Made by a program: the position numbers and the translations under genes | Source: Thermoproteota archaeon | Lineage (GTDB): Archaea; Thermoproteota; Thermoprotei_A; Sulfolobales; Ignisphaeraceae | Direction: 5' to 3' | DNA: 64,000 nucleotides | NCBI GenBank assembly: GCA_030550585.1 | Contig: JAUQPB010000005.1 | Location: 36,962 to 100,961, forward strand | Shown here: in pieces, positions 1-64,000 of the stretch | How the letters are laid out: every line of letters begins with the position of its first letter | Numbering within the stretch: the stretch's first letter is position 1 | The notes under the pieces: generated by a model | What the model saw: only the letters and a program-made list of their open reading frames with translations | What the model was told of the DNA's origin: nothing | The model's database searches: none

Positions 1-797
1 TCTATTACACCTAGACCCACCTCCTTATCCCCTAACCTATCCAAAATTCCGATGTCTCTAAAGCCTCTATTGGCAAATTCTAGCGCTAGCTGACTAAACC
101 TAAGCCTGTCGAAGTAGTTGGCTAGAAGCTCGTAATTTCCATAGCATATGTGTATCCCCAGCTTTATGTTCACGCCCTTGGTAACCTCATTTACAGCATC
201 AATAGCCCACTCCATTTCCTTGGGACTTGTTGTTAGGGCAGGCTCATCAACTTGTACAAACAGCGCGCCTGCCTCCTCCAGCCTCTTGATCTCTGAATTA
301 ATGATTTTCGCAAGCTCGAATACCAGATCCTCCTTCGAGGGATAGTACTCGTTATAGCTCCAATCAGCTATTGTGTAAGGTCCTGTCACAGTTACTTTGA
401 GAACCCTTCTACTGCTTACCCTCCTAAGATACTGAAACTCTTCAACAACTATAGGCTTTTCATAGACAAGCCTCGAGACAACTGCGGGCTTGTTGAAGAA
501 GTTGTTTCCCCATACCCTCACAGGGCCATAGAATCTGAAACCTCTGATCCTCTCAGCAAAGTATTCTACCATGTCATCTCTGCGCATCTCTCCATCGCTT
601 GGAATGTCTATTCCAGCCTCCTCCTGCTCCCTAACAACAGCCTGCACAGCATCGTCAAAAGCCTCGCGAAGCTCCTCTACACCTATTCTACCAGCTCTAT
701 AGAGCTTAACAGCATATACAAGCCATCTAGGTCTGGGATAGCTACCTATAACAGTTGTGGGAAGCACAGGCAACTCCACATTCATCTCTTTGAGCAT
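1..797 (-). CDS. metE: Cobalamin-independent methionine synthase, catalytic (C-terminal/core) domain protein; runs off window start
   Basis: Manual translation from ATG 797 gives MLKEMNVELPVLPTTVIGSYPRPRWL...AGIDIPSDGEMRRDDMVEYFAE...VTGPYTIADWS...VQVDEPA...HICYG, all MetE catalytic-domain motifs. Absent from the ORF track because it is partial. Confidence 0.9.
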   Translation of the reverse strand, partial: MLKEMNVELPVLPTTVIGSYPRPRWLVYAVKLYRAGRIGVEELREAFDDAVQAVVREQEEAGIDIPSDGEMRRDDMVEYFAERIRGFRFYGPVRVWGNNFFNKPAVVSRLVYEKPIVVEEFQYLRRVSSRRVLKVTVTGPYTIADWSYNEYYPSKEDLVFELAKIINSEIKRLEEAGALFVQVDEPALTTSPKEMEWAIDAVNEVTKGVNIKLGIHICYGNYELLANYFDRLRFSQLALEFANRGFRDIGILDRLGDKEVGLGVI

Positions 798-956
798 AGC
801 CAACCACACCCAGGGGGCTGTGAAGCAGCTCTACAGAGAACTCAGAACACTTGATTTATATAGAGACCCTCCATCCAATTTGCTGAACAGCTTATCTAAA
901 TCTGTTTTAGGACAGGTTTATCTAGATGCGCTCTCCAGTTATCTCGGCTATGGCGC

Positions 957-1703
957 ATGGCTACCGTTAGACTTGTCGCATATACAAAACCTGTTGTAGG
1001 CGAGGATCCCCGGAGGCTTGCTGTTCTAGCAGTCAAGGTTTCTGCCGGCAATCTCCACAAACGCGACTGGATCCACTACCTAACATTATATCCTGAAGAA
1101 CATGTCGGCGAACACATAGTCAAAGCCTCTCGGTATCCAGTGGTCTTAGAGCACATAGTCTTCACATTCCTAGTAGAGGACATATCCCGTGTCGCCAGCC
1201 ACCAGCTGGTTAGACACAGAATAGCCTCCTATACCCAAGAATCCCAACGCTATAGCGAAAGCTATATGAAGCAAGTCATCGAATGCCTCAATATCATTGG
1301 GGCGAGCAATGCCGAAAAAGCTTTTGAGATATTTAAAGAAAAGCCCAAAGATGTCTTACACTGCATAGAAAAGGGCTTTGTAGTACCTCCCCAAATCATG
1401 TCAAATAGCCAAGCACTACAAACATTCACAGAAGAGATTCTCAGAGCAATCTACAGCTACTACAAACTATTGAACCAGGGGATCAGCCTAGAGGACGCGA
1501 GATTCGCCATTCCACAAGCATCTAAAACACGACTCCTAGTCACACTAAACCTACGAGAACTACTCCACATCGCATGTCTCAGACTAAAACCAGAGGCACA
1601 GTGGGAGATAAGAGAAATAGTAGAAAAAATGTTAGCAGAGGCCTCAAAAATAGTTCCAGAAGCAACCGAACTACTAAAACTAACATGTAGTGACACAAAA
1701 TAA
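957..1703 (+). CDS. thyX: Flavin-dependent thymidylate synthase
   Basis: ThyX motif RHRIASYTQESQRY, plus LEH..FTF, EDARF, NLRELLH and AQWEIR. Confidence 0.95.
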   Translation: MATVRLVAYTKPVVGEDPRRLAVLAVKVSAGNLHKRDWIHYLTLYPEEHVGEHIVKASRYPVVLEHIVFTFLVEDISRVASHQLVRHRIASYTQESQRYSESYMKQVIECLNIIGASNAEKAFEIFKEKPKDVLHCIEKGFVVPPQIMSNSQALQTFTEEILRAIYSYYKLLNQGISLEDARFAIPQASKTRLLVTLNLRELLHIACLRLKPEAQWEIREIVEKMLAEASKIVPEATELLKLTCSDTK

Positions 1704-1911
1704 AGAGCACTGCATTCGACAAGTTCAATCTATCACTATTATCATCTCTACATCTTCCACAATAGCTTATGGCGAGTCCATTTATCAAGTAAGATATTTT
1801 CTTCGATATAGATTGGTCATCCTTTTGTTAATAAGAATTGATACTGCTATGAAACTGTACTTCTTTAGCATATTCAAAGCTATTCCTTCCTAGAACATGG
1901 CATGCTTTTAT

Positions 1912-2157
1912 ATGATGAAGATTTTTAGAGTTGTTGCCAAATTTAATGTTGGCTTCCCCTAAACTGTGGTCTATGGGTTTTTTGGGTATGTTAGGAATTT
2001 GCCTGATGGGAGTGTGGAGATACATGTTGAGGGGTCTGAGGATAGGGTTGATGCTTTTGTTGAGGCTGTTAAAGGTCTTAGGGAGTTTGATATATGGGAG
2101 GTTGAGTTGGTGAAAACGAGTGTTGTTGGATACAATGATTTTGTTATAGTGCCATAG
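1912..2157 (+). pseudogene. acyP: Acylphosphatase remnant
   Basis: GYVRNLPDGSVEIHVEG is the acylphosphatase signature. Upstream in frame: MMKIFRVVAKFNVGFP-TAA(1960-1962). The catalytic QGVGFR loop is reduced to VGF followed by a stop. Confidence 0.7.
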
Positions 2158-2182
2158 GCTAAGGCTCTATTCTGTTTGTGGT

Positions 2183-2623
2183 CTAGATGTCTACGACGAA
2201 TGTTGCGTACCACCTGCTGTTTTCTCTCCATATTCTCATCTCGTTATATGTAACTGCTTTGACAACTGTTCTAGGTTCGTGTTTGCCATGTTGAAACTCT
2301 TCTCCTTTTGCATACCCCTCTAAACAGATTATCTTCTCCTCGCCACTTTTCTCATACATTTTCAGAACCTTGAATTCTCCGAAAACGAGGTTTTTGCTGT
2401 CGTGGTGATAGAGCATCTCTTCTAGCCATCTGTAAAGCAGATTCTCCATATCATATCCACACACAGTAACAGGGATAGTCTCTCTGGGTTCAACTTTTGT
2501 GGTATCTGTAATGACTTCGAACATCGCTTTTGCCGCCTCTTCGAAAACAGCCTCCACACTCTCTCCCCAAACCTTTATAAGCACATCAGCAGTGTGGCTC
2601 ATAAACTCGTAGCCTCTATCCAT
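2183..2623 (-). CDS. Archease
   Basis: YEFMSHTADV N-terminus, VKAVTY and C-terminal FVVDI. Confidence 0.93.
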   Translation of the reverse strand: MDRGYEFMSHTADVLIKVWGESVEAVFEEAAKAMFEVITDTTKVEPRETIPVTVCGYDMENLLYRWLEEMLYHHDSKNLVFGEFKVLKMYEKSGEEKIICLEGYAKGEEFQHGKHEPRTVVKAVTYNEMRIWRENSRWYATFVVDI

Positions 2624-2697
2624 ATCACCACCAATCTGTAGAAACTATGCAACAAGGATTTTAAAGCTTGAAACAATATAAAATACTGGTGTTTTCC

Positions 2698-3288
2698 ATG
2701 GCAAAACTCAAGATTTTGCCCACAGACACTCTGATAATTGTTGACATGCAAAACGATTTCATGCCAGGTGGCGCCCTCCCAGTCCCCAATGCACTATCGA
2801 TAATCCCCACAATCAACAGGTATATAGAGGTGTTTGAGAAGGCAAAAGCAGTCGTTGTTGCCACAAGGGATTGGCACCCACAAAACCACATCTCATTCAA
2901 TACTAGGGGCGGTCCATGGCCGCCACACTGCATTCAAAATACATGGGGTGCTCAGTTCCACAAGGATTTGAAGCTGCCTAGAGACGCCATAGTGGTTTCG
3001 AAGGCGTTCAAAGAGGATAAAGAGGCTTACAGTGGATTCGAAGACACCGAGCTAGACTCTGTTCTGAGGCAACGTGGTGTGAGAAGGATTTTCGTGGCTG
3101 GTGTAGCCACAGAGTACTGTGTGAAGGCAACGGCTGAAGATGGCTTGAGGCTAGGCTACCAAGTGTTTATTTTGGAAGATGCTGTGAAGGGTATAAACAG
3201 CCCTCCAGGATCTGAGGAAAGAGCTATAGACAATCTTATAAGCAAGGGGGCTGTAGCTATAAGGATAGGCGATATTGTAACAGATTGA
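2698..3288 (+). CDS. pncA: Nicotinamidase/pyrazinamidase (isochorismatase family)
   Basis: VDMQNDFMPGG, RDWHP, WPPHC, AYSGF and GVATEYCV motifs. Confidence 0.92.
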   Translation: MAKLKILPTDTLIIVDMQNDFMPGGALPVPNALSIIPTINRYIEVFEKAKAVVVATRDWHPQNHISFNTRGGPWPPHCIQNTWGAQFHKDLKLPRDAIVVSKAFKEDKEAYSGFEDTELDSVLRQRGVRRIFVAGVATEYCVKATAEDGLRLGYQVFILEDAVKGINSPPGSEERAIDNLISKGAVAIRIGDIVTD

Positions 3289-3358
3289 TTTGTGGTTAAC
3301 CGAGGTGAAGCGCAAAGCACAAAACATTTCTAAGTGTATAGAAGCCTAGGGCAGAGAC

Positions 3359-3901
3359 TTGAGCAGCGAGAACATAGCTAGCAAAGTGATAGAGTATCTG
3401 AAGTGGCATCCAAATGCAAAACCATCTGAAATAGCAGACTATCTAGGTGTTAGCCCAAGGCTTGTCAGAGCTGTTCTGGCAAAGCTGAGGGCAAGAGGTG
3501 TTGTGTCGAGGACAGAGAAAGGCTATGTACTAAGGGTGGAGGCACCTAAAACAGGTGTGAACACAGAGAAGATAGAGCAAAAGCCATTAGCAGACGTCAC
3601 AAATATTACTAGAGAAGATAGAATTGCACTAGAGTCGAGGGATGTTCAATCCAGGTTGAGCGAGCTGGAGAATAGAGTAGAGTCTATAGAGAAAACCATC
3701 AACGAGCTGAAGAGCGCCATAGACAGTAAAGCAATTGACAAAAACGCGGGGAAAACAACATGCAGAGAAATCTACGAAGCAATAGAGCTGGTGAAAATGG
3801 GTCTGGAATCCATTAGAGTGGGAGACCAGCACTCCCTCGATTCAGTGCTAAACGAACTTGAAGACGTTCTGGAGAGACTAAGGAAATGCTTGGCCAGCTA
3901 A
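3359..3901 (+). CDS. Winged-helix DNA-binding protein with C-terminal coiled coil
   Basis: PSEIADYLGVSPRLVRAVLAKLRARGVV HTH, followed by heptad LSELENRVESIEKTINELK. Confidence 0.75.
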   Translation: MSSENIASKVIEYLKWHPNAKPSEIADYLGVSPRLVRAVLAKLRARGVVSRTEKGYVLRVEAPKTGVNTEKIEQKPLADVTNITREDRIALESRDVQSRLSELENRVESIEKTINELKSAIDSKAIDKNAGKTTCREIYEAIELVKMGLESIRVGDQHSLDSVLNELEDVLERLRKCLAS

Positions 3902-3955
3902 TCAGTGGGAGGAATGATCAATCACCATTCAGTGCGACCGAAAGCTCATCATCTC
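3900..3955 (-). ncRNA. Archaeal box C/D guide sRNA
   Basis: Minus strand reads C box AUGAUGA (3952-3946), 13-nt guide GCUUUCGGUCGCA, D' CUGA, aug, degenerate C' GUGAUUGA, 12-nt guide UCAUUCCUCCCA, D CUGA (3905-3902). Spacing is canonical and the location is intergenic. Confidence 0.8.
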
Positions 3956-4016
3956 CACGCCTAGCCCTTAGATGGCGAAAACCTCCTTTAAGGCTTGCTG
4001 CTCTTCTAAGTCAACC

Positions 4017-4940
4017 CTATATAGGTTGCTCGGCTATAGAGTCTCTCGCTAGCGAAATATCCAACACTGATTTTGCGTATACAAAACCCTCTCTATACCC
4101 CGCAACAATCTCCTGGCCCTGGGACTCTATAGCACTGGAGAAGAGCCTGTATGCATCTTGAAGCAGCTTTCTGTGGAACACCACTATTGTTGTGATGATG
4201 TTGAAGCTCTTTGTACCCTTTGCCTCCTCACCAGGTGCTCTAGCAACTGCAACCTCTCTGCAGAGACTTCCAGAACGCGGCTTTTTGAAGCATATCTCTA
4301 CTCTTGCACCCCTAGCCCTGGGCCTCTCTTTGTACTCTTCAACAAATCTGTAAACACCCTTCTCCTCGTCATAGACAAGCCTCTTATCCGCAGGGGCCTC
4401 TACAACCCATTTGACAGAGGTCTCATAGCCAGTGGGCCCCAGCTTTACCCTGGCAAGGGCTAGCTCGCTTCCCTTCGAGGCTCTAAGCTCTATTTCCTTT
4501 GTCGGTATTTTCGATTTGTCTAGACACAAAACGACAATGTCTCTATATTCACCAGATTTGATGATAAAACCCGGTGCAATTGCCAGAACATTGTTTCCTC
4601 TATCGACATAGACGTAGAAAGAGCTGTTGCAGATTGTGTCGAGGTCTAGCACCGATGCTTCAACTTGTTGTGCATTAGCCACCTCTACCTTGCTGTGATA
4701 GCTGCTGCTCTTGCCATTGCTAACCCAGTACCCCTCTATATAAACATCTCCAATATCGATTGTGGCTACAGCTGGGAGGAAAAGCTTTTTGTCTTCGATG
4801 TGCATACCATATACAAATCTCTTCACCAAATCCTCTCTAGAGATGTGAAGAGCGTAAGACGCAACGATAGCGACAATGGCTATAGACATAAGGGCTATAG
4901 ATATGGATATGAAGGGATTGATTTGTATCTCAAAATACAT
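4017..4940 (-). CDS. Hypothetical protein with N-terminal membrane anchor
   Basis: 307-aa ORF with a hydrophobic N-terminal helix; no family recognised. Confidence 0.7.
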   Translation of the reverse strand: MYFEIQINPFISISIALMSIAIVAIVASYALHISREDLVKRFVYGMHIEDKKLFLPAVATIDIGDVYIEGYWVSNGKSSSYHSKVEVANAQQVEASVLDLDTICNSSFYVYVDRGNNVLAIAPGFIIKSGEYRDIVVLCLDKSKIPTKEIELRASKGSELALARVKLGPTGYETSVKWVVEAPADKRLVYDEEKGVYRFVEEYKERPRARGARVEICFKKPRSGSLCREVAVARAPGEEAKGTKSFNIITTIVVFHRKLLQDAYRLFSSAIESQGQEIVAGYREGFVYAKSVLDISLARDSIAEQPI

Positions 4941-5015
4941 TTGCTGTACCCATATCCTATTTGGCTGTTCTCGAGCAAGTTTTTATACTGCTATTGTATG
5001 TGGGGGAGGGTTTGC

Positions 5016-6356
5016 TCATCTAAGTTTCTTATATGCATCTAGAGCAGCTGTGTAGAGTGGGTATGTAACTGGGGATGGCGTTAGCCATGGATGTGTAGCC
5101 ACTTGTAGTGATAACACATCTAGTAGGTGGGTCTTGCTCTGTATCAATATACTGACCATGTTTACCAATTCAGCGACCGATTGTCCTCCGGCTACTTGAG
5201 CCCCTATTATCTCTCCAGTTGTTTTTGACACTAACAGCTTTAGTTTTACTGTCTTGGCTCCTGGGAGTATAGTTGGGTGTTTGTCCACAGCCTCCGCAAC
5301 CCCAACAACATATTCTATCCCCTCTTCTCTAGCTCTGCTCTCTGTTATCCCCACGGCTCCGAGAACTACTTCCCCTATCCTAGTGGAGAACGCACCTACA
5401 TGTCCTATGTATCTACAAGACGTGTTGGTTGCCATATGTAGTGCAGCTACTCTAGCATCTGTTGTTGCGGCAGAGGCTAGCTGAACGAGCATTGGCTTTC
5501 CAGTGACTAGATCGAGCCTCTCCACACAGTCTCCAACAGCATAGACAATCGGGTTGCTAGATCTTCTACAGCTATCAACTACTATACCCCCTGTAACACC
5601 TATCCTCAGATTCATAGCCTTAGCCAAATCTGTGTTGGGCTCAACACCAATAGCTATAATAACGACATCAGCTGGAATCTCCTCGCCATTCGATAGCCTA
5701 ACCTTTTCAGCTCTCCCACTACCTAATATCTTTGAAACGGTTACACCAGTCTTTATATTCACACCACGCTTCTTCAGCTCCTCCTCAGCCAAAATAGCGA
5801 AATCCTCGTCAAAGTTCTTGAGAAGACAGTGGGGGAGAACCTCAACCAAGGTAACATTTTTACCTGTTTTCGAAAGGTCATCCGCTATCTCAACACCTAC
5901 AAAACCACCTCCAACAATAACTATATTCGAAGCCTCTTTAACAGCTTTGATCATCTCCCTCAGATAGTTATAGTCCTTGATGATGTGATAGACATTCTTC
6001 AGATCCTCACCATATACACCAAGTCTCTTGGGCCTAGAGCCGGTGGCTAAAACAAGTTTCTTAAAACCTAGCTCCCCACTTTTCAATGTCTTGACGGATC
6101 TTCCATTCAGATCAACAGATGCGACCTCATCAACAAAAATCTCAACACCTAGTTTGCGCAACGATTCGTCGCTAAGAATATTCTTATCGATGCTATCTAT
6201 AGAGTTGAATAGGTAGGGTATGGCACAGGGAATCAAAACCCTTTCCTCTCGCCTAATAACAGCAACAGACATCCCAGGGCTAAGCCTCTTCAACATAAGC
6301 GCAGTTGTGTAACCAGCTGGACCACCCCCAACAATCAAAACATCATATGCTTTCAA
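5016..6356 (-). CDS. FAD-dependent pyridine nucleotide-disulfide oxidoreductase (NADH oxidase/CoA-disulfide reductase-like)
   Basis: GGGPAG FAD motif, single redox Cys (PCAIPY), GGGFVGVE NAD motif, YAVGDC and C-terminal dimerisation domain. Confidence 0.9.
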   Translation of the reverse strand: MKAYDVLIVGGGPAGYTTALMLKRLSPGMSVAVIRREERVLIPCAIPYLFNSIDSIDKNILSDESLRKLGVEIFVDEVASVDLNGRSVKTLKSGELGFKKLVLATGSRPKRLGVYGEDLKNVYHIIKDYNYLREMIKAVKEASNIVIVGGGFVGVEIADDLSKTGKNVTLVEVLPHCLLKNFDEDFAILAEEELKKRGVNIKTGVTVSKILGSGRAEKVRLSNGEEIPADVVIIAIGVEPNTDLAKAMNLRIGVTGGIVVDSCRRSSNPIVYAVGDCVERLDLVTGKPMLVQLASAATTDARVAALHMATNTSCRYIGHVGAFSTRIGEVVLGAVGITESRAREEGIEYVVGVAEAVDKHPTILPGAKTVKLKLLVSKTTGEIIGAQVAGGQSVAELVNMVSILIQSKTHLLDVLSLQVATHPWLTPSPVTYPLYTAALDAYKKLR

Positions 6357-6407
6357 CAGACTTCACCAATGTTGTAAGGGATGGATCAGAATTTATACCT
6401 CATTGTT

Positions 6408-7196
6408 TCAATCTTCTCGCAGCATTCGCTCGTACTCATCATATGCATCGTCCAATGCCTTCAAAAGCGTTTGTTTCGCTCCATACACATAGATCTTCTC
6501 TATAGCCTTTATAGTAACCCCCCTCGGCGTTATCACACTGTCTCTCAAATCGCTAACACTCTTCGCCTCTAGCAAAGCTCCAACACCCTGAAAAACTGTG
6601 GAGAGAGCCTTCTTAGCTATGTTGTATGGCACTCCAGCCCTTAGTGCAGACAATAGAAATGTGTCAAAAAGCTCTGCAACCATTGCCGGGGTTGACGCTG
6701 AGTAGAATGTTAGCATATCCAAGATTTTTTCATCGACCCACTCAACTGTTCCTAGAAGACTGAAAACCTTCTCCACATAATCATTCTTTCTACTCGGGGG
6801 CGAGAGTGCTATGAAACCCTTGTTTATTTCGACAGCCACGTTAGGCATTGCTCTATAGACTGTGGATTTTGGTAGCAGATTCTCAAGTTTTTTCAATGGT
6901 GTTGCAGCCGCTATGGATACAACAATTTTGTTGCTAGCAAAATCGGCTAGGTTTTTCAGAGCCTCCTCAACATCCCCAGGCTTTACAGCAACAATAATGA
7001 TGTTAGAGACTGTGAATACGTCCTCGGCACTCCCCACCACTCTAAATCCAAGAGACTCTGCATCTGCTCTAGCCTGAGGAGCCTTGTCATAGACTGTTAA
7101 ACAAGCTTTTTCTATACCTGCCTTTGCAAAGCCCACTGCTATTGCTTTACCCATTCTGCCAAAGCCTATCAATCCTATTCTCAGACACTGGGACAA
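6408..7196 (-). CDS. proC: Pyrroline-5-carboxylate reductase
   Basis: IGFGRMG, AVKP, SIAA, RAMPN and V.TP.G.T motifs. Confidence 0.9.
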   Translation of the reverse strand: MSQCLRIGLIGFGRMGKAIAVGFAKAGIEKACLTVYDKAPQARADAESLGFRVVGSAEDVFTVSNIIIVAVKPGDVEEALKNLADFASNKIVVSIAAATPLKKLENLLPKSTVYRAMPNVAVEINKGFIALSPPSRKNDYVEKVFSLLGTVEWVDEKILDMLTFYSASTPAMVAELFDTFLLSALRAGVPYNIAKKALSTVFQGVGALLEAKSVSDLRDSVITPRGVTIKAIEKIYVYGAKQTLLKALDDAYDEYERMLRED

Positions 7197-7257
7197 GCAA
7201 TTGCACCACCTATAGCTCTGATCAACAGGTTTTTATACTCTAGCGACAGAAGATTTT

Positions 7258-8490
7258 TTGTTGGTGCATCCATTGAGGCAAGCACCAACGAGCGCTATAA
7301 GAGATGTTATAGATTTTCTGAGGGGGGAGACAGGCTTCATATACACAGCAAAGGCTAGAGAGCTGTCTAAGAAGGGCTTCAAGGTTATAAACTTTGGTGT
7401 GGGGCAACCAGATTTTCCAACACCGAAGCACATAGTTGAAGAGGCTAAGAAGGCTCTTGACGACGGCTTCACAGGGTATACAGAGGTTGCTGGGATACCA
7501 GAGCTTAGACAGGCTATAGCAGAGTATTTGAATGAGAGATACGGATCTGATGTAAAACCGGATGAGGTTATTGTCACACCTGGTGCAAAAGCAGCTTTGT
7601 TCCTAGCCTTCGCAGCCTATATAAGACCTGGTGACGAGGTTATAATCCCAGACCCCTCATACTATGTATACCCCGAGATAACAAAGTTTCTCGGTGGAAA
7701 ACCTGTTTACGTGCCACTGAAGTGGCTTGGCTCTGAGAGAGGCTTTGAACTAGATGTAGATGCAATTGAAAAAGCTATAACAAGCAAGACCAGGGCCGTA
7801 GTTATAAACAATCCACACAACCCAACAGGAGCCCTATTCACGCCAAAGGAGATTACAAAGATTTTTGAAATAGCTACTGAGAGAAACATTCTCGTTATAG
7901 TAGATGAGATCTATGACAACTTTGTCTATGAAGGAGATTTCAAGTCTTTCATAAGCTTCGAGAACTGGAGAGACTACGTAGTCTATACAAATGGGCTCTC
8001 AAAAACGTTCTCAATGACTGGCTGGAGACTTGGATACCTAGTCGTCAGAAGAGAGATAGCATCTAGGCTAACAAAACTCGCTGTAAATGTGTGGACCTGC
8101 GCCACCTCATTTGTTCAAAGAGCTGGGGTAAAAGCACTAAAAGGTGATTGGGGGCCGGTGAAAGAGATGATAGAAACTTTTAGAAGAAGAAGAGATATCA
8201 TGGTTAGCGAGCTCAGCAAAATCGATGGTGTGGCTGTGTGGAGAAGTAGGGGGGCATTCTACCTGTACCCCAACATCAGAAAAGTTTTGGACAAGCTCGA
8301 CACAGATGTTGAAACATTTGCAAATAGGCTTCTAGAGGAGAAGCATGTAGTCTTGTTGCCGGGAACTGTATTCTCTGAAACAGATTTTGGCAGAAATTTC
8401 ATAAGACTAAGCTTTGCATTGAATGAAGAGCTCATTGTCGAGGGTGTCAATAGATTGAAGAGTTTTATATATGAACACAAAAAGCTGTGA
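7258..8490 (+). CDS. Class I/II PLP-dependent aminotransferase (aspartate aminotransferase-like)
   Basis: GQPDF, NNPHNPTG, DEIY and SKTFSMTGWRLG. Confidence 0.93.
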   Translation: MLVHPLRQAPTSAIRDVIDFLRGETGFIYTAKARELSKKGFKVINFGVGQPDFPTPKHIVEEAKKALDDGFTGYTEVAGIPELRQAIAEYLNERYGSDVKPDEVIVTPGAKAALFLAFAAYIRPGDEVIIPDPSYYVYPEITKFLGGKPVYVPLKWLGSERGFELDVDAIEKAITSKTRAVVINNPHNPTGALFTPKEITKIFEIATERNILVIVDEIYDNFVYEGDFKSFISFENWRDYVVYTNGLSKTFSMTGWRLGYLVVRREIASRLTKLAVNVWTCATSFVQRAGVKALKGDWGPVKEMIETFRRRRDIMVSELSKIDGVAVWRSRGAFYLYPNIRKVLDKLDTDVETFANRLLEEKHVVLLPGTVFSETDFGRNFIRLSFALNEELIVEGVNRLKSFIYEHKKL

Positions 8491-8543
8491 TTCTGTGAAA
8501 TGTTTTAGAGACTCTGATTAGAGTATATCGATGGTGATAGGAC

Positions 8544-9764
8544 TTGAGAAAAATACCTATGGATAAGCCAATTGTTGAGATAGACGGGGATGAGATGGCT
8601 AGGGTCATGTGGCACTGGGTTAAGGAGAAGCTCATAGAACCATACGTAGATTTGAAGACAGAGTACTATGATCTGCATATAAAGGTTAGGGATGAAACAA
8701 ACGATGAGATTACCATAAGGGCTGCAGAGGCTATAAAGAGGCTTGGGGTCGGCGTTAAATGCGCGACAATAACACCAAATGCTGATAGGGTTAAGGAATA
8801 CAATCTTAAGAGGGAGTGGAGATCGCCCAATGCAACAATTAGAGAGGTTCTTGATGGCACGCTATTTAGAGCTCCAATTATTGTGAGCAATATTAAGCCT
8901 GCTGTCAGGTTTTGGACAAAGCCAATTGTTGTTGCAAGACATGCTTTTGGAGACATCTATTCTGGCACTGGTTTGAGGGTTGAAGAGCCTGGCGAGGCTT
9001 ATATAGTCTACAAAGGGGCTAGCGGAAGAGAGTACAAGATAAGGATAGGTTCTCTCCCATCAGCAGGGGTTATACAAGCATACTACAACCTAGACAAGTC
9101 TATATATTCATTCGCTAGAGCCGTCTTCAAATACGCCACTATGTTCAATTTGAATGTGTGGTTCGCGGCAAAAGAGACCATATCCAAGGTCTATGATGCT
9201 AGGTTCAAGGAGATATTCCAAGAAGTGTATGAGAAGGAATTCAAAGAGGAATTCACAAAAAGAGGACTGAAATACGAGTACTATCTAATCGATGATGCCT
9301 ATTCCAGGGCCATTAGATCCGAAGGAGGTTTTGTGTGGGCGACAAAGAACTATGACGGTGATGTCATCTCAGATATGGTGGCATCTGCATACTCGGGAAG
9401 CCTAGCTATGATGACATCAGAGCTTCTATCTCCAGAAGGCTACTACATGGCTGAGGCAGCCCATGGAACTGTCCAGAGACACTACTACAGATACTTAAAG
9501 GGGGAGAAGACATCGACAAACCCAACAGCAATAATATTTGCCTGGTCAAGAGGGCTCAGAAGAAGAGGTGAGCTAGATAACAACAGCGAGCTAGTGAGGT
9601 TCTCAGAGCTTCTTGAGAAGGCTGTTATCAAGACTATCGAGATCGACAGGATTATGACTCAGGACATTGCAAAGGTTTCTGAGCCCCCAGTTAATCTGGT
9701 TGCATCAACAGAGGAGTTTATAGAGGCTGTTCGGAAGAACCTCGAGCACATGGTAAGCCACTGA
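8544..9764 (+). CDS. icd: NADP-dependent isocitrate dehydrogenase, subfamily II type
   Basis: DGDEMAR, KCATITP, WRSPNATIR, KNYDGDV.SD, EAAHGTV.RHY and TSTNP. Confidence 0.95.
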   Translation: MRKIPMDKPIVEIDGDEMARVMWHWVKEKLIEPYVDLKTEYYDLHIKVRDETNDEITIRAAEAIKRLGVGVKCATITPNADRVKEYNLKREWRSPNATIREVLDGTLFRAPIIVSNIKPAVRFWTKPIVVARHAFGDIYSGTGLRVEEPGEAYIVYKGASGREYKIRIGSLPSAGVIQAYYNLDKSIYSFARAVFKYATMFNLNVWFAAKETISKVYDARFKEIFQEVYEKEFKEEFTKRGLKYEYYLIDDAYSRAIRSEGGFVWATKNYDGDVISDMVASAYSGSLAMMTSELLSPEGYYMAEAAHGTVQRHYYRYLKGEKTSTNPTAIIFAWSRGLRRRGELDNNSELVRFSELLEKAVIKTIEIDRIMTQDIAKVSEPPVNLVASTEEFIEAVRKNLEHMVSH

Positions 9765-9869
9765 CTTTTTTGTTGATGATTAAAACATTTAATTCTATTT
9801 GCCCTAGATACCTAGTCTAAAATATATCATCATAAGTATGTAGTTGGGGTGGCCTAGGCGAGTAGAGAA

Positions 9870-10811
9870 TTGAGGAAAGCTGTTGAGATAATAAATCTAG
9901 TTAAAAAGTTTGGGAACTTTGTTGCGGTAGACAATCTGTCTCTAGACATCTACGAGGGAGAGATATTCGGTTTGCTGGGTCCAAACGGAAGTGGCAAAAC
10001 AACAACGCTTCTAACAATAGCCACAGTCTACAAGCCTACATCAGGTGATGTGAGGGTTTTTGGCTATAGCGTTGTGAGGGATGGTGATATGGTGAGAAAG
10101 CTTGTTGGAATGGCTTTTCAAGAGCCTAAAGCACTTGGCATAGACAAGCCCTATGACCTACTCATGTGGCATGCGAGAATGGTCGGCTATTCAGCAGGTG
10201 ATGCAAAGAAGGTTGTGAGAGAGGTTATGGATTCCCTCGGACTTTGGGAACATAGAGACAAATACTTCTATCAGTTGAGTGGTGGCACAAGGAAAAAGGT
10301 TGAGATAGCGAAAGTTCTTATACAAAGACCGAGGGTAGCAATATTTGATGAGCCGACTGCACAAGTGGATGTTATTTCTAAGCATGTTCTGTGGGATGCA
10401 ATTAAGGAGTTGAGGAAAGAGGGCTCAACAATAATCATCTCGACAAATGATATGTTTGAGGCTGAGAGGGTTTGTGAGAGAATAGCGATAATATATAGGG
10501 GTAGGCTAAGAGCTGTGGGAACTGTTCAAGAACTCAAAGACTCGATGCCATATGGGGATGTCATAGAGTTATCTGTGGCTGGCAAAGACATTGATGTTTC
10601 AAAGGTTTTGGAGATTCTGAATAGTTTTGGGAGGGTTTCGGTGAATGGGAGCACATTCATGGTTTATGTGAACAGGGGTGAGGAGAAAGCTATAGAGATT
10701 GTCGATGCTCTTAGGCGGCGGGGAATCACAATATCTAGGATTATGGTAAAAGAGCCTACACTCGATGATGTGTTCTTCTACATAACTGGTGCTAAACTGA
10801 AGGAAGAGTAA
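9870..10811 (+). CDS. ABC exporter ATP-binding subunit (DrrA-like)
   Basis: GPNGSGKTT, LSGG, FDEPT and C-terminal EPTLDDVF. Confidence 0.92.
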   Translation: MRKAVEIINLVKKFGNFVAVDNLSLDIYEGEIFGLLGPNGSGKTTTLLTIATVYKPTSGDVRVFGYSVVRDGDMVRKLVGMAFQEPKALGIDKPYDLLMWHARMVGYSAGDAKKVVREVMDSLGLWEHRDKYFYQLSGGTRKKVEIAKVLIQRPRVAIFDEPTAQVDVISKHVLWDAIKELRKEGSTIIISTNDMFEAERVCERIAIIYRGRLRAVGTVQELKDSMPYGDVIELSVAGKDIDVSKVLEILNSFGRVSVNGSTFMVYVNRGEEKAIEIVDALRRRGITISRIMVKEPTLDDVFFYITGAKLKEE

Positions 10812-10832
10812 AGACTGGATGTGGGTGATGAT

Positions 10833-11645
10833 ATGAATTCTTTGGCAACGGCTCTTAGGCAAATATTTTTGCTTGTTCAATGGGATTTGACAAAGATTTT
10901 GAGAAGAGTTATATTTGTTGTTATGAGAGCCACATGGTTTGCAGTACAAGTTTCTGTGTTTGGATTGGCGCTAGCATATATGGTTAGTGCACGGAGCCTT
11001 GGGTTAGATACCCAAGCATACTACAAGTTCTATCTGTTCGGTATATATACATCGATACTTTTTTCGATAACAGCCTCTAGAGCATATGACATTGCGGAAG
11101 AGTTTGAGGAGGGCATTATAGAGTATCATCTATCCCTGCCAATGAATAGAAAGGTTTTGGCAATTGGCAGAGCAGTTGGGGGTGGGATAGCTTCAACTCT
11201 TTTCACGCTTCCAATGTTTGCAACAGTTGTTGTATTAGCACAGGAGTTTTCCATAGAGGCGATACTGATATCTATTATAGCCTCGCTAGCCTTTTCAATT
11301 GGTATAGCAGGTCTTGTAATATCGATAACACTAAGCATAAAGTCTGGTGACGCAACAGACATTTTGATGGGTGCTCTTGATGCTATTCTCGTGAGGCTTT
11401 CAACAGTTTTCTACCCAGCTGTTGTTATAAAAAGTATTGCCCCATACTATTATAGTGTTATAGCGAACCCTGTTTCCCATCTAGCAGATCTGCTTAGGCT
11501 GTTCTACTCCTTTGAGGAGTTCAAAGCACTTGCTATAGCAAGTCCATTAGCATTGGCATCCTATATAGTTGGGCTGTCCATAGGCTTTTCATTTCTTGCA
11601 GTATATGTTGTTGAAAAGAAGCTTGAGGGAGGTGGGTGGAGATAA
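10833..11645 (+). CDS. ABC-2 type permease
   Basis: About six hydrophobic helices and an NPVSH motif; in operon with the ATPase. Confidence 0.85.
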   Translation: MNSLATALRQIFLLVQWDLTKILRRVIFVVMRATWFAVQVSVFGLALAYMVSARSLGLDTQAYYKFYLFGIYTSILFSITASRAYDIAEEFEEGIIEYHLSLPMNRKVLAIGRAVGGGIASTLFTLPMFATVVVLAQEFSIEAILISIIASLAFSIGIAGLVISITLSIKSGDATDILMGALDAILVRLSTVFYPAVVIKSIAPYYYSVIANPVSHLADLLRLFYSFEEFKALAIASPLALASYIVGLSIGFSFLAVYVVEKKLEGGGWR

Positions 11646-12409
11646 CCAACATAGACAAGGTTTTTCTAATAGCCAAGAGAGATCTTGACAGGTTTTGGCA
11701 ATCAAAACAGTGGCTAGCTGGGCAAATAGCAATGAATCTTGCAGATATCTTCATATTCGCACTGATTTTCAGAGGCATTGTGAGAAGAGATCTCATACCA
11801 GATTACCTGAAGTTCATGACTCCAGGCGCTGTAGCACTAGCAACATTTGTTGCTGCATTTTCGATAGGTAGAGAGGTTGGGATGGAGATTAGAAGAAATA
11901 CTGTAGAGTATCTTCTAACATTGCCAGTGTCGCGACAGAATCTTGTGCTTGGCAGAGTGCTTGGAGGTATGCTGAGAGGGCTAATATACCAGCTAGTCTT
12001 CCTCGTTCTTGCCTCGATAATAGATTCTCCACCCACCCTAGTACAGCTCCCCGTGCTAGTGGCAACATCCGTTCTGCTCACAATGTCCATGTCCAGCCTA
12101 GCAATAGCTGTATCGTCTATCAGTAGAGACTTCAATATACAGGCAACTTTCAGAGCACTAACATACTATCTCCTATTCTTCTTCTCAAATGTTTTCTACA
12201 CAAAGCAGGTTCTAGCGCTGAGATTTCCACACCCACTCCCAGAGATAATAAGCATAACACCTATCTCAATTGCGGCAGATATCTATAGATGGTGCTTCAA
12301 CTACTATCAGCAACTAGACCCCCAGAACCTTGTACTACTCGCTATATGGAGTCTTGCACTAACCCTCCTAGCATCTGCAACATATCTAAGAAATCTGACA
12401 AAGCGTTAG
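11636..12409 (+). CDS. ABC-2 type permease
   Basis: YL.F..PG, LL.LPVSR..LVLG and FFSNVFY motifs; overlaps the previous permease. Confidence 0.85.
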   Translation: MEITNIDKVFLIAKRDLDRFWQSKQWLAGQIAMNLADIFIFALIFRGIVRRDLIPDYLKFMTPGAVALATFVAAFSIGREVGMEIRRNTVEYLLTLPVSRQNLVLGRVLGGMLRGLIYQLVFLVLASIIDSPPTLVQLPVLVATSVLLTMSMSSLAIAVSSISRDFNIQATFRALTYYLLFFFSNVFYTKQVLALRFPHPLPEIISITPISIAADIYRWCFNYYQQLDPQNLVLLAIWSLALTLLASATYLRNLTKR

Positions 12410-13374
12410 CCGTACCCAGCTAAAATGGGTAGGGTTACACCTAGAGCATATGCCAATGCGGTTGATGTCCTCATGGCAAAGCCTGTTAAGGGGCCTAGCC
12501 TCACCTCCGCTACACACTTGCTTCTCAAATCAAGTGACACATCCTCATACTCGTTTCCGAGAACAAAAGCGATTGTCTTACCCTTAAACGTTTTGACTAA
12601 GTCTATAAGCTTTTTCTCATCGTCTTTTGCATACATAGACAAGGCTATGGCTATATCCACATCTTTGAGCACTCCATCAAGACTGTCAACAACCTCGATG
12701 TTGTCTAGGTCAATTCCCAGAATATCTAGGACTTTTCTAAGGGCTTTCTCATTTGGTTTATAGAGCCTTAGCCTAAATCCTATGGCTCTTGACAGCTGTA
12801 TCAAATCCATGATCTCGTAATCTGTTTGTGGACGCTCAATAACAGCGATAATGTTTCTTGCTATAGCAGCTGGTATACCTCCTCTCACAAAAATTCTGGT
12901 AATACCTTCATCTGCATAGCCTATAACCGAGAGCCCCTTGTCTACCCCAACAAAGATTATATTGTGGGAACTTAGATTTGGGGTTGCAAAGCCTTTTTCG
13001 GTTAGAGCTTTTACAATGAGTCTAGCAATTTCGATACTAGTCAACGGATATTTCTTATCCCATCTTCTAACCTCAATAGCAACCTCCTTGCCAGGAAAAA
13101 CCGCTTTTATTGTTTCAAGAGCTTCGTCAACCAACTTCTCGATGCTTCTATCATAGACGTAGGAGCGGACTATATATGTCATTGAAATGCAGCTGATGTT
13201 TCTCAAAAAATCTATGACCTGTGGAACATGTGCATCACCAACTTTTAGAATGCCTCTCAAACCCCAGTTGTAAACAATTGAAACTTCTATACCTAGACCT
13301 TCGCTAAGCTTCTTGACCAAATAATCCATGCATCTATTCTTTGAAAAAGGTTCGAAAAGCAGAAGAATATCCAT
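12406..13374 (-). CDS. THUMP-domain plus SPOUT-type RNA methyltransferase
   Basis: THUMP (AIEVRRWDKKYPLTSIEIAR) followed by SPOUT knot motifs (AFVLGNEYEDV...VRLGP...MRTSTALAYAL). Confidence 0.75.
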   Translation of the reverse strand: MDILLLFEPFSKNRCMDYLVKKLSEGLGIEVSIVYNWGLRGILKVGDAHVPQVIDFLRNISCISMTYIVRSYVYDRSIEKLVDEALETIKAVFPGKEVAIEVRRWDKKYPLTSIEIARLIVKALTEKGFATPNLSSHNIIFVGVDKGLSVIGYADEGITRIFVRGGIPAAIARNIIAVIERPQTDYEIMDLIQLSRAIGFRLRLYKPNEKALRKVLDILGIDLDNIEVVDSLDGVLKDVDIAIALSMYAKDDEKKLIDLVKTFKGKTIAFVLGNEYEDVSLDLRSKCVAEVRLGPLTGFAMRTSTALAYALGVTLPILAGYG

Positions 13375-13395
13375 GTACAACAATCCTTTCAGAAT

Positions 13396-14415
13396 CTAGC
13401 GCGGCTTTACAACCACCCTGCCTATAACCTGGCCTCTTCTAAGCCTCTCTAAAGCCTCGTTGATTCTATCTAGAGACACAACATCGTCTACCACAATCTT
13501 TATCTTCCCCTCTGCAACGAGGTTCACAGCCTCTATAAGCTCCTGGAGAGTGTTGCCAACAGATCCTATAATAGTGGCCTCTTTAACCACTATATCTAGT
13601 GGGTTTACAGACACTGGCTCCCCTGTATATCCAATAACAACTATTCTCCCTTTCTTGGCCAGCATTTTGATAGAGTTTGAGAATGTTTCCTTGGATCCCA
13701 CAAGCTCGTATACAACATCAGCTCCTTTACCGCCAGTTATACTCAAAACCCTTTTAACAACATCCTCTCTAGCAGCATTAACTATATAGTCTGCGCCAAG
13801 CTCTCTAGCCTTCTCTAACTTCTCATCCCTCTTGCCAATCGCTATAACCTTTGCACCAACAAGCTTGTTGTACTGAATCAAAGCAAAACCAACGCCGCCA
13901 ACACCGTAGACAACAGCATATTCTCCAACCTTTGGAGAAGCTTTTTTAGTGGCATGTATAGCTGTTGTGACGCTACATCCTATTGGAGCGGCTTGCTCAA
14001 ACGGTATGTTATCGGGCAGCTTAACAACGTTTCTAGCTGGAACCTTTACATATTCGGCGAAACCGCCATCGGATATGAAGCCGTATTCAGCTTTTGGACT
14101 CTCGCACAAGTTCTCCTCACCAACTAGACAATATTTGCACTTGCCGCATCCAACATAGTAGTAGACCACGACCCTGTCCCCAGGTCTAACATCAGAAACG
14201 CCATCGCCAACCTCTTCAACGATGCCAGCTATCTCGTGGCCAAGGGTTATTGGGTGAACACCTAGATCTAGAACCCCATCTAGAAAATGAAGTTCTGTGT
14301 GGCAAACACCGGCTGCCTCTACCCTGACAAGAACCTCTCCATATCCAGGCTTCGGCTTAGGAACATCTTCTATAACAAGCGGTTTGTGGGGCCCGTAAAA
14401 CCTAGCTGCCTTCAT
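13396..14415 (-). CDS. Zinc-dependent alcohol dehydrogenase (MDR family)
   Basis: GVCHTE, GHE, CGKCKYC...C structural Zn site and GVGGVG. Confidence 0.93.
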   Translation of the reverse strand: MKAARFYGPHKPLVIEDVPKPKPGYGEVLVRVEAAGVCHTELHFLDGVLDLGVHPITLGHEIAGIVEEVGDGVSDVRPGDRVVVYYYVGCGKCKYCLVGEENLCESPKAEYGFISDGGFAEYVKVPARNVVKLPDNIPFEQAAPIGCSVTTAIHATKKASPKVGEYAVVYGVGGVGFALIQYNKLVGAKVIAIGKRDEKLEKARELGADYIVNAAREDVVKRVLSITGGKGADVVYELVGSKETFSNSIKMLAKKGRIVVIGYTGEPVSVNPLDIVVKEATIIGSVGNTLQELIEAVNLVAEGKIKIVVDDVVSLDRINEALERLRRGQVIGRVVVKPR

Positions 14416-14465
14416 ATTTCTCAGCCAAAGCTAGTGAGAGTCTAGACAAATCCAAATATAGTTTT

Positions 14466-15542
14466 CTATGTTAAAACCTCTTCAATTCTGTTCTTCTCTA
14501 TCGCCAGTCTAATCTCTCTTGCAATTCTCCTTCCAGTACTCATAGGCTCGCTCCAGTACAGATATGAGTATGGGCTTCCATTCACATATATGTTGGTTCC
14601 AGCAACAATCCTGCCCGAGAACTCGAAGACCTTTATATTCATATTGTCGTCAATTATACTCTCAAGGCAGAAGGGTCCTATTGCCCCAGGTGGCAAGCTC
14701 TTCTTAGTCTCCTCAACAAACCTAATTCCATACTCTAGAATCTTCGGCAACAGGCTCTCTCTCAGCACTAGGGGAAGGTTGCCAACAACAACAAATGTTG
14801 GTTCTATACCCATCTCAGCAACAACATCTGGTGGCACTCTTCTTAGCCCATCAACATTTGTCTCATATCTTATGTCAGCACCTAGAATCTCAACCCTGTT
14901 TAGTATTGGGCTGTAGAAGTAGTGGTAGTAGGCTGTAACCCCAACCAGATACTCTTGAATCATAGCCTCTTCAAATGTTTTTATAAGCCCTTGCTCAACT
15001 CTTTTTCTAAGCCCCTCCTCAACCTCTCTACTGTTTTTCGCTATAAAGTATCCCCTCCCACCCTTAGCACCAGGCAACTTAACTATAACGGGCCTATCTA
15101 TTTCCTCACCAAATCTGTATACCCTAGGAATTGGTATACCAGCTCTCTGAAGAAGACCCATTTTAGCCCATTGATCGGCCTCAACCCTAAAAAGCTTCCT
15201 CAAACCAAATATGGGCACAGCTATATTCTCTGCACAGTCAAGGCCAACATACTCTACATAACTCCCATGAGGAACTATAACAGAGTTCAAAGAAACAAGC
15301 TTCTCAACCACATCATTTCTACACAAATCTCTCCAGCTATTCAACACAATGAAACTATCGATCAAATGTTTGAAATGCTCGTAAAACCACAGCCTATCGC
15401 TAGTAACAATGGCAACGGTCTTGAACCCCTCCATCTTTGCACCATGAAATATCTGAAGAGATGAATGGCTAGCTAGAGTCGCTATAGAAACCCTATCCAA
15501 ATCGTATCTAGATACTATATCCCGAATCACGATACAGCCCAA
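14466..15542 (-). CDS. purP: FAICAR synthetase (formate-dependent AICAR formyltransferase), PurP family
   Basis: [42 protein letters not shown] and RIVAGTN. Confidence 0.92.
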
Positions 15543-15741
15543 TGCAAAGATACTGAGATTGTAAAAGCTATTTAAAGCTTCATATATATAGGTTGTGTAG
15601 AATGTCAGACAACAGTTAAGGGACGCAAATACGAGTCGATAGCAACGAGCACTAGCCTAGATACCCAAGGATCCAAACATAGTCTTGATATTTGGTAATG
15701 CGAAGATTCTTTGCGAATCAACTTAATCTAATCTACTGTTT

Positions 15742-15825
15742 TGAGTATACTCATTATACCTATATTGATGTGTTAGTGCCACAAATCTTATAAACCATGT
15801 AAGAGTATACTCTTACTTGGGTGAG
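15742..15825 (+). promoter_or_regulatory. Promoter with palindromic operator candidates
   Basis: TGAGTATACTCA (15742-15753), TATA-like TTATAAAC (~15788), 18-bp perfect palindrome GTAAGAGTATACTCTTAC (15799-15816) and SD GGGTGA before ATG 15832. Confidence 0.7.
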
Positions 15826-15831
15826 TAAAAC

Positions 15832-16050
15832 ATGGTAAAAATAGGTATACTCAGATCATTAACAATATCAGTAAAGAACGTGTTTGGTAGAGACAGCAAG
15901 GTATCAGCCAATCAATATAGTGACGAAACTGAAAAGGATACGGCGAGTTATAGCAATAATAGGTTAAAATACCCATCAATATTATGCACTCCTACAATAC
16001 CTACCATATGCTATGAGATAGGGAAAGACGGGTATATAAAACCCATATAG
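15832..16050 (+). CDS. Small two-cysteine protein of unknown function (paralogue of 50708..50923)
   Basis: Has its own TATA and SD; collinear similarity to the ORF at 50708..50923 (GILR-x9-[FL]G[RK] ... SNN ... I[LV]CT ... ICY-x4-[DN]G[YL]I-xx-[IL]). Confidence 0.75.
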   Translation: MVKIGILRSLTISVKNVFGRDSKVSANQYSDETEKDTASYSNNRLKYPSILCTPTIPTICYEIGKDGYIKPI

Positions 16051-16107
16051 CGATTAGACAAAGCAATGTAAAACAAAATATAATTATTTTTTAATATAAT
16101 TATTTTT

Positions 16108-16815
16108 TTATCTTGTTAATAGAGAAAGCATTTTTCTTGCGTTTTCAAGCATCCAATGATTGTTATTGAAGAAGACATATACTTTCTTAGGATTCAAATT
16201 CAATACGTTTTTAGCCAAGTCCTCTAATTCTTCGTCAGAGTATTCATATGCATACCACTCGGTTCTTCCATGAAGCCGTAAATAGATTATATCATTGCAT
16301 GTTTCAATCCATCTGCCAATCGGAGAATCTATAGATACTAGCGTGAGGTTTAATTCTTTGGCTAACTCAACAGTATCCTTGTTGAACCAGCTCTGATCTC
16401 TAAACTCTACGGCTATTCTATGGCCTAGACCAGTGGTTTTAACGAACTTTTTGAGCCTTTCAACATTGTTTTCATTCTTTTTGAATGTTGGGGGCATTTG
16501 AAACAGGTAAAAATCTGTGTAGTTGTCGAGTGGTTTAAACAGCTCTACAAATTTTCTCCATATTTCGTATGATTTCTCGTCTAGTCTATGAACATGGGAT
16601 ATACTTCTATGGACCTTGATAGACCATCTAATAGGTTTTAGAGCTGTTTTCTTCGCCCATCCAATAACCTGGTTTCTAAACGGAAATCTATAAAACGAGG
16701 CATTCAATTCAACAGCGTTTAGCCGAGAGTTTCTCAAATACCAATCGAATGTTCCATCCTCGTTCCAGTCATATAGCCAGCCGGAGGTTCCTACATAGAC
16801 CTCTATATCCAACAC
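16108..16815 (-). CDS. DUF72 (YecE-like) TIM-barrel protein
   Basis: YVGTSGW.Y, VELNASFYR, FQMPP.F, AVEFR..SW, YLRLHG and YVFFNN. Confidence 0.9.
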   Translation of the reverse strand: MLDIEVYVGTSGWLYDWNEDGTFDWYLRNSRLNAVELNASFYRFPFRNQVIGWAKKTALKPIRWSIKVHRSISHVHRLDEKSYEIWRKFVELFKPLDNYTDFYLFQMPPTFKKNENNVERLKKFVKTTGLGHRIAVEFRDQSWFNKDTVELAKELNLTLVSIDSPIGRWIETCNDIIYLRLHGRTEWYAYEYSDEELEDLAKNVLNLNPKKVYVFFNNNHWMLENARKMLSLLTR

Positions 16816-16849
16816 CAACAAAATTGTTTTAGTGCATCCTAAAAATAAT

Positions 16850-19267
16850 TTATGTAATGCCGAACCTCTTAAACACAAATACTTTAGCAGGATCGATACC
16901 AAGTGTGAATGCGGCTGAGTAGATTAGTGCAACAACTGTTTTATCGAGGTCTATCGGAGTTATTATAATTCCTACACAACCGAGAATTGTAAACGCCACT
17001 ATAACACCTATCATCGATGCTACCAGCTCTCTACCCGGTTTTGAACTCCAAAACCATTTTCTCTCCCTAACTATGAGCACTCTAAACTGGCTTGTAAAGA
17101 CCATTACAAGTAGTATGAATGTCTGCATTTGTTGCATGTTGAAGTGGTAAACTGTCGACCCTATGTAAATAGCTATAAGACCTTCTATGAGTAGCAACAA
17201 TCCTAGGATTGTTGAAGATAGTGCAAGTGCTCTGAATCTCCACTTACTCGGGTTTGTTGTTGGCTTTGCATTATCTGTTGCTAGAGACATTGTAGCAAAG
17301 TCGTTTGCGAAGACTAGGAGTGTCATGCCAAGCAGTGAAAGAACGTCGTATTTGAGTATTATGAACCCTATTACAAGTAGCAAAGTAAATTGGATTGTTT
17401 TTGAAACTTTGTTTATTATCCATGTTAATGCCCTCTGATAGACTTCTCTACCAGTTAGAAGAATGTCCGCAACCCCCTCTAGACCAGGTTTTAAAAGAAC
17501 TACACCTGCCGACGCTTTTGCAACGTCTGTTGCATTGGCAACAGCTATGCCGAGCTCGGCCTGCTTTAGTGCAGGTGCATCATTTACACCGTCTCCCATA
17601 ACCCCTACGAAGTGGCCATTGCTTTGCAGACTTTTCACTATAATGTATTTGTCTTCTGGATAGACCTCCGCAAATATATCAGCTTCTTCAACGAGCACTC
17701 TTCTGCTGTTCTCATCGGCTTTCTTCAATTCGTTGACTGTTACAACCTTCTCTCCAATTCCAACCATTTTAGCGACTTCTCTCGCTACAGCAACATTGTC
17801 TCCTGTGACCATCTTAGGCCTTATTCCAACGCTCTTCATCTTTTCTACGAGTTCTCTAGAGTTTTGTCTAGGAGGGTCGAAAAGTGCTATGATACCAGCT
17901 AACCTATATTTGCCAGATCCATACTCTTTTATGGCGACAGCTAGAGATCTGTACCCTCTGTTGGCAAACTCTTCAACTGTTTTCATAGCCTCCGCAACCT
18001 CGGGGCTGTTGCCAACGAGTTCTGCTATTATTTGAGGAGCTCCTTTTGTAACGAGAAACCTCCTACCCTTTATATCTACTATAGCCTCTGTTCTCTTGGT
18101 TGATGGGTCAAATGGTCTGAATTCTACTATGCTATACCTTTTTCTGGGCAGATTCAGCTTCTTGGCAAACTCAACAATTACATTATCTATCTGATCCTTG
18201 CCCTCCTGGCTAGACGAATAAAATGCATATTCAATCACATCCTCTTTTGTAAAACCATTCAACGGCTTGACATCTACTATAGAAAGTCTGTTCTCTGTTA
18301 TCGTACCAGTCTTGTCGAGGCATATAACATCAACAGAGGCTGCATCCTCTATAGCGCTAAGCCTAGTGACAAGCACATCTCTTGATGCGAGTCTAGAGGC
18401 TCCAACAGCCTGCATAATCGTTAAAACAGTTGGCAATGCAACTGGTACAGCACCCATCAATATTGTTACAGCGAATGTGGCTATGGCTATCGGCGTGTTC
18501 TTCAACCCTGTTACAACCGCAAATACAATTGCTATAGCTATGGCTGCTAACCCTATGTACATACTGTATCGAGTGATGACAAACATAACCTCTTGCTGAT
18601 GGGACTTGGGCTGAGCTATCTTAACAAGCTCAACTGTTCTCCCAAAATATGTGCTCCTCCCAGTATTGACAACAACTGCTTTGGCTCTGCCACTTCTAAC
18701 TATAGAGCCTGCGTAAACAATTCCACCAGCAGATATATCCACGGGTAGCGACTCTCCAGTAAGCATAGACTGGTCAACGGTAGCACTACCCTCGATGATC
18801 TTGCAATCGGCTGGCACAACATCGCCGATGCCGAGAGCAATAATGTCTCCGGGAACAAGATACTTAGCGTCTATCTGAACCCATTTACCATCTCTTAGGA
18901 CAACCGCCTTTAAAGCAAGCTTAGATTTCAATAGCTCTAAAACCCTCTTGCTCGACTTCTCATGATAAAAACCTATAACAGCATTGATAAACATTAAAGA
19001 GAATATGATTGAAGCCTCTATGTAGTGGCCAACAGCAATAGATAGTACAATTGCTATTTCAAGCAGCCATGCCATGGGATTCCAAAATCTCTTCAAAAAA
19101 CTCTTTACAGCACTCTCTCTTCTCTCCTCAACATAGTTAAGTCCATAGACCTTCAGTCTCCTATTAACCTCCTCAGATGACAAGCCATTCAAACTTGTTT
19201 GCAGAACATTCAGAGTGTCCTCAATACTGAGAGCCTCATAATCTTTGGTACTTCTAATCTGTGAAAT
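16850..19267 (-). CDS. P-type IIIA plasma-membrane H+-ATPase; probable ATT start at 19267 (ORF track start 19192)
   Basis: DQSMLTGES, PVALPTV, CLDKTGT, KGAPQ, DPPR, MVTGD, GDGVNDAPALKQA and NDFATM. Confidence 0.92.
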   Translation of the reverse strand: MSQIRSTKDYEALSIEDTLNVLQTSLNGLSSEEVNRRLKVYGLNYVEERRESAVKSFLKRFWNPMAWLLEIAIVLSIAVGHYIEASIIFSLMFINAVIGFYHEKSSKRVLELLKSKLALKAVVLRDGKWVQIDAKYLVPGDIIALGIGDVVPADCKIIEGSATVDQSMLTGESLPVDISAGGIVYAGSIVRSGRAKAVVVNTGRSTYFGRTVELVKIAQPKSHQQEVMFVITRYSMYIGLAAIAIAIVFAVVTGLKNTPIAIATFAVTILMGAVPVALPTVLTIMQAVGASRLASRDVLVTRLSAIEDAASVDVICLDKTGTITENRLSIVDVKPLNGFTKEDVIEYAFYSSSQEGKDQIDNVIVEFAKKLNLPRKRYSIVEFRPFDPSTKRTEAIVDIKGRRFLVTKGAPQIIAELVGNSPEVAEAMKTVEEFANRGYRSLAVAIKEYGSGKYRLAGIIALFDPPRQNSRELVEKMKSVGIRPKMVTGDNVAVAREVAKMVGIGEKVVTVNELKKADENSRRVLVEEADIFAEVYPEDKYIIVKSLQSNGHFVGVMGDGVNDAPALKQAELGIAVANATDVAKASAGVVLLKPGLEGVADILLTGREVYQRALTWIINKVSKTIQFTLLLVIGFIILKYDVLSLLGMTLLVFANDFATMSLATDNAKPTTNPSKWRFRALALSSTILGLLLLIEGLIAIYIGSTVYHFNMQQMQTFILLVMVFTSQFRVLIVRERKWFWSSKPGRELVASMIGVIVAFTILGCVGIIITPIDLDKTVVALIYSAAFTLGIDPAKVFVFKRFGIT

Positions 19268-19437
19268 AGTCCCTCACCTCATTTGCCTGTTCTTTAGAGA
19301 CCGGGTTAAAAATATGGCAAAAATAATATAAGGCTATAGTGAGATTATAGTTGTATACCACGGCTAATAACTTGCGTTTGTAAAGCACCGAAAATACTGA
19401 TGCCAAGCTTAGTCAAAGGGATTTCACGGTATGCACT

Positions 19438-20781
19438 TTAATCTAGTCTTGCAATGATGTAGAGCGAGGCGGCTAACGGCATCATAGATAGTGCGAAAGC
19501 TGGTATAAAGCCTTCGATGGCATCTAATATGACGAGAATGCTGAAGATTATTGCAATGGCTATAACCGTTATGCTTTTCGATCCCTCCTCCTGTTTTGGG
19601 GTAACCTTATACGGTATTCTAACCCCGATTAGCGAGGCTATTACATATGGTATGATAGCTATAGATGTTACTGTTGTTAGTGCCGAGGCTCTTCCAGATA
19701 CATATGGCATGTCATAGCCGCCATATTCTCTGTAGAATTTATACACATTTATCGACTCTATGGCTAGAGAGGCTAGGAATAGTATTAGAAGAGTCAAATC
19801 GGCAACTGTTATCTTCGAATGCTCTACAAGTGGCGAGATTCCGGCTAGGATGAACCCTATAGCCGATAAAACAGCTATTATTGGCTGGAGTATGTATAGC
19901 AAGGCCTCTAGCTTTACAATAGTTTTTGCCCTCGACTTTAGAATGTGTTTGCCGAACCTTTTAAGAACGTCTGTTGTTCCATAGGCCCACCTCTTCTGCT
20001 GAATTAGATAAGCCTCAACAGTTTTTGGAGCACCAACACACATAGGCTCTATAAGCCTTGGCATAACACCTTTCTCTAGAAGCTGTGTACCAAGCCAAAT
20101 ATCATCTTGTATAACATCGATTCTGTAAAGCCCTATATCAGCCAGTATATCCCTTCTAATCGCTGTGCCACTGCCGAGAGGATATATGAACAGCCCCTTC
20201 GAAAACTTGTTTTTGTAGTATAGCCAACTCCCATACTCTGTTAAGAAGGCTATTGTGCTAGAGGATCTGGTTGAGCCCTTGTCGCAGACTCTCCACCAAG
20301 AGATGCAAACATCTTTGCATTTCAGCATAGACTCTATAGCCTCTTTCGAGGGATAACCATCGACATCAATAACAGAGACTGTGCCTCCAATAGAGAATTT
20401 TATACCATCATTTATAGCCCCATTTCTACCACCAAAACCATTAAACCTCCTCATAACAAATATAGAATCCCACATCACCATATCCTCTAAAACATCGTAG
20501 AATGCCCCGCTATCAGAGTAGTCAGCTACTACAACACATTCAAACACCTCTCCAAGAGATTCGTGGAGTTGGTAGAAGTGCTTTGTATACTCTCTAACAA
20601 TATCTTTTGGCTCATTCTTTACGGGGGTTATAATCGAGAGAAACCCCTGCCCTCTATCCCTAGACATCGGTTCGCCAATTACAAGACGTTTTGAAGGTTT
20701 TGAAAGTATTGTGTGGTATATGCTGACAATTAATAGTGACAAGGATATCATGGCAAGCGAGATTGTAAATAACATGAGCAT
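19438..20781 (-). CDS. Membrane GT2 glycosyltransferase, cellulose-synthase-like
   Basis: DVD, QDD and QQKRW (QxxRW) motifs with flanking TM helices. Confidence 0.85.
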   Translation of the reverse strand: MLMLFTISLAMISLSLLIVSIYHTILSKPSKRLVIGEPMSRDRGQGFLSIITPVKNEPKDIVREYTKHFYQLHESLGEVFECVVVADYSDSGAFYDVLEDMVMWDSIFVMRRFNGFGGRNGAINDGIKFSIGGTVSVIDVDGYPSKEAIESMLKCKDVCISWWRVCDKGSTRSSSTIAFLTEYGSWLYYKNKFSKGLFIYPLGSGTAIRRDILADIGLYRIDVIQDDIWLGTQLLEKGVMPRLIEPMCVGAPKTVEAYLIQQKRWAYGTTDVLKRFGKHILKSRAKTIVKLEALLYILQPIIAVLSAIGFILAGISPLVEHSKITVADLTLLILFLASLAIESINVYKFYREYGGYDMPYVSGRASALTTVTSIAIIPYVIASLIGVRIPYKVTPKQEEGSKSITVIAIAIIFSILVILDAIEGFIPAFALSMMPLAASLYIIARLD

Positions 20782-20938
20782 TTACCCGCAGAGCCTAAAC
20801 ACTGTCACCACTTTGAAAGAGGGGGTCTAATAAACCTAGTATCCAATTGATCAACATCTCCATCAATTCAAGTCCACGCTTTTGGTCAAATACTTATAAA
20901 CTTGTGGTACTACAAGTAGGCTTGGGGTGCTACAAGCA

Positions 20939-22042
20939 ATGCTATTCGATCTACAGCCAAAAACAAGTAGGAGAGATCTATACGATTTTGATAGAGAGCT
21001 TGAAGAGCTGATTAAGAGTATCGAGTTGAATCCGCTAACAGTTGTTGTAGGCATTAGGAGATCTGGAAAGACATCTCTTCTGAGAGTTGCATTAAACGAG
21101 TGTGGCTATCCCTACATATATATAGACCCTAGATTCTATTCAGCACCTACATACAGAGATTTTGCATATATTTTAAGGAATTCTGTTGAAGATTTTCTGA
21201 GAAGATACGGTGGTGTGTATAGGAGGATTGTAGAGATTCTAAAGAATGTTAAGGGAATTTCAATAGATTTGCCAACTCTGTCTGTAGAGGTTAGCTGGAG
21301 AAGAGGTGAGAGGATGGAGATCGGGGAGCTGTTAATAGCTCTTGATAATCTGGCTAAGGATATTAAGAAGCCAATTGTTATAGCCATTGATGAGGCTCAA
21401 GAGCTTTCTAAAATTACTTGGATGCCAATTACAAGGCTATTCGCATATGCATATGACAATCTCAGGAATTTGAGAATTGTTTTGACAGGATCGGAGATAG
21501 GTGTTCTATTCAAGTTCCTGGGGATAGAGGACCCCAGCTCTCCTCTCTATGGAAGATACATACACGTGATTAAGACGAGGAGACTATCTAGAGAAGAGTC
21601 CATGGACTTTCTCGAAAAAGGCTTTTCCGAGTTAGGCATAAACATCCCCCACAACATTATTGAAAGAGCTGTAGATGAACTCGACGGCATTATAGGTTGG
21701 CTAACACTGTTTGGCTATACATGCTACCTAAACCCAGGCACCTGTGTAGAGAACATCGACAAGATTCTTGAGCAGGCTATTAAAATAGGTAGAGAAGAGC
21801 TGGAGAAGTTCCTATCAACAAGTAGAAGCACCAGATACAAAACATTGCTAAAAATCCTCACAACAGAGAGAAGGTGGAGCGAAATAAAAATGTTGTTAGA
21901 GACTGAAGAGAGCAGAACAATAAACGATAGAACCCTCTACGAACATCTAAAAAGATTGATAGATCTATCTATAGTTGAAAAGAAAAACGATTCATACATA
22001 ATATCAGACCCCATCCTGCGAAAAGCAGCCCAACTCCTCTAA
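20939..22042 (+). CDS. Archaeal P-loop ATPase (ATPase_2-like) with C-terminal wHTH
   Basis: LYDFDRELEEL, GIRRSGKTSL, IDEAQE, TGSE.G and LDGIIGWL. Confidence 0.88.
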   Translation: MLFDLQPKTSRRDLYDFDRELEELIKSIELNPLTVVVGIRRSGKTSLLRVALNECGYPYIYIDPRFYSAPTYRDFAYILRNSVEDFLRRYGGVYRRIVEILKNVKGISIDLPTLSVEVSWRRGERMEIGELLIALDNLAKDIKKPIVIAIDEAQELSKITWMPITRLFAYAYDNLRNLRIVLTGSEIGVLFKFLGIEDPSSPLYGRYIHVIKTRRLSREESMDFLEKGFSELGINIPHNIIERAVDELDGIIGWLTLFGYTCYLNPGTCVENIDKILEQAIKIGREELEKFLSTSRSTRYKTLLKILTTERRWSEIKMLLETEESRTINDRTLYEHLKRLIDLSIVEKKNDSYIISDPILRKAAQLL

Positions 22043-22464
22043 ACAATACAATGAATATCCATAGCAATGTCGAGCTCCATATCCTACAATCATGCAATGC
22101 GCAACCAGATATTAAAATTCTGCACTGCATGCACTAGCATTGGGAAGAGATTAGCCCATGAAACTGTTTTTATATGCTATTCTTCTACGCTATGGTGATG
22201 CTCATGCAAAGTTGCAGAATATGCAAAATAAAAACATGTTTAAACCTTATTAAATATTCTATGATTTGCTTATTTTGCAAAAAAACTTTTAAGCTAGGGC
22301 ATTGAAGTATGTAAAGGTGTCTTTAATTGTTTTGGTGTTGCCTATTGTATCAATAGAAAATGTATTTGAAAAAGAGTTTGAAAAATGTGGAAAAGAGATG
22401 GTGAAACAGCGGTTTCATAATCTCATAGAGTGTGGTAAACCTATCTACATGTTCTAGGGTGTAT

Positions 22465-23772
22465 ATGATGAAGGTGAATGTGTGGAACCCTAGTGTTGAG
22501 TTGTTGTCTAGGGATGAGCTTGATAAGATAAAGCTTCAGAGACTCAAGGAAGTTATCCACAGAGTATACAACAACAACCAATTCTACAGGAAAAAGATGA
22601 AAGAAAAAGGATTGAAACCAGAAGACATAAAAACATTAGAAGACATCAAAAAACTGCCATACACAACAAAAGAAGAGCTAAGGGAGCTTTATCCATACGG
22701 CGCTTCTGTGGTGCCCTTAGACAGCTTAGCTGAGGTTAGGGCTAGCAGTGGTACTACCGGAAAGCCAACTGTAACCCTATACACTATGAAGGACATTGAG
22801 AATTGGAGTGAGGTTATGGCTAGAAGCCTTGTTGCAACCAATATTGTTAAAGGCGATATACTTCTAATTGCATATAACTACCACATGTTTACAGGTGGCT
22901 TCGGTTTTCACTATGGAGCTTTGAAAGTCGGTGTAACAGCAATACCAGCTGGCGTAGGTTTTACACAGAGACAGGTAATGTTGATAAAGGATCTTGGTGT
23001 AACAGCAATTACTAGTGTTCCTAACTATGCTATTAGGTTGGCTGAGGTTGCTTTTGAGATGGGTGTAGACCCTGCTAGAGATACTAGGGTTAGGAAAGGC
23101 GTTTTCGGAGCTGCTCCGTGGAGCGAGGAGATGAGGAGGAGAATTGAGAAGATATGGGATATGCAAGCATACGATATGTACGGCTTGAGCGAGTTGTGGG
23201 GCCCTGGGGTAGCGATAGAGTGTGTATATAAGAGTGGTCTTCATGTTTGGGAGGATCACTTTATTGTTGAGGTTGTTGATCCGAAGACTGGTGAGCCTGT
23301 AGATGTTGAGGAGAAGGGGGAGCTAGTATTCACAACACTAACAAAAGATGCAATGCCACTAATAAGATATAGAACAAGAGACATATCGAGAATACTAGAC
23401 GAAAACAAATGCCAATGCGGAAGAACACACACAAAAATAGACAGAATACAAGGAAGAACAGACGACATGTTCATAATAAACGGGGTGAATGTATGGCCCT
23501 CTGCTGTTGAGGAGGTTCTTCTCAAAGAGCCTCTTGTAGCTCCCTACTACCAGATTGTTATAGATAGGGTTGATGCATTAGATAGGATGACTGTTTTCGT
23601 TGAATCGAGAACAAAGCTTGGCGAAAACGATAAAATTGCTTTAGCTAAGAAGCTTGAGTATGAGTTGAAGGAGGTTATATTGGTTACGCCAAGGGTTGAG
23701 GTTGTCGACCCTGGGACGCTACCCAGATTCGATGGAAAGCCAAGGGTAGTTGTTGATAAAAGGGCGTTGTAG
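22465..23772 (+). CDS. paaK: Phenylacetate-CoA ligase family protein, copy 1
   Basis: SSGTTGKP, FTGGFG.HYG, YGLSE..GPG, PLIRYRTRD and GRTDDM...GVN. Confidence 0.9.
   Translation: MMKVNVWNPSVELLSRDELDKIKLQRLKEVIHRVYNNNQFYRKKMKEKGLKPEDIKTLEDIKKLPYTTKEELRELYPYGASVVPLDSLAEVRASSGTTGKPTVTLYTMKDIENWSEVMARSLVATNIVKGDILLIAYNYHMFTGGFGFHYGALKVGVTAIPAGVGFTQRQVMLIKDLGVTAITSVPNYAIRLAEVAFEMGVDPARDTRVRKGVFGAAPWSEEMRRRIEKIWDMQAYDMYGLSELWGPGVAIECVYKSGLHVWEDHFIVEVVDPKTGEPVDVEEKGELVFTTLTKDAMPLIRYRTRDISRILDENKCQCGRTHTKIDRIQGRTDDMFIINGVNVWPSAVEEVLLKEPLVAPYYQIVIDRVDALDRMTVFVESRTKLGENDKIALAKKLEYELKEVILVTPRVEVVDPGTLPRFDGKPRVVVDKRAL
22486..23739 (+). repeat. Four blocks identical (inverted) to paaK copy 2: 22486-22686, 23023-23113, 23236-23486, 23670-23739
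   Basis: Read against the reverse complement of 29209-29009, 28672-28582, 28459-28209 and 28025-27956; lengths 201, 91, 251 and 70 bp, no mismatch seen. Confidence 0.92.
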
Positions 23773-23774
23773 CT

Positions 23775-25631
23775 TTGCCAAAGAGAAAGACTATTCTTGG
23801 AGAGCCCAACTCGATAGCGTTTCTACTTGGTAACGAGGCTATAGCTAGAGGAGCCATAGAGTATGGCATTGGTGTTGCAGCAGCATATCCGGGAACACCG
23901 TCAAGCGAAATTGTAGAGTCTTTGGCTAGTGTCGCCAGCGATCTGGGGATATATGTCGAGTGGAGTGTAAACGAGAAAACAGCTTTTGAATTGGCATACG
24001 CTGCTGCAATGAGTGGTGTACCAAGCTTAACAGCTATGAAGCATGTTGGTCTAAATGTAGCTGCCGACCCCTTGATGACAAGTGCTTATACAGGTGTCAA
24101 GGCGGGTTTCATAATTGTTACAGCCGATGATCCCTATATGCATAGTAGCCAAAACGAGCAGGACAACAGATGGGTTGGTCTACATGCCTATATACCGGTT
24201 TTAGAGCCTGCCAACCCCCAAGAGGCAAAGGATCTGACATATCTTGGGCTGGAATACTCTGAGAAGCTGGGTCATCCAATAATACTTAGAAGTGTTACTA
24301 GAGTGAGTCACGCTAGGGGGCTGGTCAGACTAGGCCCCTTAAGACCCCCTAGAACGGTAGGTTCTTTCCCTAGAGAGCCACAGAAATGGGCTGTTGTGCC
24401 GGCACATGCAAGGAAGATGAAAATAGATGTTCTGAGGAGATGGAGAGAAATCGAGGATGTCTTTGCAGAGTTTCCATACAACAAAATCGATGATAGCAAC
24501 TCAAATATACTTATTGTAGCTTCTGGCATTGGATACCCGTATGCTAAAGACGCTCTCAAAATTGTTGGTGTAAAAGCAAAGATTTTGAAAGTGTCCACGC
24601 CAGTACCCCTGCCAAGAAAACTAGTTGAAAAGGCTGTGAATGGCATTGAGAAGATTCTGGTTGTTGAAGAAACCGATCCTGTTGTCGAAATGCAGCTAAA
24701 GTCTATTCTATTCGATTTACATATCGATGTAGAGGTTCATGGAGCTGACTATCTTGGTAGAAAAGGAGAGCTAACAATAGATAGAGTTGCAGAGGCAATA
24801 GCAAAAATAGCTGGTGTAAGCTGGAGTCCTCCAAAACCAATTGAGGTACCTATCAATGTTCCTCCTAGAAAGCCCATTCTATGTCCTGGATGCCCCCACA
24901 GAGCAACGTTCTATGCCTTGATAATGGCAGCTAGAGAGCTTGGTGTAGACCCTATATACAGTGGTGATATAGGTTGCTATAGCCTTGGCATCGACCCCCC
25001 ATTCAATGCACAAGATACGATAACCAACATGGGTGGAAGCATAGGTCTTGCAAACGGCTTCTCACATACTGTAAAGAACAGACCGGTGGTTGCAATTCTA
25101 GGAGATTCAACATTCTTTCATGCTGGGTTGCCACCCCTGCTAAATGCTGTCTATAACAGAGCACCAATGCTTGTACTTGTGCTAGATAATGAGACTACTG
25201 CTATGACCGGGTTCCAGCCCCATCCCGGAACAGGCTTGACGGCTATGGGAGGAAAGGGTAGGAAGATATTGATAGAAGAGGTTGCAAAGGCTATGGGGGC
25301 CGACTATGTGGATGTTTTCGATCCATATGATGTTAGAAAAGCTATAGAGTCCATTAAAACTGGGCTCAAGGTTGCTATGGATGGTGGCGTAGCTGTTTTG
25401 GTTGCTAGAAGAGTCTGCTCGTTGCTAGCAGCAAGGCTGGGCTTGGCAAGAGATAGGTATTTTATTGATAGCAACAGATGTGTTGGTTGTAGCGTTTGTA
25501 CAAATATATTAGCTTGCCCAGCTATAGTTATCGGAGAAGACAATAAACCACGTATAATAGAATCGCTCTGTAGTGGATGTGGCGTATGCGCCCAGATATG
25601 CCCATTCCAAGCAATAACAAAGAGAGGGTAA
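23775..25631 (+). CDS. iorA: Indolepyruvate:ferredoxin oxidoreductase alpha subunit
   Basis: LLGNEAIARG, YPGTPSSE, KHVGLNVAADP, SSQNEQD, CPGCPHR, GDIGCY, GDSTFFH and two C-terminal 4Fe-4S motifs. Confidence 0.95.
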   Translation: MPKRKTILGEPNSIAFLLGNEAIARGAIEYGIGVAAAYPGTPSSEIVESLASVASDLGIYVEWSVNEKTAFELAYAAAMSGVPSLTAMKHVGLNVAADPLMTSAYTGVKAGFIIVTADDPYMHSSQNEQDNRWVGLHAYIPVLEPANPQEAKDLTYLGLEYSEKLGHPIILRSVTRVSHARGLVRLGPLRPPRTVGSFPREPQKWAVVPAHARKMKIDVLRRWREIEDVFAEFPYNKIDDSNSNILIVASGIGYPYAKDALKIVGVKAKILKVSTPVPLPRKLVEKAVNGIEKILVVEETDPVVEMQLKSILFDLHIDVEVHGADYLGRKGELTIDRVAEAIAKIAGVSWSPPKPIEVPINVPPRKPILCPGCPHRATFYALIMAARELGVDPIYSGDIGCYSLGIDPPFNAQDTITNMGGSIGLANGFSHTVKNRPVVAILGDSTFFHAGLPPLLNAVYNRAPMLVLVLDNETTAMTGFQPHPGTGLTAMGGKGRKILIEEVAKAMGADYVDVFDPYDVRKAIESIKTGLKVAMDGGVAVLVARRVCSLLAARLGLARDRYFIDSNRCVGCSVCTNILACPAIVIGEDNKPRIIESLCSGCGVCAQICPFQAITKRG

Positions 25632-26245
25632 AGATAGAAGCTGTTTTTACTGGCGTTGGAGGACAAGGAATAATCACTATGGGCACTATCCTAGGTGTTG
25701 CATGCAGTAAAATAGGCTTGAATATAATAACAGCTGAAACACATGGAATGTCTCAGAGAATGGGCATGGTGGACTTCTTTGTTAGAATTGGAGATGTTGA
25801 AGCACCTCTAGTCCCACAGGCATCGGCAGATATAGTAGTGTCTTTAGAGATGATTGAAGCGCTAAGATCTGTTAGACATCTAAAGAGATGCGGATGGCTA
25901 TTGGTCGCAGATATATATATACCTCCACCATATGTAGAGAATGTTCCATCGAGAAAAGATATAGTTACTGTGCTAGAGAGGCTGCCAATAAACTCTATTC
26001 TAATCAATGTAGAGGAAATAGTAGAAAAACTGAATGATAGCCGCGTTGTTAACATGGCAATGCTAGGAGCCTTCATGGCCATAGAGGATGTATCGAAGAT
26101 AATACCAGTTACACTGGTTGAAGATGTTGTTGAAGAAAGGCTCGGCCCAATAAATAGAGAGGCGTTTGGAATGGGGTATAAGCAGGCTGTGAAAAAGATA
26201 AAAGATGGGGATCTCATTTCGAGATGTGCAAAAACTAATGTGTGA
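25628..26245 (+). CDS. iorB: Indolepyruvate:ferredoxin oxidoreductase beta subunit; start codon uncertain (GTA/ATA)
   Basis: GVGGQG, AETHGMSQR.G, LE..EALR and NM.MLGA; follows iorA directly. Confidence 0.9.
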   Translation, partial: VKIEAVFTGVGGQGIITMGTILGVACSKIGLNIITAETHGMSQRMGMVDFFVRIGDVEAPLVPQASADIVVSLEMIEALRSVRHLKRCGWLLVADIYIPPPYVENVPSRKDIVTVLERLPINSILINVEEIVEKLNDSRVVNMAMLGAFMAIEDVSKIIPVTLVEDVVEERLGPINREAFGMGYKQAVKKIKDGDLISRCAKTNV

Positions 26246-26291
26246 ATACATTGATAATGTGTTTTTGAGGTGTTGCACACAAAATTTCATT

Positions 26292-27782
26292 TCATCTTGA
26301 TCTAGATACTATGCCATCCCTTCTTAGCATGCTCAATCCAACAAATGATGCTAATGAGATTGTTGCAGCTGGTATTGTTGGATGAATCCATGTGGTTCTG
26401 TACATATATATGTACCAGATTATTCCTGTGACAGCTCCTGCAATCATAGATGCTACAGCCCCCTCTTTACTTGATTTTCTCCAGTAAAGTCCTAGAATCA
26501 CTGGTCCAATGAAACACGCAAAGATCGTTCCAAATGATGCACTAACAATGTCTATAATCAGCTTGTTGTCTATTAAAGCTATTGGTAGTGGTAACAAAGC
26601 GAAAACAGCTACAGTAACTTTGGATAAGCGTATCAATGTTTCCTCCTCTAGGCTTCTGTTAAGCAAGACTATATCTCTTATAACTGTATTCGAAATTGCA
26701 AGCACGGTTGCAGCTATTGTGGATAGCGATGCTGCTATTGGTGCTGAGAGTATTAGTCCTCTAATACCTTCGGGCACTATCAGCATCACCATATTGGGTA
26801 TAACCCAGTCGCTATCTTTCATCAGTTGCGAAATTTGTTGTGGACTTAGGTGGGGATCTAATATTAGATGTGCGTATATCCCAAGTGAGAATACTAGCAT
26901 AGCATACAATGATATAAGTATAGGTCCTATGATCCTCCCTCTCGAAATAGCTCTAGAATCTTTAGCCGCATAAAACTGGAACAACAAATTGGGCAAGGCT
27001 ATTTGAGCCATGCCTATAGAGAATGTTACGCTCATTATCAGTGTTGGCACCAGTCCTTTTTCCATTGCTGGCGGAGGTCCCATACCATCCAGTCTCAACC
27101 ATAGCGCGCCTGGTTTGCCGAGTATCGTCATGTTCGAGATTTTCAACAGGCCATTGATAGGCCCTCCAACACTGCCCATAACGTATGTGAATGTTAGGGC
27201 GGCTGCAATGAGCATTAAGGAGCCTAGAAACAGGTTATTGATGACAGCGCTCCTCATCCCTCCTAACATAAGATATACTATAACCGGAAGCGCCATGATC
27301 AACAACGCGTAGCCATATCCTATCCCCAGTTGCGTAGCCAGCACTATTGCCCCTCCCTTGTAGACCCCGGCGAGATAAAACGTGAATAGAGTTGCTATAA
27401 CTGTTGACGCTATCATTCTCGCCAGCGTGCTATCATATAGATTGCCTATCAATTCTGGTATGCTTGCCGATTTCGTCTTCACTACATACTCATAGAGCTT
27501 GTCTGCAACAAGCATCCAGAGCAACACAGCCCCTATAACGTGCCACGCTATTAACCAAGCTCCAAAGCCCAGGTTGTATAGATATGTTGCCCCGCCTCCG
27601 CTTAGAAACGATGCAGCACTAAAGTATGTTGCCATTATCGAGAATGATAGAAGCCATGGCCCCAGCGTTTTATTTGCAAACATAAACCCCATGAATGATT
27701 TGCTAGCTCTATAGCCTGCAAACCCAATGACTATAGTCAATACCATTACAGCAATCATAATTATTGAATCTATAGAGGTCAT
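26292..27782 (-). CDS. Sodium:solute symporter (SSS/ActP-PanF-like)
   Basis: S..ATYFSAASFL.G, AASLST and GLYWRK.SK.GA..SM; about 13 TM helices. Confidence 0.9.
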   Translation of the reverse strand: MTSIDSIIMIAVMVLTIVIGFAGYRASKSFMGFMFANKTLGPWLLSFSIMATYFSAASFLSGGGATYLYNLGFGAWLIAWHVIGAVLLWMLVADKLYEYVVKTKSASIPELIGNLYDSTLARMIASTVIATLFTFYLAGVYKGGAIVLATQLGIGYGYALLIMALPVIVYLMLGGMRSAVINNLFLGSLMLIAAALTFTYVMGSVGGPINGLLKISNMTILGKPGALWLRLDGMGPPPAMEKGLVPTLIMSVTFSIGMAQIALPNLLFQFYAAKDSRAISRGRIIGPILISLYAMLVFSLGIYAHLILDPHLSPQQISQLMKDSDWVIPNMVMLIVPEGIRGLILSAPIAASLSTIAATVLAISNTVIRDIVLLNRSLEEETLIRLSKVTVAVFALLPLPIALIDNKLIIDIVSASFGTIFACFIGPVILGLYWRKSSKEGAVASMIAGAVTGIIWYIYMYRTTWIHPTIPAATISLASFVGLSMLRRDGIVSRSR

Positions 27783-27895
27783 AAAGTCTTTGCACCCTTC
27801 TCGCTACGATCCTTATACACAGCATAGAAAAAGCCAATAACCAAAACTATGAGCGATATAGCATAGCCTAAGATAATAAGGGGATCTATATCCAT
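27779..27895 (-). CDS. Small single-TM accessory protein of the SSS transporter (38 aa)
   Basis: Manual translation MDIDPLIILGYAISLIVLVIGFFYAVYKDRSEKGAKTL; its stop overlaps the symporter ATG (ATGA); below the ORF-track cutoff. Confidence 0.75.
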   Translation of the reverse strand: MDIDPLIILGYAISLIVLVIGFFYAVYKDRSEKGAKTL

Positions 27896-27922
27896 AGAGT
27901 TCAGCCCCTTTCTAAAGTTTGG

Positions 27923-29230
27923 CTATTCCTCAGACTTGATCACAACCCTTTTTGCCTTTCCATCGAATCTGGGTAGCGTCCCAGGGTCGACAACCTCAAC
28001 CCTTGGCGTAACCAATATAACCTCCCTCAGCTGTTTTTCAAGATCCTTAGAAAGCATCATCTTTTCTGCTTCACTAAGTTTTTTGGAGGTCTCTACCACT
28101 ATGGTTAAAATATCTCCTGAAGGTCTCTTGCTAATTACTATCTGATACTCGTTGCCTACAAGCTTGCTTTGCATTAGCACATTTTCAATTGCTTGTGGAT
28201 ATATGTTAACCCCGTTTATTATGAACATGTCGTCTGTTCTTCCTTGTATTCTGTCTATTTTTGTGTGTGTTCTTCCGCATTGGCATTTGTTTTCGTCTAG
28301 TATTCTCGATATGTCTCTTGTTCTATATCTTATTAGTGGCATTGCATCTTTTGTTAGTGTTGTGAATACTAGCTCCCCCTTCTCCTCAACATCTACAGGC
28401 TCACCAGTCTTCGGATCAACAACCTCAACAATAAAGTGATCCTCCCAAACATGAAGACCGTTGTGATACTGACAATCGATTGCCGCTCCAGGCCCGTAAA
28501 GCTCTGCCATGCCATAAATATCAAATGTCTCCATGTTCCATATCTCTTCGATTTTCTTTCTCAGAGAATCACTCCACATTTCAGCTCCGAAAACGCCTTT
28601 CCTAACCCTAGTATCTCTAGCAGGGTCTACACCCATCTCAAAAGCAACCTCAGCCAACCTAATAGCATAGTTTGCTATTCCAGCAAGCATAGTCGTGCCA
28701 AGCTTGATCATCGTATATATCTGCCTCTTCGAAAATCCTGGCCCTGTCGGAATTATTGTTGCCCCTATTCTTCTCGCCCCATAGAAAAATCCAAAGCCAC
28801 CTGTAAACAAACTGAAGCTTGGCGTAATTTGGAGAACATCCCTCTTTGTAAGCCCTGCAGCCGCTAGGCTTCTAGCCATTATCTCGCTCCAGTTCTCAAT
28901 ATCCTTAATCGTATAGTACATGAATATTGGCTCGCCAGTTGTACCAGATGTTGCGTGAACCTCTACAACATTTTGATATTCTGTCACCAGAAAGCCGAAT
29001 GGCATATTCTCCCTTAGCTCTTCTTTTGTTGTGTATGGCAGTTTTTTGATGTCTTCTAATGTTTTTATGTCTTCTGGTTTCAATCCTTTTTCTTTCATCT
29101 TTTTCCTGTAGAATTGGTTGTTGTTGTATACTCTGTGGATAACTTCCTTGAGTCTCTGAAGCTTTATCTTATCAAGCTCATCCCTAGACAACAACTCAAC
29201 ACTAGGGTTGTAGATCCAGCTATCAGGCAT
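27923..29230 (-). CDS. paaK: Phenylacetate-CoA ligase family protein, copy 2
   Basis: HATSGTTGEP, FTGGFG, GAEMW, YGMAE.YGPG, PLIRYRTRD and C-terminal GKAKRV. Confidence 0.9.
   Translation of the reverse strand: MPDSWIYNPSVELLSRDELDKIKLQRLKEVIHRVYNNNQFYRKKMKEKGLKPEDIKTLEDIKKLPYTTKEELRENMPFGFLVTEYQNVVEVHATSGTTGEPIFMYYTIKDIENWSEIMARSLAAAGLTKRDVLQITPSFSLFTGGFGFFYGARRIGATIIPTGPGFSKRQIYTMIKLGTTMLAGIANYAIRLAEVAFEMGVDPARDTRVRKGVFGAEMWSDSLRKKIEEIWNMETFDIYGMAELYGPGAAIDCQYHNGLHVWEDHFIVEVVDPKTGEPVDVEEKGELVFTTLTKDAMPLIRYRTRDISRILDENKCQCGRTHTKIDRIQGRTDDMFIINGVNIYPQAIENVLMQSKLVGNEYQIVISKRPSGDILTIVVETSKKLSEAEKMMLSKDLEKQLREVILVTPRVEVVDPGTLPRFDGKAKRVVIKSEE
27956..29209 (-). repeat. Partner copies of the four identical blocks shared with paaK copy 1
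   Basis: See the repeat feature at 22486..23739. Confidence 0.92.
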
Positions 29231-29460
29231 TTGAGAACACCTTGAGAATGTATCTTGGTTTATCGACAAGTTGATTACTGTTATCCTCAAAGCCTGATAC
29301 TACTTTAACACTGTTTTCCTCAATTGGTTCATAAAATCTGTTTGTATACTTTATCTCCATTGGCGCATAATTTCACCGAAGGAGTATGTATCTGTTTGGA
29401 GGGGTTTAAAAATGTTTTGTTACCATTGATCGCAATATATCATTGCAGACTGTTTACGGG

Positions 29461-30951
29461 TTACATGAGGTCTATTTGTATAACTGCTTTGGGGTCTGGC
29501 TCAACAAATTTGAATGAGACTATAGAGTTTCCATAGCTATGCAGATCAATGATGTTCTTCCCATTGTTGAGACTGTGTTGATCCTCGAATGCTTGTTGAC
29601 TTGGCAATCCAATGTCGTATTCGAAGATCTTGAGCTTGTTGGGCTTGGAGGCTCTTATAACCATCTTAGCCTCTCTATAGCCAGCTAGTGGTATTCCACC
29701 AAATGTTTTGTTGTCTACCTGTGTGCCGAGGATCTTTATCCTAATTGGTGGTGGGGGCGAGTTTAGGATGCTTGTTGGTATTGAGAATATTCCTCTGTAG
29801 CCCCCATCTATTGGCTGTGCGTCATACCTGCTGCTATTGGCCATAGTGTTGTATGCAAGCAGAATCTTATCTCCAACGATCTCAATACCCGTTATCCTTG
29901 CCCCAAAGGCTCCAACAATTCTGGCTGTTGGAGGGGTTATGTATACAAGCAGACTTGGGGCTACAATAGTGTTTGTTGCTAGGAACATCATTTTCTCGAA
30001 ATCATTCGTCGGTTTGACCACGTTTTCTGTAAAGGCATTGAACGCAACCAGGATGCCTCCTCCAATTGGCTTGGCCATTGTTCTCCTAGCGTTATAGCCG
30101 GACTTGACAAAGTCAAACATTCTCACAAATTTTACACTCTCTATAGACTCGTCAACGGGGTTCCCAACAAATACCCCTCCTCTAACAAATAAAAAGAATC
30201 TCCCGTATGCCGATGCTGTAACCCCTGTAAGAGGAGACTCGACAGAGTCCCCATCGACAGATCTCTGCGCTAGGTCTCCAAAGTATACTGTTTTAAGTTT
30301 GTTCTCTACAAGATCAATGCATTGGATACCGCTGACCCCTTGCACCCAGTTTTCAAGGATATCAAAACATGCATGATCATATAATATAGAGCCTTTTTGC
30401 GCAGGTCTCGACGATAGTTGCTTATAGCTACCGCCCCTTCTATCGATTTGATAAACACCTAGGTTGATCATGCCATCTCCTCTGGCAAGCAAAAGTCTAT
30501 CGTTTATCTCATCATATATTATCTCCGATACCTCTCCAACCCAGTCAGTCACATGATGTAGGCTCTCCTTCCACAAAAGCCTTACCGAATCCTCTCTAAT
30601 GTCATATACATGAACATGGCTAAACTTGTTTACAAATGATATTGTTGCAAGCGATCCACTCTCCCTGCCCCTATATACGGCAGGTGCATGAACCCACCCA
30701 CCAAAGTATATAAAATCGTCAACAGCTTCAACAGCGTTATAGGTATCGCCACCAGATGTTGGTAGGGGGCCTACAAGCTCAAAGTTATACCTCCTCACAT
30801 AGCCTTCCCTAATATTAATGAAATTTGCTTTAGCCTCAAAAGCCACCGTATAGTAGAGCAAGCCCCTATGATATTTCAAGCCGAATATTCCGCCACTACC
30901 CCATTCGGGTCCGTATCTAGGGCTATAAAGCTCGAGCCAGCTGAAATCCAC
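29461..30951 (-). CDS. Conserved crenarchaeal protein, DUF2139-like
   Basis: PRYGPEWGSGGIFGLKYH and SGGDTYNA motifs recalled from this family. Confidence 0.7.
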   Translation of the reverse strand: MDFSWLELYSPRYGPEWGSGGIFGLKYHRGLLYYTVAFEAKANFINIREGYVRRYNFELVGPLPTSGGDTYNAVEAVDDFIYFGGWVHAPAVYRGRESGSLATISFVNKFSHVHVYDIREDSVRLLWKESLHHVTDWVGEVSEIIYDEINDRLLLARGDGMINLGVYQIDRRGGSYKQLSSRPAQKGSILYDHACFDILENWVQGVSGIQCIDLVENKLKTVYFGDLAQRSVDGDSVESPLTGVTASAYGRFFLFVRGGVFVGNPVDESIESVKFVRMFDFVKSGYNARRTMAKPIGGGILVAFNAFTENVVKPTNDFEKMMFLATNTIVAPSLLVYITPPTARIVGAFGARITGIEIVGDKILLAYNTMANSSRYDAQPIDGGYRGIFSIPTSILNSPPPPIRIKILGTQVDNKTFGGIPLAGYREAKMVIRASKPNKLKIFEYDIGLPSQQAFEDQHSLNNGKNIIDLHSYGNSIVSFKFVEPDPKAVIQIDLM

Positions 30952-31026
30952 ATTACAACACCTGTAAATAGAGGATTAGATTGAAGTGTGCGTTTTTAAA
31001 CATTATCGAGTTTATGTAAGTAGATA

Positions 31027-32238
31027 CTATTGTGGTAGAGGGTTTCTGTATAGCTTATCTATCAAAGAGTAGAACATCATTGACAAAACCAGTGAAAAAG
31101 CCGACAAAAGCACAGAGTATCTTGCTGAACTTGTTAATGCAATTATATAGCCACTTACTACGGATGAAGCTATAGTGGCAACAGATGGTGCTAGATTGTA
31201 TATAGAGCCAAATTTTCCAATGAAATCTGTGGGTATAACATCATTGAGTATAGCCCAAAAAGCTGGAGTTGCAATTCTATATGCAATCAAAGAAAATGTT
31301 ATGGAGATTATCCTGATTATCGGTATGCGAAGGAGAGCTGAAGCCAAAAGCGCTGTAGCTGTTGTGGTTAATCCTATGTAAATTATGCTCACCTTCCCCC
31401 TCAAACCCCCAATCCTGTCAGAGTAAAGTCCTGCCAAAACTTCTGCAACACTTCCCAGAACTGCGATAAGCAACATATGTAAAACAAGATCAGCATAGCC
31501 AAATTTTAGATCATTTAATACATATGTTGAAAGCCAATTAATCATAAATGTCCATGTATACATGGCAAAGAAGAATGCTAGAAACAGTATTGCCAATATT
31601 CTACCATCAACACCCCTGTTTCCAAAACTGCCTTGAGAACCTACAAAGCTTTTCCCGCCAACCCCTCCTTTACCCGTATATCCTCTGACAAAACCACGTA
31701 GAGCTATAAAAACAATTGGTGTATAGATAAAACCTATGGCACCTACAATAACCATAGCATTTCTCCAGTCATGAGCAAAAAACATCAATATGTATGTTAA
31801 TGCAAGACCTATTATCGAACCGATATCATAAAGAGAGGTTGCATATCCATATCCAAGCCTAGCCAGATGCATTGATGTTATTTTTGCACATATGGGCCAG
31901 ACAAACGGTATAGTCAAACTAAACAATAGTCTAACAGTTGAAAGGGTGATTACATCATTAACAAAACCTGTTAGAAGTGTTAACAGCGATTGAAAACCCA
32001 TAACAAACGATATAAACCATGTAACATCAATTCTATCTACACTCCTTCCAACAGTTAATACACTAACTATCGATGCAAGCGTCCATATAGCCATTAAAAC
32101 ACCTGCAAAATCATAGCCAATACGAATATCATTTACAATATCTGGTAGGACTGTTCCAAATAATGCTAGTTGTGCAAATGCTATTGTTGTTATCCCTAAT
32201 AAAAGCAGTGATAGGGTATTCAATACCGATGACACCAA
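31027..32238 (-). CDS. MFS transporter
   Basis: About 12 TM helices, with motif-A-like GRSVDRI and GLYSDRIGG. Confidence 0.85.
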   Translation of the reverse strand: MVSSVLNTLSLLLLGITTIAFAQLALFGTVLPDIVNDIRIGYDFAGVLMAIWTLASIVSVLTVGRSVDRIDVTWFISFVMGFQSLLTLLTGFVNDVITLSTVRLLFSLTIPFVWPICAKITSMHLARLGYGYATSLYDIGSIIGLALTYILMFFAHDWRNAMVIVGAIGFIYTPIVFIALRGFVRGYTGKGGVGGKSFVGSQGSFGNRGVDGRILAILFLAFFFAMYTWTFMINWLSTYVLNDLKFGYADLVLHMLLIAVLGSVAEVLAGLYSDRIGGLRGKVSIIYIGLTTTATALLASALLRIPIIRIISITFSLIAYRIATPAFWAILNDVIPTDFIGKFGSIYNLAPSVATIASSVVSGYIIALTSSARYSVLLSAFSLVLSMMFYSLIDKLYRNPLPQ

Positions 32239-32364
32239 AGCCCAGTTCGAATGCTAAAGAACAGAATATAAGTTTTGCCCACGTAAATAATCATAGTAGA
32301 TGATCATAAGTAGCCGCAATAAAAACTAATGTTATGTATTTAATCAAACCCGAGAGCCTGCTGC

Positions 32365-32862
32365 TCATAGCCACGGTCTCAACTCAACATATAGATATAA
32401 CAGTATAATCATTAATGAAAAGAATATGGCCAGTCCATTCAACAGAACATCGTCATATCTTCTTCTTGTTGCTGAAACCCTCTTTTTTGTAAAAGGCCAA
32501 AACAGATATACTCCATCGGCTGTCATCAAATCGGCTAAAAGATGGGCAAATCCTATAGAGAAAAGCACTGCAAACATGTTCTGAAGCAAATGTATAAACG
32601 TTCCAAAACCTAGAAGATATGCAAAGCAATAAAGCAATAGGATTGCGGCAATGGATATTAATAAGAGCCCAAAGAGCGAGTGCGTATATGGCGTTCTCCT
32701 AAAACCTCTGTGACCTCCAAAGCCATCAATAACCCTATTTATAAACACCGACATTGCTATGACGCTGAGAAAATTTGCCAAAAAGCTGTTTGTAATGGGA
32801 AAGACCTTAGACACCCACAGGCCAATAGCTAGTCCGAGGATGTCATGCGTTTTTCTCTTCAT
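32365..32862 (-). CDS. Membrane-bound metal-dependent hydrolase (YdjM/DUF457-like)
   Basis: KTH, GHRG..R...THS and HLLAD.MT..GV.LFWP. Confidence 0.85.
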   Translation of the reverse strand: MKRKTHDILGLAIGLWVSKVFPITNSFLANFLSVIAMSVFINRVIDGFGGHRGFRRTPYTHSLFGLLLISIAAILLLYCFAYLLGFGTFIHLLQNMFAVLFSIGFAHLLADLMTADGVYLFWPFTKKRVSATRRRYDDVLLNGLAIFFSLMIILLYLYVELRPWL

Positions 32863-33064
32863 AGCATCCCCATAGTTTAAATGCAAAACGTCCATGCCTA
32901 GTTTGCTATAATATCTGTATTCATTTTAAAATCAGATGAAATTATCTAAGCTATTGCTAAATTGCCCTTGACATACATGCATTACACGGATCCTAAAATA
33001 GTATTTACATTGACATAAGGTCTGCGCCCTAAATCTGTTGCCATAATGTCTATTGCCTTGGATT

Positions 33065-33997
33065 TTAATTAGTTTGGGTTGTGGATGAACATATTCCACT
33101 GTTTGTAAGATCTCTATGGGTTTTTATGAATTCTTTTAGTATCATAGATCTGAATTCCCTCGTTTTTACATTTGGCGGCGCTTCTGCTATGAGCAAGACT
33201 ATGTAGTATTGTTTGTCTATTTGCTCTTCGATGTAGAGTCTATAGCTTTTTATAACCATTTGCAATCTCCTGTGAAGCTCGTATAGAACGTTGTCTGGGT
33301 TGCAGACTATTGGGAACTCATATCTCACCTGAATTGTTTTGCTCTCCTCTGACTTCTCTATCACTATGCTGTTTAAAAGCACTGTGTTAGGGATTTTCAC
33401 TATCTGCCCATCTGCATCAAGTATCTTTGTGTACATGAAGCCTATCTCGAGTATCTGCCCCTTTAGGCTTGGAATCATATAGTCTCTACTAAAGAATTTG
33501 TATGCAGGGAATGCCAGAAGCGATATCGGTATATTCCCAGCGATTCTAACGGTTTGCCCAGGCTTTAGATATCCTGACAATAGTATTAGAAGACCTGAGA
33601 AAAAGTTTGACAAAACAGGCTGTAGAGCTAAACCTATTATAAGACCAGAAAATGTGGCACCTGCAAGAACACCCTCGCTACCAATACCCAAGGTGATGAC
33701 TATGGCTAGTAGCAAGATGGTATAACCCAAAACCAAAACAATGTTTCTAACGAAGTAAGCTTCTCTAGAGCCTTTAAACAGTATGTGTACTGCAGAGGCC
33801 AATAGCTGTATTGTTATTGCCCCGCCAATTGCAACAAACAATGCAATGAAAACACTTCTATATGTATTGTAGAACTCGGCAAACTTCTTTGGCAGATAAT
33901 TTATAGAGGCTTCAAGGATCTTTATAGCGATTGCAACTACTATAATAACTATAAACGCAATAATAACTCTGTTTCTGGCGCCCATTGCTTTGTCCAC
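33065..33997 (-). CDS. mscS: Small-conductance mechanosensitive channel (MscS family)
   Basis: GLIIGLALQPVLSNFFSG and IG.MYTKI...DG..VKIPN. Confidence 0.85.
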   Translation of the reverse strand: MDKAMGARNRVIIAFIVIIVVAIAIKILEASINYLPKKFAEFYNTYRSVFIALFVAIGGAITIQLLASAVHILFKGSREAYFVRNIVLVLGYTILLLAIVITLGIGSEGVLAGATFSGLIIGLALQPVLSNFFSGLLILLSGYLKPGQTVRIAGNIPISLLAFPAYKFFSRDYMIPSLKGQILEIGFMYTKILDADGQIVKIPNTVLLNSIVIEKSEESKTIQVRYEFPIVCNPDNVLYELHRRLQMVIKSYRLYIEEQIDKQYYIVLLIAEAPPNVKTREFRSMILKEFIKTHRDLTNSGICSSTTQTN

Positions 33998-34058
33998 ATG
34001 AAGACTTTTGTATCGAATGCCCTATATATTAAAGTTTTAAATGTGTTGGTGTATAAAA

Positions 34059-34757
34059 ATGGCAATGAATTTATGTAAAGAGCTGAACACTGTTTTGAGT
34101 ATTGATAGTGATGCTAAAAACATTGGGATATTCGTTGCCTACACAATTTCATGGCTTGAAAAAGAGGTTTCCTTAGCCTCATACCCATTCGAAGATGAGG
34201 TGAAAAATCTTTTGGAGTTTCTAAAGAGCAGATATTCCCTAGAGGGGCTGAAGACAGATCCTGTTGTGAGAGCCTATAGAGACTTCTTCTGGAGGATAGG
34301 TATAGACCCCACCAAAACGAGACCTGCTAGCGAGGCTCTTGTGAGAAGGGGTTTGAGAGGTTCTTTCCCGAGGATAAACCCTGTTGTTGATGCTGGTAAC
34401 ATTGCATCTGCATATACAATGGTGCCAATAGGCATATATGACTTAGCCTATGCTAAGCCCCCATTCAAAATAACTGTCAGTAGAGGTGGAGAGGTTTTCA
34501 GGCCTATTGGGGGTGGCGAAGAAAAGCTTGGCAAAGGTGTGCCAATACTTGTAGACTCTGGTGGTGTGGTCATGCATATATATCCACATAGAGATAGTGT
34601 TGAAACTATGGTGAGAGAGGGTACAAAAGAGGTTTTGGTTGTCGGGGCAGGAGTTCCAAATGTTGATGAAGCTCTTGTCCGAAAAGCAGTTGAAATGGTT
34701 GCAAAGCTACTTGAAAAAATCGGTTGGGGTTGGTGTGGAGCGGTAGAGCTTAAGTAA
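34059..34757 (+). CDS. Stand-alone B3/4-domain protein (PheRS editing-domain-like)
   Basis: AYRDFFWRIGIDPTKTRPASEALVRR, INPVVD..N..S and PIG.YD. Confidence 0.88.
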   Translation: MAMNLCKELNTVLSIDSDAKNIGIFVAYTISWLEKEVSLASYPFEDEVKNLLEFLKSRYSLEGLKTDPVVRAYRDFFWRIGIDPTKTRPASEALVRRGLRGSFPRINPVVDAGNIASAYTMVPIGIYDLAYAKPPFKITVSRGGEVFRPIGGGEEKLGKGVPILVDSGGVVMHIYPHRDSVETMVREGTKEVLVVGAGVPNVDEALVRKAVEMVAKLLEKIGWGWCGAVELK

Positions 34758-34782
34758 ATTACTAGGTTTTATCCCGGCACTA

Positions 34783-35427
34783 CTATCTCACAATACCCCG
34801 CTCCCTCAGTACACGTTCAATGTCTGCAACAACTTCCTCAGCGTTTCTAGAGGCATCGATTTCTGCTAGAATGCCCTTTCCTCTATAGTACTGTATAACA
34901 GGCTCGAAAGTCTGCTTATAGATTTGATACCTTGTTCTAACAACTTCCGGCTCATCATCTTTTCTTCTAACAAGCTGATGTCCACAAACATCGCATACTC
35001 CAGGAACCTTTGGAGGCCTCCACTTAATGTGGTATATAGCACCGCAATTAGGGCAGACAAGCCTGCCCGAAACCCTCTCTACTATGACCTCTACAGGAGC
35101 CTCGAATAAGAATGCCACATCAATTTTTGTTATCTGATCGAGGGCCTCAGCCTGTTTAATTGTCCTTGGGAACCCATCTAATATAAATCCTCTTCTACAC
35201 TCGGGTCTCTGGAGAACACTTTTAACAACTTCTATAACAACCTCGTCTGGCACCAGCAAACCTTTCTCCACATACTGCTTTATCTTTAAACCAAGTTCGG
35301 TTCCCTTTGCAATTTCTTCTCTAAATATGTCACCTGTTGAAATGTGGGGGATACCATATTTTTGGTTGAGCATTTTTGCATAGGTTCCTTTCCCAATTCC
35401 TGGAGGCCCTATGAAAACCAATCTCAT
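34783..35427 (-). CDS. adk: Adenylate kinase, bacterial-type with Zn lid
   Basis: GPPGIGKGT, HISTGDIFR, GFILDGFPRT..QA, CxxC..CxxC lid and R.DD. Confidence 0.95.
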   Translation of the reverse strand: MRLVFIGPPGIGKGTYAKMLNQKYGIPHISTGDIFREEIAKGTELGLKIKQYVEKGLLVPDEVVIEVVKSVLQRPECRRGFILDGFPRTIKQAEALDQITKIDVAFLFEAPVEVIVERVSGRLVCPNCGAIYHIKWRPPKVPGVCDVCGHQLVRRKDDEPEVVRTRYQIYKQTFEPVIQYYRGKGILAEIDASRNAEEVVADIERVLRERGIVR

Positions 35428-35480
35428 TCTGTTACACCATGGAGTATTTCATTGAGGGGGAAATATATGTTTTGTTATTC

Positions 35481-35512
35481 ATGTATAAACTATACATTAA
35501 TATATTTATAAA
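35481..35512 (+). promoter_or_regulatory. Inverted repeat next to a TATA box between divergent adk and acd
   Basis: ATGTATA-aac-TATACAT (35481-35497) just upstream of TTTATAAA. Confidence 0.45.
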
Positions 35513-35548
35513 CCTCTCTTATTGTATCCAAGTATAGGTAAAAGTACA

Positions 35549-37669
35549 ATGAGGGACGGGTTAGAACTTTTATTTAGACCAAGGTCAATAGCAGTAATAG
35601 GCGCTTCAAGAGAGCCGACAAAGCTTGGATACGCAGTTTTAAAGAATATTGTTGAAAGTGGGTACAAAGGAAAGGTATATCCAGTGAACCCGCATGCCGA
35701 TCAGATAATGGGGCTAAAAGCATATAAATCGGTGCTTGACATTCCTGATGAGGTTGATGAAGCGGTTTTTGTTATACCAGCACCAGCAGTTCCAAGTGTT
35801 CTAGAAGAGTGTGGTAAGAAGGGTGTTAAATATGCTGTGATAATCTCTGCTGGGTTCAAGGAGATTGGTGGAGAAGGTGTTGAGAGGGAGAAGAAAGTTG
35901 TTGAGATAGCCAAGAAATATGGCATAAGAGTGCTGGGTCCGAACATACTAGGTGTAATAGATACCCACACACCATTGAATGCATCATTTGGCTTAACACC
36001 CCCAAAAGGAGGTATAGCATTTGTCTCCCAGAGCGGAGCTTATCTAGCTGCAATAATGGACTGGGCTGTTAAAACTGGGATAGGATTCTCAAAGATTGTC
36101 AGTCTTGGTAACAAAGCTGATCTCAATGAAATTGACTTTATAGAGTATCTAGCAGAAGATCCAGCGACAAAGGTTATTCTACTCTATCTCGAGTCTATAG
36201 CAAATCCAAAGAAATTCATAGAAGTGGCATCTGAAGTTGTGAAGAAAAAGCCTATACTACTCATCAAGGGTGGGATGACTGAGGCAGGGGCAAGAGCAGC
36301 ACTAAGCCACACAGGGTCTATGGCCGGTGGGCCACTAGCTGTGCAAACAGCTATGAAGAAAGCTGGTATAGTGCTGGTATCAGAGCCTACAGAGTTCTTT
36401 GACTCGGCACTAGCATTCTCATTAATGGAGAGTTTGCCAGGCGATAGAATAGCTATTGTAACCAACGCTGGTGGACCAGGTGTTATGACAGCTGATCTAG
36501 TTGCTTTGTCAGGCCTCAAACTAGCTCAGCTATCGCCGCAAACAGTAGAGTATCTGAGATCCAAGCTACCGCCAATGGCAGCACTAAACAATCCAATTGA
36601 TGTTATAGGCGATGCTAAGTCGGATAGATATGAGGTTGCCTTAGACGCTGTTCTAAAGGATCCGAATGTAGATGCTGCGATAGTCATACTCACACCACAA
36701 GTTGTTACAGAGCCTGAGAAAACAGCTGAGGTCATAATAAACATGCGTAAGAGGTATCCGCAGAAACCAATTCTAGCGGCGTTCATAGGAGGGCCTAGAG
36801 TTGAGAAAGCTATTGAAATGCTCAAAGCTGCTGGGATACCTGTGTACGAATCTAATGATAGGGCTGTAGCAGCTTTAGCTATAATGAACAGATATAGAGT
36901 TGTGAGAGAGAGATTGATGGAGATAGCGAAGTATGTAAACGAAGTGGCCAATTTGCCAGATATAGATGAGAAGTCCGCACGGGCTTTAATAGAGAGGGTT
37001 AGAAGCGAGGGAAGGAAGGTTCTGCTGGAGGTAGAGGCCAAGGAGCTGGTGAGGTACTATGGCATACCCGTTGCAACGACAAGGCTTGCTAGATCAGAGG
37101 ATGAAGCTGTTGCCATTGCGAATGAGCTTGGATATCCAGTTGTGTTGAAGATAGCCTCGCCAGATATTATACACAAATCTGATGTTGGTGGGGTGAAGAT
37201 CAACCTAAACTCGGAAAGCGATGTTAGAGAAGCGTATAGGGCTATAATGGCAAATGTGAAGAGGAATGCTCCACAAGCACGAATATATGGAGTGGTTGTG
37301 CAGGCTATGGCCCCAGCAGGAAGAGAGGTCATAGTCGGTACGGTAAAAGATCCTCAGTTTGGACACATGATAATGTTTGGTCTTGGAGGGATATACACAG
37401 AGGTCTTCAGAGATGTTTCATTTAGCTTAGCACCTATAACAAGCTATGAAGCAAGGGAGATGATTATGGAGACAAAGTCGTATCGCCTATTAAAGGGCTT
37501 TAGAGGGGAGAAGCCAGCAGATATAGAGGCTATTGTCAATGTATTGGTTAGAGTGGGTAGACTTGTTATGGACATACCAGAAATAGCTGAAATGGATCTG
37601 AATCCAGTATTCGTATACGAAGAAGGTAAAGGATGTAAAGTAGTTGACGCTAGAATTGTCCTAGAATAA
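35549..37669 (+). CDS. ADP-forming acetate/acyl-CoA ligase, fused alpha-beta
   Basis: PRSIAVIGAS, GPN..G, SQSGA, SHTGS (phospho-His), TNAGGPG, HKSDVGGV and DLNPV. Confidence 0.93.
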   Translation: MRDGLELLFRPRSIAVIGASREPTKLGYAVLKNIVESGYKGKVYPVNPHADQIMGLKAYKSVLDIPDEVDEAVFVIPAPAVPSVLEECGKKGVKYAVIISAGFKEIGGEGVEREKKVVEIAKKYGIRVLGPNILGVIDTHTPLNASFGLTPPKGGIAFVSQSGAYLAAIMDWAVKTGIGFSKIVSLGNKADLNEIDFIEYLAEDPATKVILLYLESIANPKKFIEVASEVVKKKPILLIKGGMTEAGARAALSHTGSMAGGPLAVQTAMKKAGIVLVSEPTEFFDSALAFSLMESLPGDRIAIVTNAGGPGVMTADLVALSGLKLAQLSPQTVEYLRSKLPPMAALNNPIDVIGDAKSDRYEVALDAVLKDPNVDAAIVILTPQVVTEPEKTAEVIINMRKRYPQKPILAAFIGGPRVEKAIEMLKAAGIPVYESNDRAVAALAIMNRYRVVRERLMEIAKYVNEVANLPDIDEKSARALIERVRSEGRKVLLEVEAKELVRYYGIPVATTRLARSEDEAVAIANELGYPVVLKIASPDIIHKSDVGGVKINLNSESDVREAYRAIMANVKRNAPQARIYGVVVQAMAPAGREVIVGTVKDPQFGHMIMFGLGGIYTEVFRDVSFSLAPITSYEAREMIMETKSYRLLKGFRGEKPADIEAIVNVLVRVGRLVMDIPEIAEMDLNPVFVYEEGKGCKVVDARIVLE

Positions 37670-37713
37670 AGGCAAAAAACTTTTCTATTTTCCTCATTGC
37701 TAATATGAGTTGT

Positions 37714-38475
37714 TCATTTCCTGAGTTTGCTCAACAGTTTTAATAGCTCTTTGTCTCCCTCATAGTCTCCTGCACAAGTTGCTATAATCCCATCAACAAT
37801 ATTCTCGAGCTTCTCTGCATAGGCTAAGGCATTTTCCATCGCTGTTGTTGGACTCCACCCAATCCTCGCAAGTGTCTCTGCGTTTCTGGGCGTCTTCACT
37901 AAGAAGTATGTATAGAGCGGTACACCCAGCCTTTTTAGCTCAGCTGAGACCTTTTCTAAAACCGGAAATGTTTCATCTGTTAACCTCATAAAGAATGCGA
38001 AATCCCATCCACTCTTAACCCTGCTAACCATATCCTCAACACCAAACTCTTTCACTCCATACCTATCCCTCACAGGTCTAGGAGACAGCAGACAGCCAAG
38101 CTTGACACGCTTCAACTTTATTTCCCTCCTCAGAAAATCTCTTGCCTCCTCCGACCTCCTCCAATATCTCCCTGCTAGCGGTTCACCAAACTTAGGCTCG
38201 TCACCAAAGGTGATAACAAGCCCGTCAAGTCCAACAGCATCCGCAGCCAAAGCTAGGGCGGCAACCTCCACAGGCCCTTTATAATTCAGTACAAAGATAG
38301 GTACAACAATTTTATCTGGGTATTTAGTCTTTAACACACAGCCAACAGCTGTTCCACTGGGAGCTGGCACACCAGCCGCACTATCCGTTATATTCCAGCC
38401 ATCAACAAGATCCTTAGTCTCTTCAGCCATCTGCAAAAACTTTCTTGTTGGGACAAACTCATGCAAAATCTTCAT
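37714..38475 (-). CDS. Methylenetetrahydrofolate-reductase-like (MetF-fold) protein
   Basis: E..P near the N-terminus, NITDS..G and V..GD.P spacing of the MTHFR TIM barrel; divergent. Confidence 0.55.
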   Translation of the reverse strand: MKILHEFVPTRKFLQMAEETKDLVDGWNITDSAAGVPAPSGTAVGCVLKTKYPDKIVVPIFVLNYKGPVEVAALALAADAVGLDGLVITFGDEPKFGEPLAGRYWRRSEEARDFLRREIKLKRVKLGCLLSPRPVRDRYGVKEFGVEDMVSRVKSGWDFAFFMRLTDETFPVLEKVSAELKRLGVPLYTYFLVKTPRNAETLARIGWSPTTAMENALAYAEKLENIVDGIIATCAGDYEGDKELLKLLSKLRK

Positions 38476-38612
38476 AATCCCATCACGCAGATCTTGGTGT
38501 ATATGCTCTAACCCTACTAAAATTTCTTTGATCACTTACCAGTATTGTTTATACACAAATTCATTTGCATCTTTTCTCTTGGATAATGTAAGAGTATGGT
38601 TGTAGGTAGCCC

Positions 38613-40841
38613 CTAGCCACATCCGATCTTTTCCCACTTCACATCAAAGCACACATCTTTCTCGATTTCTATGCTGCCTACAAGCTTTATCTTCCTAGAT
38701 GATGTTCCCACCCTTATTTCATAAACACCCTTTTCTACTACCCATTTGAACCCGTTGAAGCTTGCTAGATATGTTATTGGTATAACTATCTCTATATCCT
38801 CTTCTTCTCCAGGGTTCAAGAGCCTTGTCTTCTTAAAGCCCTTCAGCTCCTGGAATGGCTTGTCTAGCTTTCCTCTAGGGGCTCTAACATATATCTGTGC
38901 AACTTCCTTGCCAGGATATCCTCCAACGTTCTTGACTTTGAACCTCACCTTCACTGCTTCTCCTTCAAAAGAAATGTTTAGGTCTCTATATTCAAAGTCT
39001 GTGTAGCTAAGTCCATATCCAAATTCGTAAGCAGGCTCTAAACCGAAGGAGTCATAGTATCTGTAGCCAATGTATATGCCCTCCTCATACACAACTCTGA
39101 TAGGATCATTTCTCGGCTCTCCGGGAAATGTTCTCATAGCTGGTGTTTCATAGAGATCCTTTGGCCATGTAAATGGCAGCTTTCCGCTGGGAGATACCTT
39201 GCCCACTAAAACATCTGCAACAGCTCTTCCAGCCTCTTGACCGGGCATCCATACAACTAAGATAGCGTCCACCAAGTCTCTCCAGCTGACAACATCAATG
39301 GGGCCGGGGATGTTGAGCAAGACAACAACTTTTTTGTTGCGCCTATGGAATGCTTCAGAGACTTTGCATATGAGGTTAAGCTCGTCATCTCTCAGATAGT
39401 AATCGCCTTTGACAGGGTTTCTATCGCGTCCCTCAGTAGCTGTCCTAGAAATAGTTATCACTGCTACATCATTTCTCTCCGCAACTCTATCTAGAAACTC
39501 TTCACTGAACACATCCTCGGCTACCTGCATATACTCTAGAGCGTCAATGGCATTCTCCATAAGCTCGAAAAGTAGCAGAGATATCATATCGGCTTTCTTA
39601 TCTTTCAGGACATCGACACGCATAGCTCTAATGAATTGTGATGGGTCAAGCGATCCGAAGACCATTGGCAATATGTTGTTATATACCTTCTCAACCTCTT
39701 CATCTATAGACACACCTGCCTCCTTAAGGCCACTTGCAATAGATACTATGCTGAGGGGATAGGTTGTCCCGCTACCAAGCCCTCCTTTAGCTGTGCGATA
39801 GGATCCCTTGCCAAATAGGGCTACCTTGGCCGAGGGTTTTATTGGCAGAGCCCCATTGTTTTTAAGGAGAACAAACCCTTCTACAGCTGCTCTATACGCC
39901 ACCTCTCTGTGTTTATCGAGATCTGGTTTTCCAGAGGGTTTGTAACCCCTAGCCTTCGGTGTCTTGGCTATGAGGTTGAGCACATTTCTTACTCTTGTGT
40001 TTATTGTTTCCTCATCTATTTGCCCATTTCTATAAGAGTCTATGAGAAGTTGCAATGTTTTGTCGTCGCCAGGCATTATAAGGTCTATGCCTGCCTTAAT
40101 CTGTTCAACTGGGTTGTCCCCTGCCAGCCAGTCTGTCATTACAAGACCTTTATAGCCCCAGTCCCTCCTTAGAACATCTGTCAAAAGCCACTTGTTCTGC
40201 ACACAGTATTTGCCAAGGAGCTTGTTATACGCTGCCATGACAGCCCATGGATCCGACTTCTTGATTGCTATCTCGAATGCTCTGAGATATATCTCTCTCA
40301 GAGCTCTCTCGGACACGACTACGTCTATCCTAGTTCTATTTGTCTCCTGCTCATTTGCTACAAAATGTTTGAGTGTTGCCCCGACTCCCGCACTCTGCAC
40401 GCCTCTGACATAGGCAGCTGCCATCTCCCCACTCAGCAGGGGGTCTTCAGAAAAGTACTCGAAGTTCCTACCACCTAAGGGAATTCTATGTATGTTGAGT
40501 CCTGGTGCCAAAACAACGTCTACACCATACTCCCTAGCCTCCTCACCTATTGCTTTCCCAACCTCTTCAACAACCTCTGTATTCCACGTAGATGACAGTA
40601 AAATCTCGTTAGGAAATGCTGTAGTCAGATAGAGCCTATCTTCACCAAGTCTAACTGCAAATATGCGTATACCTGCAGGACCATCGCTGAGAATAATAGA
40701 TGGTATGCCCAGCCTGGAAACAGCCCTCGTCTCACCAGCAGCTCCAGGGACAGATTTAGGCACATCGAAAAAGCCTACACCTACAAGTAGCGAGAGTTTT
40801 TCCTCAATGCTTAGCTTTGAGATAAGCTCTTCTACGTTCAT
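38613..40841 (-). CDS. Glycoside hydrolase family 3 beta-glucosidase with Fn3-like C-terminus
   Basis: SDGPAGIR, GGRNFEYFSEDP, LKHFVANEQE, VMTDW (nucleophile), SGKLP.T and FGYGLSYT. Confidence 0.95.
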   Translation of the reverse strand: MNVEELISKLSIEEKLSLLVGVGFFDVPKSVPGAAGETRAVSRLGIPSIILSDGPAGIRIFAVRLGEDRLYLTTAFPNEILLSSTWNTEVVEEVGKAIGEEAREYGVDVVLAPGLNIHRIPLGGRNFEYFSEDPLLSGEMAAAYVRGVQSAGVGATLKHFVANEQETNRTRIDVVVSERALREIYLRAFEIAIKKSDPWAVMAAYNKLLGKYCVQNKWLLTDVLRRDWGYKGLVMTDWLAGDNPVEQIKAGIDLIMPGDDKTLQLLIDSYRNGQIDEETINTRVRNVLNLIAKTPKARGYKPSGKPDLDKHREVAYRAAVEGFVLLKNNGALPIKPSAKVALFGKGSYRTAKGGLGSGTTYPLSIVSIASGLKEAGVSIDEEVEKVYNNILPMVFGSLDPSQFIRAMRVDVLKDKKADMISLLLFELMENAIDALEYMQVAEDVFSEEFLDRVAERNDVAVITISRTATEGRDRNPVKGDYYLRDDELNLICKVSEAFHRRNKKVVVLLNIPGPIDVVSWRDLVDAILVVWMPGQEAGRAVADVLVGKVSPSGKLPFTWPKDLYETPAMRTFPGEPRNDPIRVVYEEGIYIGYRYYDSFGLEPAYEFGYGLSYTDFEYRDLNISFEGEAVKVRFKVKNVGGYPGKEVAQIYVRAPRGKLDKPFQELKGFKKTRLLNPGEEEDIEIVIPITYLASFNGFKWVVEKGVYEIRVGTSSRKIKLVGSIEIEKDVCFDVKWEKIGCG

Positions 40842-41160
40842 ACTTTAACACAATGTTTTGATACTACATAGCTGTGGGTATTTAAATGTAGTTTAGGCAT
40901 AGACTTAGACTACTCGAAACAAAGTGTGTCACCATACCACCACGCTCCACATATTTCAATGGGTATTGCATCTACATAGCTGCTATCTCTAGAGATCTAT
41001 GGATCTATTACTATAAAAATCGGCCAAAATCCATGGCAACAATTCTCTATGAAATTTCTAAGAGTGATTCAACTCCAAAAATTTTTATTGAGGCTTATAC
41101 ACCACTTGAATATATATAACTGATTAAAATCACCAGACTTTTTGCGTTGCATAGGTGAAG

Positions 41161-43388
<2,228 letters not shown>

Positions 43389-43552
43389 TGAAACAGTTCA
43401 GAGCAGAAGAGCAAACCTCTGAAAATAGAATGGAGACAGAAGGTGTTTATTCATAAACAGAGTTATGAGATCTGCGATGACACAGAAAATGGTTGCTCTA
43501 CATACAGCTTTGTTGTCCACAAAACATAATTTATTATAATTTATAACATAGC

Positions 43553-44950
43553 TCATATATTGTCTACTAAAACTTTTTTCATTTCGTCATAGCATTTGAC
43601 AAGGGTTTCAGATGTCAATAGCTGTGGCTCTCCCCCTTTCCTCCATATGCGAGCATATATTTCACCTTTTTTACCAAGCAGCACCTTAACCACTATGTCA
43701 CTTAGTGATGCATCTGTATTGTATTGTTTTTTCGATATCCTTGACGCAACCACGATGTCCAGCACCTTCTCGTCTTTAAGTCTAGACGCTACTTCGAAGA
43801 ATCTTGCCACATAGTCTCTGTAGCTCATACTCATATACCTTGTTTCAAGACCATGAAAAACAATTGCATCGACAGCTCCTAGAGGTCTGACTAATTGATA
43901 TGGGTAGTAACTTGGTGATATAGCAAACGGGTTTATCCCCATAAACGAAAAGTGTTTTTCAACTGCTTTTTTAGCTTTGCTAGAGTCTATACCCAAAGAC
44001 TCTATGCCCTCTATGAAAATATTCTTCAAGGTCTCTGCAGAGTATCTAAAACTCAGTACAAATATCCTTAAATTGTTTTTCAGGGCAAATGCCAGCAGAT
44101 ATATGGGCATTTCCCTGCGTTCAAAAATCCTAGCATTGGGTGGATGTGAGACGTAGATCACCTCACCTCTTCTAACATATCCAATACTATTCTTAAATGA
44201 ATCACATACAATATCAAGCCTCTCCCCCTCAGGAGATATTGTTAACGGCACCTCAATAGGATGTAGAACAAAGCCGGCACCCTCAACTATCATGAATGGA
44301 AACTCTGAAACCATTATCAGCGCTCCCCTAGCTTTTCTCACCTCCATATATCTAACGAGAAAACCTTTCTCGATCCTGTGCTTGAGAATAAATATTGCAT
44401 CAGCAACAAATTCCAGCGATCCTAGATCCAGAGTTTCGTGTCCAAATGGAAGCTCTGCAATGAGAATTACAAGCCCATTTATAGTGTTGGAGAGTTCGTA
44501 GAAGTAGTTTTGTAGCCAAGCCCTCTTAGCTAAGCTTTTCCCAACGGCATCGAGCAGAACGTTTATAGAGTCTATAACAACTATTCTCGGTGTGTAGGAA
44601 GTTATTAAAGCGCTTATCTCGGAGACTATAGAGTCTATAGCTAGTGTTACTGGAAACTTAACAAATTTTAGATATCCGCTGGACTCGGCAGAGTGCATGT
44701 CGAGGCCAAGTTTCTTCGCAACGTTGAAGAGCCTCTCTTTACCTTCTTGAAAGGATATATAAAGACATTTATTCCCATTAACAGCATTTGCATAGCATAT
44801 CGTCGATGCTAGTGTTGTTTTTCCAGATCCCGGGTGGCCAGCTATGACAATTGCTGATGGAGAAGCAAGCAAATCTCCAAACATTTTATCTAGGCCATAG
44901 ACACCAAAGATAAGATCTTTGGACAAGTTGTTCACCACTAATACTCTCAC
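43553..44950 (-). CDS. KaiC/RAD55-like RecA-fold ATPase with degenerate second domain
   Basis: GHPGSGKTT, SFQE, IDSI, EFVAD and EVRKARG; the second domain lacks an intact Walker A. Confidence 0.85.
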   Translation of the reverse strand: MRVLVVNNLSKDLIFGVYGLDKMFGDLLASPSAIVIAGHPGSGKTTLASTICYANAVNGNKCLYISFQEGKERLFNVAKKLGLDMHSAESSGYLKFVKFPVTLAIDSIVSEISALITSYTPRIVVIDSINVLLDAVGKSLAKRAWLQNYFYELSNTINGLVILIAELPFGHETLDLGSLEFVADAIFILKHRIEKGFLVRYMEVRKARGALIMVSEFPFMIVEGAGFVLHPIEVPLTISPEGERLDIVCDSFKNSIGYVRRGEVIYVSHPPNARIFERREMPIYLLAFALKNNLRIFVLSFRYSAETLKNIFIEGIESLGIDSSKAKKAVEKHFSFMGINPFAISPSYYPYQLVRPLGAVDAIVFHGLETRYMSMSYRDYVARFFEVASRLKDEKVLDIVVASRISKKQYNTDASLSDIVVKVLLGKKGEIYARIWRKGGEPQLLTSETLVKCYDEMKKVLVDNI

Positions 44951-45011
44951 ACAGTTTTGTAAAGCGGTTGGCAGAAACTATAAATAGCTTTTGTAACAGC
45001 GATTAAACATG

Positions 45012-45977
45012 CTAGGCAATGTTTCTTAGATGTATAACGTCTCCGACATACACCCTACTTATGCTATTCTCTTTTGTTCTTATCCTCAGAGCCCCATCAT
45101 CCTCTATATCCTCTGCAATGCCCTCAATCTCTTGGCTAAATGTTATCACCTTTACTCTTCTCCCTATTGTTGATGAGAGTCTTCTCCACTCATCTAAAAC
45201 TTCTTTCCCCTCTCCCTGTCTGAGCTTTGCATAGACTATGTCAATATTTTTAATTATATTTATTAAAAGTGGTATTCTTGGTATATCAGAGCCCACAACA
45301 CTCTTTAACGTTGTTGCAGTGTCTAGTAGATGGCTGGGAAGATCATTGTTGACGTTAACACCTACACCAAGAACTATGTAGCGAATCTGATCCGCTTCTA
45401 AAACACCTTCTATGAGAATTCCGGCAACTTTCTTTTCGTCAACCAGAACATCGTTTGGCCACTTAACCCTTGCCTCGATACCAAGCAGACTTTTTATAGC
45501 TTTTGCAACAGCAACAGATGAGGCAAGGCTTAGTAGATGCATGTTTCTAAGATGCTTCGGTTTGAGTATAATTGAGAGCCACAGCCCACCTCTAGACGCT
45601 ATCCATTGCCTGCCCATTCTACCTCTCCCACGCCTGAGCTCCTCAGCAATGACAACAGTGCCCTCTGGAGCGCCACTAGATGCTAGGGCATGTGCAACAT
45701 CTTGTGTCGAGTCGCAAGAGTCTAGATAGTGAATATAGTATCTAAGACTCGTATCCACAAATTCGACATATCTATACGCATGCGAAATATCGTCGAGATC
45801 GGCAAGCCTGTAGCCGAGTCTCGGATGAACATCCACTATGAAGCCCCTGGAAACAAGCCTCTTAATAGCTCTGTTAACCGTTGCTCTAGAAACCCCTAGG
45901 GACTTGGCTATCGAAGCCCCAGATACATAGTCTCTGCTCATCAGAAGAATCTTCAAAATCTCGTTCTCAATTACCAT
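45012..45977 (-). CDS. birA: Bifunctional biotin-protein ligase/repressor (N-terminal wHTH)
   Basis: SG..IA..LGVSR, STQD, GRGR.GR.W, KWPND...KKVAGIL.E and GVGVNV. Confidence 0.93.
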   Translation of the reverse strand: MVIENEILKILLMSRDYVSGASIAKSLGVSRATVNRAIKRLVSRGFIVDVHPRLGYRLADLDDISHAYRYVEFVDTSLRYYIHYLDSCDSTQDVAHALASSGAPEGTVVIAEELRRGRGRMGRQWIASRGGLWLSIILKPKHLRNMHLLSLASSVAVAKAIKSLLGIEARVKWPNDVLVDEKKVAGILIEGVLEADQIRYIVLGVGVNVNNDLPSHLLDTATTLKSVVGSDIPRIPLLINIIKNIDIVYAKLRQGEGKEVLDEWRRLSSTIGRRVKVITFSQEIEGIAEDIEDDGALRIRTKENSISRVYVGDVIHLRNIA

Positions 45978-45995
45978 AAATCACAGCCCAAGATG

Positions 45996-46601
45996 CTATC
46001 TCCGCCTGTCCAATCTGAGAATTTTTGATCTCGTTAAAATAGCTTCTACGCTCTGCATAGAGGAGTAGAGTGCTATAAATAAAAATGCTTTTACAGATGC
46101 TACAAAGGTTTCAACTCTATCTAGATAGGAATTGCAAGGCAGATTATTTCTATACAACTTGTATATAAATACCCATTGCATGGGAAGCGACTTCAGCAGT
46201 TTAACTGATAGCGCTAAAGATATTCCCAACGATGGAGATAGCCTATATGACAACTCTAAGAGCTTTGATATATTTATACAGCTCATCAATGATATTGATA
46301 CCATTGCCACTGTAGCAATTCTAAGAATGTTTATAAGAATTGTGCTAACATCTACGAAACCTAACACAACGAATTGTATAATAGATGCAAATAGCGTGTA
46401 GATAGTGGCGAGAGGTGTAACAGCCTTTGCCACACCAGCTAACGCCCCTAGGTTTACGGACATCGATAACACAATAGCAGATACGAGAATTATTAGTAGA
46501 AACTGTATGTTGCTAAGCATCGATACAGCAACAGCTATGGCTATTGCAACAACTGTTGCTTTTATTGGATGCAGAGCCCTTCTACAGGAAGCGCTTGTCA
46601 A
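45996..46601 (-). CDS. Putative ECF transporter T component (biotin)
   Basis: Hydrophobic protein with C-terminal EAILTR; lies between the ATPase and birA. Confidence 0.6.
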   Translation of the reverse strand: MTSASCRRALHPIKATVVAIAIAVAVSMLSNIQFLLIILVSAIVLSMSVNLGALAGVAKAVTPLATIYTLFASIIQFVVLGFVDVSTILINILRIATVAMVSISLMSCINISKLLELSYRLSPSLGISLALSVKLLKSLPMQWVFIYKLYRNNLPCNSYLDRVETFVASVKAFLFIALYSSMQSVEAILTRSKILRLDRRR

Positions 46602-47869
46602 TTGCTATTCCCATTCAACTGTTTTACAACACCACCATCAATCATATATACCCTAGGAAATTTCATTGCAAAATCCAGGTCATGTGTTGCTACAAGAATT
46701 GCCTTGCCATCTTCAATCAAATGGTTGAACGTCTCCAGCATAGACTCTCTAGCCATGCAGTCAAGCCCAAGCGTGGGCTCGTCAACTATAATCACATCAG
46801 CTTTTGATATATATGCTAGTGCCAGTGACAATAGCCTTGCCTTTCCAACGCTAAGACTATAAACATTTTTATGCATTTCATTGCCAAGCCCAAACATCTC
46901 TAAAACATCTTCTACACAATCTCTAAACCTGTGCCTATTTGCAAAGAGCCTTACAACCCCTTCTACAGTATCGCTGGGAAACCAGTAGACAGGGTTTTGG
47001 GGCACCACAAAAATCTTTTTTCCTCTATAGACAGTCACCTTACCGCTAGACGGTTTTATGATGCCAGCCAACGTGTTTAGCAGTGTTGTTTTCCCTGATC
47101 CATTTCTACCAACAATTGCCACAGCCTCTCCAAGGCCTAATGAAATGTTAGCCCCCTTGAGAATGTGCTCTCCATTAAGTACAACATGTATGTTCTCAGC
47201 CGATATAACAGTTTTGCTTACGTCAATTCCTCTAAGACTTGGGGTTTCACTGCATTCAAATGGATTTTTTCCAATCTCTATAAAAATGTTGCAGTACCTC
47301 TTAACAAGATCTACTCTGTGATCAACTACTATTATGGCAACACCACTCCTTTTAGCAAAACCTTTTACATACTCAAAAACCTCTTCTATGCTCCACCAGT
47401 CTATATGTGAAGACGGCTCGTCTATGGCTATAAGCTTAGCGCCGCTTGCCAACGCAGAATAAAGTAGAAATCTGTATAGCTGGCCATCAGAAAGCTTGCT
47501 AATGTCCCTATCCAAATCAAAGTTGCAATTGCATTTGCCTATCCCCAGAATCGCAAGCTCCTCTCTAGGGGTAGACGCTATGAAGAAGCTGTAGACATCT
47601 TGGGGAACATATGCTACAAGCCCTCTACGCAAAGCCTCTAACGGACCCAATCCACAAACTTTTATATCGCCTTCAACTCTAAACCCTTTGTACAGCTCCT
47701 GCAAAACACCTGTAACAACTTTGAGAAGAGTTGTTTTGCCAGAGCCTGTTGAACCAAAAACACATGCAACATCACCTTCACCAACACTTAGCGAAACCCC
47801 CTTCAAAATCTCTTTTTCTCCAAACCAAACAAACAGATCGTCAACCTCTAGAATGCTACCCAAAAACAA
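46598..47869 (-). CDS. ECF/ABC ATPase with two ATPase domains
   Basis: GSTGSGKTT...IDEPS and GRNGSGKTT...VDEPT.GLD. Confidence 0.88.
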   Translation of the reverse strand: MFLGSILEVDDLFVWFGEKEILKGVSLSVGEGDVACVFGSTGSGKTTLLKVVTGVLQELYKGFRVEGDIKVCGLGPLEALRRGLVAYVPQDVYSFFIASTPREELAILGIGKCNCNFDLDRDISKLSDGQLYRFLLYSALASGAKLIAIDEPSSHIDWWSIEEVFEYVKGFAKRSGVAIIVVDHRVDLVKRYCNIFIEIGKNPFECSETPSLRGIDVSKTVISAENIHVVLNGEHILKGANISLGLGEAVAIVGRNGSGKTTLLNTLAGIIKPSSGKVTVYRGKKIFVVPQNPVYWFPSDTVEGVVRLFANRHRFRDCVEDVLEMFGLGNEMHKNVYSLSVGKARLLSLALAYISKADVIIVDEPTLGLDCMARESMLETFNHLIEDGKAILVATHDLDFAMKFPRVYMIDGGVVKQLNGNSN

Positions 47870-48521
47870 TACCCCTACTCTCAAAATACCTGGCCAAAGT
47901 CTTTGCAACAAGAATGGCAATCACATGGTCCATGAATATATCCTGCGGAACAAAAATAGCTACTGTGGCGATGAACAGCACTAGAATCCTATCCCCAGAC
48001 ACGCCAACAATGCTAGCAATATTCGAAGCCCATTTAAACAAATTGACATTGTATAGGGCATACCATGTGAAGACCGCAAAGCCCAGGATATAGACAGGTA
48101 GGACAGCTACAGCAGAGAGAAGTAACAGAAAGACAGCGTCTCTAAAACCGATGCTACTCAATCTAATGCCTCTCCTCTTTAGATAAAACCTCGATAACAT
48201 GCTCATTAGAAAAGATGCCATCGGAAAACCAGCTATATAGCCACCTGTAGGCCCAAACAAAACATGTAAACCACCTCTAAATCCAGATGCAACAGGCATA
48301 CCAACAACAATCAAAAGAATGTACAGAAACTGAGAGAACAATGCGTATTTCGGTGGTAAAAGCAGACCAGATAAGATGATTCCCACATTTTGCATAGTGT
48401 ATGGGACAGGCCCTAAATAGAAACTGGCCTGAGCCATTACACCAGTTACAACAGCTAGCACAACAGATACGACAAGGTAGTAGATCTTCTCGCCCAGAGA
48501 CACTGTTCTGTTACCATCCAT
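47856..48521 (-). CDS. bioY: Biotin ECF S component
   Basis: PVP.T.Q, G.PV..G.RGG....GPTGGY..GF and DH.IA. Confidence 0.92.
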   Translation of the reverse strand: MDGNRTVSLGEKIYYLVVSVVLAVVTGVMAQASFYLGPVPYTMQNVGIILSGLLLPPKYALFSQFLYILLIVVGMPVASGFRGGLHVLFGPTGGYIAGFPMASFLMSMLSRFYLKRRGIRLSSIGFRDAVFLLLLSAVAVLPVYILGFAVFTWYALYNVNLFKWASNIASIVGVSGDRILVLFIATVAIFVPQDIFMDHVIAILVAKTLARYFESRGIVFG

Positions 48522-48533
48522 TGTCAACACCAG

Positions 48534-48602
48534 TGAAACAGTTCAACATAGGGATATATAAAACTTTCGTAACTATCTTAATGTGTGAATGAAACCGTTT
48601 CA
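48534..48602 (-). promoter_or_regulatory. bioY promoter flanked by paired palindromes
   Basis: TGAAACAGTTCAA (48534-48546) and TGAAACCGTTTCA (48590-48602) flank a minus-strand TTTTATATAT TATA-like box. Confidence 0.5.
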
Positions 48603-48836
48603 AATTAAATAAGCAAAAGAGTTAATGTGATAAACCAAATCTAACGCAACAGAAAGCCTAGGGCTAGTCGCTCAACATAATGCTTAGCATCTCGCATCAC
48701 TTTAGGTTAATGCACGGCAACATTAAAACTAACGCTGTTTACATATTATGTGACCCTAGCTATGTAGACAATGACCAACGGCAAAATGAGACCATCTTAT
48801 CCGAAGGCTTTTCTAGATTTATCAATACAATTGTTG

Positions 48837-49307
48837 CTATATAGGGACAAGACAATTCTTTTTCTCCATTAGTTTTTTAACCAGAACCTTTGTTGTGGTG
48901 GTTACATCGTCTCTACTCAGAACCTCTTCTAGAGGGATCCAAGCAACATTAATAGCATCCCCACCCGGCCTCACCTCACCTTGAATACTACTTTGATCAA
49001 ATAGAACATCCAGAATAACATAGTGGTACTGAACCCTTCCAGATTCATCCTTTGTAATAGCATTGTAAACATCTATAATTCCTATTGGCCTTGCCCTTAC
49101 ACCAGTCTCTTCCTCAAGTTCTCTAACCGCCGCACCAGCAATGTCTTCTCCAGCCTCTATAGCCCCACCAGGCACAGACCAAAAACCTGCTCTCGGCGGA
49201 TAACCCCTTTTAACGAGAAGAATCCTACCATCTCTAACAACAACACACCCAACTGCCGCAATAGCGTAACGCGGATAGATTCTATCACTTACCACAGCCA
49301 GCACCAA
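48837..49307 (-). CDS. Nudix hydrolase (ADP-ribose pyrophosphatase-like)
   Basis: Nudix box GGAIEAGEDIAGAAVRELEEETGV. Confidence 0.92.
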   Translation of the reverse strand: MVLAVVSDRIYPRYAIAAVGCVVVRDGRILLVKRGYPPRAGFWSVPGGAIEAGEDIAGAAVRELEEETGVRARPIGIIDVYNAITKDESGRVQYHYVILDVLFDQSSIQGEVRPGGDAINVAWIPLEEVLSRDDVTTTTKVLVKKLMEKKNCLVPI

Positions 49308-49544
49308 ACCAACGATAACATAGTTCTTAGCCCCTCTAGACTTTTAAACGCTTATCCGTATCAACCCAAACAAATTTGCATATCTTCGCAGATGCTACAG
49401 AGCCAACCCCAGCACAAATTCTATTGATCATATTAGTCAACACATCATAGCTCAACACTGTAGTGACCGTGGTAAACAAAATGTTTATTTTTCTAGGAAG
49501 CCAAACTCATTTTATAAGTAGTAGGATTTGTTGGGCTGCATTAA

Positions 49545-50384
49545 ATGTGTGCAGCATCCACTAACAGTAGCAACAGTCTTAAGAGCGAGTTTCTCAGACT
49601 TTTGAAGGAGGACGAGGAGTTTAGGTATGCTGTTGCCGGTCTTCTCGGCCTAGACACTATTCTAAGCGAGTTGAAGAGACTTAGACAAGACTTTCTTGTT
49701 TTTGTCAGAGAGCAGGAGAGGAGGTGGGAAGAAAATAATAAGAGATGGGAGGAAAATAACAGGAGGTGGGAGGAGGCATACAAGAGGTTCGAGGCTATTG
49801 AAAGCGAGTTGAAGGCTCTTAGAGAAGACCAGAAGAGGCTCTGGGAAGAGAATAGGAGGATTTGGGAGGAGATCAACAAGATTTGGCAAGAGATAAAATT
49901 AATGAGAAAAGATTATGAGGATCTTCGAAAAGATGTTATAACGTTGAAAAAAGATGTCAATGTATTGAAACGCGATATGAGATCAGTCAAAAAATCTATT
50001 CAGAGAATTGACACAACTATTAATAGACTTGCCATATCTATTGAGGATGAGGCAAACGAGTTTATTAGTTACCTCTTAAAGCAAAGAGGAATAGATATAA
50101 AGACTGAGCCTAGTGTTATTGGTCAAAGAGAATTTGATGTCTATGGAACTAATGGTGTTATAACGGTTGTTGGAGAGGCTAAGACGAGGGCAGGAGCTAA
50201 GACCGCTAGAAAACTTATTGAGAGAGTTGAGGAAGCTAAAAAAATTCAGCCAGAGAAATTTCCAGGAAAAACAATTGTAGTGATATACTGCATGAGAGCA
50301 ACACCAGATGCCATAGAAGAGGCTAGCAAACTAGGTATATGGGTTATTGAATCAGGCAAAGAGAGAACACAGCTGAGTATGTAG
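49545..50384 (+). CDS. Coiled-coil protein with C-terminal PD-(D/E)XK-like nuclease (paREP15/DUF3782-like)
   Basis: LLKEDEEFRYAVAGLLG N-terminus, heptad repeats RWEENNK/RWEENNR/RWEEAYK and EFDVY...VGEAK. Confidence 0.75.
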   Translation: MCAASTNSSNSLKSEFLRLLKEDEEFRYAVAGLLGLDTILSELKRLRQDFLVFVREQERRWEENNKRWEENNRRWEEAYKRFEAIESELKALREDQKRLWEENRRIWEEINKIWQEIKLMRKDYEDLRKDVITLKKDVNVLKRDMRSVKKSIQRIDTTINRLAISIEDEANEFISYLLKQRGIDIKTEPSVIGQREFDVYGTNGVITVVGEAKTRAGAKTARKLIERVEEAKKIQPEKFPGKTIVVIYCMRATPDAIEEASKLGIWVIESGKERTQLSM

Positions 50385-50707
50385 CCCCTAAGACTACAAA
50401 GCTCACTACCCTTCCAATTAACTATTTCCATCACATCGATTGAAACAAGAGATATGCAATCTGAACAAAGCTTTGAAAGCAATGCAACAAGGTCTCAAAC
50501 ATGGATCTTTCAATCAAAACGAAATGCTTATAGACCAAAATGTTGCGCTATCGATATGCAGATGGACTAGAAACAGTTGAAAAAATATGATTACATTTAA
50601 CATTAAAAATTTTTGAGATTAAATAAGTGACTGTTATTAGATAAACATCTTGGTAAGTATCAATTAGTTGTTGTATACTAGATACAAGGTTTTCCTGCTT
50701 TAAAAAG

Positions 50708-50923
50708 CTATAGTACCTCTATTAAACCATTTTCAAGTCTTCTATAGCATATCATAGAGTTGGCTACATATGTACAGACTATTTTGCCACCGTTATTGCT
50801 GTTAGCTTCGTTGCCAATATTATTATTGTTGATTTCTACTCCACTATTCCCTACAGCATGCTTGCCCAGATACTCTCTTCTGATGCTCCTAACTAGTCTG
50901 AGTATACCTAGGTCTAATCTCAT
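50708..50923 (-). CDS. Small two-cysteine protein of unknown function (paralogue of 15832..16050)
   Basis: SD GAGGTG 6 nt before ATG 50923; MRLDLGILRLVRSIRREYLGK...SNNGGKIVCTYVANSMICYRRLENGLIEVL. Confidence 0.75.
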   Translation of the reverse strand: MRLDLGILRLVRSIRREYLGKHAVGNSGVEINNNNIGNEANSNNGGKIVCTYVANSMICYRRLENGLIEVL

Positions 50924-51103
50924 AGTTTTCACCTCAAGTCTAGTTATACCGCTAAAACTCTAATAAATTTGCCTCCTATAAAATTATTATCCGCTGTATA
51001 CAGCTTTAGTCACAGTATACCCAGATAAATTCTGTATCTAAACCAGATAAGCAACATTATGCGAATTTGCATATTTAATTGAATTAATTTATATAAAAAT
51101 TGT

Positions 51104-52225
51104 TTAGCTCCAATTAACAACTTCTATGGCTTTGCTCAGTTTGCGACAACCGTTTTCTGCTATAACAAAGGTGTCCTCTATTTTTATGCTTCCATAGCCT
51201 GGGAGCATAAGTGGTGAATGCACCATTGCGACAACCATTCCTGTTTTAGCTTCTACAGCTCTGTGTGCAGGGACTATTGTTGTTATTGGGTACTCCTCTA
51301 CCTGTAGCCCAACACCGTGGACATATCCAACAATCCTCTTATCTAGAAGCCCATACTTGGAGTAGATAGAGTCTAAGCGTCTAATCACATCAATGAACCT
51401 TGTACCAGGTTTAGTCATGGAAACCGCTTCTTCGTAAACCTCCTTGGCACAGTTGAAAGCTTTTCTAATTTCATCGGGTTTTGAATCGCCTATAAACAGC
51501 GATGCTGAGGCATTCGCATAGTAACCATTATAGTCAGCACCAACAACAATGGTCACAAGAACATTCTTCTTAGCCACAACATCTCTAAGTGGCTCTGCGT
51601 GCACCCTCGGATGAGGACCTATGTTTATATATATGTGCGGCTCTTCTGACCCCAGTCTGTATGCTATGCTATAGGCTTCTGCTGCTAGCTCCAACTCGGA
51701 CACACCCTCTTTAACAAAGTTCATAGTTTTTTCGAGAACCATCGTCGATATTTCAGCAGCCTTCGATATAGCCTCAATTTCGTGGCTATCCTTAATAGAT
51801 CTCATCTCAGTTAATATCGGCCCAATATCAACAACCTCAACATCTCTATTGGCTCTCTTAAACATTTCATAGAATAGTATGTAAGCATCTCTCTCAACAC
51901 CAAATACCATACCAACTCTCCTAGCCTTTAACAACTTTATGTTTGTCACAACCTTGTTCATGAGGTCTCCGCCATCGGTATATGTAACAACATCGACTCC
52001 CTTGAGCTTTGATAGGGATAAGAACCCCTCCTCTTCGCCAACAGCTACAAAAACCTTTGGATTGCCATCAGAAGGAACTAGAAGCGCTGGCCTAAGCCAC
52101 TTAACACCAACTAGGTACTTAAAATCTGATAGTGTACGAATCATAGCACAGTCTATCCCCTTCTCCCTAAGCAAATTCTGAAGCCTCTCAACCCTAGATT
52201 TGAAAACGGATGGAGGCAGAGACAC
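51104..52225 (-). CDS. M24 family (Xaa-Pro peptidase/creatinase fold) protein with altered metal ligands
   Basis: Creatinase-like N-domain, MRSIKD..EI, HGVGL and KIEDT. Confidence 0.85.
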   Translation of the reverse strand: MSLPPSVFKSRVERLQNLLREKGIDCAMIRTLSDFKYLVGVKWLRPALLVPSDGNPKVFVAVGEEEGFLSLSKLKGVDVVTYTDGGDLMNKVVTNIKLLKARRVGMVFGVERDAYILFYEMFKRANRDVEVVDIGPILTEMRSIKDSHEIEAISKAAEISTMVLEKTMNFVKEGVSELELAAEAYSIAYRLGSEEPHIYINIGPHPRVHAEPLRDVVAKKNVLVTIVVGADYNGYYANASASLFIGDSKPDEIRKAFNCAKEVYEEAVSMTKPGTRFIDVIRRLDSIYSKYGLLDKRIVGYVHGVGLQVEEYPITTIVPAHRAVEAKTGMVVAMVHSPLMLPGYGSIKIEDTFVIAENGCRKLSKAIEVVNWS

Positions 52226-52473
52226 CCATGCAACACCAATCAATAGCATGTATAGAAAGCCCTAATAAGCTTTCATAACAATCACTATAATTACATTCCT
52301 ATGTCAATTAAGTCTCTAGGTTGAACAATAGCTAAGTCAAGCGTCCTAATCGCATTGATGGCATATCTTAAGGCCCTCATAGTGCTGGTAGCTAATCAAG
52401 CTGTTTCATTCATATTAAAGTATGTTTATCCAATGTCCATAGCAAGTCTCTTGCTGGTGATAGTGAAGTAGCG

Positions 52474-53118
52474 ATGGATGTTGATAAACCATCTTATGTT
52501 GTATTCGATGAGAATGCTATTGAATATGATCAGTGGTTCGACAAGAACAGGATTGTTTATGAAAACGAGGTTTCTCTTCTAAAAAAATTCTTTCCATGCG
52601 AAAAACCATGCATTGAGATAGGTGTTGGCACAGGTAGATTTGCTCAACCACTAGGCATAGAGGTGGGTCTAGACCCATCTGTAGAAGCATTGAAAATAGC
52701 TCACAGAAGAGGTGTTCTTGTCGCCTCTGGCTTTGGAGAAGCAGCTCCATTTAGAAGCGAGAGTTTTTCAATGGTATACATAATAGTGACACTATGCTTT
52801 GTTGAAAACCCGTATAAGGTATTGGAAGAGGCTGTGAGAATACTGAAGAAGGGTGGGAGACTAGTTGTGTGCATAATACCATTAGACTCATCACTTGGTT
52901 TAATATACCATAGAAAGAAAGTGACAAAACAGAGCATTTTCTATAGCCATGCCACATTCTATACAAAAAGCCAGTTGGTAGAGATGCTATCAAGTCTAAA
53001 CCTAAGAATACTAAAGGTTGCAAGCACATTGACAAAAACAGGCTTGGAGCCCCTAGCTGAAGAGCCTGTTGAAGGTGATAAAGGGTCTTTTGTATGCTAT
53101 GAAGCTGCAAAAGAATGA
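52474..53118 (+). CDS. Class I SAM-dependent methyltransferase
   Basis: YDQWF, EIGVGTGRFA, GLDPS, TLCFV and EA.RILK.GG. Confidence 0.9.
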   Translation: MDVDKPSYVVFDENAIEYDQWFDKNRIVYENEVSLLKKFFPCEKPCIEIGVGTGRFAQPLGIEVGLDPSVEALKIAHRRGVLVASGFGEAAPFRSESFSMVYIIVTLCFVENPYKVLEEAVRILKKGGRLVVCIIPLDSSLGLIYHRKKVTKQSIFYSHATFYTKSQLVEMLSSLNLRILKVASTLTKTGLEPLAEEPVEGDKGSFVCYEAAKE

Positions 53119-53206
53119 GATTTTTATGGGGTTATACAAAGCTTTTTAGCTAGTATGGACACAATAATGGTGAAGAACACGTTGAGTAATTTTGCGGTGC
53201 CAGCAC

Positions 53207-54661
53207 TTGCCAGACTATCTGGTTACTGTGTCTGGCGAGTCCATACTCAAGTCTAGTAGGACTAGACCAAAGTTCTTCAATGCTCTAATTAGAAACATCT
53301 CCGATGCTGTTTCTAGAGCTGGTGGCAAGGTGGTTAACATTAGTGTTGTTGAGGCTAAAATACACCTTGTAACAGATGCCAATGTCATTAATGCCGTTTC
53401 CAGGGTTTTCGGCATCTACAGAGTTGGCAGGGTTCTTGTATACGAATTTAGAGATCTAAGCGATTTGGCTAGGTGGATAGCGGAGAACTCCAAAGAGGTT
53501 GTTATGGGGAGAAGATTTGCTGTAAGGGTTAAGAGAAGCGGTGTACACAGCTTCACATCAATCGACGTTGCTAGAGAGGCTGGGGCTCTCCTCAAACCAT
53601 TTTCATCTGGCGTTGATCTAGATAATCCTGAGGTCGTTGTTGAGGTAGAGGTGAGGGGCTCGAAGGCATTTCTATATAGAGACTCTGTCAAAGGGCCTGG
53701 CGGCCTCCCAACAGGAGTTGAGGGAAGGGCCCTCACACTTTTCTCAGGAGGCTTCGACTCCCCCATAGCAGCCTGGTACACTGCTAGAAGAGGTGTTGAG
53801 ATAGACTTTCTACATTTCATATTGGGGCCTCTAGAATCGACATACAACGCATTTACCGTTGCCAAAAAACTATCTCTTGATTGGCTCTATGGCTACAAAC
53901 CAAAGTTCATAGCAATAGACTTTAGAGATGTTGTAAAAGAGATTGTGGAGAAGGTTGATTGGAGCTATAGACAGGTTGTCCTAAGAGCTCTAATGTATCT
54001 AGCAGCATCAAAGATAGCTGAGGAGCTCGGCTACGACGCTATCGTAACTGGCGAGTCCCTTGGCCAAGCATCTAGCCAGACACTCAAGAATATAGCGGCT
54101 ATAGAGAGCTGTGTAAAGGTGTCTAAACCGATTCTAAGGCCGTTAATATCGTTTGACAAGGAGGAGATCATAGATTTGTCGAGGAGGCTAGGACTATACG
54201 AACTATCCTCAAAGGTTGTTGAAGCTTGTGCTATAGCCCCATCAAAAGTTGTGACAGCTACAACAGTGGATGCGTTGTCCAAGAGGCTTGAATCTATAGA
54301 CATGAGGATTGTTGAAGAGGCGCTGAAGAAGAGGATAGTTGTCAGCGTATTGGATGCCAGACCAGAAGATGTTATTCCAGAGACAGATATAGAGATAGAT
54401 TTCATACCAAGCAACGCAATTGTTATCGATGCTAGAAAAGAGGATACAGGTGGGCTACCCGTAGAGAGCGTCATCCCCCTAAGCAAGGTGGACTTCAACA
54501 ACATTCCCCAGGACAGACCCGTTGTCATAGTATGTGATACAGGTAGTCTAAGCTATGTGATAGCGAAAGAGCTTAGGGAAAAAGGCTTCAAGGCCTATAG
54601 TCTTCGCGGCGGGGCAAAGACCTGCAAAACTCTAGCAGAAAAATCCAGAGCAACACAGTAG
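53207..54661 (+). CDS. thiI: tRNA 4-thiouridine synthase with THUMP, PP-loop and rhodanese domains
   Basis: GE..LKS, SGGFDS, TGESLGQASSQTL.N, RPL...DKEEI, EAC and C-terminal VC..G..S...AYSL.GG. Confidence 0.93.
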   Translation: MPDYLVTVSGESILKSSRTRPKFFNALIRNISDAVSRAGGKVVNISVVEAKIHLVTDANVINAVSRVFGIYRVGRVLVYEFRDLSDLARWIAENSKEVVMGRRFAVRVKRSGVHSFTSIDVAREAGALLKPFSSGVDLDNPEVVVEVEVRGSKAFLYRDSVKGPGGLPTGVEGRALTLFSGGFDSPIAAWYTARRGVEIDFLHFILGPLESTYNAFTVAKKLSLDWLYGYKPKFIAIDFRDVVKEIVEKVDWSYRQVVLRALMYLAASKIAEELGYDAIVTGESLGQASSQTLKNIAAIESCVKVSKPILRPLISFDKEEIIDLSRRLGLYELSSKVVEACAIAPSKVVTATTVDALSKRLESIDMRIVEEALKKRIVVSVLDARPEDVIPETDIEIDFIPSNAIVIDARKEDTGGLPVESVIPLSKVDFNNIPQDRPVVIVCDTGSLSYVIAKELREKGFKAYSLRGGAKTCKTLAEKSRATQ

Positions 54662-54788
54662 AATTCCTCTCCTCCACTGGCTAGACAACATGCAACAACA
54701 AGCATCTACTCTATACCCAACTAACATGGTGCATGTAGATAAAACGCTTTTTTATGTTGCGATCCATCACGACTTCTGCAGACCTGTT

Positions 54789-55292
54789 ATGCAGTACAAG
54801 ATATCCCTCAAGCTCGTCACAGCGATAGTGATTGCAGCGACCTACGCATCTCTAGTCATAGTGCTACAGTCTATTAGCTTTGGACCAATCCAGGTTAGGG
54901 TAGCTGATATGCTATCCCCTATAACCTATGTCACAGGATTTGAGGGTGTTCTTGGCCTGACTCTAGGCACATTAATTGGAAATATTGTATCGCCTTATGG
55001 GATTTTTGATGTGGTTATAGGTACTCTATGCACATTTGTTTACAGCTCTATAAATTGGTTGCTTGGCAGGGTCTTTGGCTATAGAAAATGGCTGCTACCT
55101 GTAGTAGCCTTGGTGGACGCTCTTGTTGTAGGGATATTCATAGGGGTTATCCTACAAGGTGTCATTTTCAAAGCTGGCGAGCCCATATACCTATTCGCTT
55201 TGCTGACAGGCGAAAACCTTGTGGCCACAATACCTGGGGCCCTCCTACTCGTCCCACTTATTAGAAGGTATTACCAGAGATTAGCAAGATGA
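54789..55292 (+). CDS. queT: QueT-family ECF S component
   Basis: IAATY, ISFGPIQVRVAD.L and GLTLG..I.N..SP.G..D...G. Confidence 0.88.
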   Translation: MQYKISLKLVTAIVIAATYASLVIVLQSISFGPIQVRVADMLSPITYVTGFEGVLGLTLGTLIGNIVSPYGIFDVVIGTLCTFVYSSINWLLGRVFGYRKWLLPVVALVDALVVGIFIGVILQGVIFKAGEPIYLFALLTGENLVATIPGALLLVPLIRRYYQRLAR

Positions 55293-55372
55293 CTTAGCAG
55301 ACCATGGACTGCTGAACACCTCTATCAGCTTTTAAGCAAAGAATTTCCTGCGTTAGTGGATAGGCGGTTTAA

Positions 55373-56110
55373 TTGATTATAGAGACCAGAAATCTTAGGG
55401 TTTCTTTCAACGGCGTCGAGATATTGAGGGACATTTCGATAGCTTTTGATAGTGGTGTCCACATTGTGTTGGGTAGGAATGGAGCTGGCAAAACAACTTT
55501 TTTGAGGGCTCTGGCAAATCTAGTGAGGTTCGATGGCGATGTGCTTGTTGGGGGTAGGAGCGTTAAGAAGATGGGTAGAAGGGAGATTGCTATGCTGATT
55601 GGGTACTGCTGGCAGAACCCATACTACGGCTTTGTAGAGGCAACTGTAGAAGATGAGATAAGGGCTATCACCAGAATACTTGGGGTCTCAGGTGATTGGA
55701 GAATAGTCGAGCTTCTAGTGCCTAGAGAGTACATGGGTAGAGACCCGTCAACGCTTAGCGGTGGAGAGGCTAAAAGGGTTTCTATGGCCTCTATACTAGT
55801 TGCAGACCAGCCCATATGGCTTCTAGACGAGCCGTTCACATATCTCGATAGAGATGGTGTTGAGGCTGTTGTCAACCTAATCGACTATGGGAGGAGAAAG
55901 GGGAAGACAATAATTGTTACACTCCACGAGATATTCTACGCCAATCTCATAAAGCCAGACACATACGCAATCATAGATGGTGGCACAATAAAGTTTTTTG
56001 ATAGGTGGAGCAGTCTCAGCGATGAGGAGCTGGCCAAAGCGGGTCTGGTGCCAAGGGGTGTGATATGTGATACTCTCTGTGGTCCAAGAGGTCTTGGGGT
56101 ACAGAGTTAA
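55373..56110 (+). CDS. ECF/ABC ATPase
   Basis: GRNGAGKTT, QNP, LSGGE and LLDEPF. Confidence 0.88.
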   Translation: MIIETRNLRVSFNGVEILRDISIAFDSGVHIVLGRNGAGKTTFLRALANLVRFDGDVLVGGRSVKKMGRREIAMLIGYCWQNPYYGFVEATVEDEIRAITRILGVSGDWRIVELLVPREYMGRDPSTLSGGEAKRVSMASILVADQPIWLLDEPFTYLDRDGVEAVVNLIDYGRRKGKTIIVTLHEIFYANLIKPDTYAIIDGGTIKFFDRWSSLSDEELAKAGLVPRGVICDTLCGPRGLGVQS

Positions 56111-56642
56111 GGCACCGAGAATAGTGTTTTCAAAGTGGTTCTCAATAGCGAAGATAGCCTTGTTTATACTATCTATAGCAGTTCCGGTGGTGGCACCAAC
56201 AGCCGTTTCGCTTGGTCTCGTAGCATCTCTTGTAATACTCCTAGCCGTGTTGGGACTTAGGAGAAGCGCTGTATACACCGTCTTCACAGCCGCAATCCTC
56301 TATCTAATAATGTTTTCCACGGCCTTTCTACTCCACGGAGACTTGGAGAGGATAACTAGGCTAACTCTGTTGGCCTCATCATCGCTGTCAACAATAATAC
56401 TAATAGCATCGACAACAAAGCCGTCGATGCTTAGAAGATGGCCAACTCTATATCTGTTCTCAATAGTTTTTGCAAACACATTGAAAGAGGTTGTAGATAT
56501 TGCAACTGTTTATAGGGCTAGGGGCTCTGGGGGGCTAAGATATGTTTTACAAGTTGTGGTGGCCTCCATGGCGATGTCCATAGCCAGAACAAGCACACTC
56601 GTAGACTCGCTAAAGGCTAGAGGGATTGAGGTCACAGAGTAG
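56067..56642 (+). CDS. Putative ECF T component
   Basis: Hydrophobic protein with two ARG motifs (YRARG, LKARG). Confidence 0.75.
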   Translation: MILSVVQEVLGYRVKAPRIVFSKWFSIAKIALFILSIAVPVVAPTAVSLGLVASLVILLAVLGLRRSAVYTVFTAAILYLIMFSTAFLLHGDLERITRLTLLASSSLSTIILIASTTKPSMLRRWPTLYLFSIVFANTLKEVVDIATVYRARGSGGLRYVLQVVVASMAMSIARTSTLVDSLKARGIEVTE

Positions 56643-56654
56643 AATATCCAGTTT

Positions 56655-57392
56655 CTAATACATGTACTCTGTCTTGTCCTCTAATCCAGCCTCTCTAAAA
56701 GCTCTCTTTCTATTCAAACAGCTTTCACACCTACCACAATGCTTCTCAAAACCCTGGTAACAACTCCACGTCTCAAATATCAAGTCCCCGACAAGTTCAT
56801 AGCATTTTCTTATAACATCTCTCTTCCTCATCATCTCCATGCTGGGAGTCCATATGGATACCCTAGAAGAGTACTTTCTAAAGTGGCAGATTCTAAACGC
56901 GGCCTGGAGAGAGTGGAAACATTCTGGAGCGCAGTCTGGGTATTTAGGTCCCCAGTCTTCTGCGGGAGCAACATCATCGTATTGAGAGCCCAGAACAACA
57001 ACTACATTTGTATCCTCTTCCTCTGCAACGGTGTATGCATATGCTGTTGCTATAGTCGCCATAACAACGTTTCTAATTGGCACTACAACAGAAGGTCTAT
57101 ACTCCTCCTCGACAGCAACACTCTCATCTGTTAGCTGTGTCCCCCTCCAAAGCCTCTTCATGAAAGACATGTCCAGTATATGGATCTTTTCAACTGTTCC
57201 CCAGCCCCTTTCCTTTGCAACCCTATTAACCTTGTCAACAAGTCTCTTGACAGTTTCCATCTCTCTAAACCTAGCTTTGTGCCCATAGTCAAAGTAGAGA
57301 ACCTCTGCGTTGAACCCTTTTGACAGCCAGAAAACCATGCTACAGAAGCTGTCTGGCCCACCACTAACAACAGCTATAACCTTTGTCTTCAT
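56655..57392 (-). CDS. queC: 7-cyano-7-deazaguanine synthase
   Basis: SGGPDS, FDYG, VVP.RN, YPDC and TWSCY.G...HCG.C.SC..R..AF..AG..D. Confidence 0.93.
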   Translation of the reverse strand: MKTKVIAVVSGGPDSFCSMVFWLSKGFNAEVLYFDYGHKARFREMETVKRLVDKVNRVAKERGWGTVEKIHILDMSFMKRLWRGTQLTDESVAVEEEYRPSVVVPIRNVVMATIATAYAYTVAEEEDTNVVVVLGSQYDDVAPAEDWGPKYPDCAPECFHSLQAAFRICHFRKYSSRVSIWTPSMEMMRKRDVIRKCYELVGDLIFETWSCYQGFEKHCGRCESCLNRKRAFREAGLEDKTEYMY

Positions 57393-57433
57393 AAACGTGG
57401 CCACCTCAGCCGATATAGTCGTGTCTTTCATGT

Positions 57434-58592
57434 TTAGCATAGCTTATAAAGCTTTATCTTTCTCTTCCCCCTTGACACAACCTCGTAGCACACCTCTCCG
57501 TTTTTCTCCATAGACTTTAGAGCCTTGTAAACACCTCTTAATGTGTACTCTCCATTCTCTTTCCAAATCTCATAGGCAGTTGCAAGAGATTTCCTAGAGA
57601 GGGTCTCTACTATACGGCTCTTCAACAAACTGTGCCTCCCACTCCTCACAACATGTTTTATCCCGCCACTGAGTATAGCTATAGAATTGCCTATGTTCTC
57701 AGCTATGTAGTAGCTTATAGCTGATATCGGCTTGGCTTTGATGCCTCTTTGGGCAAGCGCTTTCAGCGCTTCGTATATCTCTTCATCAGATATCCTAACA
57801 GTTTTTATCTCCTGGCTTAGCCTAAGCAGATCCGGGGTGTTCTGAGACCCTGCAAGAACAGCTACAATGCTGTAGCTTGCGTCGAGCCCTGCTTTCCTCA
57901 GATCCTGAATACCCTTTAGAATTGAGTATGCAAGCAAACCCGTTTCAGCTGGAACCACAATACTTTCTACCCTAGTATTAGATTCATAGACTTCGAAGAC
58001 TATTGTCTTGAGCCCCTCAACAGTCAATGGATTGAAGTAGCTGATGTAGATAAGACTGTCTCCCCCGCACTGCAAAGACATGTTCTTCGCCAATCCAATG
58101 TTTTTCGACGCAAAATACATTAGATCATCTACTAGAACTTCAAAGAGGTTTTGTATCTCGACAGAGATTCTATTAGAGCCAATAGCATGCTCCATATAGT
58201 ACACAACAGATTTTGTGAAATCTTCGACATACTGAACAATAAACGACTTGTTGATGGCGTTGCCAAGGCTCATAACATGCGATACTATGACTGCTGAAGC
58301 GCGATCTGCGTAAGAGCCCGTTGGGTTCCTAGACTCATCTTTGATTAGAACGCCCCCGATTTTGTATATGGGTGTTAGAGCCTCGCCTAAGGAGAATTCT
58401 TTTCCAAAAGATGGTAGAAGGGATGAATATCTCCAAACACTAGGCTTAGCGGGGTCAACCCTAAACACAGGGTTTTCATAGTCTATAACGAGAAGACCTC
58501 CGCATACTGGGCAAGAGCATGTGTAAGGGGCTTCACGAAAAACAGTTTTGCAGTTTATGCATCGGAAAAAAATAATTTTTTCTATTGCTCAT
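57434..58592 (-). CDS. Threonine-synthase-fold protein lacking the PLP lysine, with N-terminal Zn ribbon and C-terminal wHTH; +1 frameshift near start
   Basis: RCINC...CPVCGG upstream of the ORF-track start, VWRY, SLGE..TP, KDE.RNPTGSYADR (K to A), EG.KT..FE and C-terminal TAYEIWK...GVYKALKSME..G. ATG 58592 overlaps the pdxT stop but is out of frame by one base. Confidence 0.8.
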
Positions 58593-59188
58593 TACCTCTT
58601 CACCAAGCCAATGAAGTATCTATACACCTTGTCATCTCCTGTGATCTCGGGGTGGAAGGTTAATGCGATTAGATTTCCCTGCTTTGCTGCAACACCAATT
58701 TTACCTATTTGTGGGTGTTCTATATATCCTGTTATCCTGGCCCCATTCCAAGCCTCGGCTATTCCAGGAGCTCTAATGAAAGCTACAACAACGTCTCCTA
58801 TCTCATCGATGTATACCCTGGCAACAAAGCTGTTTTTCTGGCGCCCGAAAATATTTCTGATTACGTTTATATCCATTAGTTCGAGTGTTGGCTGATTGGT
58901 CTCCCCCAAGACCCTGTCGAAAACCTTTTTAGCCATTACTATAGCCCCTGCGCATGTGCCCATAACCGGTGAACCGCTTCTCACAAATTCTCTGACTGCA
59001 TCAACCATTCCCTTTATCGCCATTAGTTTTCCTATTGTTGTAGATTCTCCCCCAGGTATTATCAAAGCATCTATGTTTCTCAGATCACTTGGTGTTTTAA
59101 CATATCGCGCTTCTATCCCCAGCCCCTTCAGCACTTGGTAGTGCTCTAGGTAATCTCCTTGCAGTGCTAAAACGCCTATCCTAGCCAC
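58592..59188 (-). CDS. pdxT: PLP synthase glutaminase subunit
   Basis: GVLALQG, PGGESTT, GTCAG, RN.FGRQ..SF, FIRAP and FHPE. Confidence 0.96.
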   Translation of the reverse strand: MARIGVLALQGDYLEHYQVLKGLGIEARYVKTPSDLRNIDALIIPGGESTTIGKLMAIKGMVDAVREFVRSGSPVMGTCAGAIVMAKKVFDRVLGETNQPTLELMDINVIRNIFGRQKNSFVARVYIDEIGDVVVAFIRAPGIAEAWNGARITGYIEHPQIGKIGVAAKQGNLIALTFHPEITGDDKVYRYFIGLVKR

Positions 59189-59191
59189 CTT

Positions 59192-60199
59192 CTACTCACC
59201 TCTAATCTGCATCAACTCCTCTGGTCTCAGCTTCCTAACATCGATTCCAACCATAGACACTTTCTCAGACACCATTTTCTGTGCCTCAACAACAGTCTCC
59301 GGATCATCGTAGAATGATGTAGCCAAAACTATTGCCCTTGCCCTCGCCTCTGGGTCACCGCTCTTGAATATGCCAGAGCCAACAAAAACGCCGTCTGCTC
59401 CAAGCCACATCATAAGAGCTGCATCGGCTGGTGTGGCTATGCCCCCAGCAGCAAAGTTTACTACGGGTAGTCTACCAAGTCTTGCTGTGAGCAATGCTAG
59501 TTCATATGGAACCTTATTCTCTTTGGCATAGACCCAGATAGCCTCGTGGTCTCCAGCCATATAGTATCCTCTAAGCGTTGCGATATCCCTGTTAACAAGC
59601 TTCATATGCTTAACAGCTTCAGCCACATTGCCTGTTCCCGGCTCCCCCTTTGTCCTAATCATCGATGCCCCCTCGTATATTCTTCTCAACGCCTCTGGCA
59701 AGCTTCTAGCCCCATTTACAAAAGGTGTTTTGAAATCCCATTTGTTTATATGGGCCTTTTCATCGACTGGCGTCAAAACCTCGCTTTCATCTATCAAGTC
59801 AACCCCTATCTCCTCGAGCAACCTAGCCTCCTCAGCATGCCCAATTCTACACTTTGCTGAAACAGGAATTGTTATAGAACTCATAACAGCTTCTATAACC
59901 CTCAAATCAGCTGTTCTAGCCACACCACCAGCTGCTCTAACATCGTATGGAAGCTTGTCCAAAACCATTACACCGACAGCACCAGCATCCTCAGCTATAG
60001 CAGCTTGCTTCTCGTTAGTGACATCCATTATGACCCCTCCCTTAAGCATAGATACAAAGCCGTATCTAACAAGCGGGGTCCCCTCTCTAATGGGTATTAC
60101 CTCTAGACCCTCCTCCCTAGCCCTATCCCTCAGCTCAAGTAGGCCGTATATGAGATCCCTAAGTTTCTCAAGCCAAACATACGAATCTGTCAACTTCAA
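59192..60199 (-). CDS. pdxS: PLP synthase lyase subunit
   Basis: [46 protein letters not shown] and FVGSGIFKS. Confidence 0.96.
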
Positions 60200-60291
60200 T
60201 GCAAACCAACCCAGAGCTGTCGTTAACATGGTTATGAATAATAAAATTTGCTGAACGTTCAATAAACATAACCCAAAATCGCAGAAGCCCC

Positions 60292-60361
60292 TTGAAATAT
60301 GTTTCAAACTCATTATCATAATTATTTTGAGAAAAACTTATTAACCTTGAAACAGGTTTCA
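60292..60361. promoter_or_regulatory. Paired palindromes in the divergent pdxS / 60378 promoter region
   Basis: TTGAAATATGTTTCAA (60292-60307) and TGAAACAGGTTTCA (60348-60361) flank a BRE/TATA-like GAAAAACTTATTAA. Confidence 0.55.
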
Positions 60362-60377
60362 GGTTCTGGCGACAAAA

Positions 60378-60650
60378 ATGAGTTGGTGGTGGAGCCCATA
60401 CCCAGGTAAAGGACCGTGGAGCTGGTTACCACCGCCACTAAGACCAGGTTGGTGGCTGGGCAGGGGATGGTGCTGGCTGCTGTGGTGGCCATACGTAACA
60501 TATTCATATCCATGGCCCTTCCCAGCAATTCCAGATCCAGAACTTGAACGCAGATATCTTGAGGAGATAAAGAGGTATTTATCAGACGTTGTCATAAGGG
60601 AGATCGATAGAAGGTTAGAGGTGCTTAGAGGAGAGAAGAAGACGAGCTAA
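60378..60650 (+). CDS. Small Trp/Pro/Gly-rich protein with C-terminal coiled coil (DUF5320-like)
   Basis: PG.GP.S.LPP..RPGW..GRG.CW, then ELERRYLEEIK...IDRRLE. Confidence 0.65.
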   Translation: MSWWWSPYPGKGPWSWLPPPLRPGWWLGRGWCWLLWWPYVTYSYPWPFPAIPDPELERRYLEEIKRYLSDVVIREIDRRLEVLRGEKKTS

Positions 60651-60747
60651 GCCTGATTAGCCCATGGTCGACAACAACCATTTTTTAAATATACCGACAC
60701 AAGATGTTTTACAATGTTTAGAGCCTTTCTCTAGATATGAACCGAGC

Positions 60748-61236
60748 TCAACTGGTTTGTGGTTCACTATTTGTACAGCTTCTCAAAAGCCTTTTCTTAG
60801 AGGAGTAGAAAAGACTCCAATTCACCTTGTATCCATACTCTATCTCTAGACGGCGAAGAAAATACATCAATTCGTTGATGCCCTTCACCAACTCACTGCA
60901 ATTAAACATCCAGTAGGACGCTAATGGGCATTCCGAATCAAATCTAATTCCAGTATCTTCATCGTATATGAGTGGGTATATTCTACAGCCAAGAGGTCTC
61001 GCATCGTAGATGCGACAACTACCAGAAGACTCGTCGAGAAATATGCAGCGTCCATCGACATTCCTCAGCCTAATGAAAGAGTCCCGCAGCTCAGCAAAAT
61101 CGTCGCATCTATAGCCCAAACCCTCTATCCTCTCCAAGTCACATCTAAGCAAAATCATTTCTGTGTTTCTACAACAACGCAAACACGTTCTGCAATACGT
61201 GTGTTCAAACACCATACCACTAACCAAATGCATCAA
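60748..61236 (-). CDS. YkgJ-family cysteine-cluster protein
   Basis: CxxCxxCC, CIFL, C.IY..RP..CR.YP and C-terminal CP. Confidence 0.88.
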   Translation of the reverse strand: MMHLVSGMVFEHTYCRTCLRCCRNTEMILLRCDLERIEGLGYRCDDFAELRDSFIRLRNVDGRCIFLDESSGSCRIYDARPLGCRIYPLIYDEDTGIRFDSECPLASYWMFNCSELVKGINELMYFLRRLEIEYGYKVNWSLFYSSKKRLLRSCTNSEPQTS

Positions 61237-61443
61237 TCAGCTGGTATCTGAATATTTATAGAGTATCTATTTTAGCTATTGTTGCATAGGTAATCAGTTT
61301 TGTATGCCAGTTCCACCATGCAGTCTAGGAAACTGCGTATGCACCACGGCATTTGCTTGAAACGACTGTGTTTATTACCGTATGAAAGACAGAGATAATT
61401 AGCTAGGCTATCTCTAAATAAGCTATGTAGCTGAGGTGGCAAT

Positions 61444-62439
61444 GTGATGAATAGAGGGCCTAGCTATACAATCTACGTAGAGGAACTGGACAAGGTGATA
61501 AACTTTGTTGACAGAGAGGATGAGGCTCTATGGTTTAGAGACATTGTTTCTAGGGGTACAGCATTTCCTGTGACTATCTATGGCCCTGAGGGATGCGGAA
61601 AAACAGCGTTTCTTAGGTATATGGTTAGAGGGCTTGGTGTAAGCAGAGACATGGTTATTGTTTACGTGGATGCTCTAGAGCATTTCGATGTTGGAAAAGC
61701 CTTGTTTGCATCATACAAAGAGGTCTTTGAATTTATACAGGATCTAATTTCAATACCGCTGGGAGCTTCAATAGCTAGGGCTATTATGTCTGTTGTCAGC
61801 AGATTTGCTCAGAGAATTGGGTTGGAGGGCAAGTCCGTGGTTGTTGTTCTCGATGATGTGTATAGAGCTATAGGTTTGGATGAGGTGGATAGATATACAA
61901 AGTCTCTCTATGAATGGATTGGCTATCTACATGAAAGATACAAGGCATCGAACGTAGCCATAGTTCTAACAACCTCTGAGGGCATGTCAAAGAGGATTCT
62001 ATCCAAACACACATATGTATCCATATACATGATGTGGAACCTGCCTAAGAAAAGCTTTGAAGAGTTCGTCGAGCAGCTGAATCCACATATAGATGCCGAA
62101 GCCATTTGGATGCACACCGGAGGCAATCCACGGGCAACCATAGACCTGGCAAGACATGGCTGGAGCATCGACAAGTGGCTTAGCAAAATCTACGAGGATA
62201 GAATCAGAAGAGCTGTACACATAATCGGAAGAGACAAAATCCTCCAACTTGCAGAAAATCCAGACTTTGATTGGGCAATAGCCGAGAAACTCGAAGAGCT
62301 AAACCTTATGATAGAACTTAGAAGAAGTTCCGCCATAAGCCAAATACCTAAGAAAGACCTTGACCTCGGCATAGGCGAGGAGTGGGCATGGCAAATACCG
62401 GCATACAGATATGCAATCACACGATTCGCAAAAAGCTAA
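61444..62439 (+). CDS. Archaeal P-loop ATPase (ATPase_2-like)
   Basis: FVDRE, YGPEGCGKTA, LDDV..AIG, TTSEG, TGGNPR and AWQ.P. Confidence 0.88.
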   Translation: MMNRGPSYTIYVEELDKVINFVDREDEALWFRDIVSRGTAFPVTIYGPEGCGKTAFLRYMVRGLGVSRDMVIVYVDALEHFDVGKALFASYKEVFEFIQDLISIPLGASIARAIMSVVSRFAQRIGLEGKSVVVVLDDVYRAIGLDEVDRYTKSLYEWIGYLHERYKASNVAIVLTTSEGMSKRILSKHTYVSIYMMWNLPKKSFEEFVEQLNPHIDAEAIWMHTGGNPRATIDLARHGWSIDKWLSKIYEDRIRRAVHIIGRDKILQLAENPDFDWAIAEKLEELNLMIELRRSSAISQIPKKDLDLGIGEEWAWQIPAYRYAITRFAKS

Positions 62440-62849
62440 ACACAGCATTGAACAAGCATTTATTAGAGGCTTTTAGCTTTGAAAGCCATGGCTATTGCTT
62501 AATACCATTGCAAAACCTCTTTTCAGAGATGCTGAACCAGGGAAGGCATCGATGTATAAATTTTTAGATTAGACAATATGCTAAACACAATGTAGTTATG
62601 ATTTTGGATGATACAACCGCTGAAAAGAATTTGGACACCATTGCCAAGTGTCCTGTCAGAGAAGGTATGGGTAACAACATCAAAAGAGATATATTTAAAC
62701 ACAATATCAAAGGCTATTAGCAGATATGGTGCCATAGATGCTGTATCCAGCAATGTCTCAATCTATGTAGTCAAACCTGGATTCAACGAAAAAGCGAAGA
62801 GGAGTTTCACAGCATATATTGAGATGTCCTCAACTCCATAGAGATTGTG

Positions 62850-62889
62850 TGGCGGGCCCGGAGGATTCGAACCTCCGACCACCGACTTC
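62850..62889 (-). mobile_element. tRNA 3'-half remnant (Arg-like), putative attachment site of an integrated element
   Basis: Minus strand GAAGTCGG-TGGTC-GGAGG-TTCGAAT-CCTCC-GGGCCC-G-CCA has a T-arm, acceptor strand and CCA but no D-arm or 5' half. Confidence 0.75.
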
Positions 62890-63031
62890 AGTGGCTTTGC
62901 TTCTCTGCTTTTCGTATGTATTCGCTACATAGTTCTAGTATTCCCTTGTAGTCGTCTGATGAGATATCGTCTCCTACTCTAAGCTCTAGGAGGCTTCTAC
63001 ACTCTTCTTCGCCGAGCCTGAGCCTGGCCAT
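62888..63031 (-). CDS. 47-aa hypothetical protein ending at the att-like site
   Basis: SD GGTGA before ATG 63031; MARLRLGEEECRSLL...KQSH; its stop abuts the tRNA remnant. Confidence 0.4.
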   Translation of the reverse strand: MARLRLGEEECRSLLELRVGDDISSDDYKGILELCSEYIRKAEKQSH

Positions 63032-63092
63032 GGGTTCACCACTTACTTGTTTACTGTTGCTCACATAATTATGCCTTGCCGGCTCTTGGTTA

Positions 63093-63383
63093 GTGGGGAG
63101 CGCAGTGTCTCTTGTTGTGGAGAGTGATAGGAGCGTTGAAGCAGGGGTGAAGCAGAGGTACACAGTGTACGTAAAGCCATCGAAGAAGGTAGTCGTTACC
63201 AGACCGGGTTCAGAAGCAAGCGTATCATTACATGTAGAGTCGAACACCAGTCTAGAAGTCCACTTATTCGTCGAGGGACTAGAGCCGACCATAGCAACCT
63301 ACACTCTTTCACCGCAGAGGGAATATATACCGTTCACTTCGAGCCTGGAGCTCCTAGTGTCGCATAACGTTATAATAAACTAA
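63093..63383 (+). CDS. Hypothetical beta-rich (Ig-like?) protein, possibly a truncated fragment
   Basis: 96-aa ORF with alternating beta-strand pattern; ends abruptly in AT-rich DNA. Confidence 0.4.
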   Translation: MGSAVSLVVESDRSVEAGVKQRYTVYVKPSKKVVVTRPGSEASVSLHVESNTSLEVHLFVEGLEPTIATYTLSPQREYIPFTSSLELLVSHNVIIN

Positions 63384-63446
63384 TAATAAAAATAACTAGA
63401 TATATGGTCTTGAAAATTGGGAAAAAATAGAAAATGAGTTGGGATA

Positions 63447-64000
63447 TTAGCTGTTGCTAAAGCTTATTGTTACTGGGATATTCCAATGAACCGAGTAATC
63501 CCACTCCCACCAACACCAGAACAAGAAACAACTCTGGTACCAATGTCTGAATCCAGCAGCAGGGCCAAGTTCTATTGTATACGTTTGAGTGCCTGGATAT
63601 GTTGGATATGTTTTGATATAAGCTACTGTAATTTCAAATGTCCATGCAGCTCCTAGTTCTGCAGAACTTGGTGGAGGTTCGTTGCAGTGCCAGAACTCCC
63701 AATGGCTCTTGGGGTAAACGTCTGTTAGAGACCATGATACACCATTTGCGCGCCATGATGTTGACTGAGTATAGCTCGCAGTGATGGCTGGCCCATTCTT
63801 AGATATTGAAGCTGATACGCTAAACGTTTCACTCCAACTTTGTGCACAACTTGTTTGAGATGACTGCGGAATCAAGTTGTAAATGCCAAAGACACCATAT
63901 TTATCATAGATATATGGGCCAACGCCTCCACCAGTAGCACTTTGACCTGCTTTTCCAGCAACAGTAAATCCATCATTATTGCTTGAGGGATTTACAGGAT
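63447..64000 (-). CDS. C-terminal part of a Ser/Thr/Trp-rich, probably extracellular protein (5' end outside window)
   Basis: Frame is open from 63998: PVNPSSNNDGFTVAGK...IYNLIPQSSQTSCAQSWSETFSVSASISKNGPAITASYTQSTSW...SCFLFWCWWEWDYSVHWNIPVTISFSNS. Confidence 0.75.
   Translation of the reverse strand, partial: PVNPSSNNDGFTVAGKAGQSATGGGVGPYIYDKYGVFGIYNLIPQSSQTSCAQSWSETFSVSASISKNGPAITASYTQSTSWRANGVSWSLTDVYPKSHWEFWHCNEPPPSSAELGAAWTFEITVAYIKTYPTYPGTQTYTIELGPAAGFRHWYQSCFLFWCWWEWDYSVHWNIPVTISFSNS

Follow-up and report, generated by a model that had tools for sequence, protein, structure and literature searches.

Results

The window, the whole 64,000-nucleotide stretch of DNA that was analysed, contains two convergent genes for PaaK-family aryl-acetate-CoA ligases, paaK-A at 22465..23772 on the plus strand (435 aa, ATG at 22465) and paaK-B at 27923..29230 on the minus strand (435 aa, ATG at 29230). 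paaK-A is the first gene of a paaK-A/iorA/iorB unit, in which iorA (23775..25631, plus strand), starting 3 nt past the paaK-A stop, encodes the alpha subunit of indolepyruvate:ferredoxin oxidoreductase (IOR) and iorB (25577..26245, plus strand) encodes the beta subunit. The iorA product scores 740.6 bits against TIGR03336 (IOR_alpha), over the cut-off of 650.9, and carries the Pfam domains TPP_enzyme_C, POR_N and Fer4; the iorB product contains Pfam POR and matches the IOR_beta models at E values of 1e-32 to 1e-35, under their cut-offs. The pair is assigned to IOR because the alpha subunit passes its curated cut-off and a beta-subunit gene adjoins it. A sodium:solute symporter family (SSS) transporter gene (26292..27782, minus strand; Pfam SSF, E 4e-53), whose product attains no NCBIfam equivalog level, is located downstream of paaK-B; the symporter is found in some species of the genus and is absent between both operons in others. 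The A-side flank is formed by a gene for an archaeal ATPase (PF01637) with a C-terminal winged helix (20927..22042, plus strand), also present in genome G007, and the B-side flank by a gene for a DUF2139 protein (Pfam; 29461..30951, minus strand), upstream of and codirectional with paaK-B. The position of the DUF2139 gene is conserved in G007 and in the metagenome contigs L127 and L128, and the gene was used as a marker for the B-side flank in related contigs.

Both ligases contain the domains PF00501 (AMP-binding) and PF14535 (AMP-binding_C_2). Against TIGR02155, the equivalog model of phenylacetate-CoA ligase PaaK, PaaK-A and PaaK-B score 487.9 and 440.7 bits, respectively, under the cut-off of 646.3, so that the substrate of the equivalog PaaK cannot be assigned to either. 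The closest solved structures to PaaK-A are 4R1L (E 6e-121) and 2Y27; PaaK-B matches 4R1L at E 2e-121, while 2Y27 and 2Y4O match the two ligases at E 1e-99 to 4e-119, all three structures aligning over nearly the full length (about 420-430 residues). The substrates may be aryl acetates that are imported and supplied to IOR in the synthesis of aromatic amino acids, or the pathway may run in the opposite direction. A contig scan with the paaK alignment, which apparently covered no records of the genus itself, returned only distant lineages, the best matches being Pyrodictium/Pyrodictiaceae MAGs at 58-59%.

The preliminary description of this DNA had reported four blocks without mismatch shared by the two genes, and MAFFT alignment of the two ORFs recovered the same lengths, 201, 91, 251 and 70 bp, and the same total of 613 bp, within an overall identity of 1020 of 1368 columns (74.6%). 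When match and mismatch columns were shuffled 10,000 times, the longest run reached 50 (mean 22.5) and the top four runs summed to a maximum of 119. The inverted arms of the blocks are the sole repeats of at least 50 nt detected by a repeat search of the window, and two of the only four exact repeat pairs of at least 200 nt in the whole genome are these blocks. Block 1 (201 bp, aa 8-74; 22486..22686, plus strand, on A and 29009..29209, minus strand, on B) corresponds to an N-terminal helical microdomain. It is followed by segment 1 (336 bp; 22687..23022, plus strand, on A and 28673..29008, minus strand, on B), which is 57.7% identical between the genes and contains the P-loop SSGTTGKP and the YNYHMFTGGFGFHYG stretch on A and the P-loop TSGTTGEP and the PSFSLFTGGFGFFYG stretch on B. 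Block 2 (91 bp, aa 187-216; 23023..23113, plus strand, on A and 28582..28672, minus strand, on B) precedes segment 2 (122 bp, 61.5% identical; 23114..23235, plus strand, on A and 28460..28581, minus strand, on B), which covers the motif A5 region with GAAPW and YDMYGLSELWGPG on A and GAEMW and FDIYGMAELYGPG on B. Block 3 (251 bp, aa 258-341; 23236..23486, plus strand, on A and 28209..28459, minus strand, on B) contains RYRTRD, the CxCGRTH stretch and the GRTDDM hinge. Segment 3 (183 bp, 52.5% identical; 23487..23669, plus strand, on A, with its counterpart at 28026..28208, minus strand, on B) belongs to the C-terminal domain, and block 4 (70 bp, aa 403-425; 23670..23739, plus strand, on A and 27956..28025, minus strand, on B) carries the PRFDGK stretch. 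The copies of each block on A and B are identical, and the peptide differences previously quoted for the intervening segments are present in the alignment of the two proteins. The first block starts 21 nt from the ATG in both genes and both proteins have 435 aa; a crossover in any block is therefore in frame, as had been proposed. The two copies of block 4 lie 4,216 nt apart and those of block 1 6,322 nt apart.

Placement of catalytic and pocket residues bears on the earlier statement that the diverged segments line the substrate and adenylate pocket. The GK of PRFDGK in block 4 aligned to the C-terminal GK of 2Y27 and 4R1L, its lysine being the A10 residue. The aryl-pocket positions of PaaK1, which we take to be Y136, F141, A147, A214, I236 and P245, fit the 2Y27 sequence at one constant offset, and A and B differ at only two of these six. 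The two P-loops aligned to that of PaaK1 (A3), of which residues Ser94, Thr96 and Thr97 (PMC8388817) map to segment 1. According to the same source, Tyr164 and Ser239 are acyl-pocket residues of 2-hydroxyisobutyryl-CoA ligase; the former aligns with the F of FTGG, within segment 1, and the latter with the G of FGA, where block 2 has its 3′ edge. The statement holds for the P-loop and most acyl-pocket positions, which lie inside the segments; segment 3 is not obviously near the pocket and yet remains diverged. Phe146 of 4R1L (PMC9516798) was rejected as a pocket marker, its placement being ambiguous by residue count.

Identical blocks of this kind could in principle arise as an assembly artefact, as a collapsed consensus of non-identical copies or through mis-assembly of the second copy. 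The genome is a metagenome-derived short-read assembly whose contig ends overlap by 127 nt, and blocks 1 and 3 exceed this k. However, run X1 represents block 3 by one k=31 unitig with a depth of 434, compared to about 187-225 for its neighbours, and alternative letters are absent across the whole stretch. In run X3, from a separate study, block 3 is likewise one unitig at a depth of 428 against 182-235, differing by one letter from the window, a change which we read as carried by both copies. Approximately twofold depth in two studies indicates that the blocks are not a collapsed consensus, the outcome that had been named beforehand as refuting the observation. In addition, the mosaic is present in three metagenome contigs and in six species that were assembled independently and whose block sequences differ from one species to the next. 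An artefactual origin is therefore given practically no weight.

Recurrence was investigated in the six species of the genus whose assemblies carry the two genes on a single contig (G000, G007, G006, G005, G004 and G002). All six exhibit the same mosaic with the same edges, the block edges falling at identical codons and the 5′ edge of block 2 invariably at the N of NYAIRL. Block 3 is 99.2-100% identical within each of the six genomes whereas between genomes that of G000 is 98% identical to G007 and 82-88% identical to the four more distant species. Homogenisation of block 1 spans the entire block in G000, G007 and G006 but only its 3′ half in G005, G004 and G002; block 4 is homogenised in G000, G007 (93%) and G006 (89%), while G005, G004 and G002 (69-73%) lack homogenisation there. 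The K-to-E change in the P-loop is found in the B copies of all six species, the residue of 4R1L at this position being Asn. In two further species, inner contigs terminate in exact inverted repeats of 141 nt that lie within block 3. In other lineages, two paaK genes within 8 kb were observed at 14 of 80 loci, 11 of which adjoin ior; all are in direct orientation and the longest exact run is 27.

Phylogenetic analysis separated blocks from segments. In the tree of blocks 2 and 3, each A pairs with the B copy from its own genome, and both an all-A clade (p 6.5e-13) and an all-B clade (p 6e-7) were rejected by the AU test. Conversely, in the tree of segments 1, 2 and 3 all A copies form one clade (100/99) and all B copies another (100/100), and species group identically within the two. 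Comparison of dS inside and outside the blocks, as the preliminary description had suggested, gave A-versus-B values of 0 in all four blocks, 1.44 in segment 1, saturation in segment 2 and 2.7 in segment 3, and conserved residues within the segments are encoded by different codons in A and B. Since the blocks are identical at synonymous sites, protein-level constraint is not the cause. Between G000 and G007, 17 sites in blocks 1-3 have changed in both copies with 6 singletons, and changes after speciation that are shared by both copies indicate that conversion is ongoing, as does the block 3 variant of run X3, present as one unitig at double the depth of its flanks. Thus, the earlier reading of the synonymous-site identity as recent or ongoing gene conversion, with the segments kept distinct, is borne out: dS is 0 in the blocks as against at least 1.4 in the segments, and blocks cluster by genome. 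Micro-conversion within segment 1 was considered and rejected, as 14 of 37 polarised G000-G007 changes match the state of the paralogue, a proportion near chance; the exceptions are four clustered sites in B of G007 (22788-22815 in the window) and, in G002, an exact run of 36 bp.

At fourfold sites, 35 of 115 block positions changed between species; the corresponding counts were 85 of 146 for the segments and 250 of 436 for iorA. The rate of silent change in the blocks is thus about half that of the segments or iorA, a difference that speaks for very strong purifying selection acting directly on DNA or RNA, such as on an embedded functional element, as the cause of block identity in place of recombination. 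In contrast, the blocks do vary between species, with a dS of 0.38-1.3 between G000 and G006 and 82-88% identity of block 3 to G000, and the two copies of each genome share their changes, as at the 17 sites above. Constraint alone is unable to change both copies together and is contradicted as the sole cause, making this explanation very improbable. The slow silent-site change in the blocks is nevertheless not predicted by plain neutral conversion; some extra force acts, candidates being processes such as biased correction or selection on DNA.

The orientation of the locus in relatives was examined with respect to the earlier proposal of an operating inversion or shuffling cassette. Nine pairs are fully assembled, those of the six species genomes and of the contigs L125, L127 and L128, and the parental linkage (A head, segments 1, 2 and 3, iorAB) is observed in all nine. 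Two additional contigs with a complete A joined to iorA (G001:C101 and G011:C45) are also parental, so that the parental state persists across the species compared. Four other metagenome contigs are chimeric or flipped. In L129 and L132 the inner segment is inverted, with the switch in block 2 and block 3, respectively, and in L130 and L134 the specificity segments (segment 1 and segment 2 cassettes) are swapped. The order in L129 is DUF2139, a gene composed of B head and segment 1, block 2 and A segments 2 and 3, then iorAB; in 45-nt windows its 5′ part is 91-100% identical to B of L127, which is itself parental, and its 3′ part 96-100% identical to A of L127. L132 is ∼99% identical to G002 but for the inner segment flipped at block 3. 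The chimeras on all four contigs are intact ORFs, and the DUF2139 gene adjoins the chimeric genes in L129 and L134. All of the switches are located in exact repeats, where assembler mis-joins could arise, and L129 and L130 originate from the same assembly. L130 was not counted as evidence, as its downstream 5.3 kb matches two other G006 contigs and also a repeat that has many hits in G006; this contig joins pieces from three different G006 contigs and may represent a rearranged strain or a chimeric contig. Strand-switching joints were absent in four runs, an absence which is uninformative on inversion because the k=31 contigs break at block edges and cannot bridge the blocks. A Pfam scan of the 10 ORFs between 16850 and 32238 detected no integrase, invertase or transposase domain, in agreement with the earlier description of the arrangement as recombinase-free, and the upstream regions of paaK-A and paaK-B have no 9-mer in common that could represent a shared operator.

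Discussion

The results described here bear on whether the paired genes constitute a homology-driven invertible cassette, in which frequent crossovers in the blocks would flip the inner segment, make chimeric ligases and swap the promoter and head paired with iorAB versus the transporter, the blocks being kept identical because the switch is useful. Inverted in-frame blocks and distinct upstream regions lacking a common 9-mer are features that such a cassette would have, the flipped contigs L129 and L132 and the swapped contigs L130 and L134 match the predicted products, and all of the chimeras are intact ORFs. The slow silent-site change in the blocks could also reflect selection for identity, and up to 50% of recombination events between the tuf genes of Salmonella invert (Hughes 2000, as cited in PMC6735719). 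Against this, the arrangement is parental in every complete pair and in both of the extra A-iorA contigs, each recombinant junction lies where the assembler could have taken a wrong path, two of the four contigs share one assembly, one of them spanning three G006 contigs, and the 10 neighbouring ORFs include no recombinase or regulator of a dedicated switch. We consider an invertible cassette unlikely, and the claim of an operating one is not sustained by the uniform linkage of the nine complete pairs. Equally doubtful is recombinase-free module shuffling, by which P-loop, pocket and C-terminal segments would be re-assorted in frame and promoters and heads exchanged between IOR and the transporter. 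If shuffling does occur, the identical blocks with their slow silent sites would reflect a benefit to the population from the ability to switch and L129, L130, L132 and L134 would be natural products; should the four recombinant contigs be genuine, the nine complete pairs overstate how fixed the arrangement is.

The explanation we favour, with a probability of roughly 85%, is segmental gene conversion of long standing, kept in bounds by selection and by the divergence of the segments that hold P-loop and acyl-pocket residues, with inversion as a probable occasional by-product. paaK-A and paaK-B are old paralogues, duplicated before the split of the six species compared. Conversion between the inverted copies, for which homologous recombination is the pathway we infer, repeatedly overwrites one copy with the other, concerted evolution being restricted to three or four 'chassis' blocks, namely the microdomain at the N terminus, the region preceding motif A5, the A7/hinge region and the A10 region. 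Selection probably removes conversions that overwrite the segments because the two ligases appear to have different jobs, and the 40-48% nucleotide divergence of the segments may now block extension of the conversion tracts. Resolution of the same intermediates by crossover would flip the inner 4.2-6.3 kb in frame, probably now and then and as a by-product, with the parental arrangement persisting. The mosaic recurs with conserved edges, and conversion has taken place since the latest speciation.

Long-lived segmental conversion at this locus has several implications. Long-lived concerted evolution is reported to be rare in prokaryotes, and the present pair adds a clear case from a hot-spring archaeon that is not a methanogen. 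Block edges shared by every species pair examined provide a natural map of the parts of PaaK-type ligases that can be shared and those that must differ, in which segments 1-3 are direct candidates for specificity determinants and could guide enzyme engineering and substrate assignment of many paaK-iorAB clusters. Slow silent-site change in converted blocks has a parallel in plastid inverted repeats and Y-chromosome palindromes, and the approximately half-rate change observed here would be amenable to study in a small genome. Should the flipped contigs prove genuine, the locus would be a tractable case in which homologous recombination re-pairs enzyme modules and operons with no dedicated recombinase involved.

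Several known systems share features with this locus. The site-specific invertible switches and shufflons Hin/Gin, Rci and fim operate on short specific sites with a dedicated recombinase encoded nearby. As at this locus, inverted repeats bracket a segment whose flip would re-join coding parts or promoters; in contrast, the repeats here are coding stretches of 70-251 bp and no recombinase domain was detected in the 10 ORFs. PaaK1 and PaaK2 of Burkholderia cenocepacia, which are 69% identical and differ in Km and substrate range via the aryl pocket (PMC4498308, PMC9493321), also represent two paralogues per genome of the same fold family. No identical-block mosaic is described in the accessible portions of these two reports, and the Burkholderia paaK genes are located among the genes of the aerobic paa pathway whereas those described here adjoin iorAB. 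Wang and Chen (2018) reported long-lasting concerted evolution in prokaryotes for 26 genes, the criterion being that paralogues within a species are closer than orthologues between species in at least five species, synonymous sites included (PMC6053082), a relationship which also fits this pair, its paralogues being closer within species than orthologues between them. The 7 archaeal cases listed there are all methanogens, and the words 'phenylacetate' and 'ligase' have 0 occurrences in the main text of that report; mtrA represents another long-lasting case (PMC4632066). Most of the cases in PMC6053082 involve homogenisation of entire genes for complex subunits and are interpreted there as dosage balance, whereas here the gene is homogenised in parts and the remainder kept apart.

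The closest known case is tufA/tufB of Salmonella enterica, likewise inverted paralogues on one chromosome that are kept alike by homologous recombination. Conversion there is processive and halted by large sequence differences (PMC5485169), and recombination can invert the intervening DNA at a cost of 8% slower growth, so that the parental order is retained (PMC6735719). The tuf genes are near-identical throughout (12 differences in 1,185 nt) and 762 kb apart, whereas the ligase genes are 4-6 kb apart, 75% identical and a mosaic of identical blocks and old diverged segments; the present pair is also archaeal, with conversion deduced from sequence comparison. Given a mosaic at this distance, a crossover between the two ligase genes, unlike one between the tuf genes, would make chimeric enzymes and re-pair the operons.

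Results

The two PaaK-family ligase genes of the locus face each other, paaK-A (ORF 22432-23772, + strand) having a likely ATG start at 22465 and paaK-B (ORF 27923-29290, - strand) at 29230, each encoding a protein of 435 aa. iorA begins 3 nt past paaK-A and iorB overlaps the end of iorA, a sodium:solute symporter gene is located 140 nt after paaK-B, and the resulting paaK-A/iorAB and paaK-B/symporter units are convergent with ends 46 nt apart. An archaeal ATPase gene lies beside paaK-A and a DUF2139 gene beside paaK-B. A domain scan detected PF00501 and PF14535 in both ligases; as the scores obtained with the PaaK equivalog TIGR02155 (487.9 bits for A and 440.7 bits for B) are below the cut-off of 646.3, the proteins are named only as PaaK-family ligases. 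iorA scores above its own equivalog cut-off. No recombinase domain was present in any of the 10 ORFs scanned around the locus. These are the only paaK copies in the genome (G000; 1.76 Mb, 7 contigs), the nearest named paaK relatives being from Pyrodictium/Pyrodictiaceae MAGs (58-59%). The upstream regions, 22043-22464 and 29231-29460, have no 9-mer in common. An A/T-rich, TATA/BRE-like box is observed in each ∼185-190 nt upstream of the ATG, so that the leaders would be unusually long for archaeal genes.

Alignment of the ORF DNA indicated an overall identity of 74.6% (1020/1368 columns) and exact runs of 201, 91, 251 and 70 bp, confirming the four mismatch-free blocks of the preliminary description at their original positions. 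Block start offsets from the ATG are equal in A and B and the blocks are therefore in register and in frame, as had been claimed. When match and mismatch columns were shuffled 10,000 times, no run was longer than 50, compared with 251 observed, and the sum of the top four runs never exceeded 119, compared with 613. The same inverted arms are the sole repeats of at least 50 nt in the entire 64-kb window.

Read-side evidence came from four runs, whose Logan contigs (k=31) were compared with positions 22000-29700; the runs containing the stretch are labelled hot-spring metagenomes. In one run (X1), which may be the sample of origin, block 3 is recovered as a single 245-nt unitig at a depth of 434, compared with 187-225 in the surrounding pieces, and a search for alternative letters over 22000-29700 reported zero. 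In a run from a different study (X3), block 3 is a single 251-nt unitig at a depth of 428, compared with 182-235, differing from the window by one letter; the simplest reading is that both block 3 copies of this strain carry the same change. The k=31 contig breaks coincide exactly with the block edges, as expected of true repeats longer than k. The blocks are thus not a collapsed consensus of non-identical copies, an artefact against which the preliminary description had cautioned, since single unitigs are observed at approximately double depth and, in X1, without variants. Contig ends of the G000 assembly overlap by exactly 127 nt (C1/C3, C3/C7 and C5/C6), a hallmark of de Bruijn assembly with k=127. 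Since blocks 1 and 3 exceed this length, their linkage in this assembly probably rests on read pairs.

The locus was compared across 17 genomes of the genus, including G000, 15 of which contain a paaK match; none was detected in G015, a complete genome. Both genes are located on one contig in six genomes (G000, G002, G004, G005, G006 and G007), each arranged as A, iorA and iorB followed by B converging from the opposite side, with or without the symporter. The comparison with relatives that had been proposed revealed the block/segment mosaic in every genome in which both genes could be followed, with long exact A/B runs at matching positions (block 3, 245-280 bp; block 2, 71-93 bp; block 1, 65-201 bp). 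Within a genome block 3 is 99.2-100% identical in all six; compared with G000, its identity is 82-88% in the four more distant species and 98% in G007. A codon-by-codon map placed the block edges on the same codons in all six genomes, block 1 ending at the LRE motif, block 2 starting at the N of NYAIRL and block 3 starting at GLHVWEDH or one codon earlier. Residues within the segments that are conserved between A and B are encoded by different codons. Inner contigs of two further species (G009:C40 and G012:C8) have 141-nt exact inverted-repeat ends inside block 3, contigs of G008 and G014 start and end just past the block 3 edge, and in a G001 contig only one end starts inside block 3. The cassette surroundings vary by species (L032-L035 and L038, the loci of G006, G005, G004, G002 and G010, respectively), the ATPase and DUF2139 flanks being limited to the G000/G007 group and some metagenome contigs. 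Only some species of the genus have the symporter; in G010 a symporter is located upstream of a lone B-type gene.

Outside the genus, G025 and G032 have a single paaK adjoining ior. paaK pairs within 8 kb were observed in 14 of 80 loci from other lineages, all 14 in direct orientation and 11 next to ior, with a longest exact run of 27 bp. A pair of ligases beside iorAB is thus a common layout, but among the lineages examined the mosaic is restricted to this genus. Exact repeat pairs of at least 200 nt number only four in the whole G000 genome, block 3 being the second longest and block 1 the fourth. The longest, 560 nt (G000:C6:89909-90468 and 111662-112221; L143 and L144), lies in an old 2.5-kb duplication whose directly oriented copies are 79.6% identical and separated by 22 kb; the duplication spans a gene pair, for an AP_endonuc_2 protein (xylose-isomerase-like TIM barrel) and an AGOG 8-oxoguanine glycosylase. 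This appears to be a further paralogue pair that is partly converted, and ectopic conversion would therefore not be unique to paaK in this genome.

Blocks and segments yielded distinct phylogenies. In the maximum-likelihood tree of blocks 2+3 (342 columns, 14 rows, none dropped), A pairs with B of the same genome, and the AU test rejected an all-A clade (p 6.5e-13) and an all-B clade (p 6e-7). In the tree of segments 1+2+3 (641 columns, all rows kept), A and B form separate clades with support of 100/99 and 100/100, respectively, and the groups (G000,G007) and ((G005,G004),G002) are found in both; placement of G006 within the B clade has support of just 66/72. The suggested comparison of dS inside and outside the blocks gave an A-versus-B value of 0 in all four blocks and of 1.44, saturation and 2.73 in segments 1, 2 and 3, respectively. 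Between G000 and G006, block dS is 0.38-1.3, indicating that the blocks evolve and are then homogenised. Between G000 and G007, blocks 1-3 contain 17 sites at which both copies of a genome are alike, 6 singletons and 1 other site, and the 17 by-genome sites indicate that conversion was active after the G000/G007 split. Short extra tracts were also observed, a 36-bp exact run within segment 1 of G002 and, in G007 B, four closely spaced changes to the state of A (22788-22815).

Silent-site change was compared in two independent contrasts, G000 with G006 and G005 with G002, using sites within 22486-23739 and 27956-29209 and the relatives' loci L031-L035. Fourfold-degenerate differences number 35/115 in blocks, 85/146 in segments and 250/436 in iorA, a slowdown in blocks to approximately half the rate (Fisher's exact test; blocks versus iorA, p 3.5e-7; blocks versus segments, p 1e-5). 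Protein constraint fails as an explanation, since pN in A segment 1 is below that of block 3 and pS is more than twice that of block 3.

The blocks encode the N-terminal microdomain together with RYRTRD, GRTDDM and the C-terminal GK, the latter three corresponding to ANL motifs A7, A8 and A10. Six residues ascribed to the aryl pocket of PaaK1 can be matched to the 2Y27 sequence with a constant offset, and three of them are located in segment 1, one at the block 2 edge and two in segment 2; A and B differ at two of the six (Y vs P and M vs I) and at several neighbouring residues. Alignment also placed the PaaK1 P-loop residues Ser94, Thr96 and Thr97, as named in a passage of PMC8388817, in segment 1. 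The P-loop reads TSGTTGEP in B and SSGTTGKP in A, the outgroups and PaaK1, the K-to-E change in B segment 1 (28673-29008) being present in 6/6 B copies; a solved Bacteroides homologue (4R1L) has Asn at the Lys position. With respect to the acyl-pocket residues of 2-hydroxyisobutyryl-CoA ligase described in the same paper (PMC8388817), Tyr164 aligns with the FTGG phenylalanine of segment 1 and Ser239 with the FGA glycine, located at the 3' boundary of block 2. Relative to single-copy outgroups, the changed copy is B in segment 1 and A in segment 2.

A crossover in a block would keep each gene head with its own flank and transfer everything downstream, iorAB or the transporter, to the opposite head. 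Parental linkage, in which the A head is followed by A segments and iorAB, is maintained through all blocks in each of the six species genomes and in the three metagenome contigs that contain a complete pair (L125, L127 and L128), and also in two contigs with a complete A joined to iorA (G001:C101, which L126 duplicates, and G011:C45). Metagenome typing covered 17 gene copies at 13 loci, excluding a distant relative (L137), and four copies are non-parental. L129, 96-98% identical to L127, reads DUF2139, B head and segment 1, block 2, A segments 2 and 3 and tail, iorA and iorB, with the inner segment flipped compared with L127. L132, ∼99% identical to G002, has the B flank and B head to segment 2 joined through block 3 to A segment 3 and iorAB, with a facing B segment 3/block 3 at the contig end, a flip at block 3. 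L134 has DUF2139 and the B head joined through block 1 to A segments 1 and 2, ending in block 3, and L130 has an A head, B segments 1 and 2, A segment 3 and iorAB, the downstream B gene being absent. All four recombinant genes are intact ORFs. L129 and L130 are from the same assembly, and L130 joins sequence spread over three G006 contigs. An IS-like repeat (L130:14930-16420) accounts for many of the 55 G006 matches to a 5.3-kb query and ends several G006 contigs.

Discussion

Recurrent gene conversion between the inverted paralogues is the best-supported account of the locus. The proposal that conversion is recent or ongoing with the segments kept distinct is upheld by the dS values, the trees and the G000/G007 by-genome sites. 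Its restriction to the blocks is probably due to selection against replacement of the specificity segments, together with segment divergence that now hinders extension of the tracts; the proposal concerns conversion, not a dedicated switch. Neutral conversion does not predict the silent-site slowdown in the blocks. A similar slowdown occurs in plastid inverted repeats and Y-chromosome palindromes, where it is usually ascribed to biased copy correction.

The preliminary description further proposed inversion through the blocks with formation of chimeric ligases. L129, L130, L132 and L134 match the predicted products; against this, all nine complete pairs are parental and every switch in the four contigs falls within an exact repeat, where an assembler could join the wrong copies. 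Many assemblies stop at the blocks, and the agreement of the nine complete pairs suggests that a contig crossing a block is usually evidence-based. We consider it slightly more likely than not that one or more of the recombinant contigs are genuine; an adaptive, frequently used switch is improbable.

IOR interconverts arylpyruvates and arylacetyl-CoA, as outlined in part of PMC5817080, and in Methanococcus maripaludis it is used to make aromatic amino acids from aryl acids, according to a section of PMC3462420. A transporter and two aryl-acid ligases beside IOR would be consistent with the import and activation of two types of aryl acid.

A full-text literature search for phenylacetate-CoA ligase or paaK together with gene conversion found no prokaryotic report among the papers listed, some of which were judged by title. 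A 2018 survey of long-lasting concerted evolution lists, in its main text, 26 genes, seven of them archaeal and all of these from methanogens, and the words 'phenylacetate' and 'ligase' are absent from that main text (PMC6053082). Among studied cases the nearest is Salmonella tufA/tufB, inverted copies in concerted evolution in which, as stated in a portion of PMC5485169, processive tracts are stopped by large differences. Up to half of tuf recombination events invert the intervening DNA and a fitness cost keeps the parental order in nature, as summarised in one part of PMC6735719. In contrast to tufA/tufB, the paaK copies are separated by a short distance, form a mosaic of identical and old diverged parts and reside in an archaeal host, and a crossover between them would create chimeric enzymes.

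Follow-up and report, generated by a model that had tools for sequence, protein, structure and literature searches.

A lysine-less threonine synthase fold joined to a winged helix: a candidate regulator of vitamin B6 genes in Thermoproteota

MocR/PdxR proteins are one-component regulators in which a sensor with the fold of a PLP-dependent enzyme is fused to a winged helix (PMC5320631; PMC10450172). PdxR controls pdxST and transporters often belong to MocR regulons (PMC5320631; PMC10450172), and MocR is stated to be absent from Archaea (PMC5320631). The locus described here raises the question of whether a Thermoproteota archaeon controls its pdxST genes with a protein of comparable design built on a different PLP fold, as a first-pass annotation had proposed from the DNA alone for the gene directly downstream of pdxT. 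A literature search found no publication on the family to which this gene belongs. It also found no archaeal B6 regulator described, with the supplementary tables of PMC5320631 and PMC9997740, which could list archaeal candidates, lying outside its scope. The features that enter the argument are listed below, with positions numbered within the window, which is the whole stretch of 64,000 nucleotides that was analysed.

60251..60262, minus strand: operator-like palindrome TTGAACGTTCAG, one mismatch from the consensus TTGAACGTTCAA, 51 nt upstream of the pdxS start codon
60239..60247, minus strand: A/T-rich TATA-like box ATTTTATTA, about 4-6 nt downstream of the palindrome
59192..60199, minus strand: pdxS, lyase subunit of PLP synthase (NF003215, 456 bits; PF01680, 308 bits)
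58592..59188, minus strand: pdxT, glutaminase subunit (TIGR03800, 195 bits; PF01174, 177 bits)
58566..58592, minus strand: start-codon problem, comprising an ATG at 58590-58592 and a T run at 58566-58572 with one extra T
57434..58588, minus strand: open frame of the candidate regulator, 384 codons plus stop, with Zn ribbon, lysine-less threonine synthase (ThrC) fold and C-terminal winged helix-turn-helix (wHTH)
58502..58561, minus strand: Zn ribbon CxxC-x12-CxxC (C10, C13, C26, C29), translated as CINCKTVFREAPYTCSCPVC
58301..58327, minus strand: Schiff-base motif NPTGSYADR, in which Ala94 replaces the catalytic lysine (NPTGSFKDR in ThrC)
57932..57955, minus strand: remodelled PLP-phosphate loop VPAETGLL (VPVGNAGN in ThrC)
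57437..57637, minus strand: C-terminal wHTH, residues 318-384, TAYEIWK...TLRGVYKALKSMEKNG...GKRKIKLYKLC
56655..57440, minus strand: QueC-like gene (PF06508, 126 bits), last of the apparent operon, with a 7-nt overlap with the stop of the regulator gene

Translation recovered the two altered motifs, the Zn ribbon and the C-terminal wHTH that the first-pass annotation had read from this gene, and the frame at 57434-58588 does follow pdxS-pdxT directly on the same strand, behind pdxT at 58592-59188. The frame scores 490 bits against a profile of its own family. In Pfam it matches PALP alone (59 bits), and the models built for threonine synthase give scores far below their curated cut-offs, namely 103.8 bits against 421 for PRK05638, the best in NCBIfam, and 28.4 bits against 167.1 for TIGR00260. 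An AlphaFold model of the protein has a pLDDT of 92.8, and its top Foldseek matches are the threonine synthases 2zsj, 6nmx and 1uim, at 18-19% identity, an rmsd of about 3 Å and E values of 1e-13 to 1e-11. A search of solved structures by sequence matched only the Zn ribbon (PolD DP2, E 0.0015). With ThrC (models TIGR00260, PRK08197 and PRK05638) the candidate shares the fold, an N-terminal Zn ribbon and the motifs WRY, GEGxTP, NPTGS and EG-KT; it differs in lacking the Schiff-base lysine and the GNAGN loop, in having Asp for the Asn of STGN and Thr for the Arg of NPWR, and in carrying the additional wHTH. The Zn ribbon, whose four cysteines are invariant in an alignment of 49 sequences, is thus present as first described but is no new fusion, since the true ThrC of the same genome (306.9 bits with TIGR00260) also has one. 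Databases label members of this family "threonine synthase" or "PLP-dependent enzyme".

The family is conserved across Thermoproteota, and homologues bear out both the lysine loss and the domain fusion that had been noticed in this one protein. The Schiff-base lysine is kept in none of 118 aligned members, the position being occupied by A in 79, S in 25, V in 6, T in 4, L in 2, and G and M in one each, and the C-terminal domain is present in all 121 rows. Because both traits are family-wide, the motif features exceed what chance would produce. Around the pocket, the candidate reads PAETG, VEDF and NPLT where ThrC has GNAGN, STGN and NPWR, and these replacements are conserved throughout the family. 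Among them, the Arg of NPWRLEGQKT, which we take to be the substrate-phosphate ligand in ThrC, is Thr in 98 of the 120 rows, Asp stands in for the Asn of STGN equally often (98/120), and D123, F124 and T189 are conserved substitutes for ThrC ligand residues. From these alignments the members of the family appear to be pseudoenzymes without catalysis. The phosphate loop does read VPAETGLL, as the first-pass annotation had it, but it is not simply degenerate. P213, T216 and G217 are conserved, as is T307 (T in 115 members, S in 5), which aligns with the Thr of the C-terminal ATG motif of ThrC; T307 and T216-G217 occupy what are presumably the positions that contact the ring N1 and the phosphate of PLP. 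Their conservation makes a B6 vitamer a plausible ligand. Glu215 had been considered as a mark of lost phosphate binding, and this idea was rejected. Position 215 varies across the family (E62 K19 R15 S9, and others), and a residue that switches between Glu and Lys or Arg is uninformative on phosphate binding.

The modelled C-terminus has the order H-H-H-beta-beta of a winged helix and, when modelled alone, reaches a pLDDT of 93.6. Foldseek matches to this domain include Stf76, PadR-DNA, AspA, 1sfx, YodB, MecI and FUR, with TM scores of 0.75-0.88. The PadR-operator complex 5x11 superimposes with a TM score of 0.80-0.82 and an rmsd of 2.6 Å, values that many other wHTH families equal, and the PadR model PF03551 matched the domain below its gathering score (E = 0.09, 13.2 bits against a cut-off of 27). 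Judged by the modelled fold, the domain would be PadR/MarR-like, so that the structure prediction agrees with the proposed architecture of a ThrC fold carrying a winged helix. Its recognition helix is likely TLRGVYKALKSM. The domain also holds two invariant cysteines, C367 and C384.

Linkage to pdxST, a further part of the original proposal, is conserved beyond this genome. Among 80 related loci, pdxS-pdxT directly adjoins the regulator gene on the same strand in 45, and this occurs in two gene orders, pdxS-pdxT-gene in 39 and gene-pdxS-pdxT in 6. The remaining 35 loci lack an adjacent pdxST, and in 29 of these the fetched DNA contained no palindrome, of the kind described below, within 1 mismatch. 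No PdxS was found, despite the presence of the regulator, in 3 of 5 genomes checked and in 3 congeners, the latter being 89-99% complete; completeness was unreported for the 5 checked genomes. Other neighbours did not prove to be parts of the system. The QueC-like gene adjoins the regulator in 0 of the 80 loci, and QueT, ThiI and the ABC genes show no conserved linkage, ThiI being nearby in only 2 of 80. Nor is the family uniform in function, as is suggested by a deep clade (L062-L072, L078, L079) that has Gln instead of Arg in the helix and adjoins DUF1805, B12-binding and EamA genes; one genome of this clade, G004, gave no PdxS match and no palindrome within 1 mismatch.

Inspection of the DNA upstream of pdxS, whose start was set at TTG 60199 (MKLTDSY...) by comparison with 42 relatives and coincides with the end position given in the first-pass annotation, revealed a single palindrome of 12-16 bp, which may also be written as a TATTGAACGTTCAATA site. 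It falls inside 60200-60377, the stretch that had been proposed for EMSA. In 37 of 37 upstream regions examined the palindrome is found within 2 mismatches, 18 of them being exact, and its distance to the pdxS start is fixed at 36-52 nt, whereas only 27 of 3,700 shuffles equalled the match. In this 1.76-Mb genome the site at 60251-60262 is the only one within 1 mismatch, where about 6 would be expected by chance. The aligned 37 promoters also share TTA(A/T) at 7-10 nt past the palindrome, and the TATA-like box of our locus is probably a promoter element, to judge from its sequence and place. The BRE position would overlap the 3' flank of the palindrome. From its placement before the TATA-like box, the palindrome could equally serve an activator or a repressor.

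Five loci (L074-L077 and L080) carry GC-centred variants of the palindrome. An automatic search for this variant across whole loci with 2 mismatches returned scattered chance matches, which made the resulting table unusable, and the five promoters were therefore read directly: L074, L075 and L077 have TTGAAGCTTCAA, L076 has TTGAAGCTTCAG and L080 has TTGTAGTTTCAG. At these loci the helix reads VY(T/A/S)(S/T)I instead of VYKAL. Variant palindrome and variant helix belong to one clade and hence count as a single event, and this covariation is weak evidence. A second motif, ATATCGATTA, noticed before pdxS in congeners that lack the regulator, has 12 scattered sites in the present genome and led nowhere.

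The distribution of the palindrome suggests that it follows the regulator gene rather than pdxS. Within the same genus, pdxS loci of genomes with the regulator (one copy of which is broken) have the palindrome within 2 mismatches in 6 of 6 cases, and those of genomes without the regulator in 0 of 6. Where pdxS is missing from the locus, the palindrome stands before an ECF S-component gene (L006, L010), before an operon of an MFS transporter and the regulator (L042, L043), or before the regulator gene itself (L050, L051). Remote palindromes in family-positive genomes are intergenic and precede ECF-S genes (2 loci), SBP/permease pairs (3), APC permeases (2) and unlinked pdxST. Of the 80 genomes that encode a full-length family member, 35 contain the exact palindrome, compared with 11 of the 217 that encode none; a reversed control pattern was found in 16 of 301 genomes, so that the figure of 11 of 217 represents the chance rate, and in the four family-negative genomes that were inspected the palindrome lies inside a gene. 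The predicted regulon would thus comprise pdxST, ECF-S, MFS, APC and SBP/permease genes together with the regulator's own promoter.

With a probability of roughly two in three, we favor the interpretation that the protein is a one-component regulator which acts as a dimer on the genes for making and importing B6, similar to PdxR in role but built on fold type II. The threonine synthase domain, devoid of catalysis, would serve as the ligand sensor, dimerization would occur through the enzyme-like interface, and the two C-terminal winged helices would bind the palindrome that immediately precedes the TATA/BRE region of pdxS-pdxT and also those that stand ahead of putative B6 uptake transporters elsewhere. 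A B6 vitamer, either PLP or an unphosphorylated or aminated form, may be held non-covalently in the remodelled pocket. In the most likely logic the vitamer would raise DNA binding and repress the promoter, providing feedback, and where the regulator gene lies downstream of pdxT the protein would govern its own expression too. What we infer in this scheme is that the protein binds DNA, which ligand it senses, and that it represses rather than activates. A homodimer model scored 0.52 compared with 0.00 for the best control, its runs agreeing in at least 81% of contacts with a partner pLDDT of at least 83; 20 of the 30 solved pairs pass the mark applied, and 1 of the 23 single chains does. Since enzymes of fold type II are known to dimerize, the passing score may reflect likeness to solved structures.

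Several other readings of these data deserve consideration. A regulator of pdxST and transporters might sense not B6 but an amino acid, O-phosphohomoserine, a PLP-amino-acid aldimine or a substrate of PLP synthase, or it might, like PdxR in bacteria, activate its targets under B6 shortage. The pocket is, after all, derived from an enzyme that binds an amino acid, its ligand residues have been exchanged for conserved others (D123, F124, T189), and some family members adjoin genes for PLP-dependent amino-acid enzymes (Cys_Met_Meta_PP at L009, Beta_elim_lyase at L007). Archaeal activators, moreover, bind upstream of the TATA box, which is where the palindrome is located. Yet the conserved core of the regulon consists of PLP synthase and transporters of four unrelated families, a composition typical of vitamin regulons but not of amino-acid regulons, and the Arg that we presume to hold the substrate phosphate has been lost, so that we consider this reading rather unlikely. 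It is quite improbable that the protein is instead an accessory factor of PLP synthase, contacting PdxS/PdxT as a PLP acceptor, carrier or assembly factor while the palindrome belongs to some other factor. In most cases the gene follows pdxT immediately, across a short gap and apparently in one transcript, and a lysine-less PLP fold could hold PLP non-covalently, but the family also occurs in genomes that yielded no PdxS (3 of the 5 checked, plus 3 congeners), a wHTH of the DNA-binding type is universal in it, and the palindrome moves with the gene to transporter promoters and is missing at pdxS in congeners that lack the gene. We give scarcely any credence to a residual enzyme activity that dispenses with the internal aldimine lysine, with a wHTH that serves a role other than transcriptional control. 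The intact fold and the strongly conserved pocket residues would suit such an enzyme, but the lysine is missing from every aligned member, the Asn loop, the phosphate loop and the presumed substrate-Arg position are all altered, a true ThrC is available in the same genome, and to our knowledge all characterized fold type II PLP enzymes need the lysine.

A different concern applies to the copy carried by this strain. The frame at 57434-58588 is open, but the first-pass annotation had missed a frame-shifted start. The ATG at 58590-58592, which is preceded by a Shine-Dalgarno-like GGTGA, is one base out of frame, and its reading frame stops after 19 codons (MSNRKNYFFPMHKLQNCFS followed by a stop), while no ATG, GTG or TTG is present in frame before the Zn ribbon. 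ORF callers place the start at GTG 58468, which yields 344 aa without the Zn ribbon. In the sister strain G098 the run has one T fewer and (GTG)SNGKNYFFRCINCK is in frame, and in congeners the in-frame starts of the regulator are normal. The T-run length of this assembly recurs in contigs of 4 sequencing runs from 3 studies, which makes a sequencing or assembly error unlikely, bearing in mind that 2 of the 4 runs may be the assembly's own source and that contigs cannot exclude a rare variant. With its ATG cut off from the frame by this 1-nt insertion, the gene would be read through a +1 shift within the T run, from GTG 58468 as a product lacking the Zn ribbon, or not at all. We therefore take seriously, while leaning against it, the idea that this copy is a young pseudogene or encodes a truncated product, so that the function of the family would not apply here and the pdxST operon of this strain would be unregulated. 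It is favored by the displaced start itself, by the repeated T-run length and by the normal starts of the congeners, as well as by the sister strain, whose regulator gene is broken at at least 2 other places and whose pdxT is also broken; the copy of the present strain may be decaying. On the other hand, the 384-codon frame is otherwise open and retains all the listed family-invariant residues, the 344-aa protein from GTG 58468 would still possess both sensor and wHTH, and tRNA-Phe might conceivably slip by +1 on UUU-C within the T run.

Comparison with known systems helps to place the proposed B6 regulator. Like PdxR and the other MocR proteins, it would be a one-component regulator that joins a winged helix to a sensor with a catalytically inactive PLP-enzyme fold. 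There is, however, no sequence relationship between them. PdxR/MocR sensors belong to fold type I and are aminotransferase-like, whereas the candidate has the PALP domain of fold type II, as in ThrC; their wHTH is an N-terminal GntR domain, whereas that of the candidate is C-terminal and PadR/MarR-like, with no match to the Pfam GntR model; and the candidate operator, a single short palindrome, is unlike those of MocR/PdxR. MocR proteins still have their Schiff-base lysine and form a covalent bond with PLP, in contrast to the lysine-less family considered here. Archaeal vitamin regulators offer a second comparison. ThiR, the archaeal thiamine regulator, has a ThiN-like domain and a wHTH and controls a regulon like that of RbkR. 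The latter is an archaeal riboflavin kinase and regulator that combines an enzyme-type domain with a wHTH, and its regulon, found by comparative genomics, includes biosynthesis genes, vitamin uptake transporters and its own gene (PMC5397151). Judging from its sequence and surroundings, the candidate would share with RbkR and ThiR an enzyme-fold sensor joined to a wHTH and a palindrome before biosynthesis genes, transporter genes and its own operon. Folds, vitamins and operators differ, and RbkR is a still active kinase ("trigger enzyme"), whereas the candidate has no catalytic residues.

A second lysine-less protein that unites the ThrC fold with a wHTH is encoded in the same genome (G000 C7:295299-296714; about 460 aa, PRK05638-like). 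It has the same three-part architecture, the motif NPSGTFIDRG, in which the lysine is likewise replaced, an STGD loop and a homologous wHTH (IHLYEIWK...TLQTVYSHVKKL). PALP matches it far more strongly than the candidate, with 149 bits, and its wHTH is detected by the FUR and PadR models. It differs from the candidate in that it adjoins a biotin carboxylase gene and not pdxST. Most genomes of the class sample contain this Lys-to-Ile paralogue, which scores 130-170 bits against the family profile.

As a whole, the lysine loss, the domain fusion, the linkage to pdxST, the predicted structure and the co-occurrence of palindrome and gene support the original suggestion of an archaeal pdxST regulator on a different PLP fold, and all of the originally proposed checks that are computational gave results in its favor. 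The broadest form of this idea, to which we would give an even chance, is that a lysine-less threonine synthase fold senses a free B6 vitamer non-covalently and, as a dimer at TATTGAACGTTCAATA, constitutes a previously undescribed class of Thermoproteota regulators for B6 homeostasis, that its regulon marks unknown archaeal B6 importers (ECF S-component, MFS, APC and ABC), and that with the Lys-to-Ile paralogue it forms a wider superfamily of transcription factors derived from dead fold type II enzymes and mislabelled as threonine synthases. Transporters of B6 are still unidentified in many organisms, according to a recent survey of B6 pathways (PMC9997740). If our reading is true, the DNA motif would flag candidate B6 transporters in archaea, the widespread annotation "threonine synthase" would be corrected, and the gap left by MocR/PdxR in Archaea would be filled by convergence, with a dead PLP enzyme of another PLP fold again joined to a winged helix.

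The candidate regulator is the third of four consecutive minus-strand genes in the window, given here together with three other features to which we refer.

60199-59192, minus strand, pdxS, with the TTG start at 60199 set by alignment to the N-termini of 42 relatives
59188-58592, minus strand, pdxT
58588-57434, minus strand, open frame of the candidate regulator
57440-56655, minus strand, QueC-like gene
60251-60262, minus strand, window copy of the palindrome, TTGAACGTTCAG
C7:196418-197614, the true threonine synthase (ThrC) of the same genome (TIGR00260, 307 bits; NPTGSFKDRG, ASTGNT, VPVGNAGN)
G000 C7:295299-296714 (L085:1258-2673), plus strand, outside the window, a second Lys-less ThrC-wHTH paralogue of about 460 aa (NPSGTFIDRG, STGD)

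The first-pass annotation had described the open frame as a Zn ribbon and PLP fold with altered NPTGSYADR and VPAETGLL motifs and a winged-helix end, and all of these features are present in the translation, the Pfam match, the AlphaFold model and the Foldseek ranking. In order, the protein carries a CxxC-x12-CxxC Zn ribbon, then WRY, GEALTP and NPTGSYADR, then VPAETGLL and the C-terminal stretch TAYEIWK...TLRGVYKALKSMEKNG...GKRKIKLYKLC. Pfam detects PALP alone (59 bits), and the NCBIfam threonine-synthase models all fall far under their cut-offs, the highest being PRK05638 with 104 against 421. The AlphaFold model drew on 49 family members and has high confidence (pLDDT 92.8, pTM 0.83). This prediction, which had been suggested as a check, yields a ThrC-like fold, with solved threonine synthases at the top of the Foldseek ranking, followed by a low-confidence linker (residues 312-318) and a predicted helix-helix-helix-strand-strand domain. 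Modelled alone with 38 sequences, residues 318-384 reach pLDDT 93.6 and match DNA-binding winged helices at TM 0.75-0.88, among them pSSVx Stf76, PadR on its operator, pNOB8 AspA, an A. fulgidus HTH protein, YodB, MecI and the FUR DNA-binding domain. In sequence its match to PadR goes no further than E = 0.09, and on that basis the candidate regulator is not a PadR member. The main clade has two invariant Cys, located in the first wing strand and at the extreme C-terminus; the variant and deep clades lack them.

A homodimer prediction pairs two chains symmetrically through residues 145-168 and 246-287, with a score of 0.52 versus 0.00 for the best control; the mark applied is one that 20 of 30 solved pairs attain, as does 1 of 23 single chains. 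Contact agreement between runs was at least 81% and partner pLDDT at least 83. Fold type II enzymes are known dimers, and this pass may therefore reflect likeness to solved structures. The predicted dimer fits a palindromic site.

Two further observations concern the surroundings. Divergent from pdxS lies a 90-aa ORF (60378-60650, plus strand) with an extremely high content of Trp, Pro and Gly (MSWWWSPYPGKGPWSWLPPPLRPGWWLGRGWCWLLWWPY...) and no Pfam match. Convergent with the QueC-like gene (56655-57440), plus-strand genes at 53192-56642 encode ThiI (THUMP and rhodanese domains), a membrane protein of the QueT family, an ABC ATPase and a further membrane protein that has no Pfam match and is possibly an ECF T component; with the QueC-like gene they may form a cluster for salvage of queuosine/archaeosine precursors next to the B6 operon.

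Searching 5.8 billion proteins yielded 207 matches, of which the best 120 were used. Some of these 120 come with a name, namely Ignisphaera, Desulfurococcaceae, Sulfolobales, Acidilobaceae, Pyrodictiaceae, Hyperthermus butylicus, Caldisphaera, Fervidicoccaceae, Thermofilum, Conexivisphaera and Methanomethyliaceae. In 118 aligned family rows the Schiff-base position is occupied by A (79), S (25), V (6), T (4), L (2), G (1) or M (1) and never by K; the more distant protein P0120, with R at this position, was excluded from the count. The C-terminal domain is present in all 121 rows, so that the Lys loss and the HTH fusion seen in the window both extend to the homologues. The N-terminal region is found in 98 of 121 rows, the others being short gene calls or fragments, and all four Zn-ribbon Cys are invariant (alignment A1). 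Alignment with the genome's own true ThrC reveals a remodelling that is thorough yet conserved: the Schiff-base K becomes A or S, GNAGN becomes A-x-T-G-L, and the Asn of STGN and the Arg of NPWR are replaced by Asp and Thr, each in 98 of 120 rows. Thr307, which aligns with the Thr of the C-terminal ATG motif of ThrC, is retained in 115 of 120. The roles of the ThrC residues are those that we take from general enzymology. Since the true ThrC also has a Zn ribbon, the wHTH is the only added part. Judged from these alignments, the candidate regulator belongs to a family and is not an accident, and it stands outside ThrC proper.

Scanning a single genome for each species turned up 225 contigs that encode relatives; the best 80 were retrieved. 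In 45 of these 80 loci pdxS and pdxT directly adjoin the family gene on the same strand, bearing out the linkage proposed earlier; the order is pdxS-pdxT-gene in 39 and gene-pdxS-pdxT in 6, and the existence of two orders argues for selection on the neighbourhood. A QueC-like gene adjoins the family gene in none of the 80. Some of the 35 unlinked loci begin or end near the family gene, and there pdxST may lie past the contig end. Among the remaining unlinked loci, apart from the deep clade described below, the immediate neighbours are an ECF S-component and ABC ATPases in L006 and L010, a directly upstream MFS transporter in L042 and L043, PLP-dependent enzymes in L007 and L009, ThermoDBP-related proteins in six loci and Macro/HAD genes in two. 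Among five genomes checked, whose completeness was not reported, PdxS was not found in those of L006, L042 and L062, and those of L010 and L044 encode it away from the family gene.

For 36 loci and the window we aligned the sequence that lies upstream of the conserved N-terminus of PdxS. All 37 regions contain TTGAACGTTCAA with flanks TA...TA(A), exactly in 18, with one mismatch in 13 and with two in 6, whereas only 27 of 3,700 shuffled regions do so within two mismatches. From the end of the palindrome to the start codon there are 36-52 nt (median 45). A conserved TTA(A/T), read here as a putative TATA box, comes 7-10 nt after the palindrome, and in many of these promoters GGTGA directly precedes the start. 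The nine linked loci outside this count comprise two with pdxS cut by the contig end, two with partial PdxS matches, both of which have the palindrome, and five of a divergent clade. The latter carry a variant at the equivalent place (TTGAAGCTTCAA in L074, L075 and L077, TTGAAGCTTCAG in L076, TTGTAGTTTCAG in L080) and the helix VY(T/A/S)(S/T)I in place of VYKAL. This covariation of helix and site is weak evidence, because it comes from one clade. The 1.76-Mb genome has no site within one mismatch other than the window copy; about six are expected by composition.

Four lines of sequence evidence tie the palindrome to the family gene rather than to pdxS. It occurs in 6 of the 35 unlinked loci: in L006 and L010 it lies between the ECF S-component gene and the family gene, in L042 and L043 it stands ahead of the MFS-gene operon, and in L050 and L051 it precedes the family gene itself. 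The unlinked pdxS genes in the genomes of L044 and L010 have one-mismatch copies. In a class sample of 301 genomes the family profile makes a clean division: 80 have a full-length match (E <= 1e-100), four have pieces only, and 217 have ThrC-like matches at E >= 1e-49 or none. The exact palindrome is present in 46 of the 301, and by a hand tally in which related genomes are not independent, in 35 of 80 family-positive versus 11 of 217 family-negative genomes; the reversed control pattern occurs in 16 of 301, also tallied by hand. Of 26 sites fetched from family-positive genomes, 17 precede pdxS-pdxT (two with the regulator on another contig), one precedes the regulator, and seven stand before transporter genes, namely two for ECF-S, three for SBP/permease pairs and two for APC permeases; the context of the last site is unclear. 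In family-negative genomes, each of the four inspected sites is intragenic (SRP54/FtsY-type, ferredoxin, epimerase, ABC ATPase). In a comparison of 17 genomes of the same genus, the palindrome precedes pdxS in five genomes that have the family gene and in one whose copy is broken, and three congeners have the family gene and no PdxS match. In six gene-less congeners no palindrome was found within two mismatches in the 3.6 kb searched, and the pdxS is of a different type (67-69% identity). In these six (L123-L128) the pdxS N-terminus reads ...WNTHLIEVGFDKIVEFFYRL... and the upstream regions share a ATATCGAT-rich stretch.

The palindrome stands at promoters of four unrelated transporter types, namely PF07155 ECF S-component, MFS, APC permease, and SBP_bac_1 protein with permease (L095-L100, L108, L118, L006, L010, L042, L043). 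These are candidate archaeal vitamin B6 importers.

A deep clade (L062-L072, L078, L079; 33-36% identity) has the helix SLQGVYKAL and lacks the Cys pair. Its loci have neither pdxS nor palindrome, neither was found in one genome of the clade, and its neighbours are a DUF1805 gene, a B12-binding-domain protein, an EamA transporter and an acyl-CoA dehydrogenase. This clade probably has a different target, perhaps linked to cobalamin. The second paralogue, which adjoins a biotin carboxylase gene, matches all 442 positions of PRK05638, a 'threonine synthase' equivalog, including its wHTH end, with 174 bits against a cut-off of 421, and Pfam detects FUR (E 7e-6) and PadR (E 7e-5). Comparable frames, about 430-480 aa long, are present in most genomes of the class sample (301 in all) and may represent another mislabelled regulator family.

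The start of the gene is displaced in the window. An ATG at 58590-58592 overlaps the pdxT stop, with GGTGA nine bases upstream, and its frame stops after 19 codons, the long frame being one base further on. In G098, a sister strain and the nearest relative in the genus sample, there is one T fewer, and (GTG)SNGKNYFFRCINCK runs straight into the Zn ribbon, a reading that resembles the N-termini of other members; two more congeners have ordinary in-frame ATG starts. The T run was checked in Logan contigs of four public hot-spring runs from three studies, two possibly the source of the assembly. All four carry the window's length, and the shifted start is therefore real DNA with no obvious assembly slip. 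One run also contains a G098-like form at similar depth, including further deletions at 58445 and 58443, and at plus-strand 58572 all four have G where the window has A, leaving the frame unaffected. In G098 the family gene is split over three frames and has a stop, pdxT is in two pieces (L131; residues 1-95 and 87-198) and pdxS is intact at 96% identity, which may mean that one strain is losing de novo B6 synthesis together with its control. The window copy may be translated through a +1 slip at UUU-UUU-C or from GTG 58468 without the Zn ribbon, or it may be freshly dead.

The best-supported reading makes the candidate regulator a dimer that senses a ligand and regulates B6 synthesis and uptake. 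In the literature covered, mostly open-access main texts, we found nothing on the ThrC-wHTH family, an archaeal B6 regulator or the palindrome, and the 12-mer itself occurs in C. elegans work. The predicted regulon, a single biosynthetic operon together with transporters from several unrelated families, has the shape found for known archaeal vitamin regulators such as RbkR (PMC5397151), and by this analogy a B6 vitamer is the most likely ligand. It would be held in the Lys-less pocket and, given the loss of Lys, non-covalently. The 3' flank of the palindrome abuts the expected BRE position; for this reason repression, in which a dimer on the palindrome would block TFB/TBP, is slightly favoured over activation. 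The mode of working would resemble that of PdxR, although the candidate regulator does not belong among the MocR regulators, which a MocR comparative study reports as not present in Archaea (PMC5320631). We file it as a candidate dead-enzyme one-component vitamin regulator.
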